Assembly: GCA_963708295.1 (NCBI GenBank)
Contig: CAVPSJ010000013.1
Coordinates: 263,317 to 327,316 of the forward strand
Origin: an uncultured delta proteobacterium
Lineage (GTDB): Bacteria > Desulfobacterota > BSN033 > UBA1163
Reading direction: 5' to 3'
DNA length: 64,000 nucleotides
Shown: one piece after another, positions 1 to 64,000 of the stretch
How the letters are laid out: every line of letters begins with the position of its first letter
How positions within the stretch are numbered: the first letter of the stretch is position 1
Made by a program: the position numbers and the translations under genes
The notes under the pieces: model-generated
The model's database searches: none
Seen by the model: only the letters and a program-made list of their open reading frames with translations
Told to the model about the DNA's origin: nothing

Positions 1-700
1 AACAGCTCAAGCTGCTTCGGGAGGGAGCCCGTCAGGAAGTCAGAGAGGCAAGCCAGGCGAAGCTGAAGGAGATGGAGGCGATCTTAGAACAGGAGAGGAC
101 TCGCCTTCAAAATGCAAAGATTGTCGCTCCTTTCCGAGGAGAGATCAGCCGAAAGTATGTGGATGCCGGAGCCTTGTCTCCGTCTCCTCCACTCCTCTGG
201 TGAGCCTTGTCCACACGGAGACCTTGAAGATCGTGGCCAATGTTCTGGAAAAAGATATCCCTCTTTTAAGAGCTGGAATGAAGGCGAAGATTCGAATCGA
301 ATCTTATCCGGAGAAGGTCTTTGAGGGGAGGGTGGAAAAGATCAATTCGGCGTTGGATCTTTCGACCCGCACGCTTCAGGCGGAGATCTATATTCCCAAC
401 CCGAGACCGATCTCTCTAAAGCCGGGGATGTTCTGCAAATGTGGAAGTGGTCCTCTTGGAAAAGCCTCAGACGCTGGTCATCCCGAGAGAAGCGATCCTG
501 GAAGCAGGAAATGAGATGTCCGTTTTTGTGGTTGAAGGGAAACAAGGCCGTTCGGAGGCCCATCACGATTGGTTATGAACAGGAACGAATGGTGGAAGTC
601 CTTAAGGGTTTGAATGAAGGAGACCAGGTGGTGATCAAGGGGCAGCAGATTGATCAAAGAGGGGTTCGCCGTCCGGGTCGTTGAAGGAGAGTTAGAGTCT
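1..700 (+). CDS. RND efflux periplasmic adaptor (MFP) subunit, 5'-truncated, several frameshifts
   Basis: Joined frames read ...RLQNAKIVAPFRGEISRKYVDAG...GRVEKINSALDLSTRTLQAE...LKPGMF...VEVLKGLNEGDQVVIKGQQ, typical MFP motifs, directly upstream of an AcrB-type gene. The end coordinate is approximate. Confidence 0.85.
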
Positions 701-3700
701 ATGGATCTCATCAGAGGTTCCCTGAAGAATCCCGTCGCCCGGTTTATGATGGCCATCGGGATTATCCTCCTTGGAATGATTGCCTTTCAGCATCTTGCCA
801 TTGATCTCTTTCCTGACATTTCCTACCCTATTATTTCCGTCTCAACCGAATATGAAGGGGCCAGTCCTGAGGACATTGAGATTACCCTTACGAGACCTAT
901 CGAGAAACGGTTAAGCCGAATCCAAAATGTCCGTTACATCTCATCCCGGTCCAGGGAAGGGATTTCTAACGTCATTGTTGAATTCTATTGGGGGGCAAAC
1001 CTCGATGTCGCCGCTACGGATATCCAACAGGCCCTGAGCCAAATCAAGCATCACTTTCCTGAAGAGGCCAAGGAGTCCGTCATCTACAAATTTGATCCCT
1101 CCTCCATCTCCGTCCTTACTCTTTCTGTCAAGGGCCCGATGGATGAATTCCGACTAAGGGAGTTGGCCGAGGACTTCATTGCCCCAAGGCTGGAGAGCCT
1201 GAAGGGAGTGGCTTCTGCCAATGTCGGGGGCGGGAAGATCCGTGAAATACAGGTAGATCTCGATCGCAGAAAACTGGAGGGGTTAAACCTTTCCATCGAC
1301 AAAGTTTCGGAGGCTGTAAAGGCTGGGCCATAAGGATCTTCCAGGGGGAAGCCTCAAGGGAGAGAAGATGGATTACATGGTCCGGACCCTCGGTCGAACC
1401 GGGGAATTTAAGGACATCGAGGAGATTGTTGTTCAGCAGCATAATGGGGTTCCTGTCCGTATCAGGGATGTCGGAAAAGTGGTCGATGGATTTGAGGATG
1501 CCCAGACCGAGGTCCATGTCAACGGCACGAGAGGGGTCATCATCAACATCCTGAAACAGATCGGTGGTAACACGGTTTCCACGGTCGACAATGTCTTAAA
1601 GGCACTGCCCCAGATTCAGAAGGAGCTCCCCAAAGGGATCACCATTGAGGTCATCTCGGACCAATCCACTTTTATTCGAAAATCGATTAAGAATCTCCAG
1701 CACGAGGCGATCATGGGCGCCATCCTGGCTGTCGCAATTATCCTGATCTTTCTCGGGAGCGGGACGAGCACCTTGATCATCGCCCACTCGATTCCCATCT
1801 CCATCGTGTCCACTTTTGTGCTCCTCTATTTTGGGAACTTTTCATTAAACATCATGACCCTTGGAGGCCTGGCGCTCGGTGTCGGCCGCCTGGTGGACGA
1901 TGCCATCGTCGTCCTTGAGAATATCAACCGCCATATTGAGATGGGGGATCCTCCTGAAGAGGCTTCTTACAAAGGGGCAAAGGAAGTGAGCACCCCGGTG
2001 ATTGCAGCAACCATCACCAGCATCATCGTCTTTATCCCGCTGGCTTTTGTGAAAGGAGTTGCCGCGTTACTGTTTCTCCAGATGGCCTACACGGTTGCCT
2101 TTTCGCTTCTTGCTTCCCTTTTCGATTCGCTGACGCTTGTGCCCGTTTTGACGGCTAAGTTCCTCCGGCCCAGAAAAGATTCGAAGAAAGTTCCGTGGAC
2201 CCAGAAGGTCTTCCAGAAAACGCGACCCTTTTTCCTCTGGGTAGATCAGCATTACCAGTCCCTTCTGGATTTATCCCTATCCCATCGAATAGTCGTCATC
2301 GTAGGGGTCGTTGTGGATTTTCTTCGGAACCCTTCCTCTCATCTCCTTCATCGGGACGGAATTCTTCCCGTCGACCGATGAGGGGCAGCTCAGGATGGCG
2401 ATACGTCTTCCCGTGGGCGTGTCGCTTAATGAAACGGTAAAGGTGGTGAATCAGGTAGAGAACATCATCTTTGAGGACGTCCCAGAACTGAAGTCCCTCT
2501 GGTCCAGGTCAGGGTCAGGCATGGGGGCGAATGTCATCTTCAGCGGCCGATTTGCAGGCCCCCATACCGCCAACGCATCAACTGATGCTGGTCGACCAGT
2601 CGGAGAGGGGCCGATCGTCGGATATGGTTGCCCGCTCGCTGAGGGAAAGGATAAGAGAGATTCCAGGGGCGACGTTCTCCATCTATCCGGGTGGTCTTGT
2701 GACCCGAATTATTACTTTCGGGAATGATGACCCAATTGATGTGGAGGTTCTCGGATACGAGTTGACAACGGGAAGCCGGTTAGCCAAAGAGGTCGAAGGA
2801 TACCTTAAAGAGGTCCGGGGGGTTACCGACATCCAGGTCGGCCGGGAGGATGGCCTTCCGGAGTACCAGGTTCGAGTCCGCCAGGACCGTGCAGCAGCGC
2901 TCGGGTTGACAACCTCACGGGTCGCAGCAGTGGTCAGGCATGCCATTGAGGGGGACGAGTCGGCCATCTTCGTCGATCCAAAGACTGGCCGGGAGCACTA
3001 TGTCAGGGTCCGTCTCAGAGAAGAGGACAGAAAACGTCCAGAAGATCTAGCGCGGCTTCCCCTGCCTGTTTCAGGAAACAGGATCGCCGCTCTTGAAAAC
3101 GTGGTTGAAGTGAAGCATATCCTTTCTCCGATCCAGCTGGAGCGGAAATATCAGCAGCGAGTCATCCATGTGACGGCAAATACGAGCGGAAGAGACCTCG
3201 GCTCCATTGCGGCTGAGATCGAGAAAAAGATTTCTCAGATGAAGATTCCTGAAGGGTTTACCGTAAGCCTCAAGGGGGCTCGACTCGAGCAGCAAGATGC
3301 CTTCCGGAATCTTGTCTTTGCTTTGGCCCTTGCCATCCTCCTGGTTTATATGGTCCTTGCCTCCCAGTTTGCTTCACTGCTGCACCCATTCCTGATTATG
3401 TTCTCGGTCCCCTTAGGTTTTATTGGGGTCATCTGGGCCCTCTTCGTTACGGGGAATACGCTGAGCGTGGTCTCCTTCATCGGGATCATCATGATGGTTG
3501 GGATCGTTGTGAGCAATGCCATCATCCTGGTCGATTACATCAATCGTCTCCGAAAAGAACAAGGATTCGAGCTGAAAGAAGCCGTGGTTCAGGCGGGAAG
3601 AATTCGTCTCCGGCCAATTCTAATGACTACCCTCACAACCATTTGCGGACTGATTCCGATGGCCCTGGGATTGGGAGAAGGTGCAGAAGCCAACGCTTCG

Positions 3701-3841
3701 TTGGCCATCGCGGTGATCGGAGGACTGTCGGTTTCCACGGTCCTCACGCTGGTCTTCGTCCCCACACTCTATTTCATCGCTGAGAGCTGGAGAGTCTCCC
3801 GAAGAAAGAATTCGGGCGGCGGTTTGCAGACTTCAGATTGA
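701..3841 (+). CDS. AcrB/AcrD/AcrF-family RND transporter, split by about 3 frameshifts (~1330, ~2315, ~2580)
   Basis: Consecutive ORF pieces carry LAIDLFPDI, GRLVDDAIVVLENI, GIVVSNAIILVDY and RLRPILMTTLTT; the joined length is about 1040 aa. Confidence 0.93.
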
Positions 3842-3846
3842 AAAAT

Positions 3847-4941
3847 ATGGAGCCCAAAATCTCAAATTTGAAATCGAGTTCTGTGATTCAACGTAGGAAA
3901 ACCCGTCAAATTTCGATTGGCCCTGTAAGAATTGGAGGGGATGCACCGATCTCTGTCCAATCGATGACCAAGACCGATACAAGAGACATCGGGAAGACCG
4001 TGCGTCAAATTCGGCTTCTCGAAGAGTCAGGCTGCGAAATCATCCGGGTCGCCGTTGTGGATGAAGAAGCGGCCCGGGCGATCGCCGAGATAAAGAAAAA
4101 AATTCGGATTCCCCTCATTGCAGACATCCACTTCCATTCACAGTTGGCTCTGAGGGCCATCGAGTCAGGAGCGGATGCCCTTCGTATCAATCCCGGGAAT
4201 ATTGGAGGAAAGGACCGTCTGCGATCCGTTGTCACCGCAGCAAAAAATCGTTCCGTTGCAATCCGAATAGGAGTGAATTCCGGGTCTTTGGAGAAAGACC
4301 TTTTGAAACGATTTGGGGGAGCCACCCCCGAAGCGATGGTTTCAAGCGCTTTGCGCACGATCGAATGGATAGAGGATCTCGGATTTCATCTGATGAAAGT
4401 TTCTTTGAAGGCTTCGGATGTTTTGCGAACGGTGGAAGCCTACCGGCTGTTTTCAAAAAACTCAGATTATCCACTCCATCTGGGCGTGACGGAAGCGGGA
4501 AAAGGATCTGCCGCTGTTGTTAAATCCTCCATCGGGATCGGGCTTTTGCTCAGCGAGGGCATCGGAGATACGCTACGGGTTTCATTGACCGGGGACCCCG
4601 TGGAAGAGGTTCGCGTTGGCTACGAAATACTGAGGGCTTTGGATATTCGCAAACGAGGTGTTGAGATCATCTCCTGTCCCACCTGTGGGCGCTGCAATGT
4701 CGATCTGGGACCGCTTGTGGCAAAAGTGGAACGAGGGGTTAAAAAGATCTCCAAACCGCTTACAGTGGCAATGATGGGCTGTGTCGTGAATGGACCGGGC
4801 GAGGCCAAAGAGGCCGACATTGGCATTGCAGGGGGGAAGGGAGTGGGAGTCCTTTTTAGGAAAGGAGTAGTGGTCAGAAATCTGAAAGAAAAGGATTTTG
4901 TTTCAGTGTTGTTGAAAGAAATCGAAGAAATGACCAGATGA
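3847..4941 (+). CDS. ispG: (E)-4-hydroxy-3-methylbut-2-enyl-diphosphate synthase
   Basis: ISVQSMT, ADIHF, RINPGNIG, GIGDTLRVSLT, SCPTCGR and MGCVVNGPGEA motifs. Confidence 0.97.
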   Translation: MEPKISNLKSSSVIQRRKTRQISIGPVRIGGDAPISVQSMTKTDTRDIGKTVRQIRLLEESGCEIIRVAVVDEEAARAIAEIKKKIRIPLIADIHFHSQLALRAIESGADALRINPGNIGGKDRLRSVVTAAKNRSVAIRIGVNSGSLEKDLLKRFGGATPEAMVSSALRTIEWIEDLGFHLMKVSLKASDVLRTVEAYRLFSKNSDYPLHLGVTEAGKGSAAVVKSSIGIGLLLSEGIGDTLRVSLTGDPVEEVRVGYEILRALDIRKRGVEIISCPTCGRCNVDLGPLVAKVERGVKKISKPLTVAMMGCVVNGPGEAKEADIGIAGGKGVGVLFRKGVVVRNLKEKDFVSVLLKEIEEMTR

Positions 4942-4949
4942 AGACAGAA

Positions 4950-5037
4950 AACCAAATCTCAAAACCAAAATATCAAATGAATATCAACGTTCAAACCCCA
5001 AGAATATTTGGCATTTAGAATTTGGATTTCATTTGGT
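4950..5037. repeat. Short imperfect heptamer-type inverted repeat element (AAATCTC/AAATATC ... TTTGGCATTT/TTTGGATTT)
   Basis: A-rich short repeats followed by complementary T-rich repeats between convergent genes; may act as a bidirectional terminator. Confidence 0.45.
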
Positions 5038-5039
5038 TC

Positions 5040-5621
5040 TTAAGGCGAGTGAAGCTTCTTCCATACGTAAAAGATTCGCTGGAGTACAGTGAAATGGGTG
5101 AAGATGGCTAGGATCCAGAGAACAGGCTCCATGCATTGGAAGAGGGCCCCGATAGAGAGAAGGATAATCCGTTCGGCCCTTTCCATGAGCCCGACGGGGC
5201 ATGGGACTTGCAAAGCCTCCGCCTTGGCTCTGACGTAGGGGATGAGCACCGTCCCCATACTGGCAAAAGAAGTAAGGAGGACGAGACCGGAATTTTCTTT
5301 CCTTAAGCCATCGATCAGGAGGGCAAGAAGCAGAAGGAGGTCCGAATATCGATCTAGGACGGAATCTAAGAACCCTCCGAAGGCCGTCACCTTCCCCAGT
5401 TTTCTGGCGGCCACGCCATCAAAAAGGTCAAACAGACCTGAAAGGATGATCGCCAGCCCTGCAAGCAACCAAAACCCCTTCAGGATAAGAAAAGAGGCAG
5501 CAAGGGTTGCGAAAAAACCCAAGAAAGTGAAGAAATTGGGATTTGTATGTTTTCCTGAAATATTTTTAAGGATAGAGTAGAGGTAAGGGTCGAGCCGATG
5601 TCCAATTTTGTTGCCGATCAT
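5040..5621 (-). CDS. CDP-alcohol phosphatidyltransferase family protein (PIP-synthase/PgsA-like)
   Basis: Signature DLFDGVAAR...FGGFLDSVLDRYSD plus YVRAKAE and GLMERAER; ATG at 5621 is the more likely start. Confidence 0.9.
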   Translation of the reverse strand: MIGNKIGHRLDPYLYSILKNISGKHTNPNFFTFLGFFATLAASFLILKGFWLLAGLAIILSGLFDLFDGVAARKLGKVTAFGGFLDSVLDRYSDLLLLLALLIDGLRKENSGLVLLTSFASMGTVLIPYVRAKAEALQVPCPVGLMERAERIILLSIGALFQCMEPVLWILAIFTHFTVLQRIFYVWKKLHSP

Positions 5622-5739
5622 CTTCCGATATAGATTATCCTGATGCGATTTTTTAAACGACAAGATAACATTTCTGAAAGAAAAGTCAACCACGAGGGTA
5701 AAACGAACCTGTCATTCCAATAGGTTAAGGAGGATTCTT

Positions 5740-6633
5740 ATGACAACCCCTGTAGTGTCCATGACTGAGTTCAAATCTCTGACCTTGAAGGGGAGGGGGA
5801 AGGTGAGGGACATTTATGATCTAGGGGATCAGCTTCTCATCGTCGCCACCGATCGAATATCGGCCTTCGATGTAGTCATGCCCAACCCGATTCCGGATAA
5901 AGGAAAGATACTGACCCAATTATCCAAATTCTGGTTCGACCTGACAAAGCAGATTGTTCCCAATCATATCCTTTCCACAGAGGTGGAAGACTATCCAAGA
6001 GAGTGTGAACCTTATCGGGAATTATTGATGAGTCGCTCCATGCTCGTGGTGAAAACGGAAGTCCTTCCAATCGAGTGTGTGGTCAGGGGTTACCTTTCGG
6101 GTTCGGGCTGGGAGGAATATCGGAAGACAGGGGAGGTCTGCGGTGTCCGGTTGCCCAAGGGATTGCAGGAGTCTTCAAAGCTGGAGGAACCGATCTTTAC
6201 CCCGGCGACCAAAGCTGAGATGGGACTCCATGACGAGAATATTACGTTCGAGAAAGTTGAGAAAGAGGTCGGAAAGGATCTGGCCCGAAATGTGAGATCC
6301 ATTACACTGGCCGTCTATAAAAAAGCAAGAGATTTTGCCGAGGCTAAGGGAATCCTGATCGCAGATACGAAAATGGAGTTCGGGGTGAAAGGGGGAAAAC
6401 TCATTTTGATCGATGAGCTCCTCACTCCAGATTCCTCCCGATTCTGGCCCAAGGACGACTATCGACCCGACGGCCCGCAGAAGAGTTTTGATAAACAGTT
6501 TTTGAGAGATTATCTTCTTTCCATCCGTTGGGACAAGAACCCGCCAGCTCCTCAATTACCGGAAGAAATTGTTCAAAAGACACGAGAAAAATACCTCGAA
6601 GCCTACGAGCGGCTGGTAGGAAGATCTCTGTAA
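5740..6633 (+). CDS. purC: SAICAR synthase
   Basis: [56 protein letters not shown]; RBS AGGAGG. Confidence 0.97.
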
Positions 6634-6831
6634 AGAGGGTCATCACTCGAAGGACGTTGGAGTTTACGGCGGCAGCAACACATCATCGCGACAGACGTAA
6701 ACGATAACACCGGTCGTGGATTGGCTGACATTGCCCCCTGGAGCGCTTCCGCGGACAGGCACGTTCTTCGGGGGGCGATGGCAAATTGAAATCTGTTTTA
6801 AGCGTTCACTTACGAGCCCCGAGAGACAAAA

Positions 6832-8220
6832 ATGGGAGATCGATCGGCCAAAAGAATTACGTTATTTGTTGTCACCTTGGCGGCTTTTCTCACGCCTTTT
6901 GATGGATCGGCGGTCAATATCGCGCTCCCTTCGATCGGCAAGGAATTCTCGATGGATGCCGTCTCTCTGGGCTGGGTTGCGACGGCGTACCTTCTAGCCT
7001 CCGCGATGTTTCTTGTCCCCTTTGGGAGGATTGCGGATATCTATGGCAGAAAAAAAATCTTTATACTTGGATTACTGATATTTACCGCGGCGTCGTTTTC
7101 CATGGGACTTTGCGGGTCGAGCGCAATGCTCATTTGCCTTCGGATCTTTCAAGGCTTCGGATCTGCAATGATCTTTGGCACCGGGGTCGCTCTTTTAATC
7201 TCGGTCTTTCCTGCCCAGGAGAGGGGCAAAGCCCTGGGGATAAACGTCGCTGCCGTTTATCTGGGTTTATCCGGCGGCCCTTTCTTGGGGGGACTTCTGA
7301 CATCGCACTTCGGCTGGAGAAGCATTTTCTTGGTCAACATCCCTTTAGGGTTGCTGGCGGCGGCTTTGGTTTCCCTCAAGTTAAAAGAAGAATGGGCTGA
7401 AGCCAAAGGTGAGAAGTTTGACCTGTCCGGTTCCATCATTTACTGCCTTGGCTTGATCGCAATCATCTACGGCTTTTCAAGTTTCTCGCGTTGGGGGGCG
7501 GTGGCAAGCTCAGGTCTCATTCTCTTGGGCGCCTCAGGCATTTTCGCATTCATTGCATGGGAGACGAAGGTGAAAAACCCTATTCTAAATATAGATCTAT
7601 TCAGAGGGAACAGAGTCTTCGTTTTGTCAAATCTGGCCGCGTTCATTCATTATAGCGCCACCTTTGCGGTCGCCTTTTTTCTAAGCCTTTACTTGCAGTA
7701 TATTAAGAACCTCGACCCCCAGAGTGCGGGGACGATCCTTGTATTTCAACCCGTGGTGATGGCTGTTTGTTCGCCTTTTGCAGGGAGGCTTTCGGACAGA
7801 ATTGAACCGCGAATCGTAGCGTCCATGGGGATGGCATTGACTGCGGCAGGACTTTTCCTCCTTGCCGTCTTGCAGGGAAACACCCCGTTGGGGTTTGTCG
7901 TTGCAGATTTGATCCTTCTTGGTCTCGGCTTTGCCCTTTTTTCCTCTCCGAATACCAATGCCGTGATGAGTTCTGTTGAGAAGAAATTTTACGGAGTGGC
8001 TTCGGGAACCCTCGGAACGATGCGGTTGACTGGACAAATGCTCAGCATGGGAATAGCGATGTTGATCTTTGCTGTCCACATCGGACACATACAGATTACG
8101 CCTGAATATTTTCCCCTTCTTTTGAGAAGCACGAGATCGGCATTTATTTTGTTTGGGATTTTTTGTACGGGCGGTATTTTTGCATCGCTAGCCCGAGGCA
8201 AAGTTCACTCGGAGCATTAG
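6832..8220 (+). CDS. MFS drug:H+ antiporter (DHA2, EmrB/QacA-like)
   Basis: VNIALPSI, GRIADIYGRKK, GWRSIFLVNIP and many hydrophobic segments. Confidence 0.9.
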   Translation: MGDRSAKRITLFVVTLAAFLTPFDGSAVNIALPSIGKEFSMDAVSLGWVATAYLLASAMFLVPFGRIADIYGRKKIFILGLLIFTAASFSMGLCGSSAMLICLRIFQGFGSAMIFGTGVALLISVFPAQERGKALGINVAAVYLGLSGGPFLGGLLTSHFGWRSIFLVNIPLGLLAAALVSLKLKEEWAEAKGEKFDLSGSIIYCLGLIAIIYGFSSFSRWGAVASSGLILLGASGIFAFIAWETKVKNPILNIDLFRGNRVFVLSNLAAFIHYSATFAVAFFLSLYLQYIKNLDPQSAGTILVFQPVVMAVCSPFAGRLSDRIEPRIVASMGMALTAAGLFLLAVLQGNTPLGFVVADLILLGLGFALFSSPNTNAVMSSVEKKFYGVASGTLGTMRLTGQMLSMGIAMLIFAVHIGHIQITPEYFPLLLRSTRSAFILFGIFCTGGIFASLARGKVHSEH

Positions 8221-8439
8221 ATCCATTTCAAATCAGCTATTCAGCTTTTTCAAACCTGATGAAAAATTCATCAAACCTCCTCAAAACATCCAGCCCCACC
8301 TAGGGTTACTGCCGGTTCGCCCAACATTTGGCCGGCGATCGTTGGGCCCTGCCAATCGAAATAAGGGTTGTAGTGCCTGGTTCCTGTCCTATCTTGACGC
8401 GGTGAGAAGAGATTCACCCGTTCTGGGCAGTGTAGAATT

Positions 8440-8453
8440 GTCGGTAAATTGAC
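8440..8453 (+). promoter_or_regulatory. Putative enhancer-binding-protein site (FleQ-box-like) GTCGGTAAATTGAC
   Basis: Matches the GTCaNTAAAtTGAC FleQ consensus at 13 of 14 positions and lies about 135 bp upstream of a sigma54 promoter. Confidence 0.5.
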
Positions 8454-8586
8454 AAAATTTTGATTCTATCGGAGAAATCGAGCCACCTCTATTCGCCCCA
8501 GTCTTCTGAGTTTTCCTCTATTTTTTCCCTTAGATTTCAAGAAGATCTGGCTCAAGCGACATCAAATGTTTGCTGTATTTGACACT

Positions 8587-8603
8587 TTGGCATTCGTTTT
8601 GCT
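8587..8603 (+). promoter_or_regulatory. sigma54 (-24/-12) promoter TTGGCATTCGTTTTGCT
   Basis: GG-N10-GC in a TGGCA/TTGCT context, about 57 bp before the HD-GYP start codon. Confidence 0.75.
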
Positions 8604-8659
8604 CACTGTCATAGATGGAATTTTTTCCTTTATAATTAACAATACGGGGAATTCTTAAT

Positions 8660-10012
8660 ATGTTTCGAACCATTAGGTTCAAGCTATCCCTTTTTGTCTT
8701 CATCCTCCTCATATTTGCCACAGCTGTATTCTTTATTGCCACGATTAAGACCCTGGATCAGGTTATTCGCAACGAGATTATCAAAAGGGCGGAATCTCTA
8801 AGCAAAAGCTCTGCCGCGTCGGCAGCCTACAACCTGATCTCAGGGGATGTATTGGGTATGGATCATCTTGTCTTTAAAGGAAAGAAATCGAACACAGATG
8901 TGGAGTATATCGCTGTCATTGACACCCGAATGAATGTCATAGCCCATAGCGACATCAAAAGAAGGGGAGAGATTCTAAAGGGGGGGGAAGGAACGTTTTC
9001 AAGGAAGGATGGGGACGAGACGATTGTAAAAGAAATTTCGCTTTCCTCCGGAAGATCCTTTGAGATCTCTACCCCGATTGTTTTTAAGGGTAGAGTATTG
9101 GGAATGGTTGTGGTCGGAGTGAACCAATCCGTCCTTTTAGAGGCCCAGCGGGTAGCCCGTCGGCGGATTTTCTTGATGTTCACGGTCGTCCTATTCATGG
9201 GTCTCATCGGTATTCTAGGGTTATCCTCCTTTATTACGAAACCGATCAAAGAACTCTCCGAGGGGATGGAAGGACTCAAGGGAGGGAAAGGAGCAAGACC
9301 TCTCAGGGTTTACTCAAGGGATGAGCTTGGAAAATTGACACAAAGCTTTAACAAAATGAGCGCCCTGATTACGGATCAAAAAAAGGAACTGTTTAGATAT
9401 ACTCAAGAGCTGGAGGAAGCCTATGTCTCGATCCTGAGGGTCCTGGCCATGGCCATCGACGCCCGGGATTCTTATACACTGGGTCATTCCGCGCGAGTCG
9501 CTTTGCATTCGTTGATGATCGGTGAAGAAATTGGTCTTACAAAAAACGAACTTGAAGAGCTTGAAATCGCTTCTCTTTTTCATGATGTGGGAAAGCTCAA
9601 AACCCCTGATGCTATCCTATTTAAAAGCAAGTCTCTGAACTCGACAGAATATGATGAGATCAGGCACCATCCGGAGGATGGTGCGGAAATCCTGAAGAAA
9701 GTAAAATCGCTCCAGAAATATGTTGAGCCGGTAAAGCATCATCATGAGTATTACAACGGGGAAGGATACCCCGATGGATTGGATGGAGACGGAATTCCAC
9801 TTCACGCAGCAATTATCTCCATCGCAGACACCTACGATGCCATGACTTCAACGAGACCTTACAGAAAGGCCCTCTCAAAAGAAGAAGCCTGCATGGAATT
9901 GGAAAGGGGAGCCGGAAAACAGTTTCACCCCGAATTGGTCAAGGCTTTTCTAAGGGCGTTAAAGCATGGGGGACAACCGTCGCTTCATCCTTATCTCACA
10001 AAAGTGATATGA
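8660..10012 (+). CDS. Membrane HAMP + HD-GYP cyclic dinucleotide phosphodiesterase
   Basis: Two TM helices around a periplasmic domain, HAMP (DELGKLTQSFNKM), then HSARV, HDVGK, HHEYYNGEGYP, IADTYDAM and RPYR. Confidence 0.92.
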   Translation: MFRTIRFKLSLFVFILLIFATAVFFIATIKTLDQVIRNEIIKRAESLSKSSAASAAYNLISGDVLGMDHLVFKGKKSNTDVEYIAVIDTRMNVIAHSDIKRRGEILKGGEGTFSRKDGDETIVKEISLSSGRSFEISTPIVFKGRVLGMVVVGVNQSVLLEAQRVARRRIFLMFTVVLFMGLIGILGLSSFITKPIKELSEGMEGLKGGKGARPLRVYSRDELGKLTQSFNKMSALITDQKKELFRYTQELEEAYVSILRVLAMAIDARDSYTLGHSARVALHSLMIGEEIGLTKNELEELEIASLFHDVGKLKTPDAILFKSKSLNSTEYDEIRHHPEDGAEILKKVKSLQKYVEPVKHHHEYYNGEGYPDGLDGDGIPLHAAIISIADTYDAMTSTRPYRKALSKEEACMELERGAGKQFHPELVKAFLRALKHGGQPSLHPYLTKVI

Positions 10013-10954
10013 CAAGAGATTCGCAAAAAAGAGTCATACTCTTCCTGGGGATTTTTTCGCTTCTGTACCTTTCTTCCTGCGGCTGGTTTAGGAAAGAGCA
10101 GAGAGAACAGGTACCGAAAGAGCAGGAGAAAGTAAGAGCAAGTGGAGAGGGAGCAGGCACGGAAAGAACAGGTACGAAAACAGACGAACTATAACTATGT
10201 TGATAAGCAGGCTCGAATGGAAGTCCAGGCGGGGAACTTCCAAAGGGCCATCGACTTTTGGAAAGAAATCTATCGAGAATCTCCTCAGGACCTCAACCTC
10301 CAGAGCGGTTACGTCAAAACACTGGAGTCGATCAGGAGCAGGGGAGACTTAGCTTTTGAAACAAATGATTTCAGACTAGCGGATAAAATTTATGAGGTCT
10401 TGATGAGGAACTGGATGCATTTTTCAGAACTCAGTCCATTCCTTTCATTCAGGAAAGACTTTTTGGAGAAAAAGATAAAAACAAGCCGATGCCTCTTCAC
10501 CGAAGAACAAGTCTCCTTACACCTGAAAGCGGGCGAATTCCGGAAGGCCATTGATCTCTGTAAGGAGATGTATAAAAAATATCCCCAGGATTCCAACGTC
10601 CGAAGTGGCTACGTCAGAACACTGGAGTTGGTTAAAACCAGCGGGGACCGAGCCTTCACAGAGCGCAACTTCGCCCTGGCTGGATGTGTCTACGAAATCG
10701 TGTTGAGAAACATTTCTCCCGTGAACCGTTTGAATGGTTCCCTTTCTTTCAGCACGGACGGTTTGACTGCTAAGATTAGAAATTGTAGGAAGATTCTTTT
10801 TGAATTCGGACTCGAGCAGTATCGGTCTGGGAACCTGAATCAAGCCATCTTGCTATGGAAAAGCATCCTCGCCTTTGATCCTGAGAATCAAGAGATTAAA
10901 AAGGCAGTGGATATGGCGACCCTTCAGCATAGTAATCTTCAGAAAGCCAAATAA
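10009..10954 (+). CDS. TPR-like helical-repeat lipoprotein, frameshifted near 10140
   Basis: Lipobox LSSC in the first fragment; two ~70-aa internal repeats (AGxFxxAID...PQD...SGYVxTLE...GDxAF); C-terminal TPR-like helix pair; overlaps the HD-GYP stop. Confidence 0.7.
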
Positions 10955-11130
10955 TAATAAGAGTTGCCGCCGTCTTTTCTGCTCTTTTCAAGCTCTTTTC
11001 CTCCGTTAGAGAGATTCGATTCCACACCTCTCCTGGGTTTTCGTTAAGCCTCGGGAGAAACCGTCGAAAACTTCAGGCAGAAGCATTTTGAGAGCAAAGG
11101 CATTCCTGGCAGGAAATTCAGAGCCGGAAT

Positions 11131-12369
11131 CTATTCTTCTTCCGGGGGCTTGATCGTCTTAAAACTACGATAGAGCATCAGGTCGTAGACAATTTTAAGG
11201 CCACCGGACAAAAAGAAAGGAAGATTCAGCAGGGCTGCATTGGCGAGTAAAGGCCCGGTAACGACAGGCGATAAGGAGGCGCCCGTGGTCCGGGCAATCC
11301 CTGTAATGCCAGCGGCGGCGGAACGTTCGTCCGGTGCGACAACAGCCATGGTGTAGGATTGGCGGGTGGGTACATCCATCTGAGAGATACTGAAACGCAA
11401 TAACAGAGCCGCTATGGCTAAAGGCAAATTCGGCATGAGCGGCACCAAAATCAATAAAATGTTCGAAGGAATGTGCGTGAATACCATGGTTCGGATTAAA
11501 CCGATCTTAGAAGCCACCCAAGCGGCGGTCAGAGCCGAGATGCCAGCAAGAATATTCGCCCCAAAAAAAATGCTCCCCAGAATGGCCGGCTGCACATTAA
11601 AACGGACATGAAACCAATAGGCCAAAATGCTTTGAAGCACGAAACCCCCTGCGAAGGCATCGATGGAGAACAAAGCCGATAGCTTGAGCACCACCCTCCG
11701 GGAACGATGGAGACCAAAACGATCCTTGAAGGCGGAGGTGGATGGAGAGGGGCCACGTAGGGTCGAGACCTCCACTGCTGGGGAAAGACGGGTAAATAAT
11801 CCCCCCAGTATCACTCCGATGATCGCATACCCGATCACAATCGAGCGATAGCTTCCAAGCGGCGATATGCCGACGTTCAGAAGAGCCTGAACCAAGCTTC
11901 CTCCCGCGAGGGCTCCAAGCGCTGTGGCAAATGAACCGACCAGGTTATACCACGCGAAAATCTGGGTGCGTCTCTCGTTTGAAACGATTTGAGAGAGGGC
12001 TGCTTGCTCGATAGACAAAAACGGACCGACTTCGTAACCGCTCGGGCTGATGACTCCAATGGTAGCTGCGGTCAGCAGAAACACAAAGCTGCGCGTCATG
12101 GAAAATAAGATGCCGGCAAAGACCATGAGAAAGGCCCCGGCGATAAGCATTTTTCGTCGGCCAATCCGATCTGCGTTCGTCGTAATCCATAAGGAGATGA
12201 TTGTATCGCCAATCAAGGTCAGGCTCAGGAGGAGTCCGATTTGGACCTGGTTCAGGCCTGCCTGTTCGAGGTAGAGCACCAGCACTACGGAGAGGAACCC
12301 ATAGCCAAACATACGGGCGATGCGGGTGATGAAAAGGAAATTACCGTCCGGCGACAATCTACGAATCAT
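11131..12369 (-). CDS. MFS transporter
   Basis: ADRIGRRKML motif A, about 12 TM segments, MDVPTRQSY. Confidence 0.88.
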   Translation of the reverse strand: MIRRLSPDGNFLFITRIARMFGYGFLSVVLVLYLEQAGLNQVQIGLLLSLTLIGDTIISLWITTNADRIGRRKMLIAGAFLMVFAGILFSMTRSFVFLLTAATIGVISPSGYEVGPFLSIEQAALSQIVSNERRTQIFAWYNLVGSFATALGALAGGSLVQALLNVGISPLGSYRSIVIGYAIIGVILGGLFTRLSPAVEVSTLRGPSPSTSAFKDRFGLHRSRRVVLKLSALFSIDAFAGGFVLQSILAYWFHVRFNVQPAILGSIFFGANILAGISALTAAWVASKIGLIRTMVFTHIPSNILLILVPLMPNLPLAIAALLLRFSISQMDVPTRQSYTMAVVAPDERSAAAGITGIARTTGASLSPVVTGPLLANAALLNLPFFLSGGLKIVYDLMLYRSFKTIKPPEEE

Positions 12370-12684
12370 CTGAGATCATTCCCTCCACGGTCGCGCTCCC
12401 CCGATCGAGAGAGTGAAGGTTTCCCTCCACAACTTCTCAACACCCTGATTGTGGGACGACATATCTTCATCCTGAAAGTTCAATGGAAAATAATTTTTAG
12501 TTTAATCATCTCGAATTGAAAAATCAATCTTTTTCTCGGTGATCTATTCCTGGAGGACGAGAAAAAGCCCCTCCCATTGATCTTTTGCCGACGGTCGGTT
12601 AGTAGATAGAGGGCTTTTATTTTTTTGGGGGAATCTCGAAGGCTGAGTTTTGAGGAAACCAAATTTGTCCGGTCGGGGGGTAGA

Positions 12685-13221
12685 ATGGATTCTCAACCAA
12701 AGCAAACAAAAACAACAGGATTCAAAACGAAATGCCTCTCCATTCTTCTTCTATTACCCATTGCCTGTGGGATTGTTTTCGTAAAATCCTATGATGAAAC
12801 AGTCTCCCGGTGGAAGTCCTACAAAGACTTGGAAAGATGGATGGAAAAGGATTTTTCGTTCGATACAGAGAGGTTTAAGAGATTCGAGGGGACATTGCCA
12901 CCCCCGAGGACCCCGGAAGAAACTTTTAAACTCAAATCTGGCATCTACATTGATGCTGCGGTCTTTGCCAAGGAGGTTCTCAACCGGATCGATCCATCCT
13001 ATAAAGCTCAGATTGTGGTTCTCTTTATTGGGCGTGGAGTCAATCATTACGTCTGTTCTTTGAAGAAGGATGGAAGGATTTTCATTATGGATTACGGGAC
13101 ACCTTACAGAGCAATGGTTGGGGTCCATGGCCCGTTCAACTCTCTTGAGGATTATCGACTCTTCTTCGAAAAGAATCATCCGACCCTCAAGAACGTTCAG
13201 GCCATTACCTATTTGCGGTAA
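12685..13221 (+). CDS. Exported hypothetical protein with a transglutaminase/papain-like core, catalytic Cys apparently replaced
   Basis: N-terminal hydrophobic segment; RTPEETFKLKSGIYIDAA...NHYVC...IMDYG resembles the GxCxDxA...H...D triad layout. Confidence 0.5.
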   Translation: MDSQPKQTKTTGFKTKCLSILLLLPIACGIVFVKSYDETVSRWKSYKDLERWMEKDFSFDTERFKRFEGTLPPPRTPEETFKLKSGIYIDAAVFAKEVLNRIDPSYKAQIVVLFIGRGVNHYVCSLKKDGRIFIMDYGTPYRAMVGVHGPFNSLEDYRLFFEKNHPTLKNVQAITYLR

Positions 13222-13291
13222 ACGATCATCACAGAGACGCAGAGTTCCTTGCAGTTCAGTGGAGAGACTGGGGAAGGATCAGAACGAGATA

Positions 13292-14113
13292 CTACGGTAA
13301 AGGTTGAATGTTTAGAAGGTTTTTGATTCTTTCGAACAGCGGTTTTCTGATTTTTACTCTCAGGTAGAGGTCACCGGCTTCTCCACCCTCTTTGCCGGGA
13401 GCCCCCATCCCCTTCAATCTTATCTGCTGACCGTGCTTCATTCCCGGTGGGACGGTAACGATCAACTCTTTCGATCTCTTCCGGTGAAGGTATTTCCCTC
13501 TCGCTCCTTCAAGGGCCTGTCGGGGATCGAGATAGAGGACGTCGCTTAAGTCTTTCCCTCTTTCGGGTTCGTTGATGCTGAGGATTTTCTTTAGTAAGTA
13601 TTTAGTGAATTTACCGAGGTGTCCCGATAACACGTCAGGGGAGATTGGATTTCCTTGGAAGTTGCTTCTTCCAAAGCGGGGGCCAAAAAAGACAAATCCT
13701 CTTCCGGAAGCGCCCGGCTTTCGAAATTCGAAAGTGCGATATCCCTGGCCATACGACTCCCTGAACACCTCCTCAAAGCTTCTGAATCCGAAGGACCTCG
13801 CCATCTCCTCAAAAATCTGATTGATGTCAGATCCCCTGAAAATATCCTGTTCCGAATACCTCTGTTTAAACCGATTGTATCCTGAAGGCCCATACTGATC
13901 GTGGAATGCGTCATAATCTCTTCGCTTTTTTGGATCGGAAAGAACGGCATAGGACTCGTTGATCTCCTTCATCTTTTCGACTGCGGAAGGAGTTTCCCTA
14001 TTTTTATCGGGATGGTATTGAAAGGCCAGCCTCCGATAAGCTTCTTTAATTTTGTGGGGGGGAGCTTCTTTCTCTACATTGAGAATCTGATAGTAATCCT
14101 TCTGTTCCATCAC
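13292..14113 (-). CDS. DnaJ-domain protein (CbpA-like, no Zn finger)
   Basis: KDYYQIL...YHPDKN J-domain, G/F-rich linker, C-terminal IRLKGMG...GDLYL. Confidence 0.88.
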   Translation of the reverse strand: MMEQKDYYQILNVEKEAPPHKIKEAYRRLAFQYHPDKNRETPSAVEKMKEINESYAVLSDPKKRRDYDAFHDQYGPSGYNRFKQRYSEQDIFRGSDINQIFEEMARSFGFRSFEEVFRESYGQGYRTFEFRKPGASGRGFVFFGPRFGRSNFQGNPISPDVLSGHLGKFTKYLLKKILSINEPERGKDLSDVLYLDPRQALEGARGKYLHRKRSKELIVTVPPGMKHGQQIRLKGMGAPGKEGGEAGDLYLRVKIRKPLFERIKNLLNIQPLP

Positions 14114-14215
14114 TAAGGAATTATAATGGATAGCACTGTGGTTTACCAGGGATCTCCCCCGATCAATATGCTCTTGAGCCCTTTGGAGGCTCTTGATCCT
14201 CGTGCATCCCTTTGC

Positions 14216-14836
14216 TTAAGTCTTGTTTCGTTTTCTACTCGGCATATCCCTCTTGTAAGGTTTTGCCAGAATTTCGAGAACCCGAAAGTCGAAGAAATTG
14301 TTGGAGTGGGAAGGCCAAACCACAATAGCACAATCCACCCCGCCGCCCTTTCTTGAGTGGGTTCCTCCTACTGCAATGGTCTTCTGGATAGGGATGGCCC
14401 CACTGTCGGCAGCCATAATTGCACATTCGATCGCTACCTTCATCCCAACGCCCAGAAGGGATCTGAGCATCTCTGCCACAACCTCGGTGTGAGAAGCTCC
14501 TGAGAATTTATTACTGATGGAACGTTCCAGGCCGGAAAGGATATGGCTCTGCTTCACTACTTTGCAGCCCATAGATTCTAACTCGCCAAGAATGTCGAGG
14601 TTGAAATCCCAAACGCCAGGAGTAGAGAATCCGGGATGAGAACTCACAACCACTAAATTCGTATCACGAGCCATCCTTTTTGCGAACTTAAGGCCAGTCT
14701 CCCCACTTGAACTTGCTACGACAACACTTTTGATGTCCCCCTCTTGCAATCGCCTGTAAGCGATCTCCACCACATCCGAAGTATTCTCATAACCTGCCTC
14801 TTTAAAATAGTATATGGGTCGTTCGATGCCTTTCAT
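14216..14836 (-). CDS. Pyruvate-kinase C-terminal-like alpha/beta domain protein (MTH1675-like)
   Basis: YFKEAGYENT, VVVASSSGETG, GMKVAIECAIMAADSG and AVGGT; RBS AGGAGG. Confidence 0.8.
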   Translation of the reverse strand: MKGIERPIYYFKEAGYENTSDVVEIAYRRLQEGDIKSVVVASSSGETGLKFAKRMARDTNLVVVSSHPGFSTPGVWDFNLDILGELESMGCKVVKQSHILSGLERSISNKFSGASHTEVVAEMLRSLLGVGMKVAIECAIMAADSGAIPIQKTIAVGGTHSRKGGGVDCAIVVWPSHSNNFFDFRVLEILAKPYKRDMPSRKRNKT

Positions 14837-14859
14837 GCGTACCTCCTTCAGGAAAAATT

Positions 14860-14949
14860 TTAATACTTCGACGGTGCCGAAAGACGCTGCTCGATATCAA
14901 CCCAGGGCCAAATCCCCGGCTTCAGACTGGGGAAAGTCGAGAGGTTGAC
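14860..14949 (-). mobile_element. Possible IS200/IS605-derived non-autonomous element (MITE/PATE-like remnant)
   Basis: Minus strand GTCAACCTC...CCCCAGTCTGAAGCCGGGG hairpin...GGGTTGAT...GTCGAAGTATTAA resembles IS200/IS605 end hairpins; no transposase. Confidence 0.35.
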
Positions 14950-15215
14950 TCTTACGGAATCTGATCAGAGTAGCTGCCTCCGGAGATTTCGGAGGGATGC
15001 CAGTGCGAGGTTCCTCGCCCCTGCCCATTTCTCTCGGAAGGCCCGGCCCCGTTTCGATGTAAAAACAGGGGATGTGCTATGTCTAAGAAGATTAATCAAG
15101 CCTTATAAGTAGCATAAATTGTCAATTCCTGCCAATTTGGGTCAATTGGCCACCGCGTCAACCAATGCCATGTGGGGAAATACCTTTGAAATTGGTATGT
15201 TATAAAATTATGAGA

Positions 15216-15231
15216 TGGCATGGAAAATGCT
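15216..15231 (+). promoter_or_regulatory. sigma54 promoter TGGCATGGAAAATGCT
   Basis: GG-N10-GC about 100 bp upstream of the mltD-like gene, preceded by an AT-rich tract. Confidence 0.6.
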
Positions 15232-15332
15232 TATTACCCGTTGCCCTGGCAGCAAGAGTCAAAGCTCTGATTTATTCCTACAGGGTGGGAACGTTCATTG
15301 AAGATTGTTAAAAGCTCATAAGGGGGTTTCTT

Positions 15333-16631
15333 TTGATTCGATGGGTCTATCTCATAGCCATTGTCTTCCTGTTCTTTTCCACATCTCTTTCCCATGTTGC
15401 CGCCCAGGAAGAGGAGCTTTTCAGTGGGCAACAATCGAAGGGTTTCAATCTTCAAGAAATGTCGGTTCCTTCGACAGAAGGGTCATCCCCTTTCGTCTTC
15501 CCCGGTGGGGCAGAATCGCGCGTTGCAGCCTTAGAGCCTCCCGTATCCGGCGAATTCATTTATGATTTCAACCTGGAACTCCTTCTCGGGGATTTGCCTA
15601 AGAAGGAACCCCATTTTGACATTCCCATCGTCATCAATGACAATGTGGAACACTGCATACAACTTTTTCAGACGACGATCAGAGACAAGTTCATCACCTG
15701 GCTCGCCCGGTCCGGGAAATATACCCCTTTTATGAGGAATCTCTTGAAGGAACAGGGCCTTCCTGAGGACCTGGTCTATATGGCGCTCATTGAGAGCGGG
15801 TTCGACCCGTATGCTTACTCCAGGAGCAAGGCCGTAGGTCCGTGGCAATTCATCTACCTTACGGGGAAAAGGTACGGCTTAAAGGTGAATTGGTGGGTTG
15901 ACGAACGAAGAGACCCGGAGAAGTCCACCATTGCCGCGGCTAAATACTTGAAGGACCTCCATGAGATGTTCGCCTGTTGGTATCTTGCCGCCGCAGGCTA
16001 TAACGCAGGGGAATACAAGATCATCAGGGCGATGAAACGCTTCCGGACCGAGGACTTCTGGGCGCTGACGAAACATCGGTACCTGAAACGGGAGACAAAA
16101 AACTATGTTCCACTGATGATTGCGGCCGCGCTCGTGGCCAAAGACCCTGAGAAGTATGGATTCACCGACATCGAATACCAGGAACCTCTCCGGTATGAAA
16201 AGGTAAAGGTCCCTGAGTTGACAGATCTTTCTCACATTGCCAAAGCTTGCGAAATCTCCCTTGAAGAAATCAAAGATCTGAACCCCGAACTTCAAAGAGG
16301 GGTAACGCCTCCCCATGAGGCCGAGTATGAAATCAAGATCCCCTTTGCCAAGAAGGACCTCTTCAAGGACAACTTCGAAGCCCTGCAGCCTCTTGAGAAG
16401 TTTCAATTCAAGACCCATGTCGTAAAGAAAGGAGAGACCCTAAGGGGAATTGCCGGATTATACCGCGTGGATCTTGAACCTTTGCTGGAGATCAATGGCC
16501 TGAACAAGAAGAGTCCGCTTTCCAAAGGGATGGACCTTCTCATCCCTATCTCAAAGGACGAGGAAATCAAGCCTCTCGCGGTGGTCCAGAAACGGCTCGG
16601 GAAGGCTCGAAACGGTAAACCACAGAAATGA
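15333..16631 (+). CDS. mltD: Lytic murein transglycosylase (MltD-like, SLT + LysM)
   Basis: MALIESGF, AVGPWQF, AGYNAGE, ETKNYVP and a C-terminal LysM (HVVKKGETL). Confidence 0.9.
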   Translation: MIRWVYLIAIVFLFFSTSLSHVAAQEEELFSGQQSKGFNLQEMSVPSTEGSSPFVFPGGAESRVAALEPPVSGEFIYDFNLELLLGDLPKKEPHFDIPIVINDNVEHCIQLFQTTIRDKFITWLARSGKYTPFMRNLLKEQGLPEDLVYMALIESGFDPYAYSRSKAVGPWQFIYLTGKRYGLKVNWWVDERRDPEKSTIAAAKYLKDLHEMFACWYLAAAGYNAGEYKIIRAMKRFRTEDFWALTKHRYLKRETKNYVPLMIAAALVAKDPEKYGFTDIEYQEPLRYEKVKVPELTDLSHIAKACEISLEEIKDLNPELQRGVTPPHEAEYEIKIPFAKKDLFKDNFEALQPLEKFQFKTHVVKKGETLRGIAGLYRVDLEPLLEINGLNKKSPLSKGMDLLIPISKDEEIKPLAVVQKRLGKARNGKPQK

Positions 16632-16802
16632 TGTAATCACATCCTCAATTCCTACAACCCCCAGCCCAGCATGTGCTGACCTCTTTTTCAACACCAATAG
16701 ATGAATCCATCCTTTCCAACTTCAGCCCTTGACATGGATGGCCTGGAGACGAAACATGGCAAGTCGAGACACAACAAGAGATTGTCGTGTTTAGCCCCGG
16801 TG

Positions 16803-17693
16803 TTACCCACGGATTCTGTACACATTGGGAGGATCGCGATGAACTAGGCGTAGGTACTTGAAGTTCGGATAGCCGAGGGTCATCGCAGAGTAGCATTTGT
16901 GATCGGGAGGAATGTCCAACCATCGCTTGATCTTAGAGGCATGGTTTACCGCGTTCGACAAGAAACCGTTGAAGCAGCATCCAAGTCCCAGAGTGTGAGC
17001 CATCAGAGAACAATGATAGAGGGCTACCGAGCAGTTGAACGAAGAGCAAGGGTCCCAGGATTCGGCATGGGCGAGGATGACGACCGGTGCATGATAGAAA
17101 AGGCGGTCTTTCCCCTGCTTCATCAGTTCATTTGCATACTCAACCTTGGGGAGGGAGTCCTGCAGGGATTTTGCAGTTTTCCTGCCGGCGATTAATGAGA
17201 AAAAGAGCATACCCAGCCGCCCCCGAGCACGCGAAAAGATTTTACTGTAAAAGCGTATCGTCATCTTACGTAGCTCTTCAATCCGGTCTGGCGATGTCAG
17301 TACCACGTAGTGGACATTCTGGCTGTTGGTCCCCGTGGGCGCATAGCTTCCCGTATCGAGGATTTTCTTCAAAGCCTCTTCGGGAACGGAGTTAGAGGAG
17401 TAGTTTCGAACCGACCTTCTCTCCCGTAGGAGGAGTTCCAATAATTCAGGAGAGATGGCAGGCGCTTCCCCTTTTTTGGGGTGCATATCGAGACAGATTC
17501 CCTCATGAAGGATGGCGCCCGTCGGGCACACCGCTCCGCAGTGTCCACAACCGATACACCAGTCTTTCCTGGCCACCTCGGATTTTCCCATGGTCATATC
17601 AAGGACAAAGCTCGGACAGACTGCGACGCATCGCTCGCATCCAATGCAATCTTTCGTGACCACTACCGGCGGGTTCATCTTATGTTTTTCCAT
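16803..17693 (-). CDS. Ferredoxin-nitroreductase fusion protein
   Basis: Two CxxCxxCxxxCP motifs, then RRSVRNY and APTGTNSQ nitroreductase motifs. Confidence 0.9.
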   Translation of the reverse strand: MEKHKMNPPVVVTKDCIGCERCVAVCPSFVLDMTMGKSEVARKDWCIGCGHCGAVCPTGAILHEGICLDMHPKKGEAPAISPELLELLLRERRSVRNYSSNSVPEEALKKILDTGSYAPTGTNSQNVHYVVLTSPDRIEELRKMTIRFYSKIFSRARGRLGMLFFSLIAGRKTAKSLQDSLPKVEYANELMKQGKDRLFYHAPVVILAHAESWDPCSSFNCSVALYHCSLMAHTLGLGCCFNGFLSNAVNHASKIKRWLDIPPDHKCYSAMTLGYPNFKYLRLVHRDPPNVYRIRG

Positions 17694-18029
17694 TCAAGGA
17701 CTCCCTTTTCCCAAACGTCGCTCATGAGCAGGATGCGTGGCAAGTCGAAATCCTTTAATCATGCAACGTTTGTCCATTTTGGTCAAATGAACGACCTTCG
17801 CCGTAGAAAAAGGGAGAAGGCTCTCAGAGCTGGCTGTTGAAAGGGCGAAGGGTAAGATTTCCGACGATCTTTGCTTGACAATCTTTGCTCGATATATCAC
17901 GCTTGTACGAATCAGTGGATATCGGTATTGTCAATTTATGACCCCCTTCAGGACCGTCTCAAGAATCGCGATAGCAGAGGAAAATATGGCAGCGATCAGG
18001 GAGGATTTCCTTTTTTGGCTTCAGGCAAC

Positions 18030-19472
18030 GTGAACCATCCCACCTTACTCCTCATCGCCGCTGGAACGGGCTCAAAAGCACGCAACAAGGCTTTTGGCAT
18101 CCGCTTGCCATTGCTCGGGTATCCCGCCATCAGCCTTGCGGCGATGGCGTCTCTGACTCCGGACCGATTCAACATACGCCTCGTGGATGAGGTGAATGAA
18201 CCCGTTCCATATGGGCAGAACTGTGGGTTGGCCCTGATCGTCGGATTGACCCATCACATGCCGAATGTTTATCGTATCGCCGACCGGCTCCGGTCTGAAG
18301 GGACGAAAGTGATACTGGGAGGATTCCATGTAACGGCTCGGCCCGACGAATCTCTGGAGCACGCTGATTCTGTAATCCTTGGAGAGGCCGAGGCCGTATG
18401 GGAAGAGATTCTTGATGATTTTACGGGTGGAAACCTGAAGAAGAAATACATTGGCCGGGAGACAGACCTCGCCCGGCTTCCAAGCATCAGGCGTGACCTT
18501 TTTAACAAAAAATTCTACTATCCCGGAGAAGTCATTGAGACCACCCGGGGCTGTGCAGTCGGATGCAAGTTTTGCGGGGTTCAGAACTTTTTTGGCAGAA
18601 AGTACAGAGGGCGGCCGCCTGAAGCGATCCGAGAGGAACTGATGGCCCTTTTTGGTCCGAGGCCTCCACAGGCACGATGGAAGACCTGGCTGGCTCAACA
18701 CTGGCATCCTGACATTCCTTATTTTATCGAAAGGCGCCTCCTCTATGTGATGGATTCCAATTTCGTTTCGGACCCTGGTCATGCAAGGGCCGTGTTGCAG
18801 GTCTTCAAAGACTGCGATATCAGGTGGTATGGCCATGCGAGCTTCAACCTCATGCGAGACGAGTCGATGCTAGACCTGCTGGCCGAGTCTGGCTGTATGG
18901 GCGTGAATATCGGTTTTGAGTCGCTCTCGCAAGCCGTTATCGATTCTATGCACAAATTCCCGAACCGAACAGCCGAGTATGCCGATTGCATTCGTCGCCT
19001 TCATGAGCGTGAGATTGGCGTCATGGGCACGTTTATCGTCGGCTTTGATGATGACTCGGTAGCGGTTTTCAACCAGGTCGCAGAGTTTGCTATTGAAAAT
19101 CGCCTGGAGACCGCCTTTACGCTTATCCTTACGCCACTCCCCGATACCGCGCTCCACGCGCAGTTGGACTCCGAGGGTCGGATTTTTAGCCGCAACTGGG
19201 GCGATTACGACCACGGCTCGGTGACTTTTTTCCCCAAGAATATGACTCCGGGGCAACTCCACTGGGGGATGAGATCAACGTGGAGAAGGATCTATTCGTG
19301 GAGGAACATCTGGCGCAGGATTTTGACAAAGCCTCGTGTCCGACCTTTCTTCTTTCTGCCGGTCAACATCGGATTTCGCCGCTGCACTCGCCTGATCTGT
19401 TCCGGAAAACTCTGGCCGCCCCCCAACCCGGGCCCGCGCGAATCATCTCGCGAAAATGCCCCAATTCCTTGA
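18030..19472 (+). CDS. B12-binding-domain radical SAM protein
   Basis: VILGGFHVT and GEAE cobalamin domain; TRGCAVGCKFC CxxxCxxC; IGFES; FIVGFDDD. The GTG start at 18030 is inferred. Confidence 0.88.
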   Translation: MNHPTLLLIAAGTGSKARNKAFGIRLPLLGYPAISLAAMASLTPDRFNIRLVDEVNEPVPYGQNCGLALIVGLTHHMPNVYRIADRLRSEGTKVILGGFHVTARPDESLEHADSVILGEAEAVWEEILDDFTGGNLKKKYIGRETDLARLPSIRRDLFNKKFYYPGEVIETTRGCAVGCKFCGVQNFFGRKYRGRPPEAIREELMALFGPRPPQARWKTWLAQHWHPDIPYFIERRLLYVMDSNFVSDPGHARAVLQVFKDCDIRWYGHASFNLMRDESMLDLLAESGCMGVNIGFESLSQAVIDSMHKFPNRTAEYADCIRRLHEREIGVMGTFIVGFDDDSVAVFNQVAEFAIENRLETAFTLILTPLPDTALHAQLDSEGRIFSRNWGDYDHGSVTFFPKNMTPGQLHWGMRSTWRRIYSWRNIWRRILTKPRVRPFFFLPVNIGFRRCTRLICSGKLWPPPNPGPRESSRENAPIP

Positions 19473-19624
19473 ACCCTTAATCTGCACATTCCTGATATTC
19501 ATCGTTGACTTCCTCAGCCGTCATGACGATAAAAATGAGTCTCGGGTAAATGGCAGGAGGTCCAAGACTGCTCGTCAATAGGATGAATGTTCGAGGCCTC
19601 GGGCTGGATGTTGGTGACTGGCGT

Positions 19625-20932
19625 CTATTGAAGACCTCCCGTTGATTCTTCTTTAATCTCCGAAATCGTGGGGGCTGAAGGCTCGGAAAGATCCCGAACC
19701 CTTCCATGCTCGTCACTCACGATCGGACATAGTGGATACCCGTCATTCGTCTCAACGATCATTCCAGAACTTCCGTCCGAAAGGACAACTCGCCGCCCTG
19801 GAGCCAGTACATTCAGCAATGATAGAAACTTAGAGACATACTCTCTGTGAAGCTTTCCAGCCATTGTGTCCTTGATTAAAATCGTTGCAGTTTTGGCAAC
19901 GCTCAAAGCCGGCCGATAGGGGCGAACGGTTCGAAGGGCATCGTAGACGTCGGCAATGGCTACAAGAAGGCTCGCAAAATGGAGCGTGTGTTGCGGTAGG
20001 TTCCTCTTGACTTTCGGATATCCAGATTGGTTGGCCCCCATATGATGCTGGTAGGCCACTATCGGAAGGAGAGGGTTTGCCGATTCCACGCCCGGGATAT
20101 CGAGGAGGAGCCGCGCACCGCAGGAGGGGTGCCTCTGCATGAGGAGCCACTGTTCCGGTGTGAGGGAGCCATTCTGGTTCAGGACCTCTTTGGGAACCTC
20201 TTTCTTCCCGAGATCGTGGCACAATGCGGCCATGGCGATCGCGCTGACCATCTCGTCTGAAACCTGGAGCGCCTGCGCCAGGGCCGACGAAAGAACGCAA
20301 ACATTGAGAGCGTGAGTAAAAGTGTAGTCATCGAAATTCTTCATCTCACGGATGGGCTCAAAAAGGTCCCTGCCAACGGCCAGACGGGCCACAATCGAGC
20401 ACACGACCTCGCGGGCCCGAACGAGACCCTCAGGTTTTTTGGATTCGAGATCGGAAAGGACCTCCTGAGCTTCGGCAAGAAATCCCATATATCCTGTAAC
20501 TGCTTGTGTTAGGACCGAATCAGGGGCCACCGATCCCCCCAGTTTAAGGGAGCCTGCGATAATTTTGGAGCCTCGGTAGGGGGGGCGGCCCCTGGAAACA
20601 ACATTTTCGATCCAGGCCGTCAGATCCTCCTCACCCGCATCGGCCTCGATCTGGACACTCTCGAACCCGAGCTGCTGGAGTGATTGGAAAAGGGCTCGAA
20701 AGGACACAGGAAGATTTTCTATCCGCCGGTCCTCGACAATCGTATCGCTCCCAAGGAAGGTGATCCTAACAGGTTGTCCCCATTCGATAAGCTTCTGCGA
20801 AGCTTGCCGGGCCGACTGGAGAACCTGCTTGGTTCCTGGGGCATAGATTCGTCGCATCCGAAAGAGAGCCCCGAGGGCATGGAGAAAATAATCAAGTGCC
20901 TTCTGCGCCACAGCTTTTTTCCTTATTTCCAA
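19625..20932 (-). CDS. HD-GYP domain phosphodiesterase (cytoplasmic)
   Basis: YTFTHALNV, HDLGK, HHMGANQSGYP, IADVYDAL and RPYRPA. Confidence 0.88.
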   Translation of the reverse strand: MEIRKKAVAQKALDYFLHALGALFRMRRIYAPGTKQVLQSARQASQKLIEWGQPVRITFLGSDTIVEDRRIENLPVSFRALFQSLQQLGFESVQIEADAGEEDLTAWIENVVSRGRPPYRGSKIIAGSLKLGGSVAPDSVLTQAVTGYMGFLAEAQEVLSDLESKKPEGLVRAREVVCSIVARLAVGRDLFEPIREMKNFDDYTFTHALNVCVLSSALAQALQVSDEMVSAIAMAALCHDLGKKEVPKEVLNQNGSLTPEQWLLMQRHPSCGARLLLDIPGVESANPLLPIVAYQHHMGANQSGYPKVKRNLPQHTLHFASLLVAIADVYDALRTVRPYRPALSVAKTATILIKDTMAGKLHREYVSKFLSLLNVLAPGRRVVLSDGSSGMIVETNDGYPLCPIVSDEHGRVRDLSEPSAPTISEIKEESTGGLQ

Positions 20933-22739
20933 GATCGTGGAGACTTTGCTCGATTAGCGGTCTTTTTTGCCGTTCCTTCTGTGGATGGGAAATTGAGGTC
21001 CTCACTCTCTTTAGAGCCTTGAGGGCTTCCCGCACGACCTTTGGGTGTGGATGGTTTGAAAGGGCCTGAAGGGTCGGAAGACCCTGGGGAAACCCTTGCT
21101 GTCCGAGGACAATGGTGAGATTACGGGTCACATACCAGGGGCTGGTGCGGGACTTCGTCACAAACGTCGGCGTCGCGGCTGAAGAGAAACAGGAGAGGAG
21201 GCTGACGAGAAAACGGCGTGTGGAGATCTTTTTCTCTTCCGCGAGAGCCTTAAGCGCCGTGTCGAGGAGACACCTTTCGTGATTTACGGAAAAGGCGACC
21301 AGGGCCTGCTGTTCCGCGAACGAGGTCTTGGTGAGGGCCGAGAGGCCCTTGTAAAACAATTCCTTGATGAAAAAAGGAACCGTATCGAGCAGGCCCGGGA
21401 ATGTTCGATCCACCAGCTTGACGAATCCGAGGACATGGAACGGGCCAAGTTGGTCCGCCCGGAGCCTGATGCGGTCGAGGAGCCTTCTCTTGAAATCCTC
21501 TTCCTCCTCACCAGCCAATGCTAGGATCAACTGGTCCAGGTATTCATCAGGGTCCTCGTGCAAAATCAGCGAGTCCTCCTCGGAGCCTGTCGAGGCAGAA
21601 GGATTCATCAGGAATTCGAGCGACTCGGAGTACTCCGTGTCCATAAAAGGGTTTTCCGTCAGATTGATAATAAAGTCCTCTATCGTCTTCCAGACCTCCG
21701 CTGCAAAGCCCCCGTCTTTCCCGGGAGCAAGTCTAGACCTGACCAATGAAAGAAGGTCATCGGTTTTGGTGACCGGGGCAAAACGGCGGTATACCTCCAC
21801 AAACCTTCGCGTCCCTTGGTTACCCATCGCAGCGAGACCTGCCAATAGATCAACAAATCGCTCCCCGTCGATCTCCCTCAGAAGAGAGCTCTTTGCAGGC
21901 CCCAATCGCCCGGACTCCTGGCCTTCATGTCCCACGATACGCACGAGGTCTCTGGCAGAGAGGCACTTGCCCATTTGAGCAAGGTAACCAAGGATCTCTT
22001 CACGCCGCCTGCCGGGAAGAAGGGCCAGGGCATTCTCCAGGCGCTCTCCCAACTTGAGCAGCAATTTCGTAAATCCTTCTGAATCACCCCGTCCCGATTC
22101 CGCCCACTCGGCCCTTGCTGCCTTCCAGAATTCATCGGAGTCAAGGGCTGCGGCAAGCTGTTCAGGGGGCGCTTCCTGAATCATCAGAGCGAGCCAGGCG
22201 CGGCGTCGCCTTTCTTCCTGGTTATCTTCCGAGTCTTTAACCACATCCGTGATCTCACTATGTATCTGGTCGAGCTTGAGGGGTTCAATGTCGATGGCGA
22301 AGACTTCGGAACGAAGCCTTTGCCGCAGGGCATCGCCTTCCAGCTTGGGAATAGAGATCACCTTGGCAAAAGTGTAAACATCATCGAGAGTCACATCTTT
22401 TGTCCAGAGGAGTCGGAGCACTTTTCGCGCGTGAAGCATCGACGCGAGACTGCTCACCTTTCCGGCAACGAATTCTCCCGATACAACCAGTTCCCTGGAG
22501 GTGATTCCGATTGTAAGAGACCCCTGGGGACCGAGGGGGGCAGAGTTAAGGACGTTCTTAGCGACTTCCAGAAGGGTTGGATGTTTGGCGGGGTAAACGC
22601 GAACGCTATGGATGAGGTGCAACAGGTTCAAAGCGAAGACCTCAACCTTGCTGGAAAGTGAAGATCTTTCTCTACTTTTCTCTTCAATCATAGTGTCCTC
22701 AGAAGCCACGTAGGGCGCTTGGAGAACCATGGGCGTCAC
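20892..22739 (-). CDS. HEAT-repeat-containing protein, overlapping the HD-GYP gene
   Basis: C-terminal PWYVTRNL...HPHPKVVREALKAL HEAT-like repeats; N-terminal YPAKHP motif similar to the N-terminus of the downstream HD-GYP protein. Confidence 0.7.
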   Translation of the reverse strand: MTPMVLQAPYVASEDTMIEEKSRERSSLSSKVEVFALNLLHLIHSVRVYPAKHPTLLEVAKNVLNSAPLGPQGSLTIGITSRELVVSGEFVAGKVSSLASMLHARKVLRLLWTKDVTLDDVYTFAKVISIPKLEGDALRQRLRSEVFAIDIEPLKLDQIHSEITDVVKDSEDNQEERRRRAWLALMIQEAPPEQLAAALDSDEFWKAARAEWAESGRGDSEGFTKLLLKLGERLENALALLPGRRREEILGYLAQMGKCLSARDLVRIVGHEGQESGRLGPAKSSLLREIDGERFVDLLAGLAAMGNQGTRRFVEVYRRFAPVTKTDDLLSLVRSRLAPGKDGGFAAEVWKTIEDFIINLTENPFMDTEYSESLEFLMNPSASTGSEEDSLILHEDPDEYLDQLILALAGEEEEDFKRRLLDRIRLRADQLGPFHVLGFVKLVDRTFPGLLDTVPFFIKELFYKGLSALTKTSFAEQQALVAFSVNHERCLLDTALKALAEEKKISTRRFLVSLLSCFSSAATPTFVTKSRTSPWYVTRNLTIVLGQQGFPQGLPTLQALSNHPHPKVVREALKALKRVRTSISHPQKERQKRPLIEQSLHDLGNKEKSCGAEGT

Positions 22740-22765
22740 GCGACTCGGTCTGCAACTTCTGGTTG

Positions 22766-22782
22766 AGCAAGTATAATGCCAG
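22766..22782 (-). promoter_or_regulatory. sigma54 promoter CTGGCATTATACTTGCT
   Basis: Near-consensus -24/-12 just upstream of the HEAT/HD-GYP operon, with an IHF-like AATCAATTGTTTT at ~22800. Confidence 0.78.
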
Positions 22783-23334
22783 AACGTAAAATGTCATCTA
22801 ATCAATTGTTTTTATTTAATTTATTGAATTCTTAGCTGCATCTCCAGAGCCCTTGGGTGACCTTTTCTGTCACCCGGGACTTCTCAGAAGTGACTTCAGA
22901 CATATCGGGCTCGTTAACCACGTCAAGGACATGCTGCCAGGCGACGAGAAGGAAATTCCCAAGGGTGACTAAATAACAAAGTTCCTTGTGGGCGGAGGCC
23001 GATCTTTTTGGATGACTCAACGCTTGAGACAAGCGACCACAACGATCGTACATTGGAGACGATGGGTTGAAAAGTCTCAAGCTGAAGAATCGTTCTCACT
23101 CCTCGACACTGAAAGATGAGTACGTGTGTTGTCAAATGCAGAGCATGCAGAGCGGCTGGCCGAGAAAGGAAAGAGCGCAGGGCGGCGGATGCTGGGGAAA
23201 GAAAATAATTTAAAAACAAACCCCAAACAATAGGACAGGTCTTAGAAGATCCTGCATTTTGAATTGGAAAACAAGGATGTCCGATTGGATAGAAGGAAGG
23301 GTCAAGGCTATCGGTTGAGGGAGGCGTCAAGTCA

Positions 23335-23703
23335 TTACGAGAGGCAACCAGAGGTTGCATCCGGATGTTCTTCTAGCTGCTTCGAAAAATCTTTTTGGGT
23401 CGAGTGAGATGGGGGATAATGAAAAGACTGTTTCTCGAAGCGGTAACCGCAGGCGGCTCCGCAACGAGCCACTTCATCGATGTCTCTCTGGTCTATTGGA
23501 AAACTCTTGCACATCTCGAGGCGGAATCTATTATAGGTACGGCAGGCCCGTTGTGCCGTCAACAGGGGGCAAGCAAAAACGAATGAGCAACATTGGGCAC
23601 ATTGAAGGCATTCTCCCTTTCGTAATGCTTGCTGTCTCTTCACGTAGTGCTTTCTGAAGTAAACCAGATAAAATCGCCTGAACTTACCCATCACATGGAT
23701 CAC
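23335..23703 (-). CDS. Small cysteine-cluster protein (YkgJ/CxxCxxCC-like)
   Basis: CLQCAQCC...CPLL...CRTY...CKSFP...CGY; RBS GGAGG. Confidence 0.7.
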   Translation of the reverse strand: MIHVMGKFRRFYLVYFRKHYVKRQQALRKGECLQCAQCCSFVFACPLLTAQRACRTYNRFRLEMCKSFPIDQRDIDEVARCGAACGYRFEKQSFHYPPSHSTQKDFSKQLEEHPDATSGCLS

Positions 23704-23976
23704 GAATGCCTCCTTAAGAACTTAGACGGGTCAGTGTTAATTTATCCGAACAGGATATCTTATAACCTATAATTGACTAGAACACCACTCCTAAACCAGA
23801 AGTCCTTCTTTTCTGTTTTCCACGGTGGCACCCCGCCGCCATAGACACTCTGCCGCGCTCCTGGCCGCCCAAAAGGGAAGGGGGAAAGGGAGGGGCATTG
23901 TTTTTCTGACCTAAAGTGATATAATAATTTCCTCAATAGAAGACTGATGGACTGTGGAGAACTGCGAGGGGTTGAG

Positions 23977-24606
23977 ATGACAACCGAGGAACTTGCGGAG
24001 GTTATTCTGGCGCAACTGTACGAGCTTGCAGAGGAAGCCCCACATCCCAATTTTCTTTTCTCTGTCAATGATTTTCTGCCTAAGTTTGGTATAACTGACA
24101 GGGAAGAGGTTCAGAAGGCCCTTAACTACCTTGGAGACAGGGGATTCATCTACCTCGCCAGTCTTGATAGGGCTGGCGGAATAAGCGCAGGCCTTACGAT
24201 CGAAGGGAGCGTCTTCGTGGAAAAAGGGGGAGAGACAGGTGTGGTCAAACAGGTCCGAACGAACCCCCAGACATTGAGAAAAACCCTTTCCACACCTTCC
24301 CCCCGGCCGACGGATCGGGAAGAAACTGAGACAGTGAGTGAAGAGGCAGGGAACCTTATCTTCGCCCGCCGTGCGGTGGAGGCTCTACTGGAAGATATCG
24401 AGGAGATGCTTGAAAAGGATGATACCGTGGCAGAGGAGGCCAAGAGAGATTTGCTTTCCGATGTCGCCACATTCAAGATTCAAATGGGACGAAACGTGAA
24501 AAACAGGCAAATCATCGTCGAATTGCTGGGCAACCTGTCCGGCACCGCATCCATCGCCCCTCTCGTCACCGGGCTAGGCCACATCGTCGACGCCTACTTC
24601 AGATAA
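23977..24606 (+). CDS. Hypothetical protein (N-terminal winged-helix-like, C-terminal helical)
   Basis: Long ORF with plausible composition; ALNYLGDRGFI...LTIEG pattern is typical of wHTH domains. Confidence 0.6.
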   Translation: MTTEELAEVILAQLYELAEEAPHPNFLFSVNDFLPKFGITDREEVQKALNYLGDRGFIYLASLDRAGGISAGLTIEGSVFVEKGGETGVVKQVRTNPQTLRKTLSTPSPRPTDREETETVSEEAGNLIFARRAVEALLEDIEEMLEKDDTVAEEAKRDLLSDVATFKIQMGRNVKNRQIIVELLGNLSGTASIAPLVTGLGHIVDAYFR

Positions 24607-24798
24607 CGCAACCATGTTCGGCGGGCTCTGTTCTGACCGGAGCGTGGCCCCATGACGGCCTATGGGTATGGCAGGGTAAAGGGGCACAAGATGAGTGATC
24701 ATACCCAACCGGGAAACCCCGTCCCGTGGGGAGGGAACTTCCCCTGAGGGATCTCAAATATAGGAAGGTGTCATCCACAAAGGAAGGAGGGAATCTAT

Positions 24799-25095
24799 TT
24801 GATCAAGAAAATATTTTCGTCCCTCGCGGCAAAGCTGAAAGGCTCTCCCAGAGTTATCGGGGAGGTTATGTATGGTCTGTTACTCTATGAACCGGTCCTC
24901 GTCATGAAGAAAGAAAGAGGGCATCTGGACAACCTCTTTATGCTAGTTATCTTCGGAGATATGATCGGCCTTCCTCTGCTTCCACCCTATTATTCCTTGC
25001 GGCTCCTGCCACACATTATTCCATCCCTTAGAACATGGAGGAGGAGGGTTCTGAGAGAAAAAGATGTAACCGATTTTGTGGGACATGATCTCTGA
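24799..25095 (+). CDS. Small hypothetical protein resembling those encoded in cstA-arsA/GET3 neighbourhoods
   Basis: DNLFMLVIFGDMIGLPLLPPYYSLRLLP...WRRR; strong RBS AAGGAGG. Family link is from recall, not a search. Confidence 0.6.
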   Translation: MIKKIFSSLAAKLKGSPRVIGEVMYGLLLYEPVLVMKKERGHLDNLFMLVIFGDMIGLPLLPPYYSLRLLPHIIPSLRTWRRRVLREKDVTDFVGHDL

Positions 25096-25246
25096 TAGAG
25101 AGGTGGTCTGTCGCGCGGCTGCGAAAGCTTGGGATCAAATTAGGATCAAATTATTTGATTGACAACACTGAGATTTCTTGCTAAGGAAATTAAGAATTTT
25201 AGGTCCTTTTCGATGCCTAGAGCATCTGTGTGCCAGGGCTACCCAT

Positions 25247-25331
25247 AAAAAAGGGCCCTATATATCCTGTCTTGGGTGGGTGGGGTTTGAGGTAGGATTT
25301 AGGATATATAGGGCCTTTCAGTTTAACGTTA
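25247..25331 (-). ncRNA. Candidate ~85-nt small RNA: 15-bp stem, C-rich loop, U6 tail
   Basis: Perfect inverted repeat 25254-25268/25301-25315 followed on the minus strand by CTTTTTT, just downstream of a consensus promoter; no credible ORF. Confidence 0.65.
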
Positions 25332-25337
25332 ACGCAA

Positions 25338-25365
25338 ATTATACCAACGATACAAGTTTTGTCAA
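25338..25365 (-). promoter_or_regulatory. Consensus sigma70 promoter TTGACA-N16-TATAAT
   Basis: Both hexamers are perfect; points into the hairpin/terminator at 25247-25318. Confidence 0.8.
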
Positions 25366-25629
25366 GAACTTTTTTCTTTCCTAGGCAAGGGAATAAGAAA
25401 AGCTTTATAATTTAAATAAGTTGCGTGATGGTTACTTAGTGAAGTTGTGCACGTGAAAGAGTTAACAAGTATCTTCGTAACCTTTTCAATCCTGAACAGT
25501 CCAGTTATTCCCCAGGACCCGGCGAGGACCAAAGCACAAACGTGAGTCGCGTGAGATAGGTGGAACTCCTATAACCCAAAGGGCCGAGTGCGGGTTGAAA
25601 TGATTGACGGAAACCAGAAGGGCGGTGAC

Positions 25630-26193
25630 ATGGAAAAAATCAAGCTTGACAACAGTACTCGTGTTTTTTCTATGCCGATGGTGGTTGTCGGTGCGGTGGT
25701 TGAAGGCAAAAATAACTATTTGGCAGTCGCGTGGGTTTCCTGGGTGAATTCAAACCCTCCGATGATAGGGGTGGCTCTAGGGAAAGGGCACCACACAAAC
25801 AAGGGAATTCGTGAGCACCAGGAATTCGGTATCAGCATTCCCGGCGTTGATCTTATCAAGGCAGTAGACTATGTAGGTCTCGTCTCTGGCGTCAAAACGG
25901 ACAAGTCCAAGATTTTCGAATCCTTTCAGGGACAGTTAAAGTATGCTCCGATGATACGTCATTCTCCGGTAAGCTTAGAATGTAAAGTGGTTACCAAGGT
26001 AGATCTTCCATCTAACGAATTCTTCATCGGGGAGATTGTCGGCGTTTATACCGAGGAACGCTTTTTAGCCAACGGCAAACCTGACATTAATAAGATTAAA
26101 CCATTTATGCTGACGATGCCCGACGCCGGGTATCGGGAGGTTGGAGAGATCATCGGGAGTGCGTGGAGTATCGGCAAAGATTTCCAGGTCTAA
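25630..26193 (+). CDS. Flavin reductase family protein (flavoredoxin-like)
   Basis: PMVVVGA, HHTNKGI, DYVGLVSG, APMI..SPVSLECKV and FIGEIV. Confidence 0.88.
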   Translation: MEKIKLDNSTRVFSMPMVVVGAVVEGKNNYLAVAWVSWVNSNPPMIGVALGKGHHTNKGIREHQEFGISIPGVDLIKAVDYVGLVSGVKTDKSKIFESFQGQLKYAPMIRHSPVSLECKVVTKVDLPSNEFFIGEIVGVYTEERFLANGKPDINKIKPFMLTMPDAGYREVGEIIGSAWSIGKDFQV

Positions 26194-26414
26194 GAATTGA
26201 GAGGGAATAAGAGACCTAATTCTTACCTTTGGCCGGCAGGTGGCCGGTCCCGCGAATACGGGATAGGCAGGGACAAGGAACTTGTCAAAAGAGTTGAATC
26301 GAGATAAGACAGTCAAGGTCAAGCTTGGTAAAGACGCATGAGATTATTCTAACGATCCAAGGAAAGAATGTCCCATAGGCACTGACATGGAATTATGCAG
26401 GGAAGAGACATCCA

Positions 26415-26558
26415 ATGGCCTTATCGTGTGAGGAGTACCGATATCAGCAGCAACTCCTTGCCTTAAAGAAACGCCTGGCTCAGAATAAGCTGAACGCGGA
26501 TGAACGCCGAGAAATCGAAAGGCTTATAGAGGAACTGGAGAGAAGATTAAAGATGTGA
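26415..26558 (+). CDS. 47-aa helical hypothetical protein (not in the ORF track)
   Basis: MALSCEEYRYQQQLLALKKRLAQNKLNADERREIERLIEELERRLKM*, with a purine-rich RBS upstream. Confidence 0.6.
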   Translation: MALSCEEYRYQQQLLALKKRLAQNKLNADERREIERLIEELERRLKM

Positions 26559-26643
26559 AAGGGACGCTTCCCATTTTCCGATCGACAGAGATCAGGAGCA
26601 AATCGCAGAAAGCTCGCCCTGTTGATTATAGGTAAGGCGCGAG

Positions 26644-27999
26644 ATGGTGATGAGAAAGATACTCGACCGCAGAAGACCTACAGGCCATTTATTTCGTGGA
26701 CATCTATCGATCCTTGTTCTGGTGCTCCTGATTGTCATCATTTGCGGCTTCATTCTCTTTCATTTTGTGTTGCCTGCTCCACCCGAAACTCTAGTCATGA
26801 CGACGGGGACAGAAGGCGGAACCTATACGGTCTTTGGCAAGCGGTATCAGGAAGCCATGGCCGGAGAAAAGGTCCGGCTTCGGTTACTCCCCTCTTCAGG
26901 TTCGGTGGAAAATTTCAATCGCCTCAAGGATAAGTCCTTCCCGGTCGACGTCGGTTTTGTGCAGGGCGGTACGATCTCAGCCAAAGAGGCCCCCCATCTC
27001 GTTTCTTTAGGGGGGATCTGTTATTCACCCTTATGGGTTTTTTATCGAGGCCAAGATACGTTTGACGACCTTTCCCTTCTGAAAGGAAAGAGAATTGCGA
27101 TTGGTCCAGAGGGCAGCGGCGCGCGCAAATTCTCGACGGAATTGCTCAGGGCAAGCAACATTTTGGAGCCACCCACAAGATTATTTGACCTTTCCAGCGC
27201 GGCTGCCGGTCAGGCGATTTTGGAGGGAAGGGTGGATGTTATCATGATTTCTTCCACCGTGGACAACGCTCTCGTCCAAAAACTCTTGCGTGCCGAGGGT
27301 ATCAAACTGATGGATTTCAGTCAAGCGGAAGCCTATACGAGGCTCTATCCAGCCTTATCTCAGGTCATCCTGCCGAAAGGCATACTGGATCTCTCCAAAA
27401 ACAAGCCGGCCACAGACATTCATCTCCTGGCGACGACGACGAGTCTCGTCGTCCGCAAAAACCTGCATCCAGCGATGATGTATTTACTCTTGGATGCCGC
27501 TGTGGATATTCATGGCGACGCGGGCTGGGTCCAGAAAGCAGGCGAATTCCCCTCGCCCAAATCACAGGATTTTCCGTTGAGTGATATCGCGGAACGATTT
27601 TATAAATCCGGTCGCCCTTTCTTGCTGGATTACCTTCCTTTCGGAATGGCTGCTTATATTGACCGGATGATTTTGATTCTAGTGCCAGCGGTGGTCGTCC
27701 TGATTCCTCTGCTTCGAATCATCCCCTCGCTCTATTTCTGGTGGAACCGGCGGAAACTCTACAAGTCTTATGAAGACCTTAAGAGTCTTGAAATGGAAAT
27801 GGTGGAGGATTTCACGCCCGGAAGGGTGACGGATTATAAGAAAACGTTAGACCGAATCGAAGCCTTTGTCAGTGGAGTTCATGTGCCCTTAGCCCTATTT
27901 AAAGAAGTTTATACGCTTGAAGAACACGTGGACCATGTTCGCAATAAGCTTGCCCGGTTGACCCAAGAGACCGAAAACGCAGAAAGAAACATCGTTTGA
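26644..27999 (+). CDS. TAXI-family TRAP solute-binding protein with C-terminal membrane extension
   Basis: TGTEGGTY, SSGSVEN, GFVQGG, LKGKRIAIGPEGSG and a C-terminal TM helix. Confidence 0.85.
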   Translation: MVMRKILDRRRPTGHLFRGHLSILVLVLLIVIICGFILFHFVLPAPPETLVMTTGTEGGTYTVFGKRYQEAMAGEKVRLRLLPSSGSVENFNRLKDKSFPVDVGFVQGGTISAKEAPHLVSLGGICYSPLWVFYRGQDTFDDLSLLKGKRIAIGPEGSGARKFSTELLRASNILEPPTRLFDLSSAAAGQAILEGRVDVIMISSTVDNALVQKLLRAEGIKLMDFSQAEAYTRLYPALSQVILPKGILDLSKNKPATDIHLLATTTSLVVRKNLHPAMMYLLLDAAVDIHGDAGWVQKAGEFPSPKSQDFPLSDIAERFYKSGRPFLLDYLPFGMAAYIDRMILILVPAVVVLIPLLRIIPSLYFWWNRRKLYKSYEDLKSLEMEMVEDFTPGRVTDYKKTLDRIEAFVSGVHVPLALFKEVYTLEEHVDHVRNKLARLTQETENAERNIV

Positions 28000-28024
28000 A
28001 GGTGCTCCCATTCGTTTCAAACCC

Positions 28025-29005
28025 TTACACTTTTAGCCATCGCTCCGCGTTAAGATGGTAGATCTTCTCCTTATCCGAATCGCTGATGGGCGTTCTTTCG
28101 ACAAGCTCCACCGCATCCTTCAGGCTGACATAGGGATAGTCGGCTGCAAAGAGAATCCGATCCGCTCCCATTGCGCTGACGGCACACACCAGAGCTTCCG
28201 GCTGATACTTGCCGCTCGTCGTGATGAGGACGTTTTCTTTAATATATTGAGAAAACAATCTCTTTAGTTTTCGAGATTTAAAAGCCATGACATATCCTTC
28301 GTCCAAACGACCCAGAAGATAAGGAAGGGATTCTCCCAGATGGCCCAGGATGAGGAGGGCGTTGGGGAAAGCATCGAAAACGCCAGCGCCGACGATTCGG
28401 AGGGCGTGCGTAGCGGCTTCCACGCCCCAACTCCAGATGGGCCCCTCGAGCTCACGATGTCCCTCATAAATCTTCCTGGCTTCATGCGATGGCTCCATGA
28501 TGTGCAAGTAAATGGGCACCCCAAGGGCTTCCGCGCGCTCCCAAAGCACCCAGAACTTCTGTTCGTCAAGATACTCAAAATTTGTATGTCCCTGGATCAT
28601 GGCCCCTTTGAACCCGAGCCGAGTGACCGTTCGCTCCAGTTCATCGGCGGCCGCTTTGGGGTCCTGCGTGGGAAGGCAAGCAAAGCCGGCAAACCGGCCG
28701 GGGTACTTGCGAATGATTTTCGCTTCGGCATCATTGATCTTCTTCGCCATCACCACAGCGGTCTCTTTATCTAGGATCCCTTGAACCCCTGGTGAACCAC
28801 TTGAAAGGACCTGCATCGTGATCCCCGATTCATCCATAAGAGGCAAGCGGAATTTTTCAAAATCGCCTATTCTTGGGCCGACCAGGGGAGTCTCGGCAAA
28901 GTTGACTGATGCAGACAATCCCGTCCTGGCCGACCACTTGGCCTTGATCTCTGCAACCTCAGGGGTCCCCCAGTGTTCCTCAACACAAATCCTTTTCATC
29001 TTCAT
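28025..29005 (-). CDS. Amidohydrolase-2 family non-oxidative aromatic acid decarboxylase (gamma-resorcylate/LigW-like)
   Basis: VEEH, QVLS..PG, PIYLH, GHLGESLPY and FAADYPY. Confidence 0.82.
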   Translation of the reverse strand: MKMKRICVEEHWGTPEVAEIKAKWSARTGLSASVNFAETPLVGPRIGDFEKFRLPLMDESGITMQVLSSGSPGVQGILDKETAVVMAKKINDAEAKIIRKYPGRFAGFACLPTQDPKAAADELERTVTRLGFKGAMIQGHTNFEYLDEQKFWVLWERAEALGVPIYLHIMEPSHEARKIYEGHRELEGPIWSWGVEAATHALRIVGAGVFDAFPNALLILGHLGESLPYLLGRLDEGYVMAFKSRKLKRLFSQYIKENVLITTSGKYQPEALVCAVSAMGADRILFAADYPYVSLKDAVELVERTPISDSDKEKIYHLNAERWLKV

Positions 29006-29024
29006 CCCGGTCTCCCTTCGTAAG

Positions 29025-30005
29025 CTATTTCCCTTCGGCGGGTGACGTTTTCATGAGCTGCCGGACCATCCCGTACTCCTCCGTCATCATCTTCTTAAAC
29101 TCCTCACCCGGGACAAAGTCCTCGATGGCTCCGGTTTGCTGAATGGCATTGACCACCTCGGGTGCTTTAACGGCTTTTTCGATGGCTGGAACTAACACCT
29201 TTTTCACCGAGTCGGAAACACCCACAGGGAGATAGAAGGTGAAGCGGATGGACATAATATCCCGCTTATAGCCCAGCTGCTTGAGGGTGGGGACATCAGG
29301 AAACTCATGGATCTTCTGAGAGGTTAACAAGACTCGCAGCTTTCCGGCGTTGACATGAGGAGAGATCATGCCGAGCGTCAGGGCGGATGTCTCCACATGG
29401 CCGCCCAGAAGAGCCGTCAGGGCAGGCGACGCCCCTTTGAAGGGAATCATATTGAAGGCATTTCCCGTTTCGAGCCGGATCACCTCGTAATTGAAGTAGC
29501 CTACGGAGCCTACTCCCGTCGAGCTCCCCCGAACCTTTCCCGGATTCTGCTTCATATAGGTCATCAATTCCCCGAAGTTCTTCCAGGGAGAGTCCACCCT
29601 CACCGGCAGCATCATCGGGACGGAGACAGCCGAACATAATGGGTCAAGATCTGTCAGAGGATTATATGGAACGCTTTCTGGGTTCACCGCATGGGCGTAA
29701 TAAATGCCCGAAATGGCGAACAGGAGCGTGTAGCCATCCTTCTTGCTCCTGACTACGGAATCAGCTCCTATGGTTCCGCCTCCGCCCGGCTTATTGACGG
29801 TAACGATAGCGGTCTTCAGGATCTTGGACATTTCTGCAGCGATTGCCCTTCCCGCGAGATCCACCGTATCCCCGGGCGACAAAGGAATGACCATCTGAAT
29901 GGGTTGGCTGGGATAGGTTTGAGCCAGGAGTGGCCGATGCGAAAGGACAAAGCAAGAAAAGAAGACTATTACGATTAAGAACCATGCGACCTTCTTCATT
30001 CTCAT
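29025..30005 (-). CDS. Tripartite tricarboxylate transporter substrate-binding protein (Bug/TctC)
   Basis: Signal peptide, YPSQPIQMVIP, NKPGGGGTIG, DGYTLL, IPFKG and PDVPTLKQLGY. Confidence 0.9.
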   Translation of the reverse strand: MRMKKVAWFLIVIVFFSCFVLSHRPLLAQTYPSQPIQMVIPLSPGDTVDLAGRAIAAEMSKILKTAIVTVNKPGGGGTIGADSVVRSKKDGYTLLFAISGIYYAHAVNPESVPYNPLTDLDPLCSAVSVPMMLPVRVDSPWKNFGELMTYMKQNPGKVRGSSTGVGSVGYFNYEVIRLETGNAFNMIPFKGASPALTALLGGHVETSALTLGMISPHVNAGKLRVLLTSQKIHEFPDVPTLKQLGYKRDIMSIRFTFYLPVGVSDSVKKVLVPAIEKAVKAPEVVNAIQQTGAIEDFVPGEEFKKMMTEEYGMVRQLMKTSPAEGK

Positions 30006-30192
30006 TCCTCCTTAGACCTGATCTATTAAAGCGTCACAAATCATTGAGATCCGCACCGCGCCCGTCTTCTTTGAGTAGAATATTCCCAAGGACATGTCAA
30101 TGGGAAAGAATGATGGACGGAATCGTTATCGACACAGAGGGGTGAGTTTTCTTTCTCCAGGCCTCTGCCTGCGTCCGGGGACCGTCACTTTT

Positions 30193-30221
30193 TTGACAAT
30201 TGTTTTCTAAGGGAATATCAT
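30193..30221 (+). promoter_or_regulatory. sigma70 promoter TTGACA-N17-TATCAT
   Basis: Near-consensus, upstream of the PilZ gene. Confidence 0.6.
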
Positions 30222-30347
30222 GGCTGACCATGCTCAATGGCTTGAGTCCTCGGGAAATCAAGCTATTTTTCTAGTCAGGGTTGTTTTGCCCCGTAGGGAG
30301 AAGGCGGATCAGAAACATTTGAAACGGTTAGAACAGGAGAAGGGTCG

Positions 30348-30718
30348 ATGACGGAAAGGCGTAATGAGGAACGGCACGCGGTGCCTAAAATATACAGGAA
30401 GTATGTCACCTTCAAAGCCAGGGCGGACTCGGGGGAATTTGTGCCGATGAAACTCCTCGATTTCAGCGATCATGGCATTAGGATGAAGAGTCCACATGGG
30501 TTATCGGTTGATTCGCGCATTGAGTGTGTGATCGCTGCGCCCAAGTCTTTTTCAAAAGAAATCCTGTTTGTCGGAAAGATCAAGTACTGCATTCAAGATG
30601 CGTCAGGGGGAGGTTTTGTCATCGGGGAGAAGTCGTTGAAACGAACGATCAGATCGGATTTAAATTATTCTCGAAAGTTCATGATTTTATCAAGGAAAGA
30701 ATCGGAGAGATCTTTTAA
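30348..30718 (+). CDS. PilZ-domain protein, frameshifted at a G-run near 30625
   Basis: ERRNEER (RxxxR) and DFSDHG (DxSxxG) c-di-GMP-binding motifs. Confidence 0.78.
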
Positions 30719-30762
30719 GGATGAGAGGGGGTGAAAGGCTGCCCGAAAAAGCAACTATTTTC

Positions 30763-30987
30763 TCACGTGAGTTCGCCATCGCTTTTCTGACGGGTGTAGA
30801 TGGTCTTAACCCGATCGTGGAAGGCAGTGATACAGGTTGTACATTCATCAGAAGAGGTGTCCACGGGTTCGAGAAGGACTTCAAATCCCAATTCCTTGTA
30901 TTGTTCTATCATCTCGGATAGGCGGGGCTCATCGATGGTGAACCGTTTTTCCCAACCTTCTTTTTTCAGTTCTTCTTCCCGGGTCAT
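30763..30987 (-). CDS. Small conserved hypothetical protein with CxxC, downstream of bzdM
   Basis: MTREEELKKEGWEKRF...YKELGFEV...CTTC...IYTR. Confidence 0.7.
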   Translation of the reverse strand: MTREEELKKEGWEKRFTIDEPRLSEMIEQYKELGFEVLLEPVDTSSDECTTCITAFHDRVKTIYTRQKSDGELT

Positions 30988-31089
30988 CTCCCGAATTCCT
31001 TTGACGTTCACAGATCAAACGCAGGCTCAGGCCGGCAACGACACAAGGCGAACGGTTGACTGTTCATTGCGATTGGCCATTGGGTCAGA

Positions 31090-31404
31090 TTATTTAGGCC
31101 CGAATTGAAGTTTCCATCCTTCAGAATGAGTGATGGCCTTCAGCTCACAAATTGCCACACAAGGTGCTGGCTCCGCGCCGTAGCCGGGTCGGCAAGGAGC
31201 GCAGCCATACTTGACCCTCTGACGGTCCCCATGTTTTACAGAGGCCACGGGTTTTTCACGAAAGAGATCAATCTCATCGGGCCCCACTTCTAGGATCTTG
31301 GCCGGGCAGGCTTCGGTACATTTGCCGCAACCATTGCACTCATCCGTGTCGATGGTGACGTACCAGTCGCCGGACCCGTCCTTAAAACCATAATTGGATA
31401 TCAT
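31090..31404 (-). CDS. bzdM: Ferredoxin associated with benzoyl-CoA reductase (BzdM-like)
   Basis: MISNYGFKDGSGDW start, CNGCGKCTEACP and CAPC...PCVAIC. Confidence 0.8.
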   Translation of the reverse strand: MISNYGFKDGSGDWYVTIDTDECNGCGKCTEACPAKILEVGPDEIDLFREKPVASVKHGDRQRVKYGCAPCRPGYGAEPAPCVAICELKAITHSEGWKLQFGPK

Positions 31405-31468
31405 GTGTTATCTCGTTTTCTTTTGTTCTATTGACTCCGCAACCCACCTTCCGCATTCCGCAATCGGG

Positions 31469-32407
31469 TTAGACCTTTCTTGCACTCTTGGCTTTACCCA
31501 TTTTCAGCAGGGTGGTTCCGAAGAGAGCTGCTCCGATGGCTCCCGCAAGCTGTGTGTCAAACGGATAACCGCGGTCCTTACACTTTTTATTGTTCCACAC
31601 GGGCTCAGTTGTCTTGATTCCCAGTTCCTTTTCGAGCCTCTTTACCACCCCTTCGTTTTTGGCAATCCCGCCAGTGATGACGAACTTCTCTCTCACGCCA
31701 AGGCGGTTCAGGAGCTCCATGATTCGATGCGCCATCGCGGAGCAGTAAGCCGCCATGATCTCGTTTTCAGGCATTCCTGACTCCAGTAAGCCGACGACCT
31801 CGCTCTTGGCAAACACGACGCAGGTGCTGCTAATCATGGGGGGTTCTTTCCGGATCTTAAAGGAGCGGGTGCCGATTTCCCAGACCGGGACTCTGATCAG
31901 GTCAGCAAAAACTTCCATGCCCCGCCCGGTTCCGGCGGCACATTTGTCGTTCATCATGAAATTGAGAACCTTTCCCCGATCATCCACATGAATGGCTTTA
32001 CAGTCCTGACCTCCCATATCCATGACCGTCCTCACTTCCGGGCCATACATGAAATTCGCTCCACGAGCGTGGCAGGAGATTTCCGTGATAGACTGCTGAG
32101 CCATTGGGACATTGACCCGACCGTAGCCTGTTCCGATGCAGTAATCGATATTCTCAACCTTCATGTCGGTTTTCTCTAATGCGAACCCCATGCCCTTTTG
32201 GGCGCTTTCGGGACTGTCCGAACCGGTCCTCGTATTGCCATAAGCGAAAAACTCTCCATCGATCAGAATGACAGCCTGAGTGCTTACCGACCCAACATCG
32301 ACTCCAGCCGTGATCACCTTGCCTTTCTTCCAATCCATATCCGGATTGACCCAATTGGTTTCAGGCCATCTCCAAAATTCTCGGGTTTTTGTTACTTCCT
32401 CTGCCAT
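31469..32407 (-). CDS. bzdQ: Benzoyl-CoA reductase (bzd-type) ATPase subunit Q
   Basis: EFWRWPE N-terminus, GVDVGSVS, TGYGRV, EISCHARGA, DMGGQD and MNDKCAAGTGRG. Confidence 0.88.
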   Translation of the reverse strand: MAEEVTKTREFWRWPETNWVNPDMDWKKGKVITAGVDVGSVSTQAVILIDGEFFAYGNTRTGSDSPESAQKGMGFALEKTDMKVENIDYCIGTGYGRVNVPMAQQSITEISCHARGANFMYGPEVRTVMDMGGQDCKAIHVDDRGKVLNFMMNDKCAAGTGRGMEVFADLIRVPVWEIGTRSFKIRKEPPMISSTCVVFAKSEVVGLLESGMPENEIMAAYCSAMAHRIMELLNRLGVREKFVITGGIAKNEGVVKRLEKELGIKTTEPVWNNKKCKDRGYPFDTQLAGAIGAALFGTTLLKMGKAKSARKV

Positions 32408-32458
32408 CTTTCCCCTTCCTGATGCCGGGCGATTGAGTTATTTAGAACGATTCCTCTT

Positions 32459-33280
32459 TCACTGCGGTGACGGTTTCTCTTTCGAAGTCTTCCCCTTGAC
32501 TCCTTCTGCCGTGGCTCCGGCGAGTGCCACTTCGGCTGCTCCCAGAGCCCCCATGTAATCCGGGTCCTCGGGAACAACCACATTCATGTCGATACTCTTC
32601 TTCAGAGAATCCACGAACCCGGCGTTTCTCGCCATTCCGCCGATCATCACCACATCCTTTTCCAATCCCACGATCCGAGCGACGGAAGCCACCCTTCCTG
32701 CAATGGCATTCATCACGGCGCGAGCAATATCCGGTTTGGGCGTCTTCTGATGAATCAGTGAGACCACTTCGGATTCTCCGAAGACGGCGCATTGGGCATT
32801 GACCGAAAGGGCTTGGGTGGACTGAAGAGTGATCTTGGACATTTCATCCATAGAAACCTCAAGCGCCCTGGACATGGCCTCAACAAAGGTGCCAGTCCCG
32901 GCAGCGCATTTCTCGTTGACGGCAAAGTCCAGCACCTTTCCTTCCGGGCTGACTTTGATGGCCCGACCTTCTTCTGCCCCCACGTCAATGACTGTTCTGG
33001 CTGAGGGAACCCGTTTATTGACTCCACAGGCGTCGGCCGCAGCATCGGGGATGAAATCATTTGCAAAGGCCACTCGTTTCGCCGAACTTCCTGTGGCCAC
33101 GACTCGCCCCACGTCCTTTCGGGTAAAGCCCGCTTTCTTTAGAGCTTCGTCATAGAGTTGTTCCACGGCTACGGCCTTTTGGATTCCTGTCGGACCCGCG
33201 GCTTTTCCGAGGATTTGACCGTCTTTCTTAACGACAATATGAAGGTTTTTTCCGCCGACATCTATCCCCGCGACGATCAT
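32459..33280 (-). CDS. bzdP: ASKHA ATPase activase, benzoyl-CoA reductase subunit P-like
   Basis: GIDVGG, DVGAEEGR, NEKCAAGTG and QCAVFGESEV; directly upstream of bzdQ. Confidence 0.8.
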   Translation of the reverse strand: MIVAGIDVGGKNLHIVVKKDGQILGKAAGPTGIQKAVAVEQLYDEALKKAGFTRKDVGRVVATGSSAKRVAFANDFIPDAAADACGVNKRVPSARTVIDVGAEEGRAIKVSPEGKVLDFAVNEKCAAGTGTFVEAMSRALEVSMDEMSKITLQSTQALSVNAQCAVFGESEVVSLIHQKTPKPDIARAVMNAIAGRVASVARIVGLEKDVVMIGGMARNAGFVDSLKKSIDMNVVVPEDPDYMGALGAAEVALAGATAEGVKGKTSKEKPSPQ

Positions 33281-33341
33281 CAGAATCCTCCTTTCTCTTA
33301 TCTTCAGGCGACCTCTTAAGTCTGGTGTTTCGATTATGAAT

Positions 33342-34175
33342 TCATATGTTCAGGATACTTCCAACATGCCCGTAAAAGTATCGGTCTCCGAATTCTTGTT
33401 GAAGCCTGAAAGCTCCCCTCATTCCCGTGCAATGGGAGGCACCGATCCTTTCGATATGTAGTTTTCTCAAAGCCTTAATGCTTTCCTCCAACTGTTCCGG
33501 GGCTAGGAAATCCAGGTGGGTTCCGCCGACGATGGCATATATGTGATCCTTCCCTGTCTTGCTGATGACGTGGTTGAGGATGTTAATGACCCCTGAGTGT
33601 GCGCAGCCAAGAATAACGACTAATCCCCGCTCGGTGTTCAGGATGAGGGATTGGTCGTCCGGGAAGACGTCCGGAACAGTTTTCCCTTCCGTCTCGGTGA
33701 AGAGTTTCGGGTCCAGTTTCTCGAAAGATGTTTTTCTAGGTACCTCCCCTGTCAAAAAAATTCCCTCCTCTACCTCAATAAAATCTTTATTCAGGATGAA
33801 ATTTGCTCCCAAGGACTCCAAGTAACTCCTTTTGAATGGAATGCCAACAAATCGTTTTGTTTCTTTTCCATTTTCTTCAACCACGTGGATACGATCTAGA
33901 AAAGCATGCGGATGGGCGTGAACGTCTACCTTCCCCCTCAGTTTGAGAACTTCGGGTAATCCGCCGGTATGGTCATAATGCCCGTGGCTCAAGAAGATTT
34001 TCTTGACGGCCCGGAGATCTTTGTTCAATTCGAGGGAGTTTCTTACAACCGATTCACCTCTCCCGGTATCGAAGAGGTAATTCCCATGATCCGTTTCGAT
34101 GAGAGCAGAAAATCCATGCTCCCCCAAACCTATCCGATGGCCCACCGTGTTTTCGCAAAGGATCGTTACTTTCAT
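33342..34175 (-). CDS. MBL-fold metallo-hydrolase (DHPS-like MBL family)
   Basis: EHGFS, LFDTG, SHGHYDHTGG, GCAHSG, GGTHL and HCTG. Confidence 0.88.
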   Translation of the reverse strand: MKVTILCENTVGHRIGLGEHGFSALIETDHGNYLFDTGRGESVVRNSLELNKDLRAVKKIFLSHGHYDHTGGLPEVLKLRGKVDVHAHPHAFLDRIHVVEENGKETKRFVGIPFKRSYLESLGANFILNKDFIEVEEGIFLTGEVPRKTSFEKLDPKLFTETEGKTVPDVFPDDQSLILNTERGLVVILGCAHSGVINILNHVISKTGKDHIYAIVGGTHLDFLAPEQLEESIKALRKLHIERIGASHCTGMRGAFRLQQEFGDRYFYGHVGSILNI

Positions 34176-34371
34176 GACTCCCTCCTGTATCGTGGAAAAA
34201 CTGTTCTCTCATCAGCATGAAACTCGCCACCTTTGTTGTATAACATATCTATCGTTCATCCCAAAATGCATTGTTGCCGGGTTTCAATTAACGTTTTTCA
34301 TGACGCTGTTTATGTGTTATATTGAAACACTATAGACGGTGAGGCAACCGGAGAGAAAGGTGAAATTTCTT

Positions 34372-35601
34372 ATGATCTCATTCGAAGAAGCATTAAATAA
34401 TATTCTTTCCCGTGTTCAACCCTTAGGGCTTGAGAAGGTTTTCCTGCTCGAAAGCCTCGGGAAAATCATTGGAGAGGATATTTATGCTTGGCGGGATATT
34501 CCTCCTTTGGACAACTCGGCCATGGATGGCTATGCCCTTAGATTTGAAGATATCCGGGAGAGTTCGAAAGATCATCCGGCCAGGTTAAAGGTGATCGAAG
34601 ACCTCCCGGCAGGCTGCGTTTCGAAAAAGACGGTTGGGAAAGGGCAGGCCATCCGAATCATGACGGGCGCGCCCATTCCCAAAGGAGTGGACACGGTTGT
34701 TCCCGTTGAAGAGACAAGGAAGGAAGATGGGTTTGCGTTCATTCTCAAAGCGATCTCGCAGGGTGAAAACATCCGAAGGGCAGGGGAGGATGTCAAAAAA
34801 GGGGATCGTGTGATCTCCAAGGGGGACGTGATCCGACCCGCAGAGGTGGGAATGCTTGCTTCCGTGGGTCGTTCTTCCGTATTAGTTTACCAGAAGGCTC
34901 TGGTCGCCATCCTCTGCACCGGGGATGAATTAGTTGACGTGGATGAGAATCTGAGCGAGAGCAAAATCATTTCAAGCAATTCTTACACGCTGGCGGCTCA
35001 AGTGAAAGATTGTGGCGCGGTCCCCGTTCAATTAGGCATTGCGAGAGACCGAAAAGAGGAGATCAGGGAAAAACTGCGCCAGGGAATCCGGGCGGATGTG
35101 ATCATCTCTTCGGCGGGGGTATCGGTGGGAGATTATGATTTTTCCAAAGATGCCCTCAGCGATCTGGGCATGGAAATGGCCTTCTGGCAAGTCTCCATGA
35201 AACCGGGGAAACCCTTGGCCTTTGGAACGATCCAAGGCAAGCCTGTTTTTGGCCTACCCGGAAATCCGGTTTCATCCATGATTTCTTTTGAGGAATTCGT
35301 AAGGCCTTCCCTTTTGAAGATGATGGGTCATCGACAGGTTTTTCGCCCCGTGATCGAAGCCGTTCTCCAAGAGGAGATCAGGAAAACAACCGGAAGGCGC
35401 CATTTCATCAGAGCTTTTATCTCTTTCAAGGATGGTTCCTATTCTGCAACGACCACCGGAGACCAGGGATCTGGAATCTTGATGTCGATGCTGAAGGCCA
35501 ATGGCCTGATCATGATTCCTGAAGATCAAGAGATTGCCAGGGTCGGAGATAAAGTAAAAATCCAGTTGCTGGACACACCTTTTGGAAGCTCGGGGTCATG
35601 A
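34372..35601 (+). CDS. moeA: Molybdopterin molybdotransferase
   Basis: NSAMDGYA, RIMTGAP, TGDEL, GVSVGDYD, MKPGKP and GLPGNPVS. Confidence 0.95.
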   Translation: MISFEEALNNILSRVQPLGLEKVFLLESLGKIIGEDIYAWRDIPPLDNSAMDGYALRFEDIRESSKDHPARLKVIEDLPAGCVSKKTVGKGQAIRIMTGAPIPKGVDTVVPVEETRKEDGFAFILKAISQGENIRRAGEDVKKGDRVISKGDVIRPAEVGMLASVGRSSVLVYQKALVAILCTGDELVDVDENLSESKIISSNSYTLAAQVKDCGAVPVQLGIARDRKEEIREKLRQGIRADVIISSAGVSVGDYDFSKDALSDLGMEMAFWQVSMKPGKPLAFGTIQGKPVFGLPGNPVSSMISFEEFVRPSLLKMMGHRQVFRPVIEAVLQEEIRKTTGRRHFIRAFISFKDGSYSATTTGDQGSGILMSMLKANGLIMIPEDQEIARVGDKVKIQLLDTPFGSSGS

Positions 35602-35668
35602 ACTCGGTGCAGGAATGAAGACACCGGACTCCTAACTCCGAAGTTAAAATTCACAGGGAGCGTATTGA

Positions 35669-36325
35669 ATGATCCCAATCATTTCTATTGTTGGAAAGTC
35701 GGATAGCGGGAAGACGACGTTGATCGAAAAATTGGTCCCTGAGTTGAGACGACGAGGCCATCGGATTGCTACGGTCAAACACGATGTTCACGGATTTGAA
35801 GTGGACCGGGAGGGGAAAGATAGCTGGCGACATAAAAAGGCGGGAGCTCACACCGTAGTCATTTCCTCCCCCCAGAAGGCCGCTCTGATCCGGGACGTGG
35901 AGAGAGATTTGAGTCTTGCGGAAATTCGGGACAAATTGATTCGTGACGTGGACTTGATTGTCTCAGAAGGATATAAAAAGGACGTCCACCCTAAGATTGA
36001 GATCTTCCGGAAGGAAAAACACCAAGAGCTCCTCTGCGCCAAAGAGGATAACCTGGTCGCCATCGTCTCGGACAAAACCTTCGACGTGGGTGTTCCCTGT
36101 TTTGACCTTGAGGATATGAAGGGACTGTCCAGTTTTATCGAAAAGGAATTCTTGGAGGAAAGGGGAGGAAGAGGGGTTTCCCTCGATGTCGGTGGAAAAC
36201 CGATTCCCCTGAGCCCGTTCGTCACGGATTTCATCGCCAAGACGATCAAGGGAATGCTCTCCGCTTTGAAGGGCTGCGATCCGGCAGGACGCATTGAGAT
36301 CCGTATTGAAGGTGAAGAGAAATAG
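35669..36325 (+). CDS. mobB: Molybdopterin-guanine dinucleotide biosynthesis protein B
   Basis: GKSDSGKTT, VKHDVH, DREGKDSWRH and EGYK, with a small C-terminal extra domain. Confidence 0.92.
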   Translation: MIPIISIVGKSDSGKTTLIEKLVPELRRRGHRIATVKHDVHGFEVDREGKDSWRHKKAGAHTVVISSPQKAALIRDVERDLSLAEIRDKLIRDVDLIVSEGYKKDVHPKIEIFRKEKHQELLCAKEDNLVAIVSDKTFDVGVPCFDLEDMKGLSSFIEKEFLEERGGRGVSLDVGGKPIPLSPFVTDFIAKTIKGMLSALKGCDPAGRIEIRIEGEEK

Positions 36326-36451
36326 AGATACCCATAGCACGTCCCATTCTCCTTTTTGGAATAGATTGATACAACGGGTCAGGTTTATTTGCCTTTTCGG
36401 ATCGGTCTGAGAACGGCCGCCAGCGTCTCCGCTACCCCATTTCTCGGCTTA

Positions 36452-36847
36452 TCATCTGGATGATCTTTTGGATGATCTCTCCGCTCTTTTTCTCTGTTTA
36501 TCCTTTGCTTTTTCTTTTCGTCGGTGCTGACGAAAAGAGCCAAGATGTTCCTGCATGTTGGCAATGGTCGACTGAATCTCATTCCTCACCACGTGGATTG
36601 TTTTTCCGACTTCCTGGGGCGAACTTGCCCCTTGCACCTCAAGGGTGCAGGTAACCTCTATTTTCCCGAGATTTTTATGTATTCCCTCAAGGAAATTGAC
36701 AACGGACTCTTCTTTTCTGAGCATACGACCCAGGCGGGTTTTCGCGTAACGCCGCTGAAGCAGATTGACGAGAAGAGAGATAAGGAAAAACAGGACCGCA
36801 ACCAGCAGGCCCAGTCTTTTTGGCTCCATCGGGATGTCCATGATCAT
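36452..36847 (-). CDS. Hypothetical membrane-anchored protein
   Basis: N-terminal TM helix and basic C-terminus; RBS AGGAG and a sigma54 promoter upstream. Confidence 0.55.
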   Translation of the reverse strand: MIMDIPMEPKRLGLLVAVLFFLISLLVNLLQRRYAKTRLGRMLRKEESVVNFLEGIHKNLGKIEVTCTLEVQGASSPQEVGKTIHVVRNEIQSTIANMQEHLGSFRQHRRKEKAKDKQRKRAERSSKRSSR

Positions 36848-36875
36848 TCTCCTATGCTATGGCATTCCCATGGCA

Positions 36876-36892
36876 GGCAATACTGGTGCCAG
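36876..36892 (-). promoter_or_regulatory. sigma54 promoter CTGGCACCAGTATTGCC
   Basis: TGGCAC-N5-TTGC consensus about 30 bp upstream of the 36847 start. Confidence 0.72.
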
Positions 36893-37063
36893 GTACTGTG
36901 AACATGGCTCCAGCTTATTTGGTTTTGGCTGGATTTGTCTTCATTTTAATTCGGGAGGGTAACCGATGGGTCTCCCCGAGGGTTCATTTGTGCACAGGAT
37001 GAACCAAACCTGCGCACACTCCAAATCTAAGCCGGTAGGATGAGACGGAAGGCGCGGGTGAAA

Positions 37064-38164
37064 TCAGACCATGACCCAGAGGGATTCTTCTCTGAGGGCG
37101 ATTCTGACCATTTTCCCGGTCGAGAGATCAAGATTCCGAAAGGCATAGTTGGGGATGGAGATCTCAAAAAGAACTTTTCCTTCCAAGGTCTGGAAGTAGA
37201 CAAAACGGTAGTTGCCTCGATCGATAATGTCAACGATTTCGCCAACAAAAATATTGTGTCTTAGAGATTCCTTTACGGGTTTCCCCTCTCGGATGATCAT
37301 GATTTCATCGGGCCGGACATAAAGGTCCACTTCCATGCCAACTTCAGCAAGATCCCGTCTCGAATCAGCGGACATGGAAAATTGAAGGCCGTCCACCTCG
37401 AGAATGACCCGGTGAAGGTATTCATCCCTTTTGATTGATTTTGCACGAAATAGGTTTTTCAAACCCAGGATCTGCGCGACTCTTTTCGATCTGGGTCTTT
37501 GGAAGATATCATCTCTTTCCCCCGCCTGCTGCACCCTTCCGTCGATATAAATCATGATGTGGTTCCCGAGGAGATAGGCATCTTCGAAATCATGGGTGAC
37601 CAGGACAACAGGAATATCAAACTCATTTCGAACCTCCTTCAGGAGTTTCCTCATTTCAAAACGGAGGGAGCTGTCGAGAGCCGTGAAAGGCTCGTCCAAA
37701 AGGAGCGCCTTGGGTCTTTCGATCAGTGCCCTGGCAAGGGCAACACGCTGCTTCTGCCCTCCGGAGATTTCCGAAGGAGGCATATTCTCCAATCCCTCGA
37801 GGCGGAACAATCTGATCATGTCGCTCACCCGGGTGTCTCGTTGTTCTCTTGATTTCGCTCTTAACCCATAGGCGATGTTCTCTCTCACTGTCATATGGGG
37901 GAAGAGAATACGGTCCTGGAAGACATATCCGAGAGAACGCTGCTGTGGAGAAATATTGATTCCCGATCGTTTGTCGAAAAATATATTTCCATTAGAACGA
38001 ATGAAGCCTGCGTCCGGTTCCATCAGGCCGGCGATGAGCTGGAGGGTCATTGATTTTCCGGCCCCGGAGCTTCCAAAGAGGACCGCTACTTCATTTCCGA
38101 TTTCCCATTCTACGTCGAGGGTGAACCCCTTGACTTTTTTCAGCAGTTTAACCGATAGTCCCAT
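37064..38164 (-). CDS. modC: Molybdate ABC transporter ATP-binding protein with TOBE-like C-terminus
   Basis: GSSGAGKS, ISGGQKQRVALARAL and LLLDEPF; follows modB. Confidence 0.9.
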   Translation of the reverse strand: MGLSVKLLKKVKGFTLDVEWEIGNEVAVLFGSSGAGKSMTLQLIAGLMEPDAGFIRSNGNIFFDKRSGINISPQQRSLGYVFQDRILFPHMTVRENIAYGLRAKSREQRDTRVSDMIRLFRLEGLENMPPSEISGGQKQRVALARALIERPKALLLDEPFTALDSSLRFEMRKLLKEVRNEFDIPVVLVTHDFEDAYLLGNHIMIYIDGRVQQAGERDDIFQRPRSKRVAQILGLKNLFRAKSIKRDEYLHRVILEVDGLQFSMSADSRRDLAEVGMEVDLYVRPDEIMIIREGKPVKESLRHNIFVGEIVDIIDRGNYRFVYFQTLEGKVLFEISIPNYAFRNLDLSTGKMVRIALREESLWVMV

Positions 38165-38829
38165 CAGAAGAGCCTCTTGCTGAATCGATTGGCGATATAT
38201 AGAAAGAGCCCTGACATGAGAGAAAAGAAGATCACCATCAGATTTGCTTTGGACCAATCTCCGCTGCTGGCGTGGGAGTAGATGGAGATGGGCATGGTAT
38301 CCGTTTTTCCCGGGATATTACCGGCGACCATCAATGTCGCCCCAAACTCGCCCATTGCCCTGGCGAAAGAGAGGACGGCTCCAGCAGCAATCCCCCGTTT
38401 CGCGAGGGGCAGGGTGACCCTCATGGCTGTTTCAAATTCGGAATGGCCCAGGGTGTAGGAGGCGTTGATCAGGTTCCTGTCCACCGATTCGATGGATGCC
38501 CGCGTGGCCTTGATCATCAAGGGTAGGGCTACCACAAAGGATGCCAGGACAGCGGCATACCAGGTGAACATGATGCTCCAGCCCGCCCAATCATAGAGGA
38601 TTCTGCCGATGAGGCCATTTCTTCCGAAGAGGATGATGAGATAGTATCCCGTGACAGTAGGAGGAAGGACCAGAGGGAGTGTGAAGAGGATGTCCAGAAC
38701 CTCCTTTCCCCTGAAATTTTTCATGGCCAGCAGGTAGGCGACCCCCACCCCGACGATGACGATTCAAACCGTGGCAACAAAGGCCACCTGGATAGAAAGT
38801 CTGAGAGAAAACAAGATTGAGGAGTCCAT
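38164..38829 (-). CDS. modB: Molybdate ABC transporter permease, frameshift near 38765
   Basis: MDSSILFSLRLSIQVA joined to LPLVLPPTVTGYYL...FARAMGEFGATLMVAGNIPG. Confidence 0.92.
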
Positions 38830-39609
38830 CTATTTCACCGTTTCAAATCCATATTTCTTAAGGAGATTTCTCCCCTCGGTAGAGAGAACGAGGGTGATAA
38901 ACTCTTTTGCCAGGGGTTGATTTTTAGACTCTTTCACTATGCCGATGGGATAGACGATGGGCTGATGGCTTCTGTCCGGGGCTTTCATGACGATTCTGAC
39001 CTCTCCTGGCCTGATCATGGCGTCCGTTGAGTAGACCAGTGCCGCGTCCACCTCGTTCCGTGCGACATAGTCCAGTGCTTGCCTGACATGTTCGGCAAAA
39101 ATGAGCTTGTCTTTGACCACTTCCCAAAGGTTGAGATATTTTAGAACCTCTTCAGCATATCGACCTGCGGGGACCGATTTAGGGTTACCGATCACAATCT
39201 TCTTCATTTCTGGTTTTTGCAAATCTTCAAACCGTTCTATTCGAACCTTGGACAGGCTAGACTGCACCAAAACCACACTATTCCCAGCAAAATTCATTCT
39301 GGTACCCGATGCGATAAGCCCCTTTTGGTCAATCTGATCCATATCTTTCTGCGCTGCTGAAGCAAAAACATCAACAGGAGCACCTGCTTCAATCTGTCTT
39401 GCAAGGTCCCCTGTAGCGCCGAAATTGAATCTGACCTTTGTCCCTGGATGCTTCTCTTCAAGAATCTTTCCGATCTCCTCAAAGCCGTTCTTGAGACTGA
39501 TCGCTGCCGAGATGGTTATCTCCATAGCCGGCTCTGCGGAAGATAAGTTGATGTCGGGGATGACAAGAGAGAAAAAAAGCAGGAGTGTACACAGCAAAAG
39601 TTTTTTCAT
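38830..39609 (-). CDS. modA: Molybdate-binding periplasmic protein
   Basis: Signal peptide, SAAISL, QIEAGAPVDVFASA, VPAGRYA and VYSTDA. Confidence 0.93.
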   Translation of the reverse strand: MKKLLLCTLLLFFSLVIPDINLSSAEPAMEITISAAISLKNGFEEIGKILEEKHPGTKVRFNFGATGDLARQIEAGAPVDVFASAAQKDMDQIDQKGLIASGTRMNFAGNSVVLVQSSLSKVRIERFEDLQKPEMKKIVIGNPKSVPAGRYAEEVLKYLNLWEVVKDKLIFAEHVRQALDYVARNEVDAALVYSTDAMIRPGEVRIVMKAPDRSHQPIVYPIGIVKESKNQPLAKEFITLVLSTEGRNLLKKYGFETVK

Positions 39610-39956
39610 TTCAAAAATCCTTCCTTCTCGGATTTGAAATGGGTTCGGTATATCTTTCCCAAAGAGGTGTTCACATCCTTTTGGAAGTGGTTATAACGCT
39701 TCATCAACACCTTCCCCCGAGTTGTCACCCGTGATCCTCCTCCAGAGAGTCCCCCCACTTTGCGTTCAATCAGTAGGAATCCCAACCTTTTTTCCATGGT
39801 TCCGATCAACCGCCAGGCCTTGCTATAGGCCATCCCCATCTCTTTGGCCGCCCGATGGAGCGAATAAGTCTCCTCAACCCTCTTCAAGAGTTCGTAGGGA
39901 CCGTCTCCGAAAGCCTTCCCATGATTGTCCAACCAAACTTTATAACCAATCTTCAT
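39606..39956 (-). CDS. modE: ModE-family regulator (DNA-binding domain only)
   Basis: FGDGPYELL, AAKEMGMAYSKAW and GGLSGGGS..T; no Mop/TOBE domain. Confidence 0.85.
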   Translation of the reverse strand: MKIGYKVWLDNHGKAFGDGPYELLKRVEETYSLHRAAKEMGMAYSKAWRLIGTMEKRLGFLLIERKVGGLSGGGSRVTTRGKVLMKRYNHFQKDVNTSLGKIYRTHFKSEKEGFLK

Positions 39957-39971
39957 CTGGTTTTAAAGGAC

Positions 39972-40026
39972 CGTTATTCTCTATTCAGAATAACGCCACT
40001 ATAATCAATGGCATTGAATCTGTCAA
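39972..40026 (-). promoter_or_regulatory. ModE operator (CGTTAT-N12-ATAACG, 39972-39995) and sigma70 promoter TTGACA-N17-TATAGT (40026-39998)
   Basis: Palindrome CGTTATTCT-N6-AGAATAACG with ModE-box spacing covers the predicted transcription start of modEABC. Confidence 0.82.
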
Positions 40027-40047
40027 GGGCTTGGACTTTAAGGAGGT

Positions 40048-40866
40048 GTGACTTTCATGAGTTGCGTCGGAATATCCTATTGGTTAAGATACGAGAGGGT
40101 TGGGTGCTTAAGGACAGAAGGAGAAATCATTTTTATCCTATTGATCACCGGGATGCTCGTGCTGGTTCAAGGAATTTCCGGAACGGCATGGGGAGAGGAC
40201 CGAAAGGAAATCGCAGCCCAAGAACAGCAGGTCTTGAACTGGAGAAAAGAAAGGGATGTCTTTTTTAAGAGCCATCAGCGTTCTCCCCTCCTTCCTCAAG
40301 ACAAGAAAGCCTTTAAAGGATTAAAATACTATCCTTTCGATCCAAAATGCGTCTTTTCCGGTCAGATTGAACGGTTCATTTTTCACATCAATAACCCGCA
40401 ATACTATGCCACCTTCTTAACGAACAAAGGGACGAACAAACGGTATCTTCGTTACGGGAGATTCCATTTCAGCCTGGACGGTAGGAAGCATGCCATCGAG
40501 ATCTACAAATCCATTTTGAGCGACGCTCTCTTCATTCCTTTTAAAGAGGCCACGAACGAAAAAGAGACCTACGAAGGGGGAAGGTATATTGATGCGGAGA
40601 TTCTATCAGATTACAAGATGGTCTTGGACTTCAATATGGCCTATAACCCCTCGTGTGCCTATAACGAGAAATTCATCTGTGTGTTGCCCCCCAGAGAAAA
40701 TATGCTGGATGTCGAAATTCGGGCGGGTGAAAAAACTTTTAAGTCGGTCGTCCATCAGGACTTAAAAAGCCAGGTCAATCCTGCTTTCAATCGAAAATCC
40801 GGAGCCGCCTTGTTCAATCCGATTTCCAACCCTGCATCCCAGATGATCTTGTCAGCAACCCAGTAA
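40048..40866 (+). CDS. DUF1684 family protein (start uncertain)
   Basis: WRKERD, LKYYP, LFIPFKEATN, TYEGGRY, LDFNMAYNPSCAYN..F.C.LPP.EN and IRAGEK. Confidence 0.85.
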   Translation: MTFMSCVGISYWLRYERVGCLRTEGEIIFILLITGMLVLVQGISGTAWGEDRKEIAAQEQQVLNWRKERDVFFKSHQRSPLLPQDKKAFKGLKYYPFDPKCVFSGQIERFIFHINNPQYYATFLTNKGTNKRYLRYGRFHFSLDGRKHAIEIYKSILSDALFIPFKEATNEKETYEGGRYIDAEILSDYKMVLDFNMAYNPSCAYNEKFICVLPPRENMLDVEIRAGEKTFKSVVHQDLKSQVNPAFNRKSGAALFNPISNPASQMILSATQ

Positions 40867-41006
40867 TAAATCCCGATGAGGTCTGAAGGGAGCACGGTCA
40901 TCCGTTGGAACTACCCATCTCCATGGGTTCTCCCAAATCCCATTTCTTAACAAGACGGGGTGTCCTCCCGATGGAGTGGAGGCAACAAGGAAGGGGAGAC
41001 GAGCCA

Positions 41007-41825
41007 TTAGTGCCGGTGGAAGAGATAGTGGGAATGGAGATGCGTGTGCTTGGTTTTTCCGTGGAGATGGGCATGTACGTGGATGAGGTTCACTCTGAGC
41101 AGGAGCTCCTGATCTCCGAGAACCTCGTCGGTACTTCCGATCTTCTCAATTCGGTGATCCTCCGAGAGGACAACAACACGAGCCCCGAGCTCGGCGACCA
41201 GCCCAAGATCATGGGTGGCAAGGACAATCGTCTTTCCGGATTCACTCAGGGCAAACATGAGTTCCACGAGGAAGACCTGCGTTCTGGGGTCCAAGCCGTT
41301 TGTCGGCTCGTCAAATAGAAGATTCTGCGGGTTCATGGTCAGCACGGATCCGATTGCCACCTTCTTCTTCTCTCCCTCCGAAAGCATATAGGAAGGTCTG
41401 TCCTTCAGGTGTTCTATTCTCAGCATCTGCATCACCTCAAAGGCCCTCTGCATTCCTTCCTCCTCGGTGATCTCCAGCTGAAGGGGACCGTAAAGGAGCT
41501 CATCCAGCACCGTCGGGCAGAAGAGCTGAACATCAGAATCCTGGAACACGTATCCGACGCTCCCCCGGAATAGTCTGAGGAATCCTTTGTTCCGCAAAGA
41601 CCTCTCCGTCACCTCGGTGTCTCCAAAGAGAAATCTTCCGGTGACCGGATATTTCAACCCTCCCAGGATTTGCAGAAGCGTCGATTTCCCGCTGCCATTC
41701 GCGCCAACAATGGCAAGCTGATCTCCTTCTTTAACCTCAAGATTTACATCGGAAAGGGCTGGAATGTTATCAAAATAGCTGAAACTTACCTTTTCGAGTC
41801 TCATCAGATTTTCCACAGAAGACAC
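41007..41825 (-). CDS. nikO: ECF transporter ATPase (NikO/CbiO) with His-rich tail
   Basis: GANGSGKST, LSEGEKKKVA and DEPT; C-terminal HVHAHLHGKTKHTHLHSH. Confidence 0.88.
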   Translation of the reverse strand: MSSVENLMRLEKVSFSYFDNIPALSDVNLEVKEGDQLAIVGANGSGKSTLLQILGGLKYPVTGRFLFGDTEVTERSLRNKGFLRLFRGSVGYVFQDSDVQLFCPTVLDELLYGPLQLEITEEEGMQRAFEVMQMLRIEHLKDRPSYMLSEGEKKKVAIGSVLTMNPQNLLFDEPTNGLDPRTQVFLVELMFALSESGKTIVLATHDLGLVAELGARVVVLSEDHRIEKIGSTDEVLGDQELLLRVNLIHVHAHLHGKTKHTHLHSHYLFHRH

Positions 41826-41826
41826 C

Positions 41827-42753
41827 TCACATCAACAAAAATAGGATCGCCGCAAAAGAAAGGAGGACGGCAGCACACCAGTCCGCCATCCGCATCTTCC
41901 CGAAACCATAAAAATGGATTGAATCGGAAAAGCCTCTCCCGATCATGGCCTCAAATACGTCTTCACACTTTACCCTAGATTTTCTAAAGACGAGCGCCAT
42001 TCGGCCCGCAATCCATTCTCTCGCCTCAGCATGGTTTAATTCCCGGACGACTCTGCTTTTCTTGGCAAGGTGCATATCTTCAACGGTCTTCGAGAAGAGG
42101 AAGATGTATTTGTAGGAAAGAGTGATGATCATCAGAAAGCTATCAGGAACTTTCAGAAGCTTGAGTCCTCGGATAACGTCATGGAACGGAGTTGTATACA
42201 ATACCAGGAACGACAACGATAAGGAATTGACCACTCTCAGGGTGAGCATAGCAACCCCATTCATTCCCTCCCGGGTCAATCCGATAGCTGCGGGGAGATG
42301 ATAGATCCAGAAGGTGTAGGATTTTTCGAGTCTGACGATGGGGACTATGATTTCTCCCGTAGTGATCACGTTGAAGGCGGAGGGCAAAGCGACCAGAAAG
42401 CCAAAGACAAACCCCAGAAGAAGAACCCTCCTGTAAAACTTTAGAATGCTTAACCGAGCAAACAGGGCAAGCACAAAAACAAAAACCGAGATACCCATTT
42501 CCGGTAGCACCTCTTTTTTCAGACTCACGATAAGGATGAAACCGAGAAGGAAGAGGACTTTCACTCTGGCGTCGACCTTCTGGAAAAACCCATGTTGGGA
42601 CGAGAAGTTCCACTGGGCGTAACCGCCTTTAATCACGCCTGCTAGATGATCCATCCCCCTCTCGAGAAATGGCACCTTCACCTTTCCCTGATCCTGTTTC
42701 AAAGGACCGGGAGTCGATCGGGTTAATAGAAATGCGGGTATTCTATTTTCCAT
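41827..42753 (-). CDS. nikQ: ECF transporter T component (NikQ/CbiQ)
   Basis: DARVK, YKYIFL, AKKSR and AMIGRGF. Confidence 0.88.
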   Translation of the reverse strand: MENRIPAFLLTRSTPGPLKQDQGKVKVPFLERGMDHLAGVIKGGYAQWNFSSQHGFFQKVDARVKVLFLLGFILIVSLKKEVLPEMGISVFVFVLALFARLSILKFYRRVLLLGFVFGFLVALPSAFNVITTGEIIVPIVRLEKSYTFWIYHLPAAIGLTREGMNGVAMLTLRVVNSLSLSFLVLYTTPFHDVIRGLKLLKVPDSFLMIITLSYKYIFLFSKTVEDMHLAKKSRVVRELNHAEAREWIAGRMALVFRKSRVKCEDVFEAMIGRGFSDSIHFYGFGKMRMADWCAAVLLSFAAILFLLM

Positions 42754-43078
42754 GTTTTGCGATGAACCTCGAAATCACATACACAACGAAGGCACATATC
42801 CCTATGCCCAAGAGTCCCGACGCAACATAGGAGATCGTTTGGAGCGTCGTCGATGCGCCTTCCCCACCCAAGTGGTAATCCGGGAAAGGGGCCTTCCAGA
42901 GATCAGCCCATTTCCTCAATCCTTCTGGAACGTATCCTAATAGTTTCTCAAGTTTTTCTATTCCCCACTCACCCCATGCCTCCTCTGCCTTAAATGTTTC
43001 CGGAAGGAGGACACCGAGGGGGGTCAGCAGCGCCATGATGAAAAGACCTATCCAGAGTTTTTTCTGAAATTTTGTCAT
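42743..43078 (-). CDS. nikN: PDGLE-domain auxiliary membrane subunit (NikN-like)
   Basis: LLTPLG, AWGEWG and APFPDY with two TM helices. Confidence 0.8.
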   Translation of the reverse strand: MTKFQKKLWIGLFIMALLTPLGVLLPETFKAEEAWGEWGIEKLEKLLGYVPEGLRKWADLWKAPFPDYHLGGEGASTTLQTISYVASGLLGIGICAFVVYVISRFIAKHGK

Positions 43079-43788
43079 CCCAGCCTCCTTTGAGAGGAGC
43101 TGTTTGTGGATGGGCCCCACAGCCCGTAAACAAGATCGGGCTCGTGTTTTAGAAAGTACTTAAGCAGGAGCATCGTTACTAATCCTTCGACGATACCGAA
43201 CGGAAACAAATGCTCCAGGACCATCGCAGGCAGGGCTACGGACAGAGGGTAGGGGGCGTAGAGGGGCCTACCATTTGCCCCGGTGGCGATCATGGGCTGA
43301 ATCCCGAACTCCACGGCCGTCATCAGGGCTGCAACCACCAGACCCAGGTATCCGGAAAAGAAGGCGGCAACGGCGAGTCTGGCTCCCCCCTCTGCCTTCC
43401 CCTTCATGAGTTTAAATATCCAATAAGAAACAAAAGGCATAACCACCGCCATGTTGAAGCAGTTCGCTCCAACTGCGGTGATCCCTCCGTCGCCAAACAG
43501 CAAAGCCTGGATGATCAACACGACCGAAACAGCCAGAACGGCTGTCCAGGGTCCCAGGAGAATGGCGATGATCCCAGCTCCCACGGCGTGGCCTGCGGTT
43601 CCCCCCGGGATCGGGATGTTGAACATCATGAGAAGGAAAGAAAAGGCCGCTGCCATGGCGAGGTAAGGGACATGCTTGAGAGAAAGCTGTTTCTTCAATT
43701 TCTTCTGTGCAATCGCCCAGAAGCCGATAGAAGCTCCGTACAACGGGAGATAGGTCTGGGGGCTGAGATAACCGTCGGGTATATGCAT
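43075..43788 (-). CDS. nikM: ECF S component NikM/CbiM (nickel-type N-terminus)
   Basis: Starts MHIPDGYL (NikM-type, versus MHIMEG in cobalt CbiM); FNIPIPGG and FGDGGITAVGAN. Confidence 0.9.
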   Translation of the reverse strand: MHIPDGYLSPQTYLPLYGASIGFWAIAQKKLKKQLSLKHVPYLAMAAAFSFLLMMFNIPIPGGTAGHAVGAGIIAILLGPWTAVLAVSVVLIIQALLFGDGGITAVGANCFNMAVVMPFVSYWIFKLMKGKAEGGARLAVAAFFSGYLGLVVAALMTAVEFGIQPMIATGANGRPLYAPYPLSVALPAMVLEHLFPFGIVEGLVTMLLLKYFLKHEPDLVYGLWGPSTNSSSQRRLG

Positions 43789-43867
43789 AAGCTCCTCCCA
43801 GGATGATTCTACCGCAAAGATATTGACCCATCAACATCGGAGCGTTTTCTTTCTCCAATGGGCCCTT

Positions 43868-43920
43868 AAAAAAAGCCACGAAGATTTCCCAGCTTCTCCG
43901 GGAATAAAGACCTTCGTGGC
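43868..43920 (-). promoter_or_regulatory. Attenuator/terminator-like RNA element, copy B (upstream of nikM)
   Basis: GCCACGAAG-GTCTTTA-TTCCCGG.AGAAG.CTGGGAA-AT-CTTCGTGGC-TTTTTTT. Confidence 0.75.
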
Positions 43921-43970
43921 CTATCTAAATGATGAGTGAGGGGTCTTGAGTTCGGAATTAAAGCGCGATT

Positions 43971-44162
43971 CTATCTGGATTCTTCCAGAATAATTCGGTG
44001 GTCAATAAGGTTCATCTCTTTAATGCGAGCTTTGATCCGTTTTTGCTCTCCGAAGATATTCTGGAGGTATAGTTCGTCCTTTTCCGGTCGGAGAACGGAG
44101 ATGTCCTCCAAAACCAATTCTTCCTTTCCTTCCTTAATAAGATATGCATTGGCCTCGCACAT
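43971..44162 (-). CDS. cooT: CooT-family nickel-binding protein
   Basis: MCEANAYL start (Cys2), NIFGEQK and DHRIIL; RBS AGGAGG. Confidence 0.9.
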   Translation of the reverse strand: MCEANAYLIKEGKEELVLEDISVLRPEKDELYLQNIFGEQKRIKARIKEMNLIDHRIILEESR

Positions 44163-44225
44163 TTTTTCCTCCTGTCTCAAGTTCCCACCGCCCCTTTTTC
44201 AAAAGAGGGGAGGGAAGATTCATTT

Positions 44226-44654
44226 TCACGTTACAAGGATTTCTCGAATCCGTTTTACTAACTGATCGATCAAGTGGGGAAGGGGTTCTTTAGGGGCTCC
44301 GATAATCTCCACTTCGGGTATCTTTAGAGGGAGAAGACATTTTGTGCCAGACGACGAAGCAACGGCCTCTGCCATCTTAGGAGTGAATTCCCCCATCATT
44401 GAATTGGCCAGTACAATGCCCGTGGTCCCGATGATGATATCGACGGCCTTTACGGTTTGGATAATGGCATTCTCCCCGGAGGCTCCTTTATTGGCCCCTC
44501 CTTTTAGCATTGCTCCCGTCGCCATCGCGTTTGTTCCCAAACCGATGATTTCCACCTCCTCGGTGAAGGTTTCCCGTAGACGCTTAATAATGGCGCTTCC
44601 GATACCTCCTCCCTGGCCGTCGATGACAGCGATGGACTTTTTTCTCTTTTCCAT
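44226..44654 (-). CDS. DUF3842 family protein
   Basis: IAVIDGQGGGIG, LGTNAMAT.AMLK.GANKGASGENAI and NSMMGEFTPKMA; RBS AAGGAG. Confidence 0.85.
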   Translation of the reverse strand: MEKRKKSIAVIDGQGGGIGSAIIKRLRETFTEEVEIIGLGTNAMATGAMLKGGANKGASGENAIIQTVKAVDIIIGTTGIVLANSMMGEFTPKMAEAVASSSGTKCLLPLKIPEVEIIGAPKEPLPHLIDQLVKRIREILVT

Positions 44655-44670
44655 TCTCCTTCCGTTCAAT

Positions 44671-44757
44671 AAAAAAGCCACGTTGGGTCGCTCCTTTCAT
44701 AGGAGCTTTGCCTTCGTGGCTCCTTTTAGTTTAAACAACAACGGCCCCATTTGTCAA
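44671..44757 (-). promoter_or_regulatory. sigma70-like promoter (TTGACA-N18-TAAACT) followed by attenuator-like RNA element, copy A (44720-44671)
   Basis: GCCACGAAGG-CAAA-GCTCCT.ATGAA.AGGAGC-GACCCAA-CGTGGC-TTTTTT lies right after the predicted transcription start, 16 nt before the DUF3842 start. Confidence 0.72.
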
Positions 44758-44772
44758 CATCCATTCAACCCG

Positions 44773-45927
44773 TCAGGGGTTATAAGACTTCTTAATCGAG
44801 GTAGTGATGGCTCTGGCCATTTTTTCCTGGAATTCTTCGTGATTGAGCAGGTATTCGTCTTCCTTATTGGTGATATAGGCCATCTCCACCAGGACAGAGG
44901 GGATATCCGGGGCTTTCAATACTATGAAATTGGCCTGTCGATAGGAAGAATACTTGAGTATATTGAAGGCCCTGATATCTTTGAGAAGGGTCTCAGCGAA
45001 TTGAAAGCTATCTCTCATGGTGTCGTTCTGCCTGAGGTCCAACAGGATCTGGTTGAGATTGCGATCCTTCGAGAGATCCGTGGGCTTTGAAAAGGCCCCC
45101 CCTAAGATGTTTGACAGGTTCTCTTTGTCCGCAAGAGTTCTAGCTGCCTGATCCGTAGCTCCTGAGAGGGAGAGACAATAGACGGAAGAACCTCTGGCCT
45201 GTGGGTTGAAACTCCCATCGGTGTGGAGGCTGACAAAGAGATCGGCCCCGTACTCCCTCGCTATCTTCGTTCGTTGCTCCAAAGGAATAAAATAATCCCC
45301 TTTCCGGGTGAGAAAAGCCTGGATTTCCTTATTTTGATTAAGGAGATGAACTACTTTTTCTCCTACCTTCAATACAATGTCCTTCTCTATTGTCTTTTTC
45401 GGGCCCACTGCTCCTGGATCTTCCCCGCCGTGGCCGGGGTCAATGACGACGATTTTGGTCCCCTTTGGCTTGATTTCCTTTTGTTTTTGTCTCTCGGCTA
45501 TTTCCTTTCTTTCCTGCGCGATGTCAACCAGGTCGATCACGAGACGATAGGCCTTTTCTTCGTAAGGTTTCAAAGTGAAGACGGTTGCATTCAAAGGCCT
45601 TTTCTGATGAAGGACCAATTTTACTTTTCCCTTCTCGATCCCTATCAGGCTGATTTTGGCAAGGAATGGATCCTTGACTTCCAACTCTCTCTTGGGCGTA
45701 TAAAGAAAGGCTCCTCTTAATTCCAGATGGAATTGAGGAGGGTCTTCCTTTGAAAAGCTCTCATACTGAACGGGTTCTGTGACATCAATGACCACCCGGG
45801 AGTGGTCCGGAGCAGACCAGAACCTGACATCGGTCACCAGGGCTCCCCGAACGATGCAGGGCTGTACGAGAAAGACGAAGATACCAAAGAAGAAGAGAGA
45901 AACAATTTTCAAGAATTTGGTTCCCAT
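44773..45927 (-). CDS. N-acetylmuramoyl-L-alanine amidase with AMIN domain (AmiC-like)
   Basis: SRVVID AMIN domain; IDPGHGGEDPGA, EKD, FVSLH and PSVLVEMAYITN. Confidence 0.92.
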   Translation of the reverse strand: MGTKFLKIVSLFFFGIFVFLVQPCIVRGALVTDVRFWSAPDHSRVVIDVTEPVQYESFSKEDPPQFHLELRGAFLYTPKRELEVKDPFLAKISLIGIEKGKVKLVLHQKRPLNATVFTLKPYEEKAYRLVIDLVDIAQERKEIAERQKQKEIKPKGTKIVVIDPGHGGEDPGAVGPKKTIEKDIVLKVGEKVVHLLNQNKEIQAFLTRKGDYFIPLEQRTKIAREYGADLFVSLHTDGSFNPQARGSSVYCLSLSGATDQAARTLADKENLSNILGGAFSKPTDLSKDRNLNQILLDLRQNDTMRDSFQFAETLLKDIRAFNILKYSSYRQANFIVLKAPDIPSVLVEMAYITNKEDEYLLNHEEFQEKMARAITTSIKKSYNP

Positions 45928-46026
45928 TTTTAGGTTAGCGATATCATAACCGGTTCCAAGCGTCAACTGCTATTTCGCGTCCGGCCCGGCCACCGGTTTG
46001 GTCTTGTCCGAGCTTCAGGTTATTTA

Positions 46027-48123
46027 TTAAAAACCCTGAGCCTTACGGACCCGACAGAGCACGGCTCGAAGTGAAGTGGAACCCATTGCAGGATCATAAG
46101 GGGGACCATTATCCGTCAGAATATTGAGGTTTGATTCTTCCCACCCGAAGAGTTCAAGGTCTTTCCGTTCGGGAAACCACCATCCGAAACTGAGGACGAT
46201 GACCCGCGAATCGATCTCTGAGGTCAGTCTTGCCTTCTGTTGAATGGCTCCCCGTTTTGTCTCGATCGAGATCCAATCCCCCTCGGCAATTCCCAGATGA
46301 GAAGCAGTCTCAGGATGAATGAGGACAATCGGATCCGAAGAGAGCTTTCGAAGAGAGGGAATATTTCGGCCAGAAGAATGGAAGTAATAGGGATCTTTGG
46401 CTGAGGTAAAGATCAGCGGATATTCCTTAAAGAGCTGGGGGGTGCTGTAGGGAGATTCAGGGAGTTCTCGATAGAGGGGGAGAGGATCGTATCCCCAGTC
46501 CTTTAGCCGTTGAGAAAAGATCTCCACCTTTCCGGAAGGTGTGTTGAAGCCTTTCTCCTCGTAACTCCTGTATTTCCATTCCCCCTTCAAAATCCCCACT
46601 TTTCTGAAGTCATCATACGTCATTCCAGCCGGGTTGAGGATTTCATCCAGGCACTCTCCCATGTCCTTCCAGAAAGATTGCGCAAAACCCAGGCGTTTGC
46701 CCAATTCGTTCAGGATCTTGGAGTCGGGCCAACATTCACCCCTGGGGTCGACGATTTTCGGCCGGGCGAGAATGAATCCATGGGGAAGCCCCAAATGTCC
46801 GATGTCGTCAAACTCGAAGTTGGAGGCCGCCGGGAGAAGGATATCCGCTAATTGAGCCGTCGGGGTCAAAAATATCTCGGAAACGGCAAGGAAGTCAAGG
46901 CGCCTCATCGCCTCGAACGTCTCCTTCGCATTGGCATAACTGAGGAGAGGGTTTCCGCCCTGGAGGTACATCATTCGAATTGGATGAGGTTTTCCCGTAA
47001 GGATGGCTTTGACAATCATCTGAGAAGGCACAAAACCCATCATCGCGGCAAGGCGAAATTCAGGGCTCAGGATATTTTCTTTCCTGTCAGGGAACTTCTT
47101 GCTCTGGACCAATTCCCCTGTCCTCATGATGGCTGGACCCGGCCGGTTCACATTCCCTCCCGCCACCTCTAAGCTTCCGGTAAGAGCCATCAAAATCAAG
47201 AGAGCCCTCGCACACTGGACGCTGTTGAGGTTATGTTCCAGCGCATTTCCCCACTGAATGCAGGAGGGCTTTGTCTGAGCGAAGAGGCGAGATGCCTTGA
47301 CAATTTGTTCTTTTGCGACCCAGGTGATTTCTGAGACTCGATCGAGAGGATAGGAATGAAGATGATCTACCAATTCGGTGAAACCCTTGGTCCAATTTTC
47401 GACGAAGGCCTTTTCATAGAGGACTTCATCGACGATCACCTTGAGCATTCCCAAGGCGAGTGCCAGATCAGTTCCAGGCCTGGGCTGGAGCCAAAGATCT
47501 GCCCTGGATGCAATTCCTGTCTTTCTAGGATCGATGACAATCAGTTTTGCCCCATGATCCAGGGCTCTTCTGAGCTGGGAGCCGATGATTCCCTCTTCGT
47601 TGGTCTGGAAGAGGTTGCTCCCCCAAACGATGACACAAGCAGGAGAGCCACTGTAATCCGGGATCGGGAAAAAACCGCAGGTGAGGGTGGAAGCGGTCTC
47701 CCTTGGCATGTGGCAGATATTCCCGGGCGTGGCGATATTCGGTATGTTCAGAAGATTCGCCAGTCGGAGCATCAAGAAGAGTTCAAGACCTTTTGGGGTT
47801 CCCTGGGCAAAAGAGACGGCTTTCTCACCCTCTGTTTGAATCGTTTCTCGCATCCTTCCTGCAACGGTATCCAGAGCCTCGTCCCAGGAGATGCGCTTCC
47901 ATTTTCCTTCTCCCTTTTCGCCTGTTCTTTTCATCGGATAAAGGAGGCGGTCAGGATGGTTCAGCCTCTCGATTTGAGCCAACCCTTTGGCGCAGATCGT
48001 TCCGCGGTTGAGGGGTGAGTCAGGGTCTCCCTCGATCCTGGTAATCTTGCCATTCTCGACATGGACGAGAATCCCGCATCCCCCATGATCCATCCTGGCG
48101 CAATAGGTCTTGACAATCATCAC
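46027..48123 (-). CDS. Mo/W-bisPGD oxidoreductase, acetylene-hydratase-like clade
   Basis: CARMDHGGC...CAKG, DRLLYP, ISWDEAL, putative Cys ligand in PGNICH, TPSGKVE and a C-terminal molybdopterin-binding domain; no Tat signal. Confidence 0.85.
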   Translation of the reverse strand: MMIVKTYCARMDHGGCGILVHVENGKITRIEGDPDSPLNRGTICAKGLAQIERLNHPDRLLYPMKRTGEKGEGKWKRISWDEALDTVAGRMRETIQTEGEKAVSFAQGTPKGLELFLMLRLANLLNIPNIATPGNICHMPRETASTLTCGFFPIPDYSGSPACVIVWGSNLFQTNEEGIIGSQLRRALDHGAKLIVIDPRKTGIASRADLWLQPRPGTDLALALGMLKVIVDEVLYEKAFVENWTKGFTELVDHLHSYPLDRVSEITWVAKEQIVKASRLFAQTKPSCIQWGNALEHNLNSVQCARALLILMALTGSLEVAGGNVNRPGPAIMRTGELVQSKKFPDRKENILSPEFRLAAMMGFVPSQMIVKAILTGKPHPIRMMYLQGGNPLLSYANAKETFEAMRRLDFLAVSEIFLTPTAQLADILLPAASNFEFDDIGHLGLPHGFILARPKIVDPRGECWPDSKILNELGKRLGFAQSFWKDMGECLDEILNPAGMTYDDFRKVGILKGEWKYRSYEEKGFNTPSGKVEIFSQRLKDWGYDPLPLYRELPESPYSTPQLFKEYPLIFTSAKDPYYFHSSGRNIPSLRKLSSDPIVLIHPETASHLGIAEGDWISIETKRGAIQQKARLTSEIDSRVIVLSFGWWFPERKDLELFGWEESNLNILTDNGPPYDPAMGSTSLRAVLCRVRKAQGF

Positions 48124-48284
48124 GGACGTCCTTTCGGAGCTTAGTTTTTTTTAACATTTTGAAATTTCTTTTACAAGACGAGCTTTTGAGTGTCCTTTCA
48201 ATAAAGAAAAATTTGCTTGTTTTCTACATCTTCTGATGGTATAAAAAATCTATAAGGTTAAAATTCCTCAAGGAGGTGAAGCAT

Positions 48285-48731
48285 ATGGCAGTTTCGTTGA
48301 AACCGGTTGTCAAAGTGAGTGATAAATTAAAAGGAATGTTGAATGACGCCATCGCCAGGGAGATTCAGGTGAGCATCCAGTACATGTGGCAGCATGTGCA
48401 GGTGGTGGGGGTGAAAGGGGTTGCTGTCCAGGACAAATTCCAGCAGACGGCGATTGCGGAGATGAAGCATGCTGAGAAGATTGCTGAAAGGCTCTGGTAC
48501 CTTGGAGGCACTCCGACCACCAAACCTTCACCGATCAAGGTGGGTGAGAATATGAAGGAGTTCCTCGAGCTCGACACAAAGGCAGAGGTGGAAGCGATCG
48601 AGATGTACAGGGGGATCATCGAACTGGCCCAGAAAGAAGGAGATGTGACGACGGCCTTTATATTCAAAGAAATCCTCGAAGACGAAGAAGAGCATCACGA
48701 TCTCTTTACGACGATGCTCGAAGAGGTGTAA
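48285..48731 (+). CDS. Ferritin-like (bacterioferritin-type) protein
   Basis: AREIQVSIQY, EMKHAE, E..AI..Y and DEEEHH diiron motifs; RBS AGGAGGTG. Confidence 0.88.
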   Translation: MAVSLKPVVKVSDKLKGMLNDAIAREIQVSIQYMWQHVQVVGVKGVAVQDKFQQTAIAEMKHAEKIAERLWYLGGTPTTKPSPIKVGENMKEFLELDTKAEVEAIEMYRGIIELAQKEGDVTTAFIFKEILEDEEEHHDLFTTMLEEV

Positions 48732-48741
48732 GACAATTCAT

Positions 48742-48778
48742 CCCCGCCCCCCTTTCTGAAAAGGGGCGCGGGGGTTCT
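48742..48778 (+). terminator. GC-rich hairpin (CCCCGCCCCCCTTT..AAAGGGGCGCGGGG)
   Basis: Inverted repeat right after the ferritin stop; a related CCCCTTTTTCAAAAGAGGGG hairpin sits at ~44191-44210. Confidence 0.55.
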
Positions 48779-48897
48779 CTATTTGCCCATACCGAGACTG
48801 TAAATCACTTCGGCTTTCATCCTGACCCTAACCTGAAGACCACATCGCTTCATACGCAAGTCAAGGATTCTCTTATATCTTCTGGGGGGAGGAGACG

Positions 48898-50265
48898 GTG
48901 AATCTGAAATCTCTATTTCATCCAAAAACCCTTGCCGTCGTTGGGGTTTCGCTGAGCAATGAAAAACATCCTGCCAATGTCATCTATAATAAGAACAACC
49001 TTCGATTACAAGCCAAAGTCTTTCCGGTCAATGATCGAGGGGGTATCTACCAGGGAGAGAAGGTCTATGCCGGTGTATTGGACGTTCCCGAAAAGGTTGA
49101 CTTGGCCGTGATCGCCACTCGGGCGGAGGGAGTTCCAAAGATCCTGAACGATTGTATCCAGGCCGGAGTAGGCGGCGCGGTGTTGATCTCCGGCGGATTT
49201 GCCGAAATAGGGAATCGAGACTTACAGGACGAGATTGTGTCGATTGCAAAAGAAGCGGATTTTCCGTTTATCGGGCCGAATTGCCTAGGAATTTACTCTC
49301 CGCCTTATGTCGATACCTTTTTCATCCCCAGTGAGCGAATCGTAAGGCCGGAAAGCGGGAAGGTTACTTTAGTGAGTCAAAGCGGGGGGATCCTGGTGGA
49401 TCATATCGTCAAATTGGCGGGGGAGGGGGTAGGACTCTCCAAGGCGGTGAGCATCGGGAACAAGGCATTGATCGGAGAAATTGAACTGCTGGATTATTTT
49501 TCGGATGATCCTGAAACCAGTGTGATTGCCTTTTATATCGAAGGATTCGGAGAAAGAGAAGGAAGAAAGTTTGTTCTGAAGGCCGGGCAATGCCAAAAGC
49601 CAATCGTGGTTTTAAAAGCCGGGAAGACCTCCGGAGGGAGCCGGGCGGTGTCAAGCCACACGGCATCCATGGCGGGTGACTATGAGGTGTTTTCTTCAGC
49701 CCTCGCCCAATATGGAGTGATCGAAGCCAAAGATGAATTCGAATTGATTCCTTTTTGTGAAGCACTCTGTTGCTATCAGGGTTCAATCGCAGGGAAAATT
49801 GGGATCATCACCGGGAGTGGCGGGCATGGGGCGTTGGCCGTGGACGCGTGTCTCTCTCACGGACTTTCAGTGCCCACCCTGAAAGATGAGGATCAAACCG
49901 AAATCAAAAAAGGATTTTCTCCGCGCATTCAGACGATTGCTTCCCTGAATAATCCGATTGATCTTACCGGCAGTGCCGTGGATGACGATTTTGTTGCTGC
50001 GGCGAGCGTTTTGAGCAGAAAAGAAGTTGTGGACTGTCTCTTGATTCTTCTTCTCCCCTATGTCCCGGGGATCACGTCGGATTTGGGCGCCCGCTTAAGT
50101 CAGATTTACCGGCAGACAGGTAAGCCCATGATTGCTTATGTTCCCCACGTGGAGAAATTTCTGATGTTTGTCGAAGGGTTTCAGCTCAACCAGATACCTG
50201 TCGCCCATTCCATTGAGGAAGCCGTCCACATGGCAAAGGCATTGAAGAGGAGTCCCCTGAGTTGA
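48898..50265 (+). CDS. ADP-forming acyl-CoA synthetase alpha subunit (CoA-binding; no ATP-grasp domain)
   Basis: AVVGVS, ISGGFAE, IGPNCLG, SQSGG, SHTASMAG (phospho-His) and NNPIDLTG. Confidence 0.88.
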   Translation: MNLKSLFHPKTLAVVGVSLSNEKHPANVIYNKNNLRLQAKVFPVNDRGGIYQGEKVYAGVLDVPEKVDLAVIATRAEGVPKILNDCIQAGVGGAVLISGGFAEIGNRDLQDEIVSIAKEADFPFIGPNCLGIYSPPYVDTFFIPSERIVRPESGKVTLVSQSGGILVDHIVKLAGEGVGLSKAVSIGNKALIGEIELLDYFSDDPETSVIAFYIEGFGEREGRKFVLKAGQCQKPIVVLKAGKTSGGSRAVSSHTASMAGDYEVFSSALAQYGVIEAKDEFELIPFCEALCCYQGSIAGKIGIITGSGGHGALAVDACLSHGLSVPTLKDEDQTEIKKGFSPRIQTIASLNNPIDLTGSAVDDDFVAAASVLSRKEVVDCLLILLLPYVPGITSDLGARLSQIYRQTGKPMIAYVPHVEKFLMFVEGFQLNQIPVAHSIEEAVHMAKALKRSPLS

Positions 50266-50433
50266 CCATGAGCTGGAAGACCTCCTTTTCTTCTTGGATG
50301 CCGAATTCAGGCAGTGCGTTCTTTCGGTTTTGCTTTGGTATGGATCAAGGGGCCGTTGCTCAAATCGATTTTATGCTTCGATCCTCCGTTTCGCGAGACA
50401 TGAACGGAAAAGTCATACGAATTCAAGATACCA

Positions 50434-50459
50434 CCGTTCGCCCTGAGCTTGTCGAAGGG
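50434..50459. repeat. REP-like element CCGTTCGCCCTGAGCTTGTCGAAGGG
   Basis: Resembles the widespread CCTGAGCTTGTCGAAGG intergenic repeat family; single copy in this window. Confidence 0.5.
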
Positions 50460-50613
50460 GAAAGGGTTGGTTTGGGCAACAACCCGTCAAGAGAAGGCAT
50501 ACCGGTAGAAAACCTTGACAGAAATTGAGAAGACCGATTAAATTGAATGGGACCCTTCGGCGACGAGTTGAAGGGAGGGGACGCTTGTCGGTCGAAGTGA
50601 CGTCGAAGGAAAA

Positions 50614-51228
50614 ATGCAAAGAATTTCTGCCATCCTCCTCGGGGCAGGCGAATCAAAAAGAATGGGGGTTGACAAATTATCGCTTCCCTGGGGAGGAAAG
50701 ACCATGTTGGAGCGGTGTTTCGAAACTCTATTGAGATCCGAGGTGCATGAGCTGATCGTCGTCCTGAGCACCCGAAATAAGGGGGCACGGAATTTGTTCC
50801 TGGGAGGAAAGGTAAGAATTGTAATCAATCCCCTATTCAAAAAGGGAATGAGTGCCTCTATCCGGAGAGGTCTCCGGGAGATCGATTCTCGTTGCCACGG
50901 AATTCTCATCGCCCTCGGGGATCAACCTCTTCTCAAAACACGCACGATCAACGCCTTGATTCAGGCTTTCAACCAGGGAGAGGGAGGAATTATCGTTCCT
51001 TCTTTTCGAGGCACTCGGGGACACCCGGTCATTTTTCATAGAAGATTTAAAAGGGAGTTGTCGAATCTGAAAGGGGATGTTGGCGGTAGATCGATTATCG
51101 AAAGCCACCCCGAGGATGTACGAGTGGTCACTGTGAAGTCGGCGGGGGTCATAAAGGATATCGATACCTGGCCGGCTTATAAGTCGCCAAACCTGGCTGC
51201 GCCCGATCTGGGAAGGGAGAAGGTCTGA
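50614..51228 (+). CDS. mocA: Molybdenum cofactor cytidylyltransferase (MocA/YgfJ-like)
   Basis: LGAGESKRMG, GMSASI, LGDQP, GHPVIF, GDVGGR and DIDT. Confidence 0.85.
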   Translation: MQRISAILLGAGESKRMGVDKLSLPWGGKTMLERCFETLLRSEVHELIVVLSTRNKGARNLFLGGKVRIVINPLFKKGMSASIRRGLREIDSRCHGILIALGDQPLLKTRTINALIQAFNQGEGGIIVPSFRGTRGHPVIFHRRFKRELSNLKGDVGGRSIIESHPEDVRVVTVKSAGVIKDIDTWPAYKSPNLAAPDLGREKV

Positions 51229-51256
51229 GAGGGGGCGGAGGAGAAAGAGAATACAG

Positions 51257-52072
51257 ATGAAGCCAAAAAAAGGAATCGACGAATTGACTATTTTGATCCG
51301 AGGGGGCGGGGAGGTAGCCAGTGGGGTTGCTTACCGACTTCACCAGGCCCATTTCAAAATATGCATGACCGAGATTTCGCATCCCCTTGCCGTGAGAAGG
51401 GAAGTGGCTTTCAGCGAAGCGATCTATGAGGGTGAGAAAGAGGTGGAGGGAGTTCGGGCAAAATTGATCTCCAAGCCAGAGGAAATAGAATCCTTGTGGA
51501 AGAAAGGCGAAATCCCAATGCTTGTGGATCCCGACGGGAAGAAGACGAGGACTTTTTTGAAGCCCGACATCCTGGTGGATGCCATCATAGCCAAAAGGAA
51601 TCTGGGGACTCAGATCCATGATGCGCCTTTGGTCATTGGCCTCGGCCCGGGCTTTACGGCAGGAAAAAACGTCCATATTGTGGTCGAAACGAACCGGGGG
51701 CATGGGCTGGGCAAGATGCTCTTGAGCGGGACGGCGGAGCCGGATACGGGTATTCCCGGTGAGATCGGTGGGTATGCGATGGAGAGGGTTCTTCGGACGA
51801 TGAAGAAGGGGATTTTCCATCCGCAGAAGTCGATTGGAGACCGGGTCACCGAAGGGACGGTAGCGGCTGTAGCAGACGATTACCCGATTATCGCTAAAAT
51901 CAGCGGCATCATTAGAGGGCTTCTTCGAGAAGGGGTAGAGGTAAAGAAGGGAATGAAGGTAGGCGATATCGATCCGAGGGGTAAAAAGGAATCCTGTTTT
52001 ACCGTCTCAGATAAGGCGAGGGCCATTGGGGGAGGAGTCCTCGAGGCTATTTTATACAAATTCAACGAGTGA
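51257..52072 (+). CDS. yqeB: Selenium-dependent molybdenum hydroxylase maturation protein YqeB
   Basis: IRGGGEVASG, VRREVAF, DAIIAKRN, VETNRGH, GDIDPR and SDKARAIGGGVLEA. Confidence 0.93.
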   Translation: MKPKKGIDELTILIRGGGEVASGVAYRLHQAHFKICMTEISHPLAVRREVAFSEAIYEGEKEVEGVRAKLISKPEEIESLWKKGEIPMLVDPDGKKTRTFLKPDILVDAIIAKRNLGTQIHDAPLVIGLGPGFTAGKNVHIVVETNRGHGLGKMLLSGTAEPDTGIPGEIGGYAMERVLRTMKKGIFHPQKSIGDRVTEGTVAAVADDYPIIAKISGIIRGLLREGVEVKKGMKVGDIDPRGKKESCFTVSDKARAIGGGVLEAILYKFNE

Positions 52073-52216
52073 ATCAGGATGGACCAAACAGCAACGGGTT
52101 TCTTTCATTTCAATTTATTGTTTCACCATGGCCTCACGCTCAATCTCTGATGCAGCATCATCTGAATTCATACGGAGCAGGGTCAAAAGATCATCTATTC
52201 CACCGTTAAGGAGTTC

Positions 52217-53020
52217 GTGAAAAAAAATCAAAAAGAGGAAAGACGGGTGGGTTCGCTGGTCGAAGCTTTGGGCATCGAGGCAAAAGAAGTGATCAGTATC
52301 GTCGGAGCGGGCGGAAAAACGACACTGATGTTTCGCCTTGCCGGGGAGTTGTCCCTCAGAGGAAAGAAAGTGGTCACAACGACAACGACGAAGATATTAG
52401 AACCTACTCTGGGGGAAACGGGTTTTCTTTTTGTTGCTTCGGACGAGGAGAGAATCAAGGATTTTGTAAGGGGTCACCTCGGTCAATATGATCATGTTAC
52501 CATTGCCCGCGAGAGACTTGAATCCGGGAAATTGAAAGGAGTGACTCCGAGTCTGGTCGATGAGCTATGCCGTTTCCCGGGGGTTGATGCGGTCATCATA
52601 GAAGCCGATGGCGCCGCCCGTCGACCCGTAAAAGCACCGAGGGAGGGTGAGCCTGTCATTGCCCAAAGTACATCGTTAACCGTGGGGATTTTAGGAGTAG
52701 ACGGGCTGGAGATGAAATTGAGCGAGGAGAACGTTTTTCAGCCAGAAAGGGTCTCAAAGATCACCGGAATTCCTATAGGGCAAAGGCTGACCGACGAAGC
52801 GATGGCAATCCTGGTGACTCATCCCGAAGGCATCTTGAGAGGAACTCCATCATCATCGAGAGTGATTGCTTTTCTCAACAAAGTGGATATTCCAAACGGC
52901 TTAGAAAAGGCAAAGCGCATTGCACACAAAATTCTTGACAAAAAGCACAAACAGATCGAAAGAGTCGTCCTGGGACGGTTGAAAAGTGATCCGCCGGTAG
53001 CAGAGGTGATTTTTTCATAG
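52217..53020 (+). CDS. yqeC: Selenium cofactor biosynthesis protein YqeC
   Basis: VGAGGKTT, TTTTKI and EADGA..RPVKAP..EPVI. Confidence 0.92.
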   Translation: MKKNQKEERRVGSLVEALGIEAKEVISIVGAGGKTTLMFRLAGELSLRGKKVVTTTTTKILEPTLGETGFLFVASDEERIKDFVRGHLGQYDHVTIARERLESGKLKGVTPSLVDELCRFPGVDAVIIEADGAARRPVKAPREGEPVIAQSTSLTVGILGVDGLEMKLSEENVFQPERVSKITGIPIGQRLTDEAMAILVTHPEGILRGTPSSSRVIAFLNKVDIPNGLEKAKRIAHKILDKKHKQIERVVLGRLKSDPPVAEVIFS

Positions 53021-53119
53021 GAATCTGTTACTGAAAGATAATCGGTCCTATGACAATGGGAAGGATAGGGATGACCCCCTTCTTCTGAGGGAGATGCTGA
53101 GCGATCCGGGAGGCATGGA

Positions 53120-53689
53120 ATGAGGTATCCGAAGATTTTTTTAGGAGGACTTCTTCTATTTCTTGGCCTGGCCTCTTTTGGCACGGCGGAAGACTACGGT
53201 CTGCAGTATTTCTTGTCAAAAGCCTCATCCAAGTCTATCGAACTTTCCAAGAAAGAGAAAACGGAATTGTTCAATCAATTGGATGAAATGGTAAAACAAG
53301 CTCAAGGGATTCGAACAAAACTCATTGAGACCCTTCAGGTAGGGGAAACGGATGTTCGATATCAGGAAGGGAAATTTTGGATGGCCAAGCTGGAGGAGGA
53401 TCAGGGATCGATCGAAACGGGATTTCAACAGATTAAACTGTTGAGGGAGAAACCAACCGGCCTCATTGCCTCAATTAGACTTTATAAATCTTTGAAAGAC
53501 CTCTCGTCGAATTTTAATGCCTATAATAATTTGCCCTCCTTCTCTGCCTTCGTTGGAGATTTTGCTCCTGAAATGGAGCTGTGGGCTAATCCGGTTTTTT
53601 ATGAACTGTGCCTCTTGCCTCTTGCTCGTTCAAAGGATATAGAAAAAGCGCCAGCGCAGAAACCAATCCCAAAGGGGAAAAAACCATAG
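53120..53689 (+). CDS. Exported helical hypothetical protein
   Basis: Sec signal peptide, RBS GGAGG, 189-aa ORF. Confidence 0.6.
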   Translation: MRYPKIFLGGLLLFLGLASFGTAEDYGLQYFLSKASSKSIELSKKEKTELFNQLDEMVKQAQGIRTKLIETLQVGETDVRYQEGKFWMAKLEEDQGSIETGFQQIKLLREKPTGLIASIRLYKSLKDLSSNFNAYNNLPSFSAFVGDFAPEMELWANPVFYELCLLPLARSKDIEKAPAQKPIPKGKKP

Positions 53690-53760
53690 GCAGGTGAAGG
53701 CAACCCGGGAAAATTCCGCGCAGGTTCTTCTAAATACTCTCATGGTAAAGGATAACGATC

Positions 53761-54856
53761 ATGCAAGACATTTATTCTGAAATCATAAAAGCCCTTGAGA
53801 AGAAGGAGAAGGTAGCATTAGCCACATTGATTAATCGGGTGGGCTCTGCCCCAAGAGCTGTGGGCGCGAAATATTTGATTAGGCAAGATGGCACTTCCTT
53901 TGGCTCCATCGGGGGGGGGTGCGTCGAGGCAGAGGTGTGGCAGGAAGCTCAAAAAGTCATGGAGAAGCGCGAAGGAAGGGTTCTCCATTTTGACCTGACA
54001 TCCGAGCAGCTGGCGGAAGGCGGCCTGGTCTGCGGAGGGAATATCGACATCTTTTTGGAACCCCTGCGAGAAGATTTCTTGGATGTCTATCAGGAGGCAA
54101 GGAGGGTGAGAATGGGAGGAGGATCGGCGATCCTCGCTACGCCGGTCCTGGTGAATGGTAATTTCCCTAAAGGGCGAAGGTTTAAAGGTATTGATAAAAA
54201 ACTCTGGAGAAAAGGTGGGTTCTTTATTGGGTGGAGCGGAATTAGAAAAGAAGGTTTTGAGCGAAGGGGAGGAAGTGTTAAGAAATAGAAAGCCAAGAAT
54301 ATTGGCTTTGAGTCATGAAGACGCGAGTATGGAAATACTTCTGGAGCCTGTCTTTTGTGAGCCGACGGTTTACATCTTTGGAGGAGGTCATGTTTCTGAA
54401 CAAGTAGCACCTCTTGCCAAGAATGTTCATTTTAAGGTGGTGGTCATTGATGACCGCGAGATATTTGCCAATCGAGAGCGTTTTCCAGAGGCGGATGAAG
54501 TCATCGTGTCAGAATTTGAGAAGTGTTTTGACCGACTCAGCATTGATGAGTCCTCCTATTTGGTCATCGTCACCCGGGGACATCTTTATGATGGTATTGT
54601 ACTGGAACAGGCACTCAAATCCAAAGCCCGTTATATCGGTATGATCGGTTCAAGAAAGAAAATTGGGACCCTCTATCAAAGTTTAACCGCGAAGGGGATC
54701 GCTAAAGAGGCCCTGGGTCGAGTCCATGCGCCCATTGGAATTGAAATCAACTCCGAAACTCCCGAAGAGATCGCGGTCAGTATCGTGGCAGAATTGATTA
54801 AAGTGAGAGGAGAATCCATTTCATCAACCAGCCCGGTTCGAGGAAGAGCCCTCTAA
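53761..54856 (+). CDS. xdhC: XdhC/CoxI-family Moco chaperone, frameshift near 54170
   Basis: GSAPR, GSIGGGCVE and CGG; second piece IFGGGHV, DDR, VTRGH, YIGMIGSRKK, APIG and TPEEIAVSI. Confidence 0.92.
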
Positions 54857-54890
54857 ACATAGAATCGATTTATCCCCATTCTCGTTGATT

Positions 54891-57579
54891 CCTCAGTTTT
54901 TGAGCTGGGTAGTTGGGTCGCCGAAGAGGATCCAGGTTCGGCGGACATCGGGGTCAGGGGTGGCAGCCTTGGCCCTTTTTGACGGCCTCGCCGAGAGTGA
55001 TGGGTTCCCCATTGAAGAGAACCCTTATTAATTCCCGGTTCATCATGGCCTGCGCCTCTGGCTCCGTCAATCCCGAAGAAGCCCAAACTGCGACGGCTCC
55101 CCCACCTTCGGCCTTCAACAATGCTTCGGAAAGACTCTCCGTATACACATCTTGAAACATTCCGTTGAAACAGGTCATGTTGATAAAAAAGGGTAAACGC
55201 CAACCATTGGTCAATGTGACTCGCATCCCCCGAGTTCAGGATGCCCCCATTCCAGAGCTCCACTGAACCATGACCAAAGTAGTTAACCAGTGAAGGCCCC
55301 TGGTTAATGCTGGCGATCAGCGCATTCCTCGCCTCCCCATCCGTGCCAAAGTCGCCCCGGAAGATCTTTCGAACCACGATAGAGGATGGAAGAAGTCCCC
55401 TGAGCTCCTCACTGACCGTTTCATAATTGAACGTGTCATTGATATCTGCTACGAACACCGCCTCTTGCATCGGAGCCGCCTGCCTATAACCCACGATCTT
55501 CGAAACCAGGACATCCAATTCCTCCACCGTCCGAACAGGCAACCGCCCAATCGCCATCTCCGGAAGTCCATCATCATTAAAGTCCACAAACCAATCATCC
55601 GAAGCTGTCTCAAGATAAGCCGTGTCAATCAACTTCGTCGGCACAAAGTCGACATCACCCAATCCCAGGAAGTTTCGAGGATCAAAACTTCCATCCCCCA
55701 CCAAGAGCACATATTGAGGCGCTTTTTTCCAATGCGTTCTTGCCCAGGCCAAAAGGTCCTTGATTGCTCTGGGACTCTTCTGACCAAAATTAAACTCGTC
55801 ATAAAGATCCCCTACATCCATCAACTCCACCGATAAACCCTGAGACTCCCGATCCCTTCTCAGGGGCTCCATGCTCTTGAGAAAATCCCGATGAGAAATG
55901 ATGACCAGATCCGCACCATTGGACCCTAGATACCAGGACGAAGGCCCATTCGCCTCCACCTTGGCCGGACTTTTGATTCTCCCCTCAGTAAACGCATAAA
56001 GGGCATGACTTCCAGACCCATTCACGGTCAAGGAAAGGGTGAATCCTGAAGCGCCTGTATTCACCTTTCCTGTGATCTCCTGAATCTTCTGAGGGTCGGT
56101 GATATCGACCACACGAATCCGAGAATCGCTGAACCCTTCAATCAAAAGCTGCCCGGGTTTATCAACGGTAAAACGCAGCGCATCATCGTCTGCCCCATAG
56201 GTGTGCCAGTAGGTCAATCGGATGACGTCCACTAAACTTACATCCAAGTCCCCACCCTCTGGCACCAGGGTTACCAGATTCTCCCCCTCCAAAAGCAGCG
56301 ACTGGGGAACGGACCATCGCCCGATTCCTAGGGATTGCTCCTCAAAGACCACCTCCCCAACTTCCACCTCGTTGAGAAACACCTTCACCCGATGAGAAGC
56401 ATGGGTTACTCCCTGAAGGACCACCTCGAGGGAGGCCTTCCCAGAAGATGCCGGATCTGGATGAGGAATGTTCAAGAGCTGATTTACAGGGGCCCCGGCA
56501 ATAATCGACCCGAAGAAGTTAGAGGCCTCCCCATTCTTGAGAGCCGCAAAATAGATCGTCCGGTCTCTCTTCTCCACCAGATAAGGAAAACCCGAGATTC
56601 CTAACGACGCTCCTTTCCCCTGATAGACCTGTATCCGCTTCCCTGGCTTCGTTCCCTCAATCAGCCAGTAGACCCTTGCGTCCGTTGAAAGGGTATCCAA
56701 TCCAACTCCATAAAACTCGATGGTGTCCTGAGGATCAAACCGACTATCCGCCTCGCCTCTCACACACATCGGTTGTTCCACTCCGTCCACGTAGAGTTGC
56801 AAGTAGCGAGGATTGACCATCGGATTTACTCCTGCTGCCACTAACTCAGGCTGCGTCACTCGATACCATCCTTGCTCCTTAATGGTGAGTTTCACCGAAG
56901 GCCTGCCAGCTAAAAGCTGCTGCATCGTAGCAACGAGGGATGAGGACTGAGAACTAGGCAAGGATTGAGAAAGGAGTGATGAGGGCTGAGTCTCAACTGA
57001 GGTTCCTGCCTTAAGTGACTTCCCCGCCGAAGCGGGCTTTGCGTAGGCGGGAGTGATCCTCGACCCCAGTGCTCCTTTACCCTCCATCAAAAACGGATTC
57101 CTTTTGAGCCTCTCTTTCAGGTCATGAACCCTCCAGTACTGGTCATATTTCTCCTCCAACCTCGTCCCAAGCTCGCTCAAAAACTCCGGCTTGACGGTTT
57201 TGGGTAAAGGCTTTCCAAGTACGAACGGGACAACGGGCCCATGCCACGTCCTCTTTCCACTAAGATCCGTATCCTCAAGCCAATACCGCACCGTACCAAC
57301 TCCCGAAGACTGAGGACTGAGTGAAGAGGTGTCCCACCAGTGATAAGAACGGCCTGCCCCAAGGGATGTGCCTGACCCCGCAAGCAATGCCGAACCTGCA
57401 ATAAGATCCGGAGTCAAACGAACAAGCTCGCCATTCTCCTCCCGATAAACATGAAACCCGAGGTTATTCACCTCGAAGCCGGTTTTCCATTTCAGTAAAA
57501 ACGCTGCATCATGCTTGGCGGCCGTAAAAGAAACCAGCTTCACTGCAGTCGGATTCGCTGGCTTGATCGCTACGGCGCC
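54891..57579. repeat. Near-identical ~2.69 kb direct repeat, copy A (partner 58551-61238)
   Basis: Base-by-base match at an offset of about 3660, with roughly a dozen substitutions and 3 single-base indels seen by eye. Confidence 0.97.
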
Positions 57580-58290
57580 TATAGACCACTGACGACCGTT
57601 AGCCAGGCTCCAGGACATGAGCACGTTCCCTCCACCATTCGGCCCCGGTTCGGTGCTGCCTGCACCATTCTCTTTCGCAGCGTTGCCACCCGGGTTTGTC
57701 GTCATTCGGTTCCATCGTTGTGATTGACTGGGATTTACGACCAACGTCTCAGAATTATTCTGTTTACCGACCACATCAATGACGACCTCACCTTCATTGA
57801 CGCCCGTGACAGTTACATTAGGCGCATTACTGTTTCCTGTAGCCGAAAAAAAAGTGCCCAAGGGAGCCGTCTGACTCACACCCGTGAATGAAACTGCCCC
57901 TACGACAAAAGCAGCCGTATTTGCCCCTGTCAGCGTGACAACGACATTGTTGGTTCCAGTGGCCGGCGCCACTAATCTCCATATCTCAACTCGGCTGCGG
58001 TTTCCGTTGGCCCTAAAACCAGCCCGTGTAAGGCCGACACCGCCGTAAGTAACGGTGTTAACTGTATCACCAGCACCTGTATTGCGGATTGACACACCAA
58101 CGATTAAGAGGCGGTTCGTGCCTGCTGCACCAATTGTGTGCGAAAAGGTGAGGCTATTCAGGAGGCTGGCCCCCGTATCCGCACTCGAGACCGCATCAAG
58201 GTTGATACCCTGTGCTCGGACTTGTGCAAGCGAAACAAAACAGAGCAAAAAACTAAGCAGAATCAGAAAAAAGAAGGTTCTTTTTAGCAT
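54893..58290 (-). CDS. Secreted C25 (gingipain-like) cysteine peptidase, copy 1; indels at ~55222 and ~54973
   Basis: Sec signal peptide, ~210-aa beta-rich N-domain, NPTAVKLVSFTA junction, then YVLLVGD, IGRLP, YFGHGS (His), MTCFNG (Cys, after frameshift correction) and LFGDP. Confidence 0.88.
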
Positions 58291-58350
58291 TCAGCCCCTC
58301 CTCCTTTTAATCAAATAAGGTAGCTGTCCAAAGTCTGTTTAACGATTCAG

Positions 58351-58366
58351 AGCAAGAGTAATACCA
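58351..58366 (-). promoter_or_regulatory. sigma54 promoter TGGTATTACTCTTGCT for C25 copy 1
   Basis: GG-N10-GC about 60 bp upstream of ATG 58290; FleQ-box-like ATCAGTAAAATGGC at 58431-58444. Confidence 0.62.
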
Positions 58367-58550
58367 TGTCTCCTTGTCATCCTTAACCCGTTGTAATTGC
58401 TATATTTTCTATAGGGGATAGTTCTGAAAAATCAGTAAAATGGCCAATTTTTGTCCGTTTATATTCAATTTGTAGATAGATCTGCCTGATAGAGGTCTGT
58501 GAGATGGATCTTCATTCAAGGGATGCTTCGAATGATCGACCTTCGTTCTC

Positions 58551-61238
58551 CCTCAGTTTTTGAGCTGGGTAGTTGGGTCGCCGAAGAGGATCCAGGTTCG
58601 GCGGACATCGGGGTCAGGGGTGGCAGCCTTGGCCTTTTTGACGGCCTCGCCGAGAGTGATGGGTTCCCCATTGAAGAGAACCCTTATTAATTCCCGGTTC
58701 ATCATGGCCTGCGCCTCTGGCTCCGTCAATCCTGAAGAAGCCCAAACTGCGACGGCTCCCCCACCTTCGGCCTTCAACAATGCTTCGGAAAGACTCTCCG
58801 TATACACATCTTGAAACATTCCGTTGAAACAGGTCATGTTGATAAAAAAGGGTAAACGCCAACCATTGGTCAATGTGACTGCATCCCCCGAGTTCAGGAT
58901 GCCCCCATTCCAAACCTCCACTGAACCATGACCAAAGTAGTTAACCAGTGAAGGCCCCTGGTTAATGCTGGCGATCAGCGCATTCCTCGCCTCCCCATCC
59001 GTGCCAAAGTCGCCCCGGAAGATCTTTCGAACCACGATAGAGGATGGAAGAAGTCCCCTGAGCTCCTCAATAACCGTTTCATAATTAAACGTGTCATTGA
59101 TATCTGCTACGAACACCGCCTCTTGCATCGGAGCCGCCTGCCTATAACCCACGATCTTCGAAACCAGGACATCCAATTCCTCCACCGTCCGAACAGGCAA
59201 CCGCCCAATCGCCATCTCCGGAAGTCCATCATCATTAAAGTCCACAAACCAATCATCCGAAGCTGTCTCAAGATAAGCCGTGTCAATCAACTTCGTCGGC
59301 ACAAAGTCGACATCACCCAATCCCAGGAAGTTTCGAGGATCAAAACTTCCATCTCCCACCAAGAGCACATATTGAGGCGCTTTTTTCCAATGCGTTCTTG
59401 CCCAGGCCAAAAGGTCCTTGATTGCTCTGGGACTCTTCTGACCAAAATTAAACTCGTCATAAAGATCCCCTACATCCATCAACTCCACCGATAAACCCTG
59501 AGCCTCCCGATCCCTTCTCAGGGGCTCCATGCTCTTGAGAAAATCCCGATGAGAAATGATGACCAGATCCGCACCATTGGACCCTAGATACCAGGACGAA
59601 GGCCCATTCGCCTCCACCTTGGCCGGGCTTTTAATTCTCCCCTCAGTAAACGCATAAAGGGCATGACTTCCAGACCCATTCACGGTCAAGGAAAGGGTGA
59701 ATCCTGAAGCGCCTGTATTCACCTTTCCTGTGATCTCCTGAATCTTCTGAGGGTCGGTGATATCGACCACACGAATCCGAGAATCGCTGAACCCTTCAAT
59801 CAAAAGCTGCCCGGGTTTATCAACGGTAAAACGCAGCGCATCATCGTCTGCCCCATAGGTGTGCCAGTAGGTCAATCGGATGACGTCCACTAAACTTACA
59901 TCCAAGTCCCCACCCTCTGGCACCAGGGTTACCAGATTCTCCCCCTCCAAAAGCAGCGACTGGGGAACGGACCATCGCCCGATTCCTAGGGATTGCTCCT
60001 CAAAGACCACCTCCCCAACTTCCACCTCGTTGAGAAACACCTTCACCCGATGAGAAGCATGGGTTACTCCCTGAAGGACCACCTCGAGGGAGGCCTTCCC
60101 AGAAGATGCCGGATCTGGATGAGGAATGTTCAAGAGCTGATTTACAGGGGCCCCGGCAATAATCGACCCGAAGAAGTTAGAGGCCTCCCCATTCTTGAGA
60201 GCCGCAAAATAGATCGTCCGGTCTCTCTTCTCCACCAGATAAGGAAAACCCGAGATTCCTAACGACGCTCCTTTCCCCTGATAGACCTGTATCCGCTTCC
60301 CTGGCTTCGTTCCCTCAATCAGCCAGTAGACCCTTGCGTCCGTTGAAAGGGTATCCAATCCAACTCCATAAAACTCGATGGTGTCCTGAGGATCAAACCG
60401 ACTATCCGCCTCGCCTCTCACACACATCGGTTGTTCCACTCCGTCCACGTAGAGTTGCAAGTAGCGAGGATTGACCATCGGATTTACTCCTGCTGCCACT
60501 AACTCAGGCTGCGTCACTCGATACCATCCTTGCTCCTTAATGGTGAGTTTCACCGAAGGCCTGCCAGCTAAAAGCTGCTGCATCGTAGCAACGAGGGATG
60601 AGGACTGAGAACTAGGCAAGGATTGAGAAAGGAGTGATGAGGGCTGAGTCTCAACTGAGGTTCCTGCCTTAAGTGACTTCCCCGCCGAAGCGGGCTTTGC
60701 GTAGGCGGGAGTGATCCTCGACCCCAGTGCTCCTTTACCCTCCATCAAAAACGGATTCCTTTTGAGCCTCTCTTTCAGGTCATGAACCCTCCAGTACTGG
60801 TCATATTTCTCCTCCAACCTCGTCCCAAGCTCGCTCAAAAACTCCGGCTTGACGGTTTTGGGTAAAGGCTTTCCAAGTACGAACGGGACAACGGGCCCAT
60901 GCCACGTCCTCTTTCCACTAAGATCCGTATCCTCAAGCCAATACCGCACCGTACCAACTCCCGAAGACTGAGGACTGAGTGAAGAGGTGTCCCACCAGTG
61001 ATAAGAACGGCCTGCCCCAAGGGATGTGCCTGACCCCGCAAGCAATGCCGAACCTGCAATAAGATCCGGAGTCAAACGAACAAGCTCGCCATTCTCCTCC
61101 CGATAAACATGAAACCCGAGGTTATTCACCTCGAAGCCGGTTTTCCATTTCAAGTAAAAACGCTGCATCATGCTTGGCGGCCGTAAAAGAGACCAGCTTC
61201 ACTGCAGTCGGATTCGCTGGCTTGATCGCTACGGCGCC
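58551..61238. repeat. Near-identical ~2.69 kb direct repeat, copy B
   Basis: See copy A. Confidence 0.97.
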
Positions 61239-61970
61239 GATGGCCCACCCGAGGCTGCTTGTGCTAGACCAGTTCATGGTGACGGTGCCGCCTCCATCCG
61301 GGCCCGGTTCGGTACTATCACCACCTATAACGTCATAGTAACTACCACTACTTGTGGCCCTGTTCCAGCGCTGGGTTTGGCCGGATCCTGGCGAGATTGC
61401 GGGGCTTGCATTGCGTCTCGCTACCGTGTCTATCACAACGTCACCTTCATTGACGGTCGTGACGTTTACGCTTGGTGTAGTACTCGTACCCGTTGCAGAA
61501 AAGAAAGTGCCAGGCGGAATAGTTTGGCTCGCACCTGTAAATGAGATAGCTCCGGCGACGAAGTTTGTTGTCCCCGAAAGCGTGACGACGACGTTGTTTG
61601 GTCCCGTAGCCGGACCTGCTAAGGCCCATGTCTCGGAGCGAACAAATCCAAGCCGAAGCGGAAATAAACTCTCAAACCAAAATCCGCTAATGCCGCCGAC
61701 AGAGGTGAGAGCATTTCCACCATAAGTTACACTTGTAACAGTATAATTATTGAAGCCCGTGGTACAGATTGACACCCCAACGACCAGGAGGCGGTTCGTA
61801 CCTGCTGCACCAATTGTGTGCGAAAAGGTGAGGCTATTCGATGCAGCACCGCCCGTATCTGCACTTGAGACCGAATCAAGGTTGATCCCTTGTGCCTGGA
61901 CCTGTGCAAGCGAAACAAAACAGGCCAAAAAACTAACCAGCATGAGAAAAAAGAAGGTTTTTTTCAGCAT
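58553..61970 (-). CDS. Secreted C25 (gingipain-like) cysteine peptidase, copy 2; frameshift near 61152
   Basis: ORFs 61122-61970 and 58553-61171 join by removing one A (compared with copy 1); intact GHGS and MTC catalytic motifs. Confidence 0.9.
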
Positions 61971-62232
61971 TTATTCCCGCCTCCTTCTAATTAAAATAGG
62001 GTACTTGCCCAGCGATATATCCTTCATGAGATTAGAGTTAAGCTAGTCATGAGCATCTGAATCCTTTGGGATTGACATTTGCCATTCCGATGAAAACGGG
62101 AATCAGAAGGCTGAAAGAAAAACTGGATTTTTTGCTTTGACAGAAATGATGAGCAAAAGAACAAGAATGTTTAAAGCGGACTTCAGGTCGATAATATGGT
62201 TAAGAACCCGTCGCCTTCGAGGCGAGGACGGT

Positions 62233-62790
62233 TTAGTTTATTGATGACATTCCCTTGGTATGTTCTGGATTAGATAAATGAGCCCTCACCCAAAGGATGC
62301 TTTGGATGATCGACCTTTTGAAACGAGATCCACAAAGATGAGCAGTATACAATATTCTTGATTTCCAGCCATCGAGGTCAATGAGATCGCCGTTTCGCTC
62401 AACAGAAACCACTTTACCTAAAGCTTGATCCGCCTCCACAGGTTCATCACAAGTGGACGAAGCGTCACCACGTAAAATAAAAAAGGTACCGAGGACTGAG
62501 TTCTGGGGGTTGAGTAAAGTCTTTTTTCTTCCTATCCGCACCACACGGTGCGCAATCACACCCCTGCCATTATGATGGAGAAGAATGTCTCTTCGCTTGA
62601 CCTGAGATGGGACCACAGGTTCAACGGTGATCCTCTCTCCGTCTTTGATGGTGGGATACATGCTCCATCCCTTCGCATAAAACCGAACACCATAGCCCTG
62701 GCGCAAAAGCCCTGTGGCAACATCCGTGAATAGGCAAAGAGGGCTGGGGGAAGAGGATGGTGAGATGACTCTATCTTTTGAATTCCTCAT
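62233..62790 (-). CDS. S24/S26-family peptidase (Ser/His type, no obvious membrane anchor)
   Basis: GWSMYPTI, VIAHRVV and LRGDA...DEPV...LGKV; ATG 62790 preferred because 62826 lies inside a repeat element. Confidence 0.85.
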   Translation of the reverse strand: MRNSKDRVISPSSSPSPLCLFTDVATGLLRQGYGVRFYAKGWSMYPTIKDGERITVEPVVPSQVKRRDILLHHNGRGVIAHRVVRIGRKKTLLNPQNSVLGTFFILRGDASSTCDEPVEADQALGKVVSVERNGDLIDLDGWKSRILYTAHLCGSRFKRSIIQSILWVRAHLSNPEHTKGMSSIN

Positions 62791-62805
62791 AATTGATGGC
62801 TCAAG

Positions 62806-62939
62806 GACGCCTCTAAGAATTACCAATTTGTCACTTCCGCCCCGTATCCAGTACGGGGTAAACTCCCGCGGGAGGCCGGTATTATTAGGAGCTTCTGGAT
62901 TCCTGCTTTCGCAGGAATGACATTCTTAGGAGTAGCCTC
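62806..62939. mobile_element. MITE/REP-like palindromic element
   Basis: Imperfect terminal inverted repeats (CCTCTAAGAAT / ATTCTTAGGAG) enclosing hairpins CCCCGTATCCAGTACGGGG and ATTCCTGCTTTCGCAGGAAT. Confidence 0.6.
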
Positions 62940-62983
62940 AACATAAGTGTTGCATTGGAAAGGGAGTTGGGGGGGTGAGTCTG

Positions 62984-63865
62984 TCAGGTCAATCCATCAA
63001 TGAACTCTGCTATTCGCTCATCAGGGAAGAACGTCAATTCGTAGCAAGGGATCGTTTTCACGACTTCCTCAAGAAAGGCCAATATGAATTCGATCGCCTG
63101 TTGATGATAGAAGGGAGGGAAGCAGGAGGTAAAAAGGCGCGAGACAGCTTCTGCTTTCCCGAGAGGGACAAGCCTATTTTTTTCTCCATGCCGCAGGAAG
63201 AAGATCTTCGTGAGGTGTCCCTTTTCAGGAGAGGCTATCTCTGCCTCTCCGTGCCAGGGTGTTCCGTACATCCATATCCTTTGACTCTTTCTTCGGAGGA
63301 CAATCCGATCATCACTTAAAATCTTCACCTGGTTTAACTTCTGATAGAGCCTCGCCATGGTTGTCTTGCCCGCTCCTGACTGGCCCACAAAGAGATGGGC
63401 TTCGCCCGACGGAATGAGAACTCCACAGGCATGGACCTCCACGCCCTCTCTCATTGCTAAAAAATGAGTGACGGTGAGTTCGTCCAAGGGGTATTCGAGC
63501 GGGTAAACAGGTTGATCAAGTTTAAAAGAAGAGCAATTAAGAAGGATTTCGCACTGGGTGAATTTGTTATTAAAGGAGGCTATCTTATAGGGATGAGGCC
63601 CAAGGGCGGGAGAGGTGAAACGGAAAAGGTAAGATCCATTCTGCTGATACAATTGCCAAAGGGCACCGGAGTCAAAGATCTTTTTACCCCATGTTCTTTG
63701 AGATAGGTTTCCCCAAAGGGCTTGAATGTTCACATCAGGTTTCCTTGGGGAAACGATAAACTGTCTTCACGGCCCCTCAGGCTGGACTTTCATATGAGGG
63801 CTATCAGCAGCGATGTGAAGGGTAATGTCTGCGACTCTGATAAAGAATGAGGAGTGAGTGCTCAT
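62984..63865 (-). CDS. HPr-kinase-related P-loop protein (ScmC/PadeK-like); in-frame TGA at 63767-63769, probably a sequence error
   Basis: VHACGV, GQSGAGKTT, LSDDRIVLR and YGTPWHG; upstream ATG 63865 with RBS GAGGA is in the same frame. Confidence 0.8.
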
Positions 63866-63889
63866 TGTGCAATCCTCGTCCTCGTGGAT

Positions 63890-64000
63890 TTAAGAACCAT
63901 TACTAAGGCAAGAAAGGGTGGAACAAGCGGATGACAGTGGCCCGGCGACCTGTGGTGCTCTTACAAAATCCCAAAACCGCCTCTTCGGGTCTCAGCGGCA
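63890..64000 (-). CDS. Putative RiPP-like precursor peptide, 5' part outside the window, one indel near 63950
   Basis: Reads ...PLRPEEAVLGFCKSTT(G)/AGPLSSACSTLSCLSNGS*; stop lies 24 nt before the kinase start. Confidence 0.65.

Follow-up and report, generated by a model that had tools for sequence, protein, structure and literature searches.

Which process could join a short Cys-containing peptide, a kinase, a soluble peptidase and two large secreted C25 proteins? The last part of the analysed stretch of 64,000 nucleotides (the window) consists of five co-oriented genes on the minus strand, encoding a precursor peptide, a kinase, an S24/S26-like peptidase and a tandem pair of C25 peptidases, all of them present as originally predicted. 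They had been read as a RiPP-like pathway, and this reading was supported: RRE and radical SAM (rSAM) genes, a conserved small peptide beside homologous kinases and C25 genes next to the cassette in other genomes, whose absence had been named as grounds for rejection, were all found in relatives. In our view the locus is likely the downstream half of a cassette for RiPP-type peptide maturation, one that is sister to SynChlorMet but has a single rSAM and that is coupled here to secreted PorU-like C25 peptidases. The gene set is widespread and uncharacterised, and its product is probably a small cross-linked, phosphorylated peptide. No description of the pairing of such a cassette with a PorU-like C25 peptidase was found in the searchable literature.

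The precursor gene (63890..64000, minus strand) is represented by its 3' part, 35 of approximately 59 codons, because the contig ends at position 64000. Translation of 63951-63998 reads ...PLRPEEAVLGFCKSTT, and 63890-63949 reads, in a different frame, VAGPLSSACSTLSCLSNGS followed by a stop codon, with Ser as the last residue. The frame is shifted by an extra G at 63949/63950; in the alignment the window has 1 nt more at 63950 than the syntenic relatives L063 and L065, which encode intact 59-aa orthologues, and one contig from run X3 is also free of the extra base. The core contains three Cys and a Gly-Ser terminus. Both predicted attributes, Cys and a terminal Ser, were borne out in a gene that is cut by the contig end and frameshifted. 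Small peptides of this kind were found beside homologous kinases in 31 genome loci and in 58 of 80 metagenome loci, with a conserved leader motif (K-x-Y-x-K-P-x-I/V-x-x-V-x-L) and a conserved junction (EEAVL-x-x-C). The metagenome scan used a Y/F-x-x-P motif and at least two Cys as criteria and left the C-terminal residue free; of the 58 peptides recovered, 57 have Ser as their last residue, Gly-Ser being the final pair in 42, and 55 contain exactly three Cys, a count which is partly selected since the scan demanded at least two. Among the 31 precursors of the genome set, Ser is terminal in 21 and the number of Cys is three in 27. The predicted Ser terminus fails in the Anaerolineae (9 of the 31), which end in another residue and yet retain the kinase, so C-terminal Ser phosphorylation is weaker as a general rule.

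The second gene encodes an ScmC/HprK-like P-loop kinase (62984..63865, minus strand; 293 aa if intact). Its ORF was called at 62984-63733, whereas the true start is the ATG at 63865; the translation contains an in-frame TGA at 63767-63769, which arises from a base lost near 63777 and a base gained near 63764. Relatives at 75-95% identity (287-301 aa, mostly 293 aa) have EGAVK where the window has EGP*R. The predicted HAC, GQSGAGKTT and SDD motifs were all confirmed. Alignment of 26 sequences revealed invariant H145, S163, G166, K167 and T169, and a conserved His precedes the Walker A loop. Foldseek with the structural model (pLDDT 92) retrieved PEPCK (1.2e-8) and HprK/P (1knx and 1kkl, ~1e-5); both the position of the His and the fold are those of HprK/PEPCK-like P-loop kinases. 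In the scan of locus ORFs, matches to Pfam Hpr_kinase_C (19.6-20.8 bits) stayed below the cut-off of 33.3. The kinase has 3800 homologues at E<=1e-10. The precomputed Pfam 38.1 label PF27840 ScmC is carried by most of 120 homologues among the matches listed and by 22-51% of the members of the nearest Atlas clusters. Because the kinase carries this label, the earlier likening to SynChlorMet and HPr-related cassettes is apt.

The third gene encodes an S24/S26-fold Ser/His peptidase (62233..62826, minus strand), a candidate leader peptidase according to its family scores, motifs and model. It scored 24.0 bits against Pfam Peptidase_S24 (cut-off 23.3) and 33.7 bits against TIGR02228 (archaeal-type signal peptidase I), short of the 51.85 cut-off. 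The family scores of this S26-like protein are marginal. Conservation of GxSMxP, HR and GD extends over 18 homologues, in which G53, M56, P58, H93 and R94 are invariant and S55 and G120-D121 reach at least 90%; in the L031 homologue Cys replaces Ser. Foldseek with the model (pLDDT 84) retrieved SpsB (9.9e-4), LexA, UmuD', SipA and the human signal peptidase complex (SEC11). The Ser in GxSMxP, the general base and the beta fold agree with clan SF (S24/S26), as expected from the original Ser/His S26-type assignment. No hydrophobic N-terminal segment or membrane anchor was evident in the translation judged by eye. The spacer between kinase and peptidase genes (62805..62983, no strand assigned) contains a hairpin-rich repeat element of ~100 nt, which probably lies outside the system. 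The element is missing in the syntenic relatives, the alignment to L063 and L065 being interrupted between 62804 and 62906; further partial copies occur in genome G000, its depth exceeds 1000 in four runs, one hairpin was found, and a comparison with Rfam gave no match.

The remaining two genes encode C25 peptidases. Copy 2 (58553..61970, minus strand) is PorU-like and is laid out as a signal peptide, an N-terminal domain, a domain X and a C25 domain with His and Cys; the reading frame is interrupted by one surplus T at 61153, which leaves two ORFs, 61122-61970 (282 aa) and 58553-61171 (872 aa). Copy 1 (54853..58290, minus strand; true end near 54893) has extra bases near 55222 and 54975, which leave the segment with the catalytic Cys out of frame (pieces 54954-55226 and 54893-55012). 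Two proteins of ~1130 aa had been predicted, and both are present, at full length only when the single-base frameshifts are read through; intact relatives have 1121-1141 aa. The copies have 2700 bp in common at 99.4% identity and N-terminal domains that are only ~63% identical. Pfam PF01364 was matched with 263.0 bits by copy 2 and 170.9 bits by copy 1, and the catalytic His and Cys of peptidase family C25 were found, the Cys segment of copy 1 being out of frame. PorU, the C25 sortase of the T9SS, is the best solved homologue: copy 2 aligned to PorU (6za2) at 2.8e-12 and to gingipain R at 2.5e-9, with GHG and TC (His and Cys) aligned. The earlier label "gingipain-like" should thus give way to PorU-like. 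The best NCBIfam model was likewise T9SS_sortase (NF033707), at 231.6 and 162.5 bits against a cut-off of 420; the proteins differ from PorU in scoring below the PorU equivalog cut-off and in that the cassette hosts belong to phyla other than Bacteroidota. A weak search of G000, whose positive controls gave no match either, turned up neither SprA nor Por_Secre_tail.

The original prediction called for inspection of sequence beyond 64000; the contig stops there, and the missing genes were supplied by L063 and L065, in which the kinase is 90% identical to that of the window. These loci have XdhC, YqeC, MobA-like and Succ_CoA_lig genes downstream in common with the window, and contain GT2, GDP-mannose dehydratase, epimerase, NTP_transf_5, Glycos_transf_4, PqqD, rSAM, precursor, kinase, S24 and one 1126-aa C25 gene. 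The full order in the syntenic relatives is PqqD (RRE) - radical SAM/SPASM - precursor - ScmC-like kinase - S24/S26-like peptidase. PqqD, rSAM and NTP_transf_5 were not found in the window's own assembly (completeness 91%), so that the window displays only half of the system. The expected RRE and rSAM genes lie directly upstream in the syntenic relatives; where metagenome sequence reaches 2.5 kb or more beyond the kinase on that upstream side (30 loci), rSAM was found in 29 and PqqD in 24, and both genes also occur in L011, L013 and L014. The PqqD proteins of relatives scored 56-65 bits, and in all 17 rSAM proteins examined a CX3CX2C motif is joined by a C-terminal CX2CX5CX2C cluster (at least seven Cys). 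RRE, auxiliary Cys cluster and leader-bearing precursor, the marks of RRE-dependent rSAM/SPASM RiPP systems, were found together in relatives only. Of 54 metagenome loci that extend 700 nt or more downstream, 37 have an S26-like gene. Genes for a nucleotidyltransferase and an ABC exporter, as predicted, were both encountered in related loci. The 36 genome loci come from Thermodesulfobacteriota, Nitrospirota, Aminicenantia, Chloroflexota, Omnitrophota, Planctomycetota, Acidobacteriota and one Methanosarcina MAG.

C25 genes co-occur with the cassette in metagenome and genome loci alike. Where a metagenome locus extends 3 kb or more beyond the kinase in the downstream direction, C25 is present in 19 of 24 cases, and where it extends 6 kb or more, in 11 of 12; among the 36 genome loci, 17 have C25 (13 of 31 genome-contig loci plus G000, G019, G025 and G030). 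Within the window's lineage the coupling is nearly constant. The cassette might nevertheless be an autonomous RiPP pathway, making for example a secreted antimicrobial or signalling peptide, with C25 merely co-located in cell-envelope or glycan islands. C25 is absent from 11 of 28 informative genome loci, of which 9 have NTP_transf_5 and 7 an ABC transporter, so that it is dispensable for the family as a whole; G017 and G024 have C25 without a kinase match. Moreover, cassettes often lie within glycan or EPS loci, among glycosyltransferase, Wzz/GNVR and Poly_export genes, and adjacency to surface proteins could therefore partly reflect island structure. Against such mere co-location, C25 remains next to the cassette through five different arrangements of the genes and in three phyla, as well as in nearly all of the longest metagenome loci, one 2411-aa ORF in L033 joins an S24 domain, DUF11 repeats and C25, and the G024 C25 still adjoins an S26-like gene. 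C25 is otherwise uncommon: of 41 relatives, 9 have it, 7 together with a kinase match and 2 without, and a further 7 have the kinase alone. A pathway without a direct functional link to C25 is considered unlikely.

A second question is whether the window copy works at all. Seven single-base indels break window genes over 10 kb, six in the cluster and one in xdhC, and the homologous G019 locus is full of frameshifts, with two TGA codons in the kinase, while in G033 the cassette is reduced to a truncated rSAM, a precursor and a kinase. These observations would suit a decaying, non-functional remnant in which the precursor, the kinase and both C25 genes are pseudogenes. However, the same type of lesion strikes the unrelated xdhC, which is intact (367 aa) in L065 and broken by a single base in the window; all lesions are single bases, the pair in the kinase being compensated within 13 nt; and the proteins are 86-95% identical to those of intact relatives. 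All seven lesions are single-base differences from L063 and L065. Contigs of related populations, taken from four runs of two studies, do not have the kinase lesion, and one contig is free of the precursor lesion. Since relatives do not have the seven indels, assembly error is likely: the frameshifts and the TGA are most likely errors of the assembly consensus, and decay is quite improbable.

That rSAM and kinase modify a protein (C25 or a neighbouring surface protein), with the small ORF as a regulator or chaperone-like partner, is highly improbable: SPASM rSAM enzymes can cross-link whole proteins (accessible part of PMC13692751) and C25 lies directly upstream of the maturase genes, a frequent place for a substrate gene, in G029, G030 and G025, but the small ORF bears the typical features of a RiPP precursor (conserved leader, variable core, fixed Cys spacing, fixed C-terminal residue), lies between maturase and kinase in nearly every locus and is retained in C25-less loci, and the C-terminal tail of the G029 C25 is a CFI-box-CTERM anchor domain (83.8 bits), a tail that the window C25 genes do not have.

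For the RiPP-type cassette, we infer by analogy both what is done to the peptide (cross-link, phosphorylation, S26 trimming) and what C25 does. PqqD would bind the conserved leader of the precursor, and the rSAM/SPASM enzyme would then modify the three-Cys core, most likely by thioether cross-links. The kinase may phosphorylate the invariant Ser at the C terminus, a reaction that HPr-kinase homologues carry out on the precursors of lasso peptides, and NTP_transf_5, where present, would add a sugar onto this phosphate. The cytoplasmic Ser/His S24/S26-like enzyme would cut off the leader near the EEAVL-x-x-C junction, and the exported peptide would be acted on by, or act with, the C25 enzyme. 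The evidence fits both a plain second-step protease and a PorU-like transpeptidase using the peptide as acceptor; the latter is favoured.

A more tentative extension, which we regard as improbable, is that the modified peptide serves as a ribosomally made linker for surface display, by which proteins are tethered to cell-surface polysaccharide. The N-terminal amine freed by leader removal would be the acceptor for the C25 transpeptidase, and the phosphorylated C-terminal Ser would be joined via NTP_transf_5 to a glycan from the surrounding glycosyltransferase, Wzz and Poly_export genes. Candidate cargo would be proteins with the ~100-residue domain X, or the N-terminal domain and domain X of C25 itself. 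PorU attaches cargo to A-LPS through a linking sugar that bears an amino acid (accessible parts of PMC13086638 and PMC7468200). If true, the linker would represent a non-Bacteroidota analogue of T9SS cargo attachment to the seryl-bearing linking sugar of A-LPS.

Among known systems, sactipeptide and ranthipeptide maturation has an RRE, a SPASM-type rSAM and a Cys-bearing core in common with the cassette; the cassette rSAM matches the PapB, AlbA and StsB models far below their cut-offs, and no kinase, S24/S26 or C25 partner appears in a 2023 review of RiPP leader proteases. In paeninodin and pseudomycoidin lasso tailoring, HPr-kinase homologues phosphorylate the C-terminal Ser of the precursor and a nucleotidyltransferase then puts a hexose on the phosphate (accessible part of PMC8498205). 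There, too, a P-loop kinase of HprK/PEPCK fold adjoins a Ser-terminated precursor, as found here for the window peptide and for 57/58 metagenome and 21/31 genome-set precursors, and cassette loci likewise contain NTP_transf_5 and an ABC transporter. The maturase here is instead a radical SAM enzyme, and Pfam scans of ORFs neighbouring the cassette loci revealed no lasso cyclase or B protease.

The SynChlorMet cassette is defined bioinformatically by the NCBIfam models TIGR04248 (ScmD), TIGR04249 (ScmC), TIGR04250 (ScmE) and TIGR04251 (ScmF). It is the nearest described system, without any NCBIfam cut-off being reached: against ScmC the window kinase scored 16.3 bits and relatives 25.0 and 31.0 (cut-off 125; true ScmC 227-302), and the relatives' PqqD scored 28.0-37.3 bits against ScmD (cut-off 100) and their rSAM 71.0-80.6 against ScmE and 57.5-67.6 against ScmF (cut-off 400). 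SynChlorMet differs in having two rSAMs (ScmE and ScmF) against a single one per locus here, in its precursor, which is unlike the three-Cys, Gly-Ser-terminated peptide of the cassette, and in C25, which was found in neither of two SCM loci examined. The parts and their order are the same, namely a PqqD-like gene, rSAM/SPASM, an ScmC-type kinase and an archaeal-type signal-peptidase-like gene; in L061, a true SCM locus, they are accompanied by a gene resembling NTP_transf_5 and by a small ORF rich in Cys. Common to this locus and the cassette is thus an architecture in which PqqD-like and signal-peptidase-like genes flank a maturase-kinase core.

The original prediction described a small peptide, a kinase, an S26-type peptidase and two C25 genes, all on the minus strand, and this gene content was confirmed by ORF analysis and by searches against Pfam and NCBIfam. 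The candidate precursor is a partial small ORF reading inward from the contig end (minus strand); the final base of the window (C13:263317-327316) is also the final base of its contig. The kinase ORF (62984-63733, minus strand) gave only faint NCBIfam matches, to HprK_rel_B and ScmC. The 197-aa peptidase-like ORF (62233-62826, minus strand) matched Pfam Peptidase_S24 with 24.0 bits (cut-off 23.3), and its nearest NCBIfam family was archaeal-type signal peptidase I (33.7 bits, cut-off 51.85). The two large C25 genes (54853-61970, minus strand) matched Pfam Peptidase_C25 with 263.0 bits (copy 2) and 170.9 bits (copy 1) and were nearest in NCBIfam to the T9SS sortase PorU, with 231.6 and 162.5 bits against a cut-off of 420. 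An Rfam search of positions 54000-64000 gave no match.

The genes expected past position 64000 were looked for in the source assembly (G000) and in relatives. With the rSAM (radical SAM) and PqqD proteins of genomes G029 and G030 as tblastn queries, the rSAM matches in G000 were limited to generic paralogues and PqqD was missing, and PF14907 was not found there either; the upstream part of the cassette, comprising the rSAM, PqqD and NTP_transf_5 orthologues, is absent from this assembly. Two syntenic metagenome loci, L063 and L065, whose kinases are 90% identical to that of the window, carry all three genes upstream of the kinase. Their order is GT2, GDP-mannose dehydratase, epimerase, NTP_transf_5, Glycos_transf_4, PqqD, radical SAM, precursor, kinase, S24-like peptidase and a single C25 gene of 1126 aa, and the downstream genes XdhC, YqeC, MobA-like and Succ_CoA_lig are common to both loci and the window. 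PqqD and rSAM occur in the same order in G019, G029 and G030. The possibility that the partial ORF at the contig end is the tail of the rSAM gene was rejected, as a separate small ORF lies between rSAM and kinase in G019 and in four other loci.

This small ORF encodes a leader with the pattern K-x-Y-x-K-P-x-(I/V)-x-x-V-x-L-x-x-E-E-A-V-L, followed by a core C-K...C...C...G-S, and is intact in L063 and L065, where it has 59 residues. The predicted conserved small peptide beside the kinases was recovered broadly, with 58 precursors from 80 metagenome loci and a genome set of 31. Of the 58 metagenome precursors, 57 have a C-terminal Ser, preceded by Gly in 42 of them, and 55 contain exactly three Cys; because the scan accepted only ORFs with a Y/F-x-x-P motif and two or more Cys, the C-terminal residue is the only unselected statistic among these. 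In the genome set, Ser is the last residue of 21 of the 31 precursors, and 27 contain three Cys. Nine Anaerolineae-type precursors show C-H-S/T-S-P...C...G-C and no C-terminal Ser. The small ORF of a Methanosarcina MAG (L031:1590-1745) is short and has two Cys and no C-terminal Ser.

All 17 examined rSAM proteins contained the CX3CX2C motif, a C-terminal CX2CX5CX2C cluster and at least seven Cys beyond residue 200; their best NCBIfam matches were SPASM maturases, all far below cut-off. Sequence searches of the PDB gave nothing significant for the kinase or the peptidase; fold searches were needed for both. Alignment of the kinases revealed a conserved His, a GxSGxGK(S/T)T loop and a W-x-Y-G-T-P-W-H motif, and the model structure (pLDDT 92.3) matched the folds of PEPCK (E about 1e-8) and HprK/P (E about 1e-5). 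The peptidases share the motifs G-x-S-M-x-P, H-R and G-D, and the model (pLDDT 84) matched SpsB, LexA, UmuD', SipA and the human signal peptidase complex; no hydrophobic N-terminal anchor was visible by eye. In the S26-like protein of the Methanosarcina MAG (L031:3080-3676) Cys replaces the Ser nucleophile (G-M-C-M-Y-P). At another locus (L025:3892-5973), an S24-like domain is fused to a GNAT acetyltransferase and to NTP_transf_5 within a single 693-aa ORF.

Scanning of species-representative genomes yielded 36 loci, spanning Thermodesulfobacteriota, Nitrospirota, Aminicenantia, Chloroflexota, Omnitrophota, Planctomycetota, Acidobacteriota and one Methanosarcina MAG. Five further Clostridia loci (L045-L047, L049, L050), with a partial kinase match and no PqqD, rSAM or S26 gene, were left out of the counts. 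The metagenome scan kept 80 loci from at least 500 relatives. Among the 30 with at least 2.5 kb upstream, rSAM was present in 29 and PqqD in 24, and an S26-like gene was found in 37 of the 54 with at least 700 nt downstream. Members of the kinase family as a whole number in the thousands and come from bacteria of anaerobic sediments and wetlands and from some archaea.

The predicted association of C25 genes with the cassette was also found elsewhere. C25 was present in 17 of the 36 genome loci, including 13 of the 31 cassette loci in the genome contig set (within the fetched DNA), and eight of the 19 loci lacking it are contigs of less than 6 kb; of the 11 informative loci without C25, most carry other genes in its place, with NTP_transf_5 present in nine and an ABC transporter in seven. 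The metagenome set lies closer to the window kinase than the genome set does; there, C25 occurred in 19 of the 24 loci that extend at least 3 kb downstream and in 11 of the 12 that extend at least 6 kb. Among the relatives, C25 accompanies the cassette in G000, G019, G025 and G030, and not in G033. C25 is otherwise uncommon (9 of 41 relatives), and seven of these nine also have a kinase match. One unpublished genome, G239 (locus L028), is among the 13 C25-bearing loci, and its cassette lies between two C25 genes; it also underlies the match of the window N-terminal C25 domain to another C25 protein and supplies two domain-X counts, one S26-like row (alignment A1) and one row of the precursor alignment.

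The position of the C25 gene varies. The order is kinase, S26, C25 in G000, G019, L027 and L063; C25, PqqD, rSAM, precursor, kinase, S26 in G029 and G030; C25, kinase, PqqD, rSAM, precursor, S26 in G025; and S26, PqqD, rSAM, precursor, kinase, C25 in Anaerolineae. In a fifth arrangement (L033:8434-15669) a single 2411-aa ORF contains an S24-like domain, CARDB, six DUF11 repeats and C25, and is a naturally occurring fusion of the system's two peptidase types. A same-family relative (L052, G024:C2) carries C25, an inserted RHH/PIN toxin-antitoxin pair, an S26-like gene, a TPR protein and an ABC exporter, with no kinase visible before the contig end. On a 375-kb contig, a 1610-aa protein with subtilase (S8) and C25 domains is encoded downstream of the cassette (L073:11525-16357), followed by a second C25 gene and NTP_transf_5.

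The C25 domain aligned best with PorU (6za2, 2.8e-12) and then with gingipain R, and in copy 2 the catalytic G-H-G and T-C positions were matched to both. Copies 1 and 2 share 2700 bp at 99.4% identity, but over the N-terminal 260 residues identity drops to about 63%; only one C25 gene is present in each of the syntenic loci L063 and L065. These features suggest duplication followed by 3' gene conversion or 5' divergence. A GGCF sequence at the C25 tails of G029 and G030 was considered as a substrate motif and rejected, as it belongs to the CFI-box-CTERM anchor domain, which is missing from the window C25 proteins.

Both window C25 proteins contain a domain of about 100 residues without a Pfam match, termed domain X (57226-57558 and 60884-61171, minus strand), with the motif F-T-A...W-x-T...E-x-N-N-L-G-F-N-L-Y-R...Y-Y-W-L-E-D...G-P-V. 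It was found in the window and at L036, L037, L038, L041, L042, L044, L048 and L027; in Anaerolineae it forms the C-terminal end of cassette-adjacent DUF11, SdrD-like, M14 and unknown proteins. A role as a genome-wide sorting tag in G000 was rejected, the HMM matching only the two C25 proteins and, weakly, one ORF on contig C14. Five genomes (four Anaerolineae and one other) have two to seven copies each, a number that would suit a small cargo set and proves nothing. Between the kinase and peptidase genes (62805-62940) lies a hairpin-rich element of about 100 nt, absent from L063 and L065, about 34 nt of whose sequence matches on both flanks. Partial copies occur elsewhere in G000, there is no Rfam match, and the summed contig depth reaches thousands in four wetland runs.

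Several window genes carry lesions, and all that disrupt a frame are single bases in comparison with L063 and L065. The true kinase start is the ATG at 63865, and the in-frame TGA at 63767-63769 arises from one base missing near 63777 and one extra near 63764. The precursor reads ...PLRPEEAVLGFCKSTT in one frame and VAGPLSSACSTLSCLSNGS followed by a stop in the other. Three single-base indels separate the C25 copies (an extra T at 61153 in copy 2, an extra G at 55222 and at 54975 in copy 1). These lesions could reflect real recent decay of the cluster. However, kinase relatives at 75-95% identity are 287-301 aa long (mostly 293 aa), four C25 matches at 80-89% identity are intact (1121-1141 aa), and public contigs of related populations lack the kinase lesion in four of four runs from two studies; one such contig also lacks the extra G of the precursor. 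As these genes are intact in relatives, the kinase lesion is absent from public contigs and all lesions are single bases, consensus errors of the assembly are the probable explanation. The neighboring xdhC gene (53761-54856, plus strand), in which an extra base near 54175 creates two overlapping ORFs of 175 and 233 aa and whose L065 orthologue is intact (367 aa), likewise points to errors of the consensus sequence in this stretch. The C25 lesions were judged against L063, L065 and the sister copy only, because the public contigs end at 61147, short of the frameshift at 61153. At the homologous locus of G019 (L011, G019:C15), rSAM and precursor are frameshifted, the kinase has two TGA codons and C25 is fragmented, reflecting either an equally poor assembly or parallel decay of the cluster.

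The original reading of the locus as a RiPP-like pathway was supported by comparative genomics; the chemistry of the product and the role of the C25 proteins are inferred. In a bolder reading, which we consider improbable, the peptide would be a glycan-linked acceptor for a PorU-like transpeptidase; this idea derives from the affinity of the C25 domain to PorU, the recurrence of glycan genes around the cassette and the T9SS precedent, where the linking sugar bears a seryl group (available part of PMC13086638). If the peptide serves C25 as a ligation partner, the system would represent a new route by which proteins or peptides become attached to the cell surface. L063 and L065 offer intact orthologues with a defined 59-residue precursor, so that the chemistry can be tested directly by co-expression and mass spectrometry.

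A literature search outside subscription journals returned no paper joining HPr kinase, radical SAM, precursor peptide and PqqD, none joining RiPP, C25, radical SAM and peptidase, and none on PF27840, SynChlorMet or ScmC with radical SAM. By word search, signal peptidase, S26, S24, C25, gingipain and legumain are all unmentioned in a 2023 review of RiPP leader proteases. Within these sources, the cassette unites three partners unreported for RiPPs: a candidate leader peptidase of the S24/S26 fold, a ScmC-type kinase paired with a nearly invariant C-terminal Ser of the precursor, and a C25 peptidase that resembles sortases. Experimental precedent for the kinase and the nucleotidyltransferase comes, among these sources, only from lasso peptides, where HPr-kinase homologues phosphorylate the C-terminal Ser of the precursor and a nucleotidyltransferase attaches hexose to that phosphate (available part of PMC8498205). 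The closest system is SynChlorMet, and despite the large kinase family no product is on record for either. A true SynChlorMet locus (L061) has the order ScmD, ScmE, ScmF, ScmC and a signal-peptidase-like gene, followed by a Cys-rich 71-aa ORF (9433-9648); an NTP_transf_5-like gene was identified upstream by eye. The leader-core junction of this ORF, S-E-A-V-C, resembles the E-E-A-V-L...C of the present family. Unlike SynChlorMet, the present cassette falls below every SCM equivalog cut-off of NCBIfam; its kinase family nonetheless bears the broader precomputed Pfam 38.1 label PF27840 ScmC. By comparison with L061, the present cassette is a single-rSAM sister of SynChlorMet.
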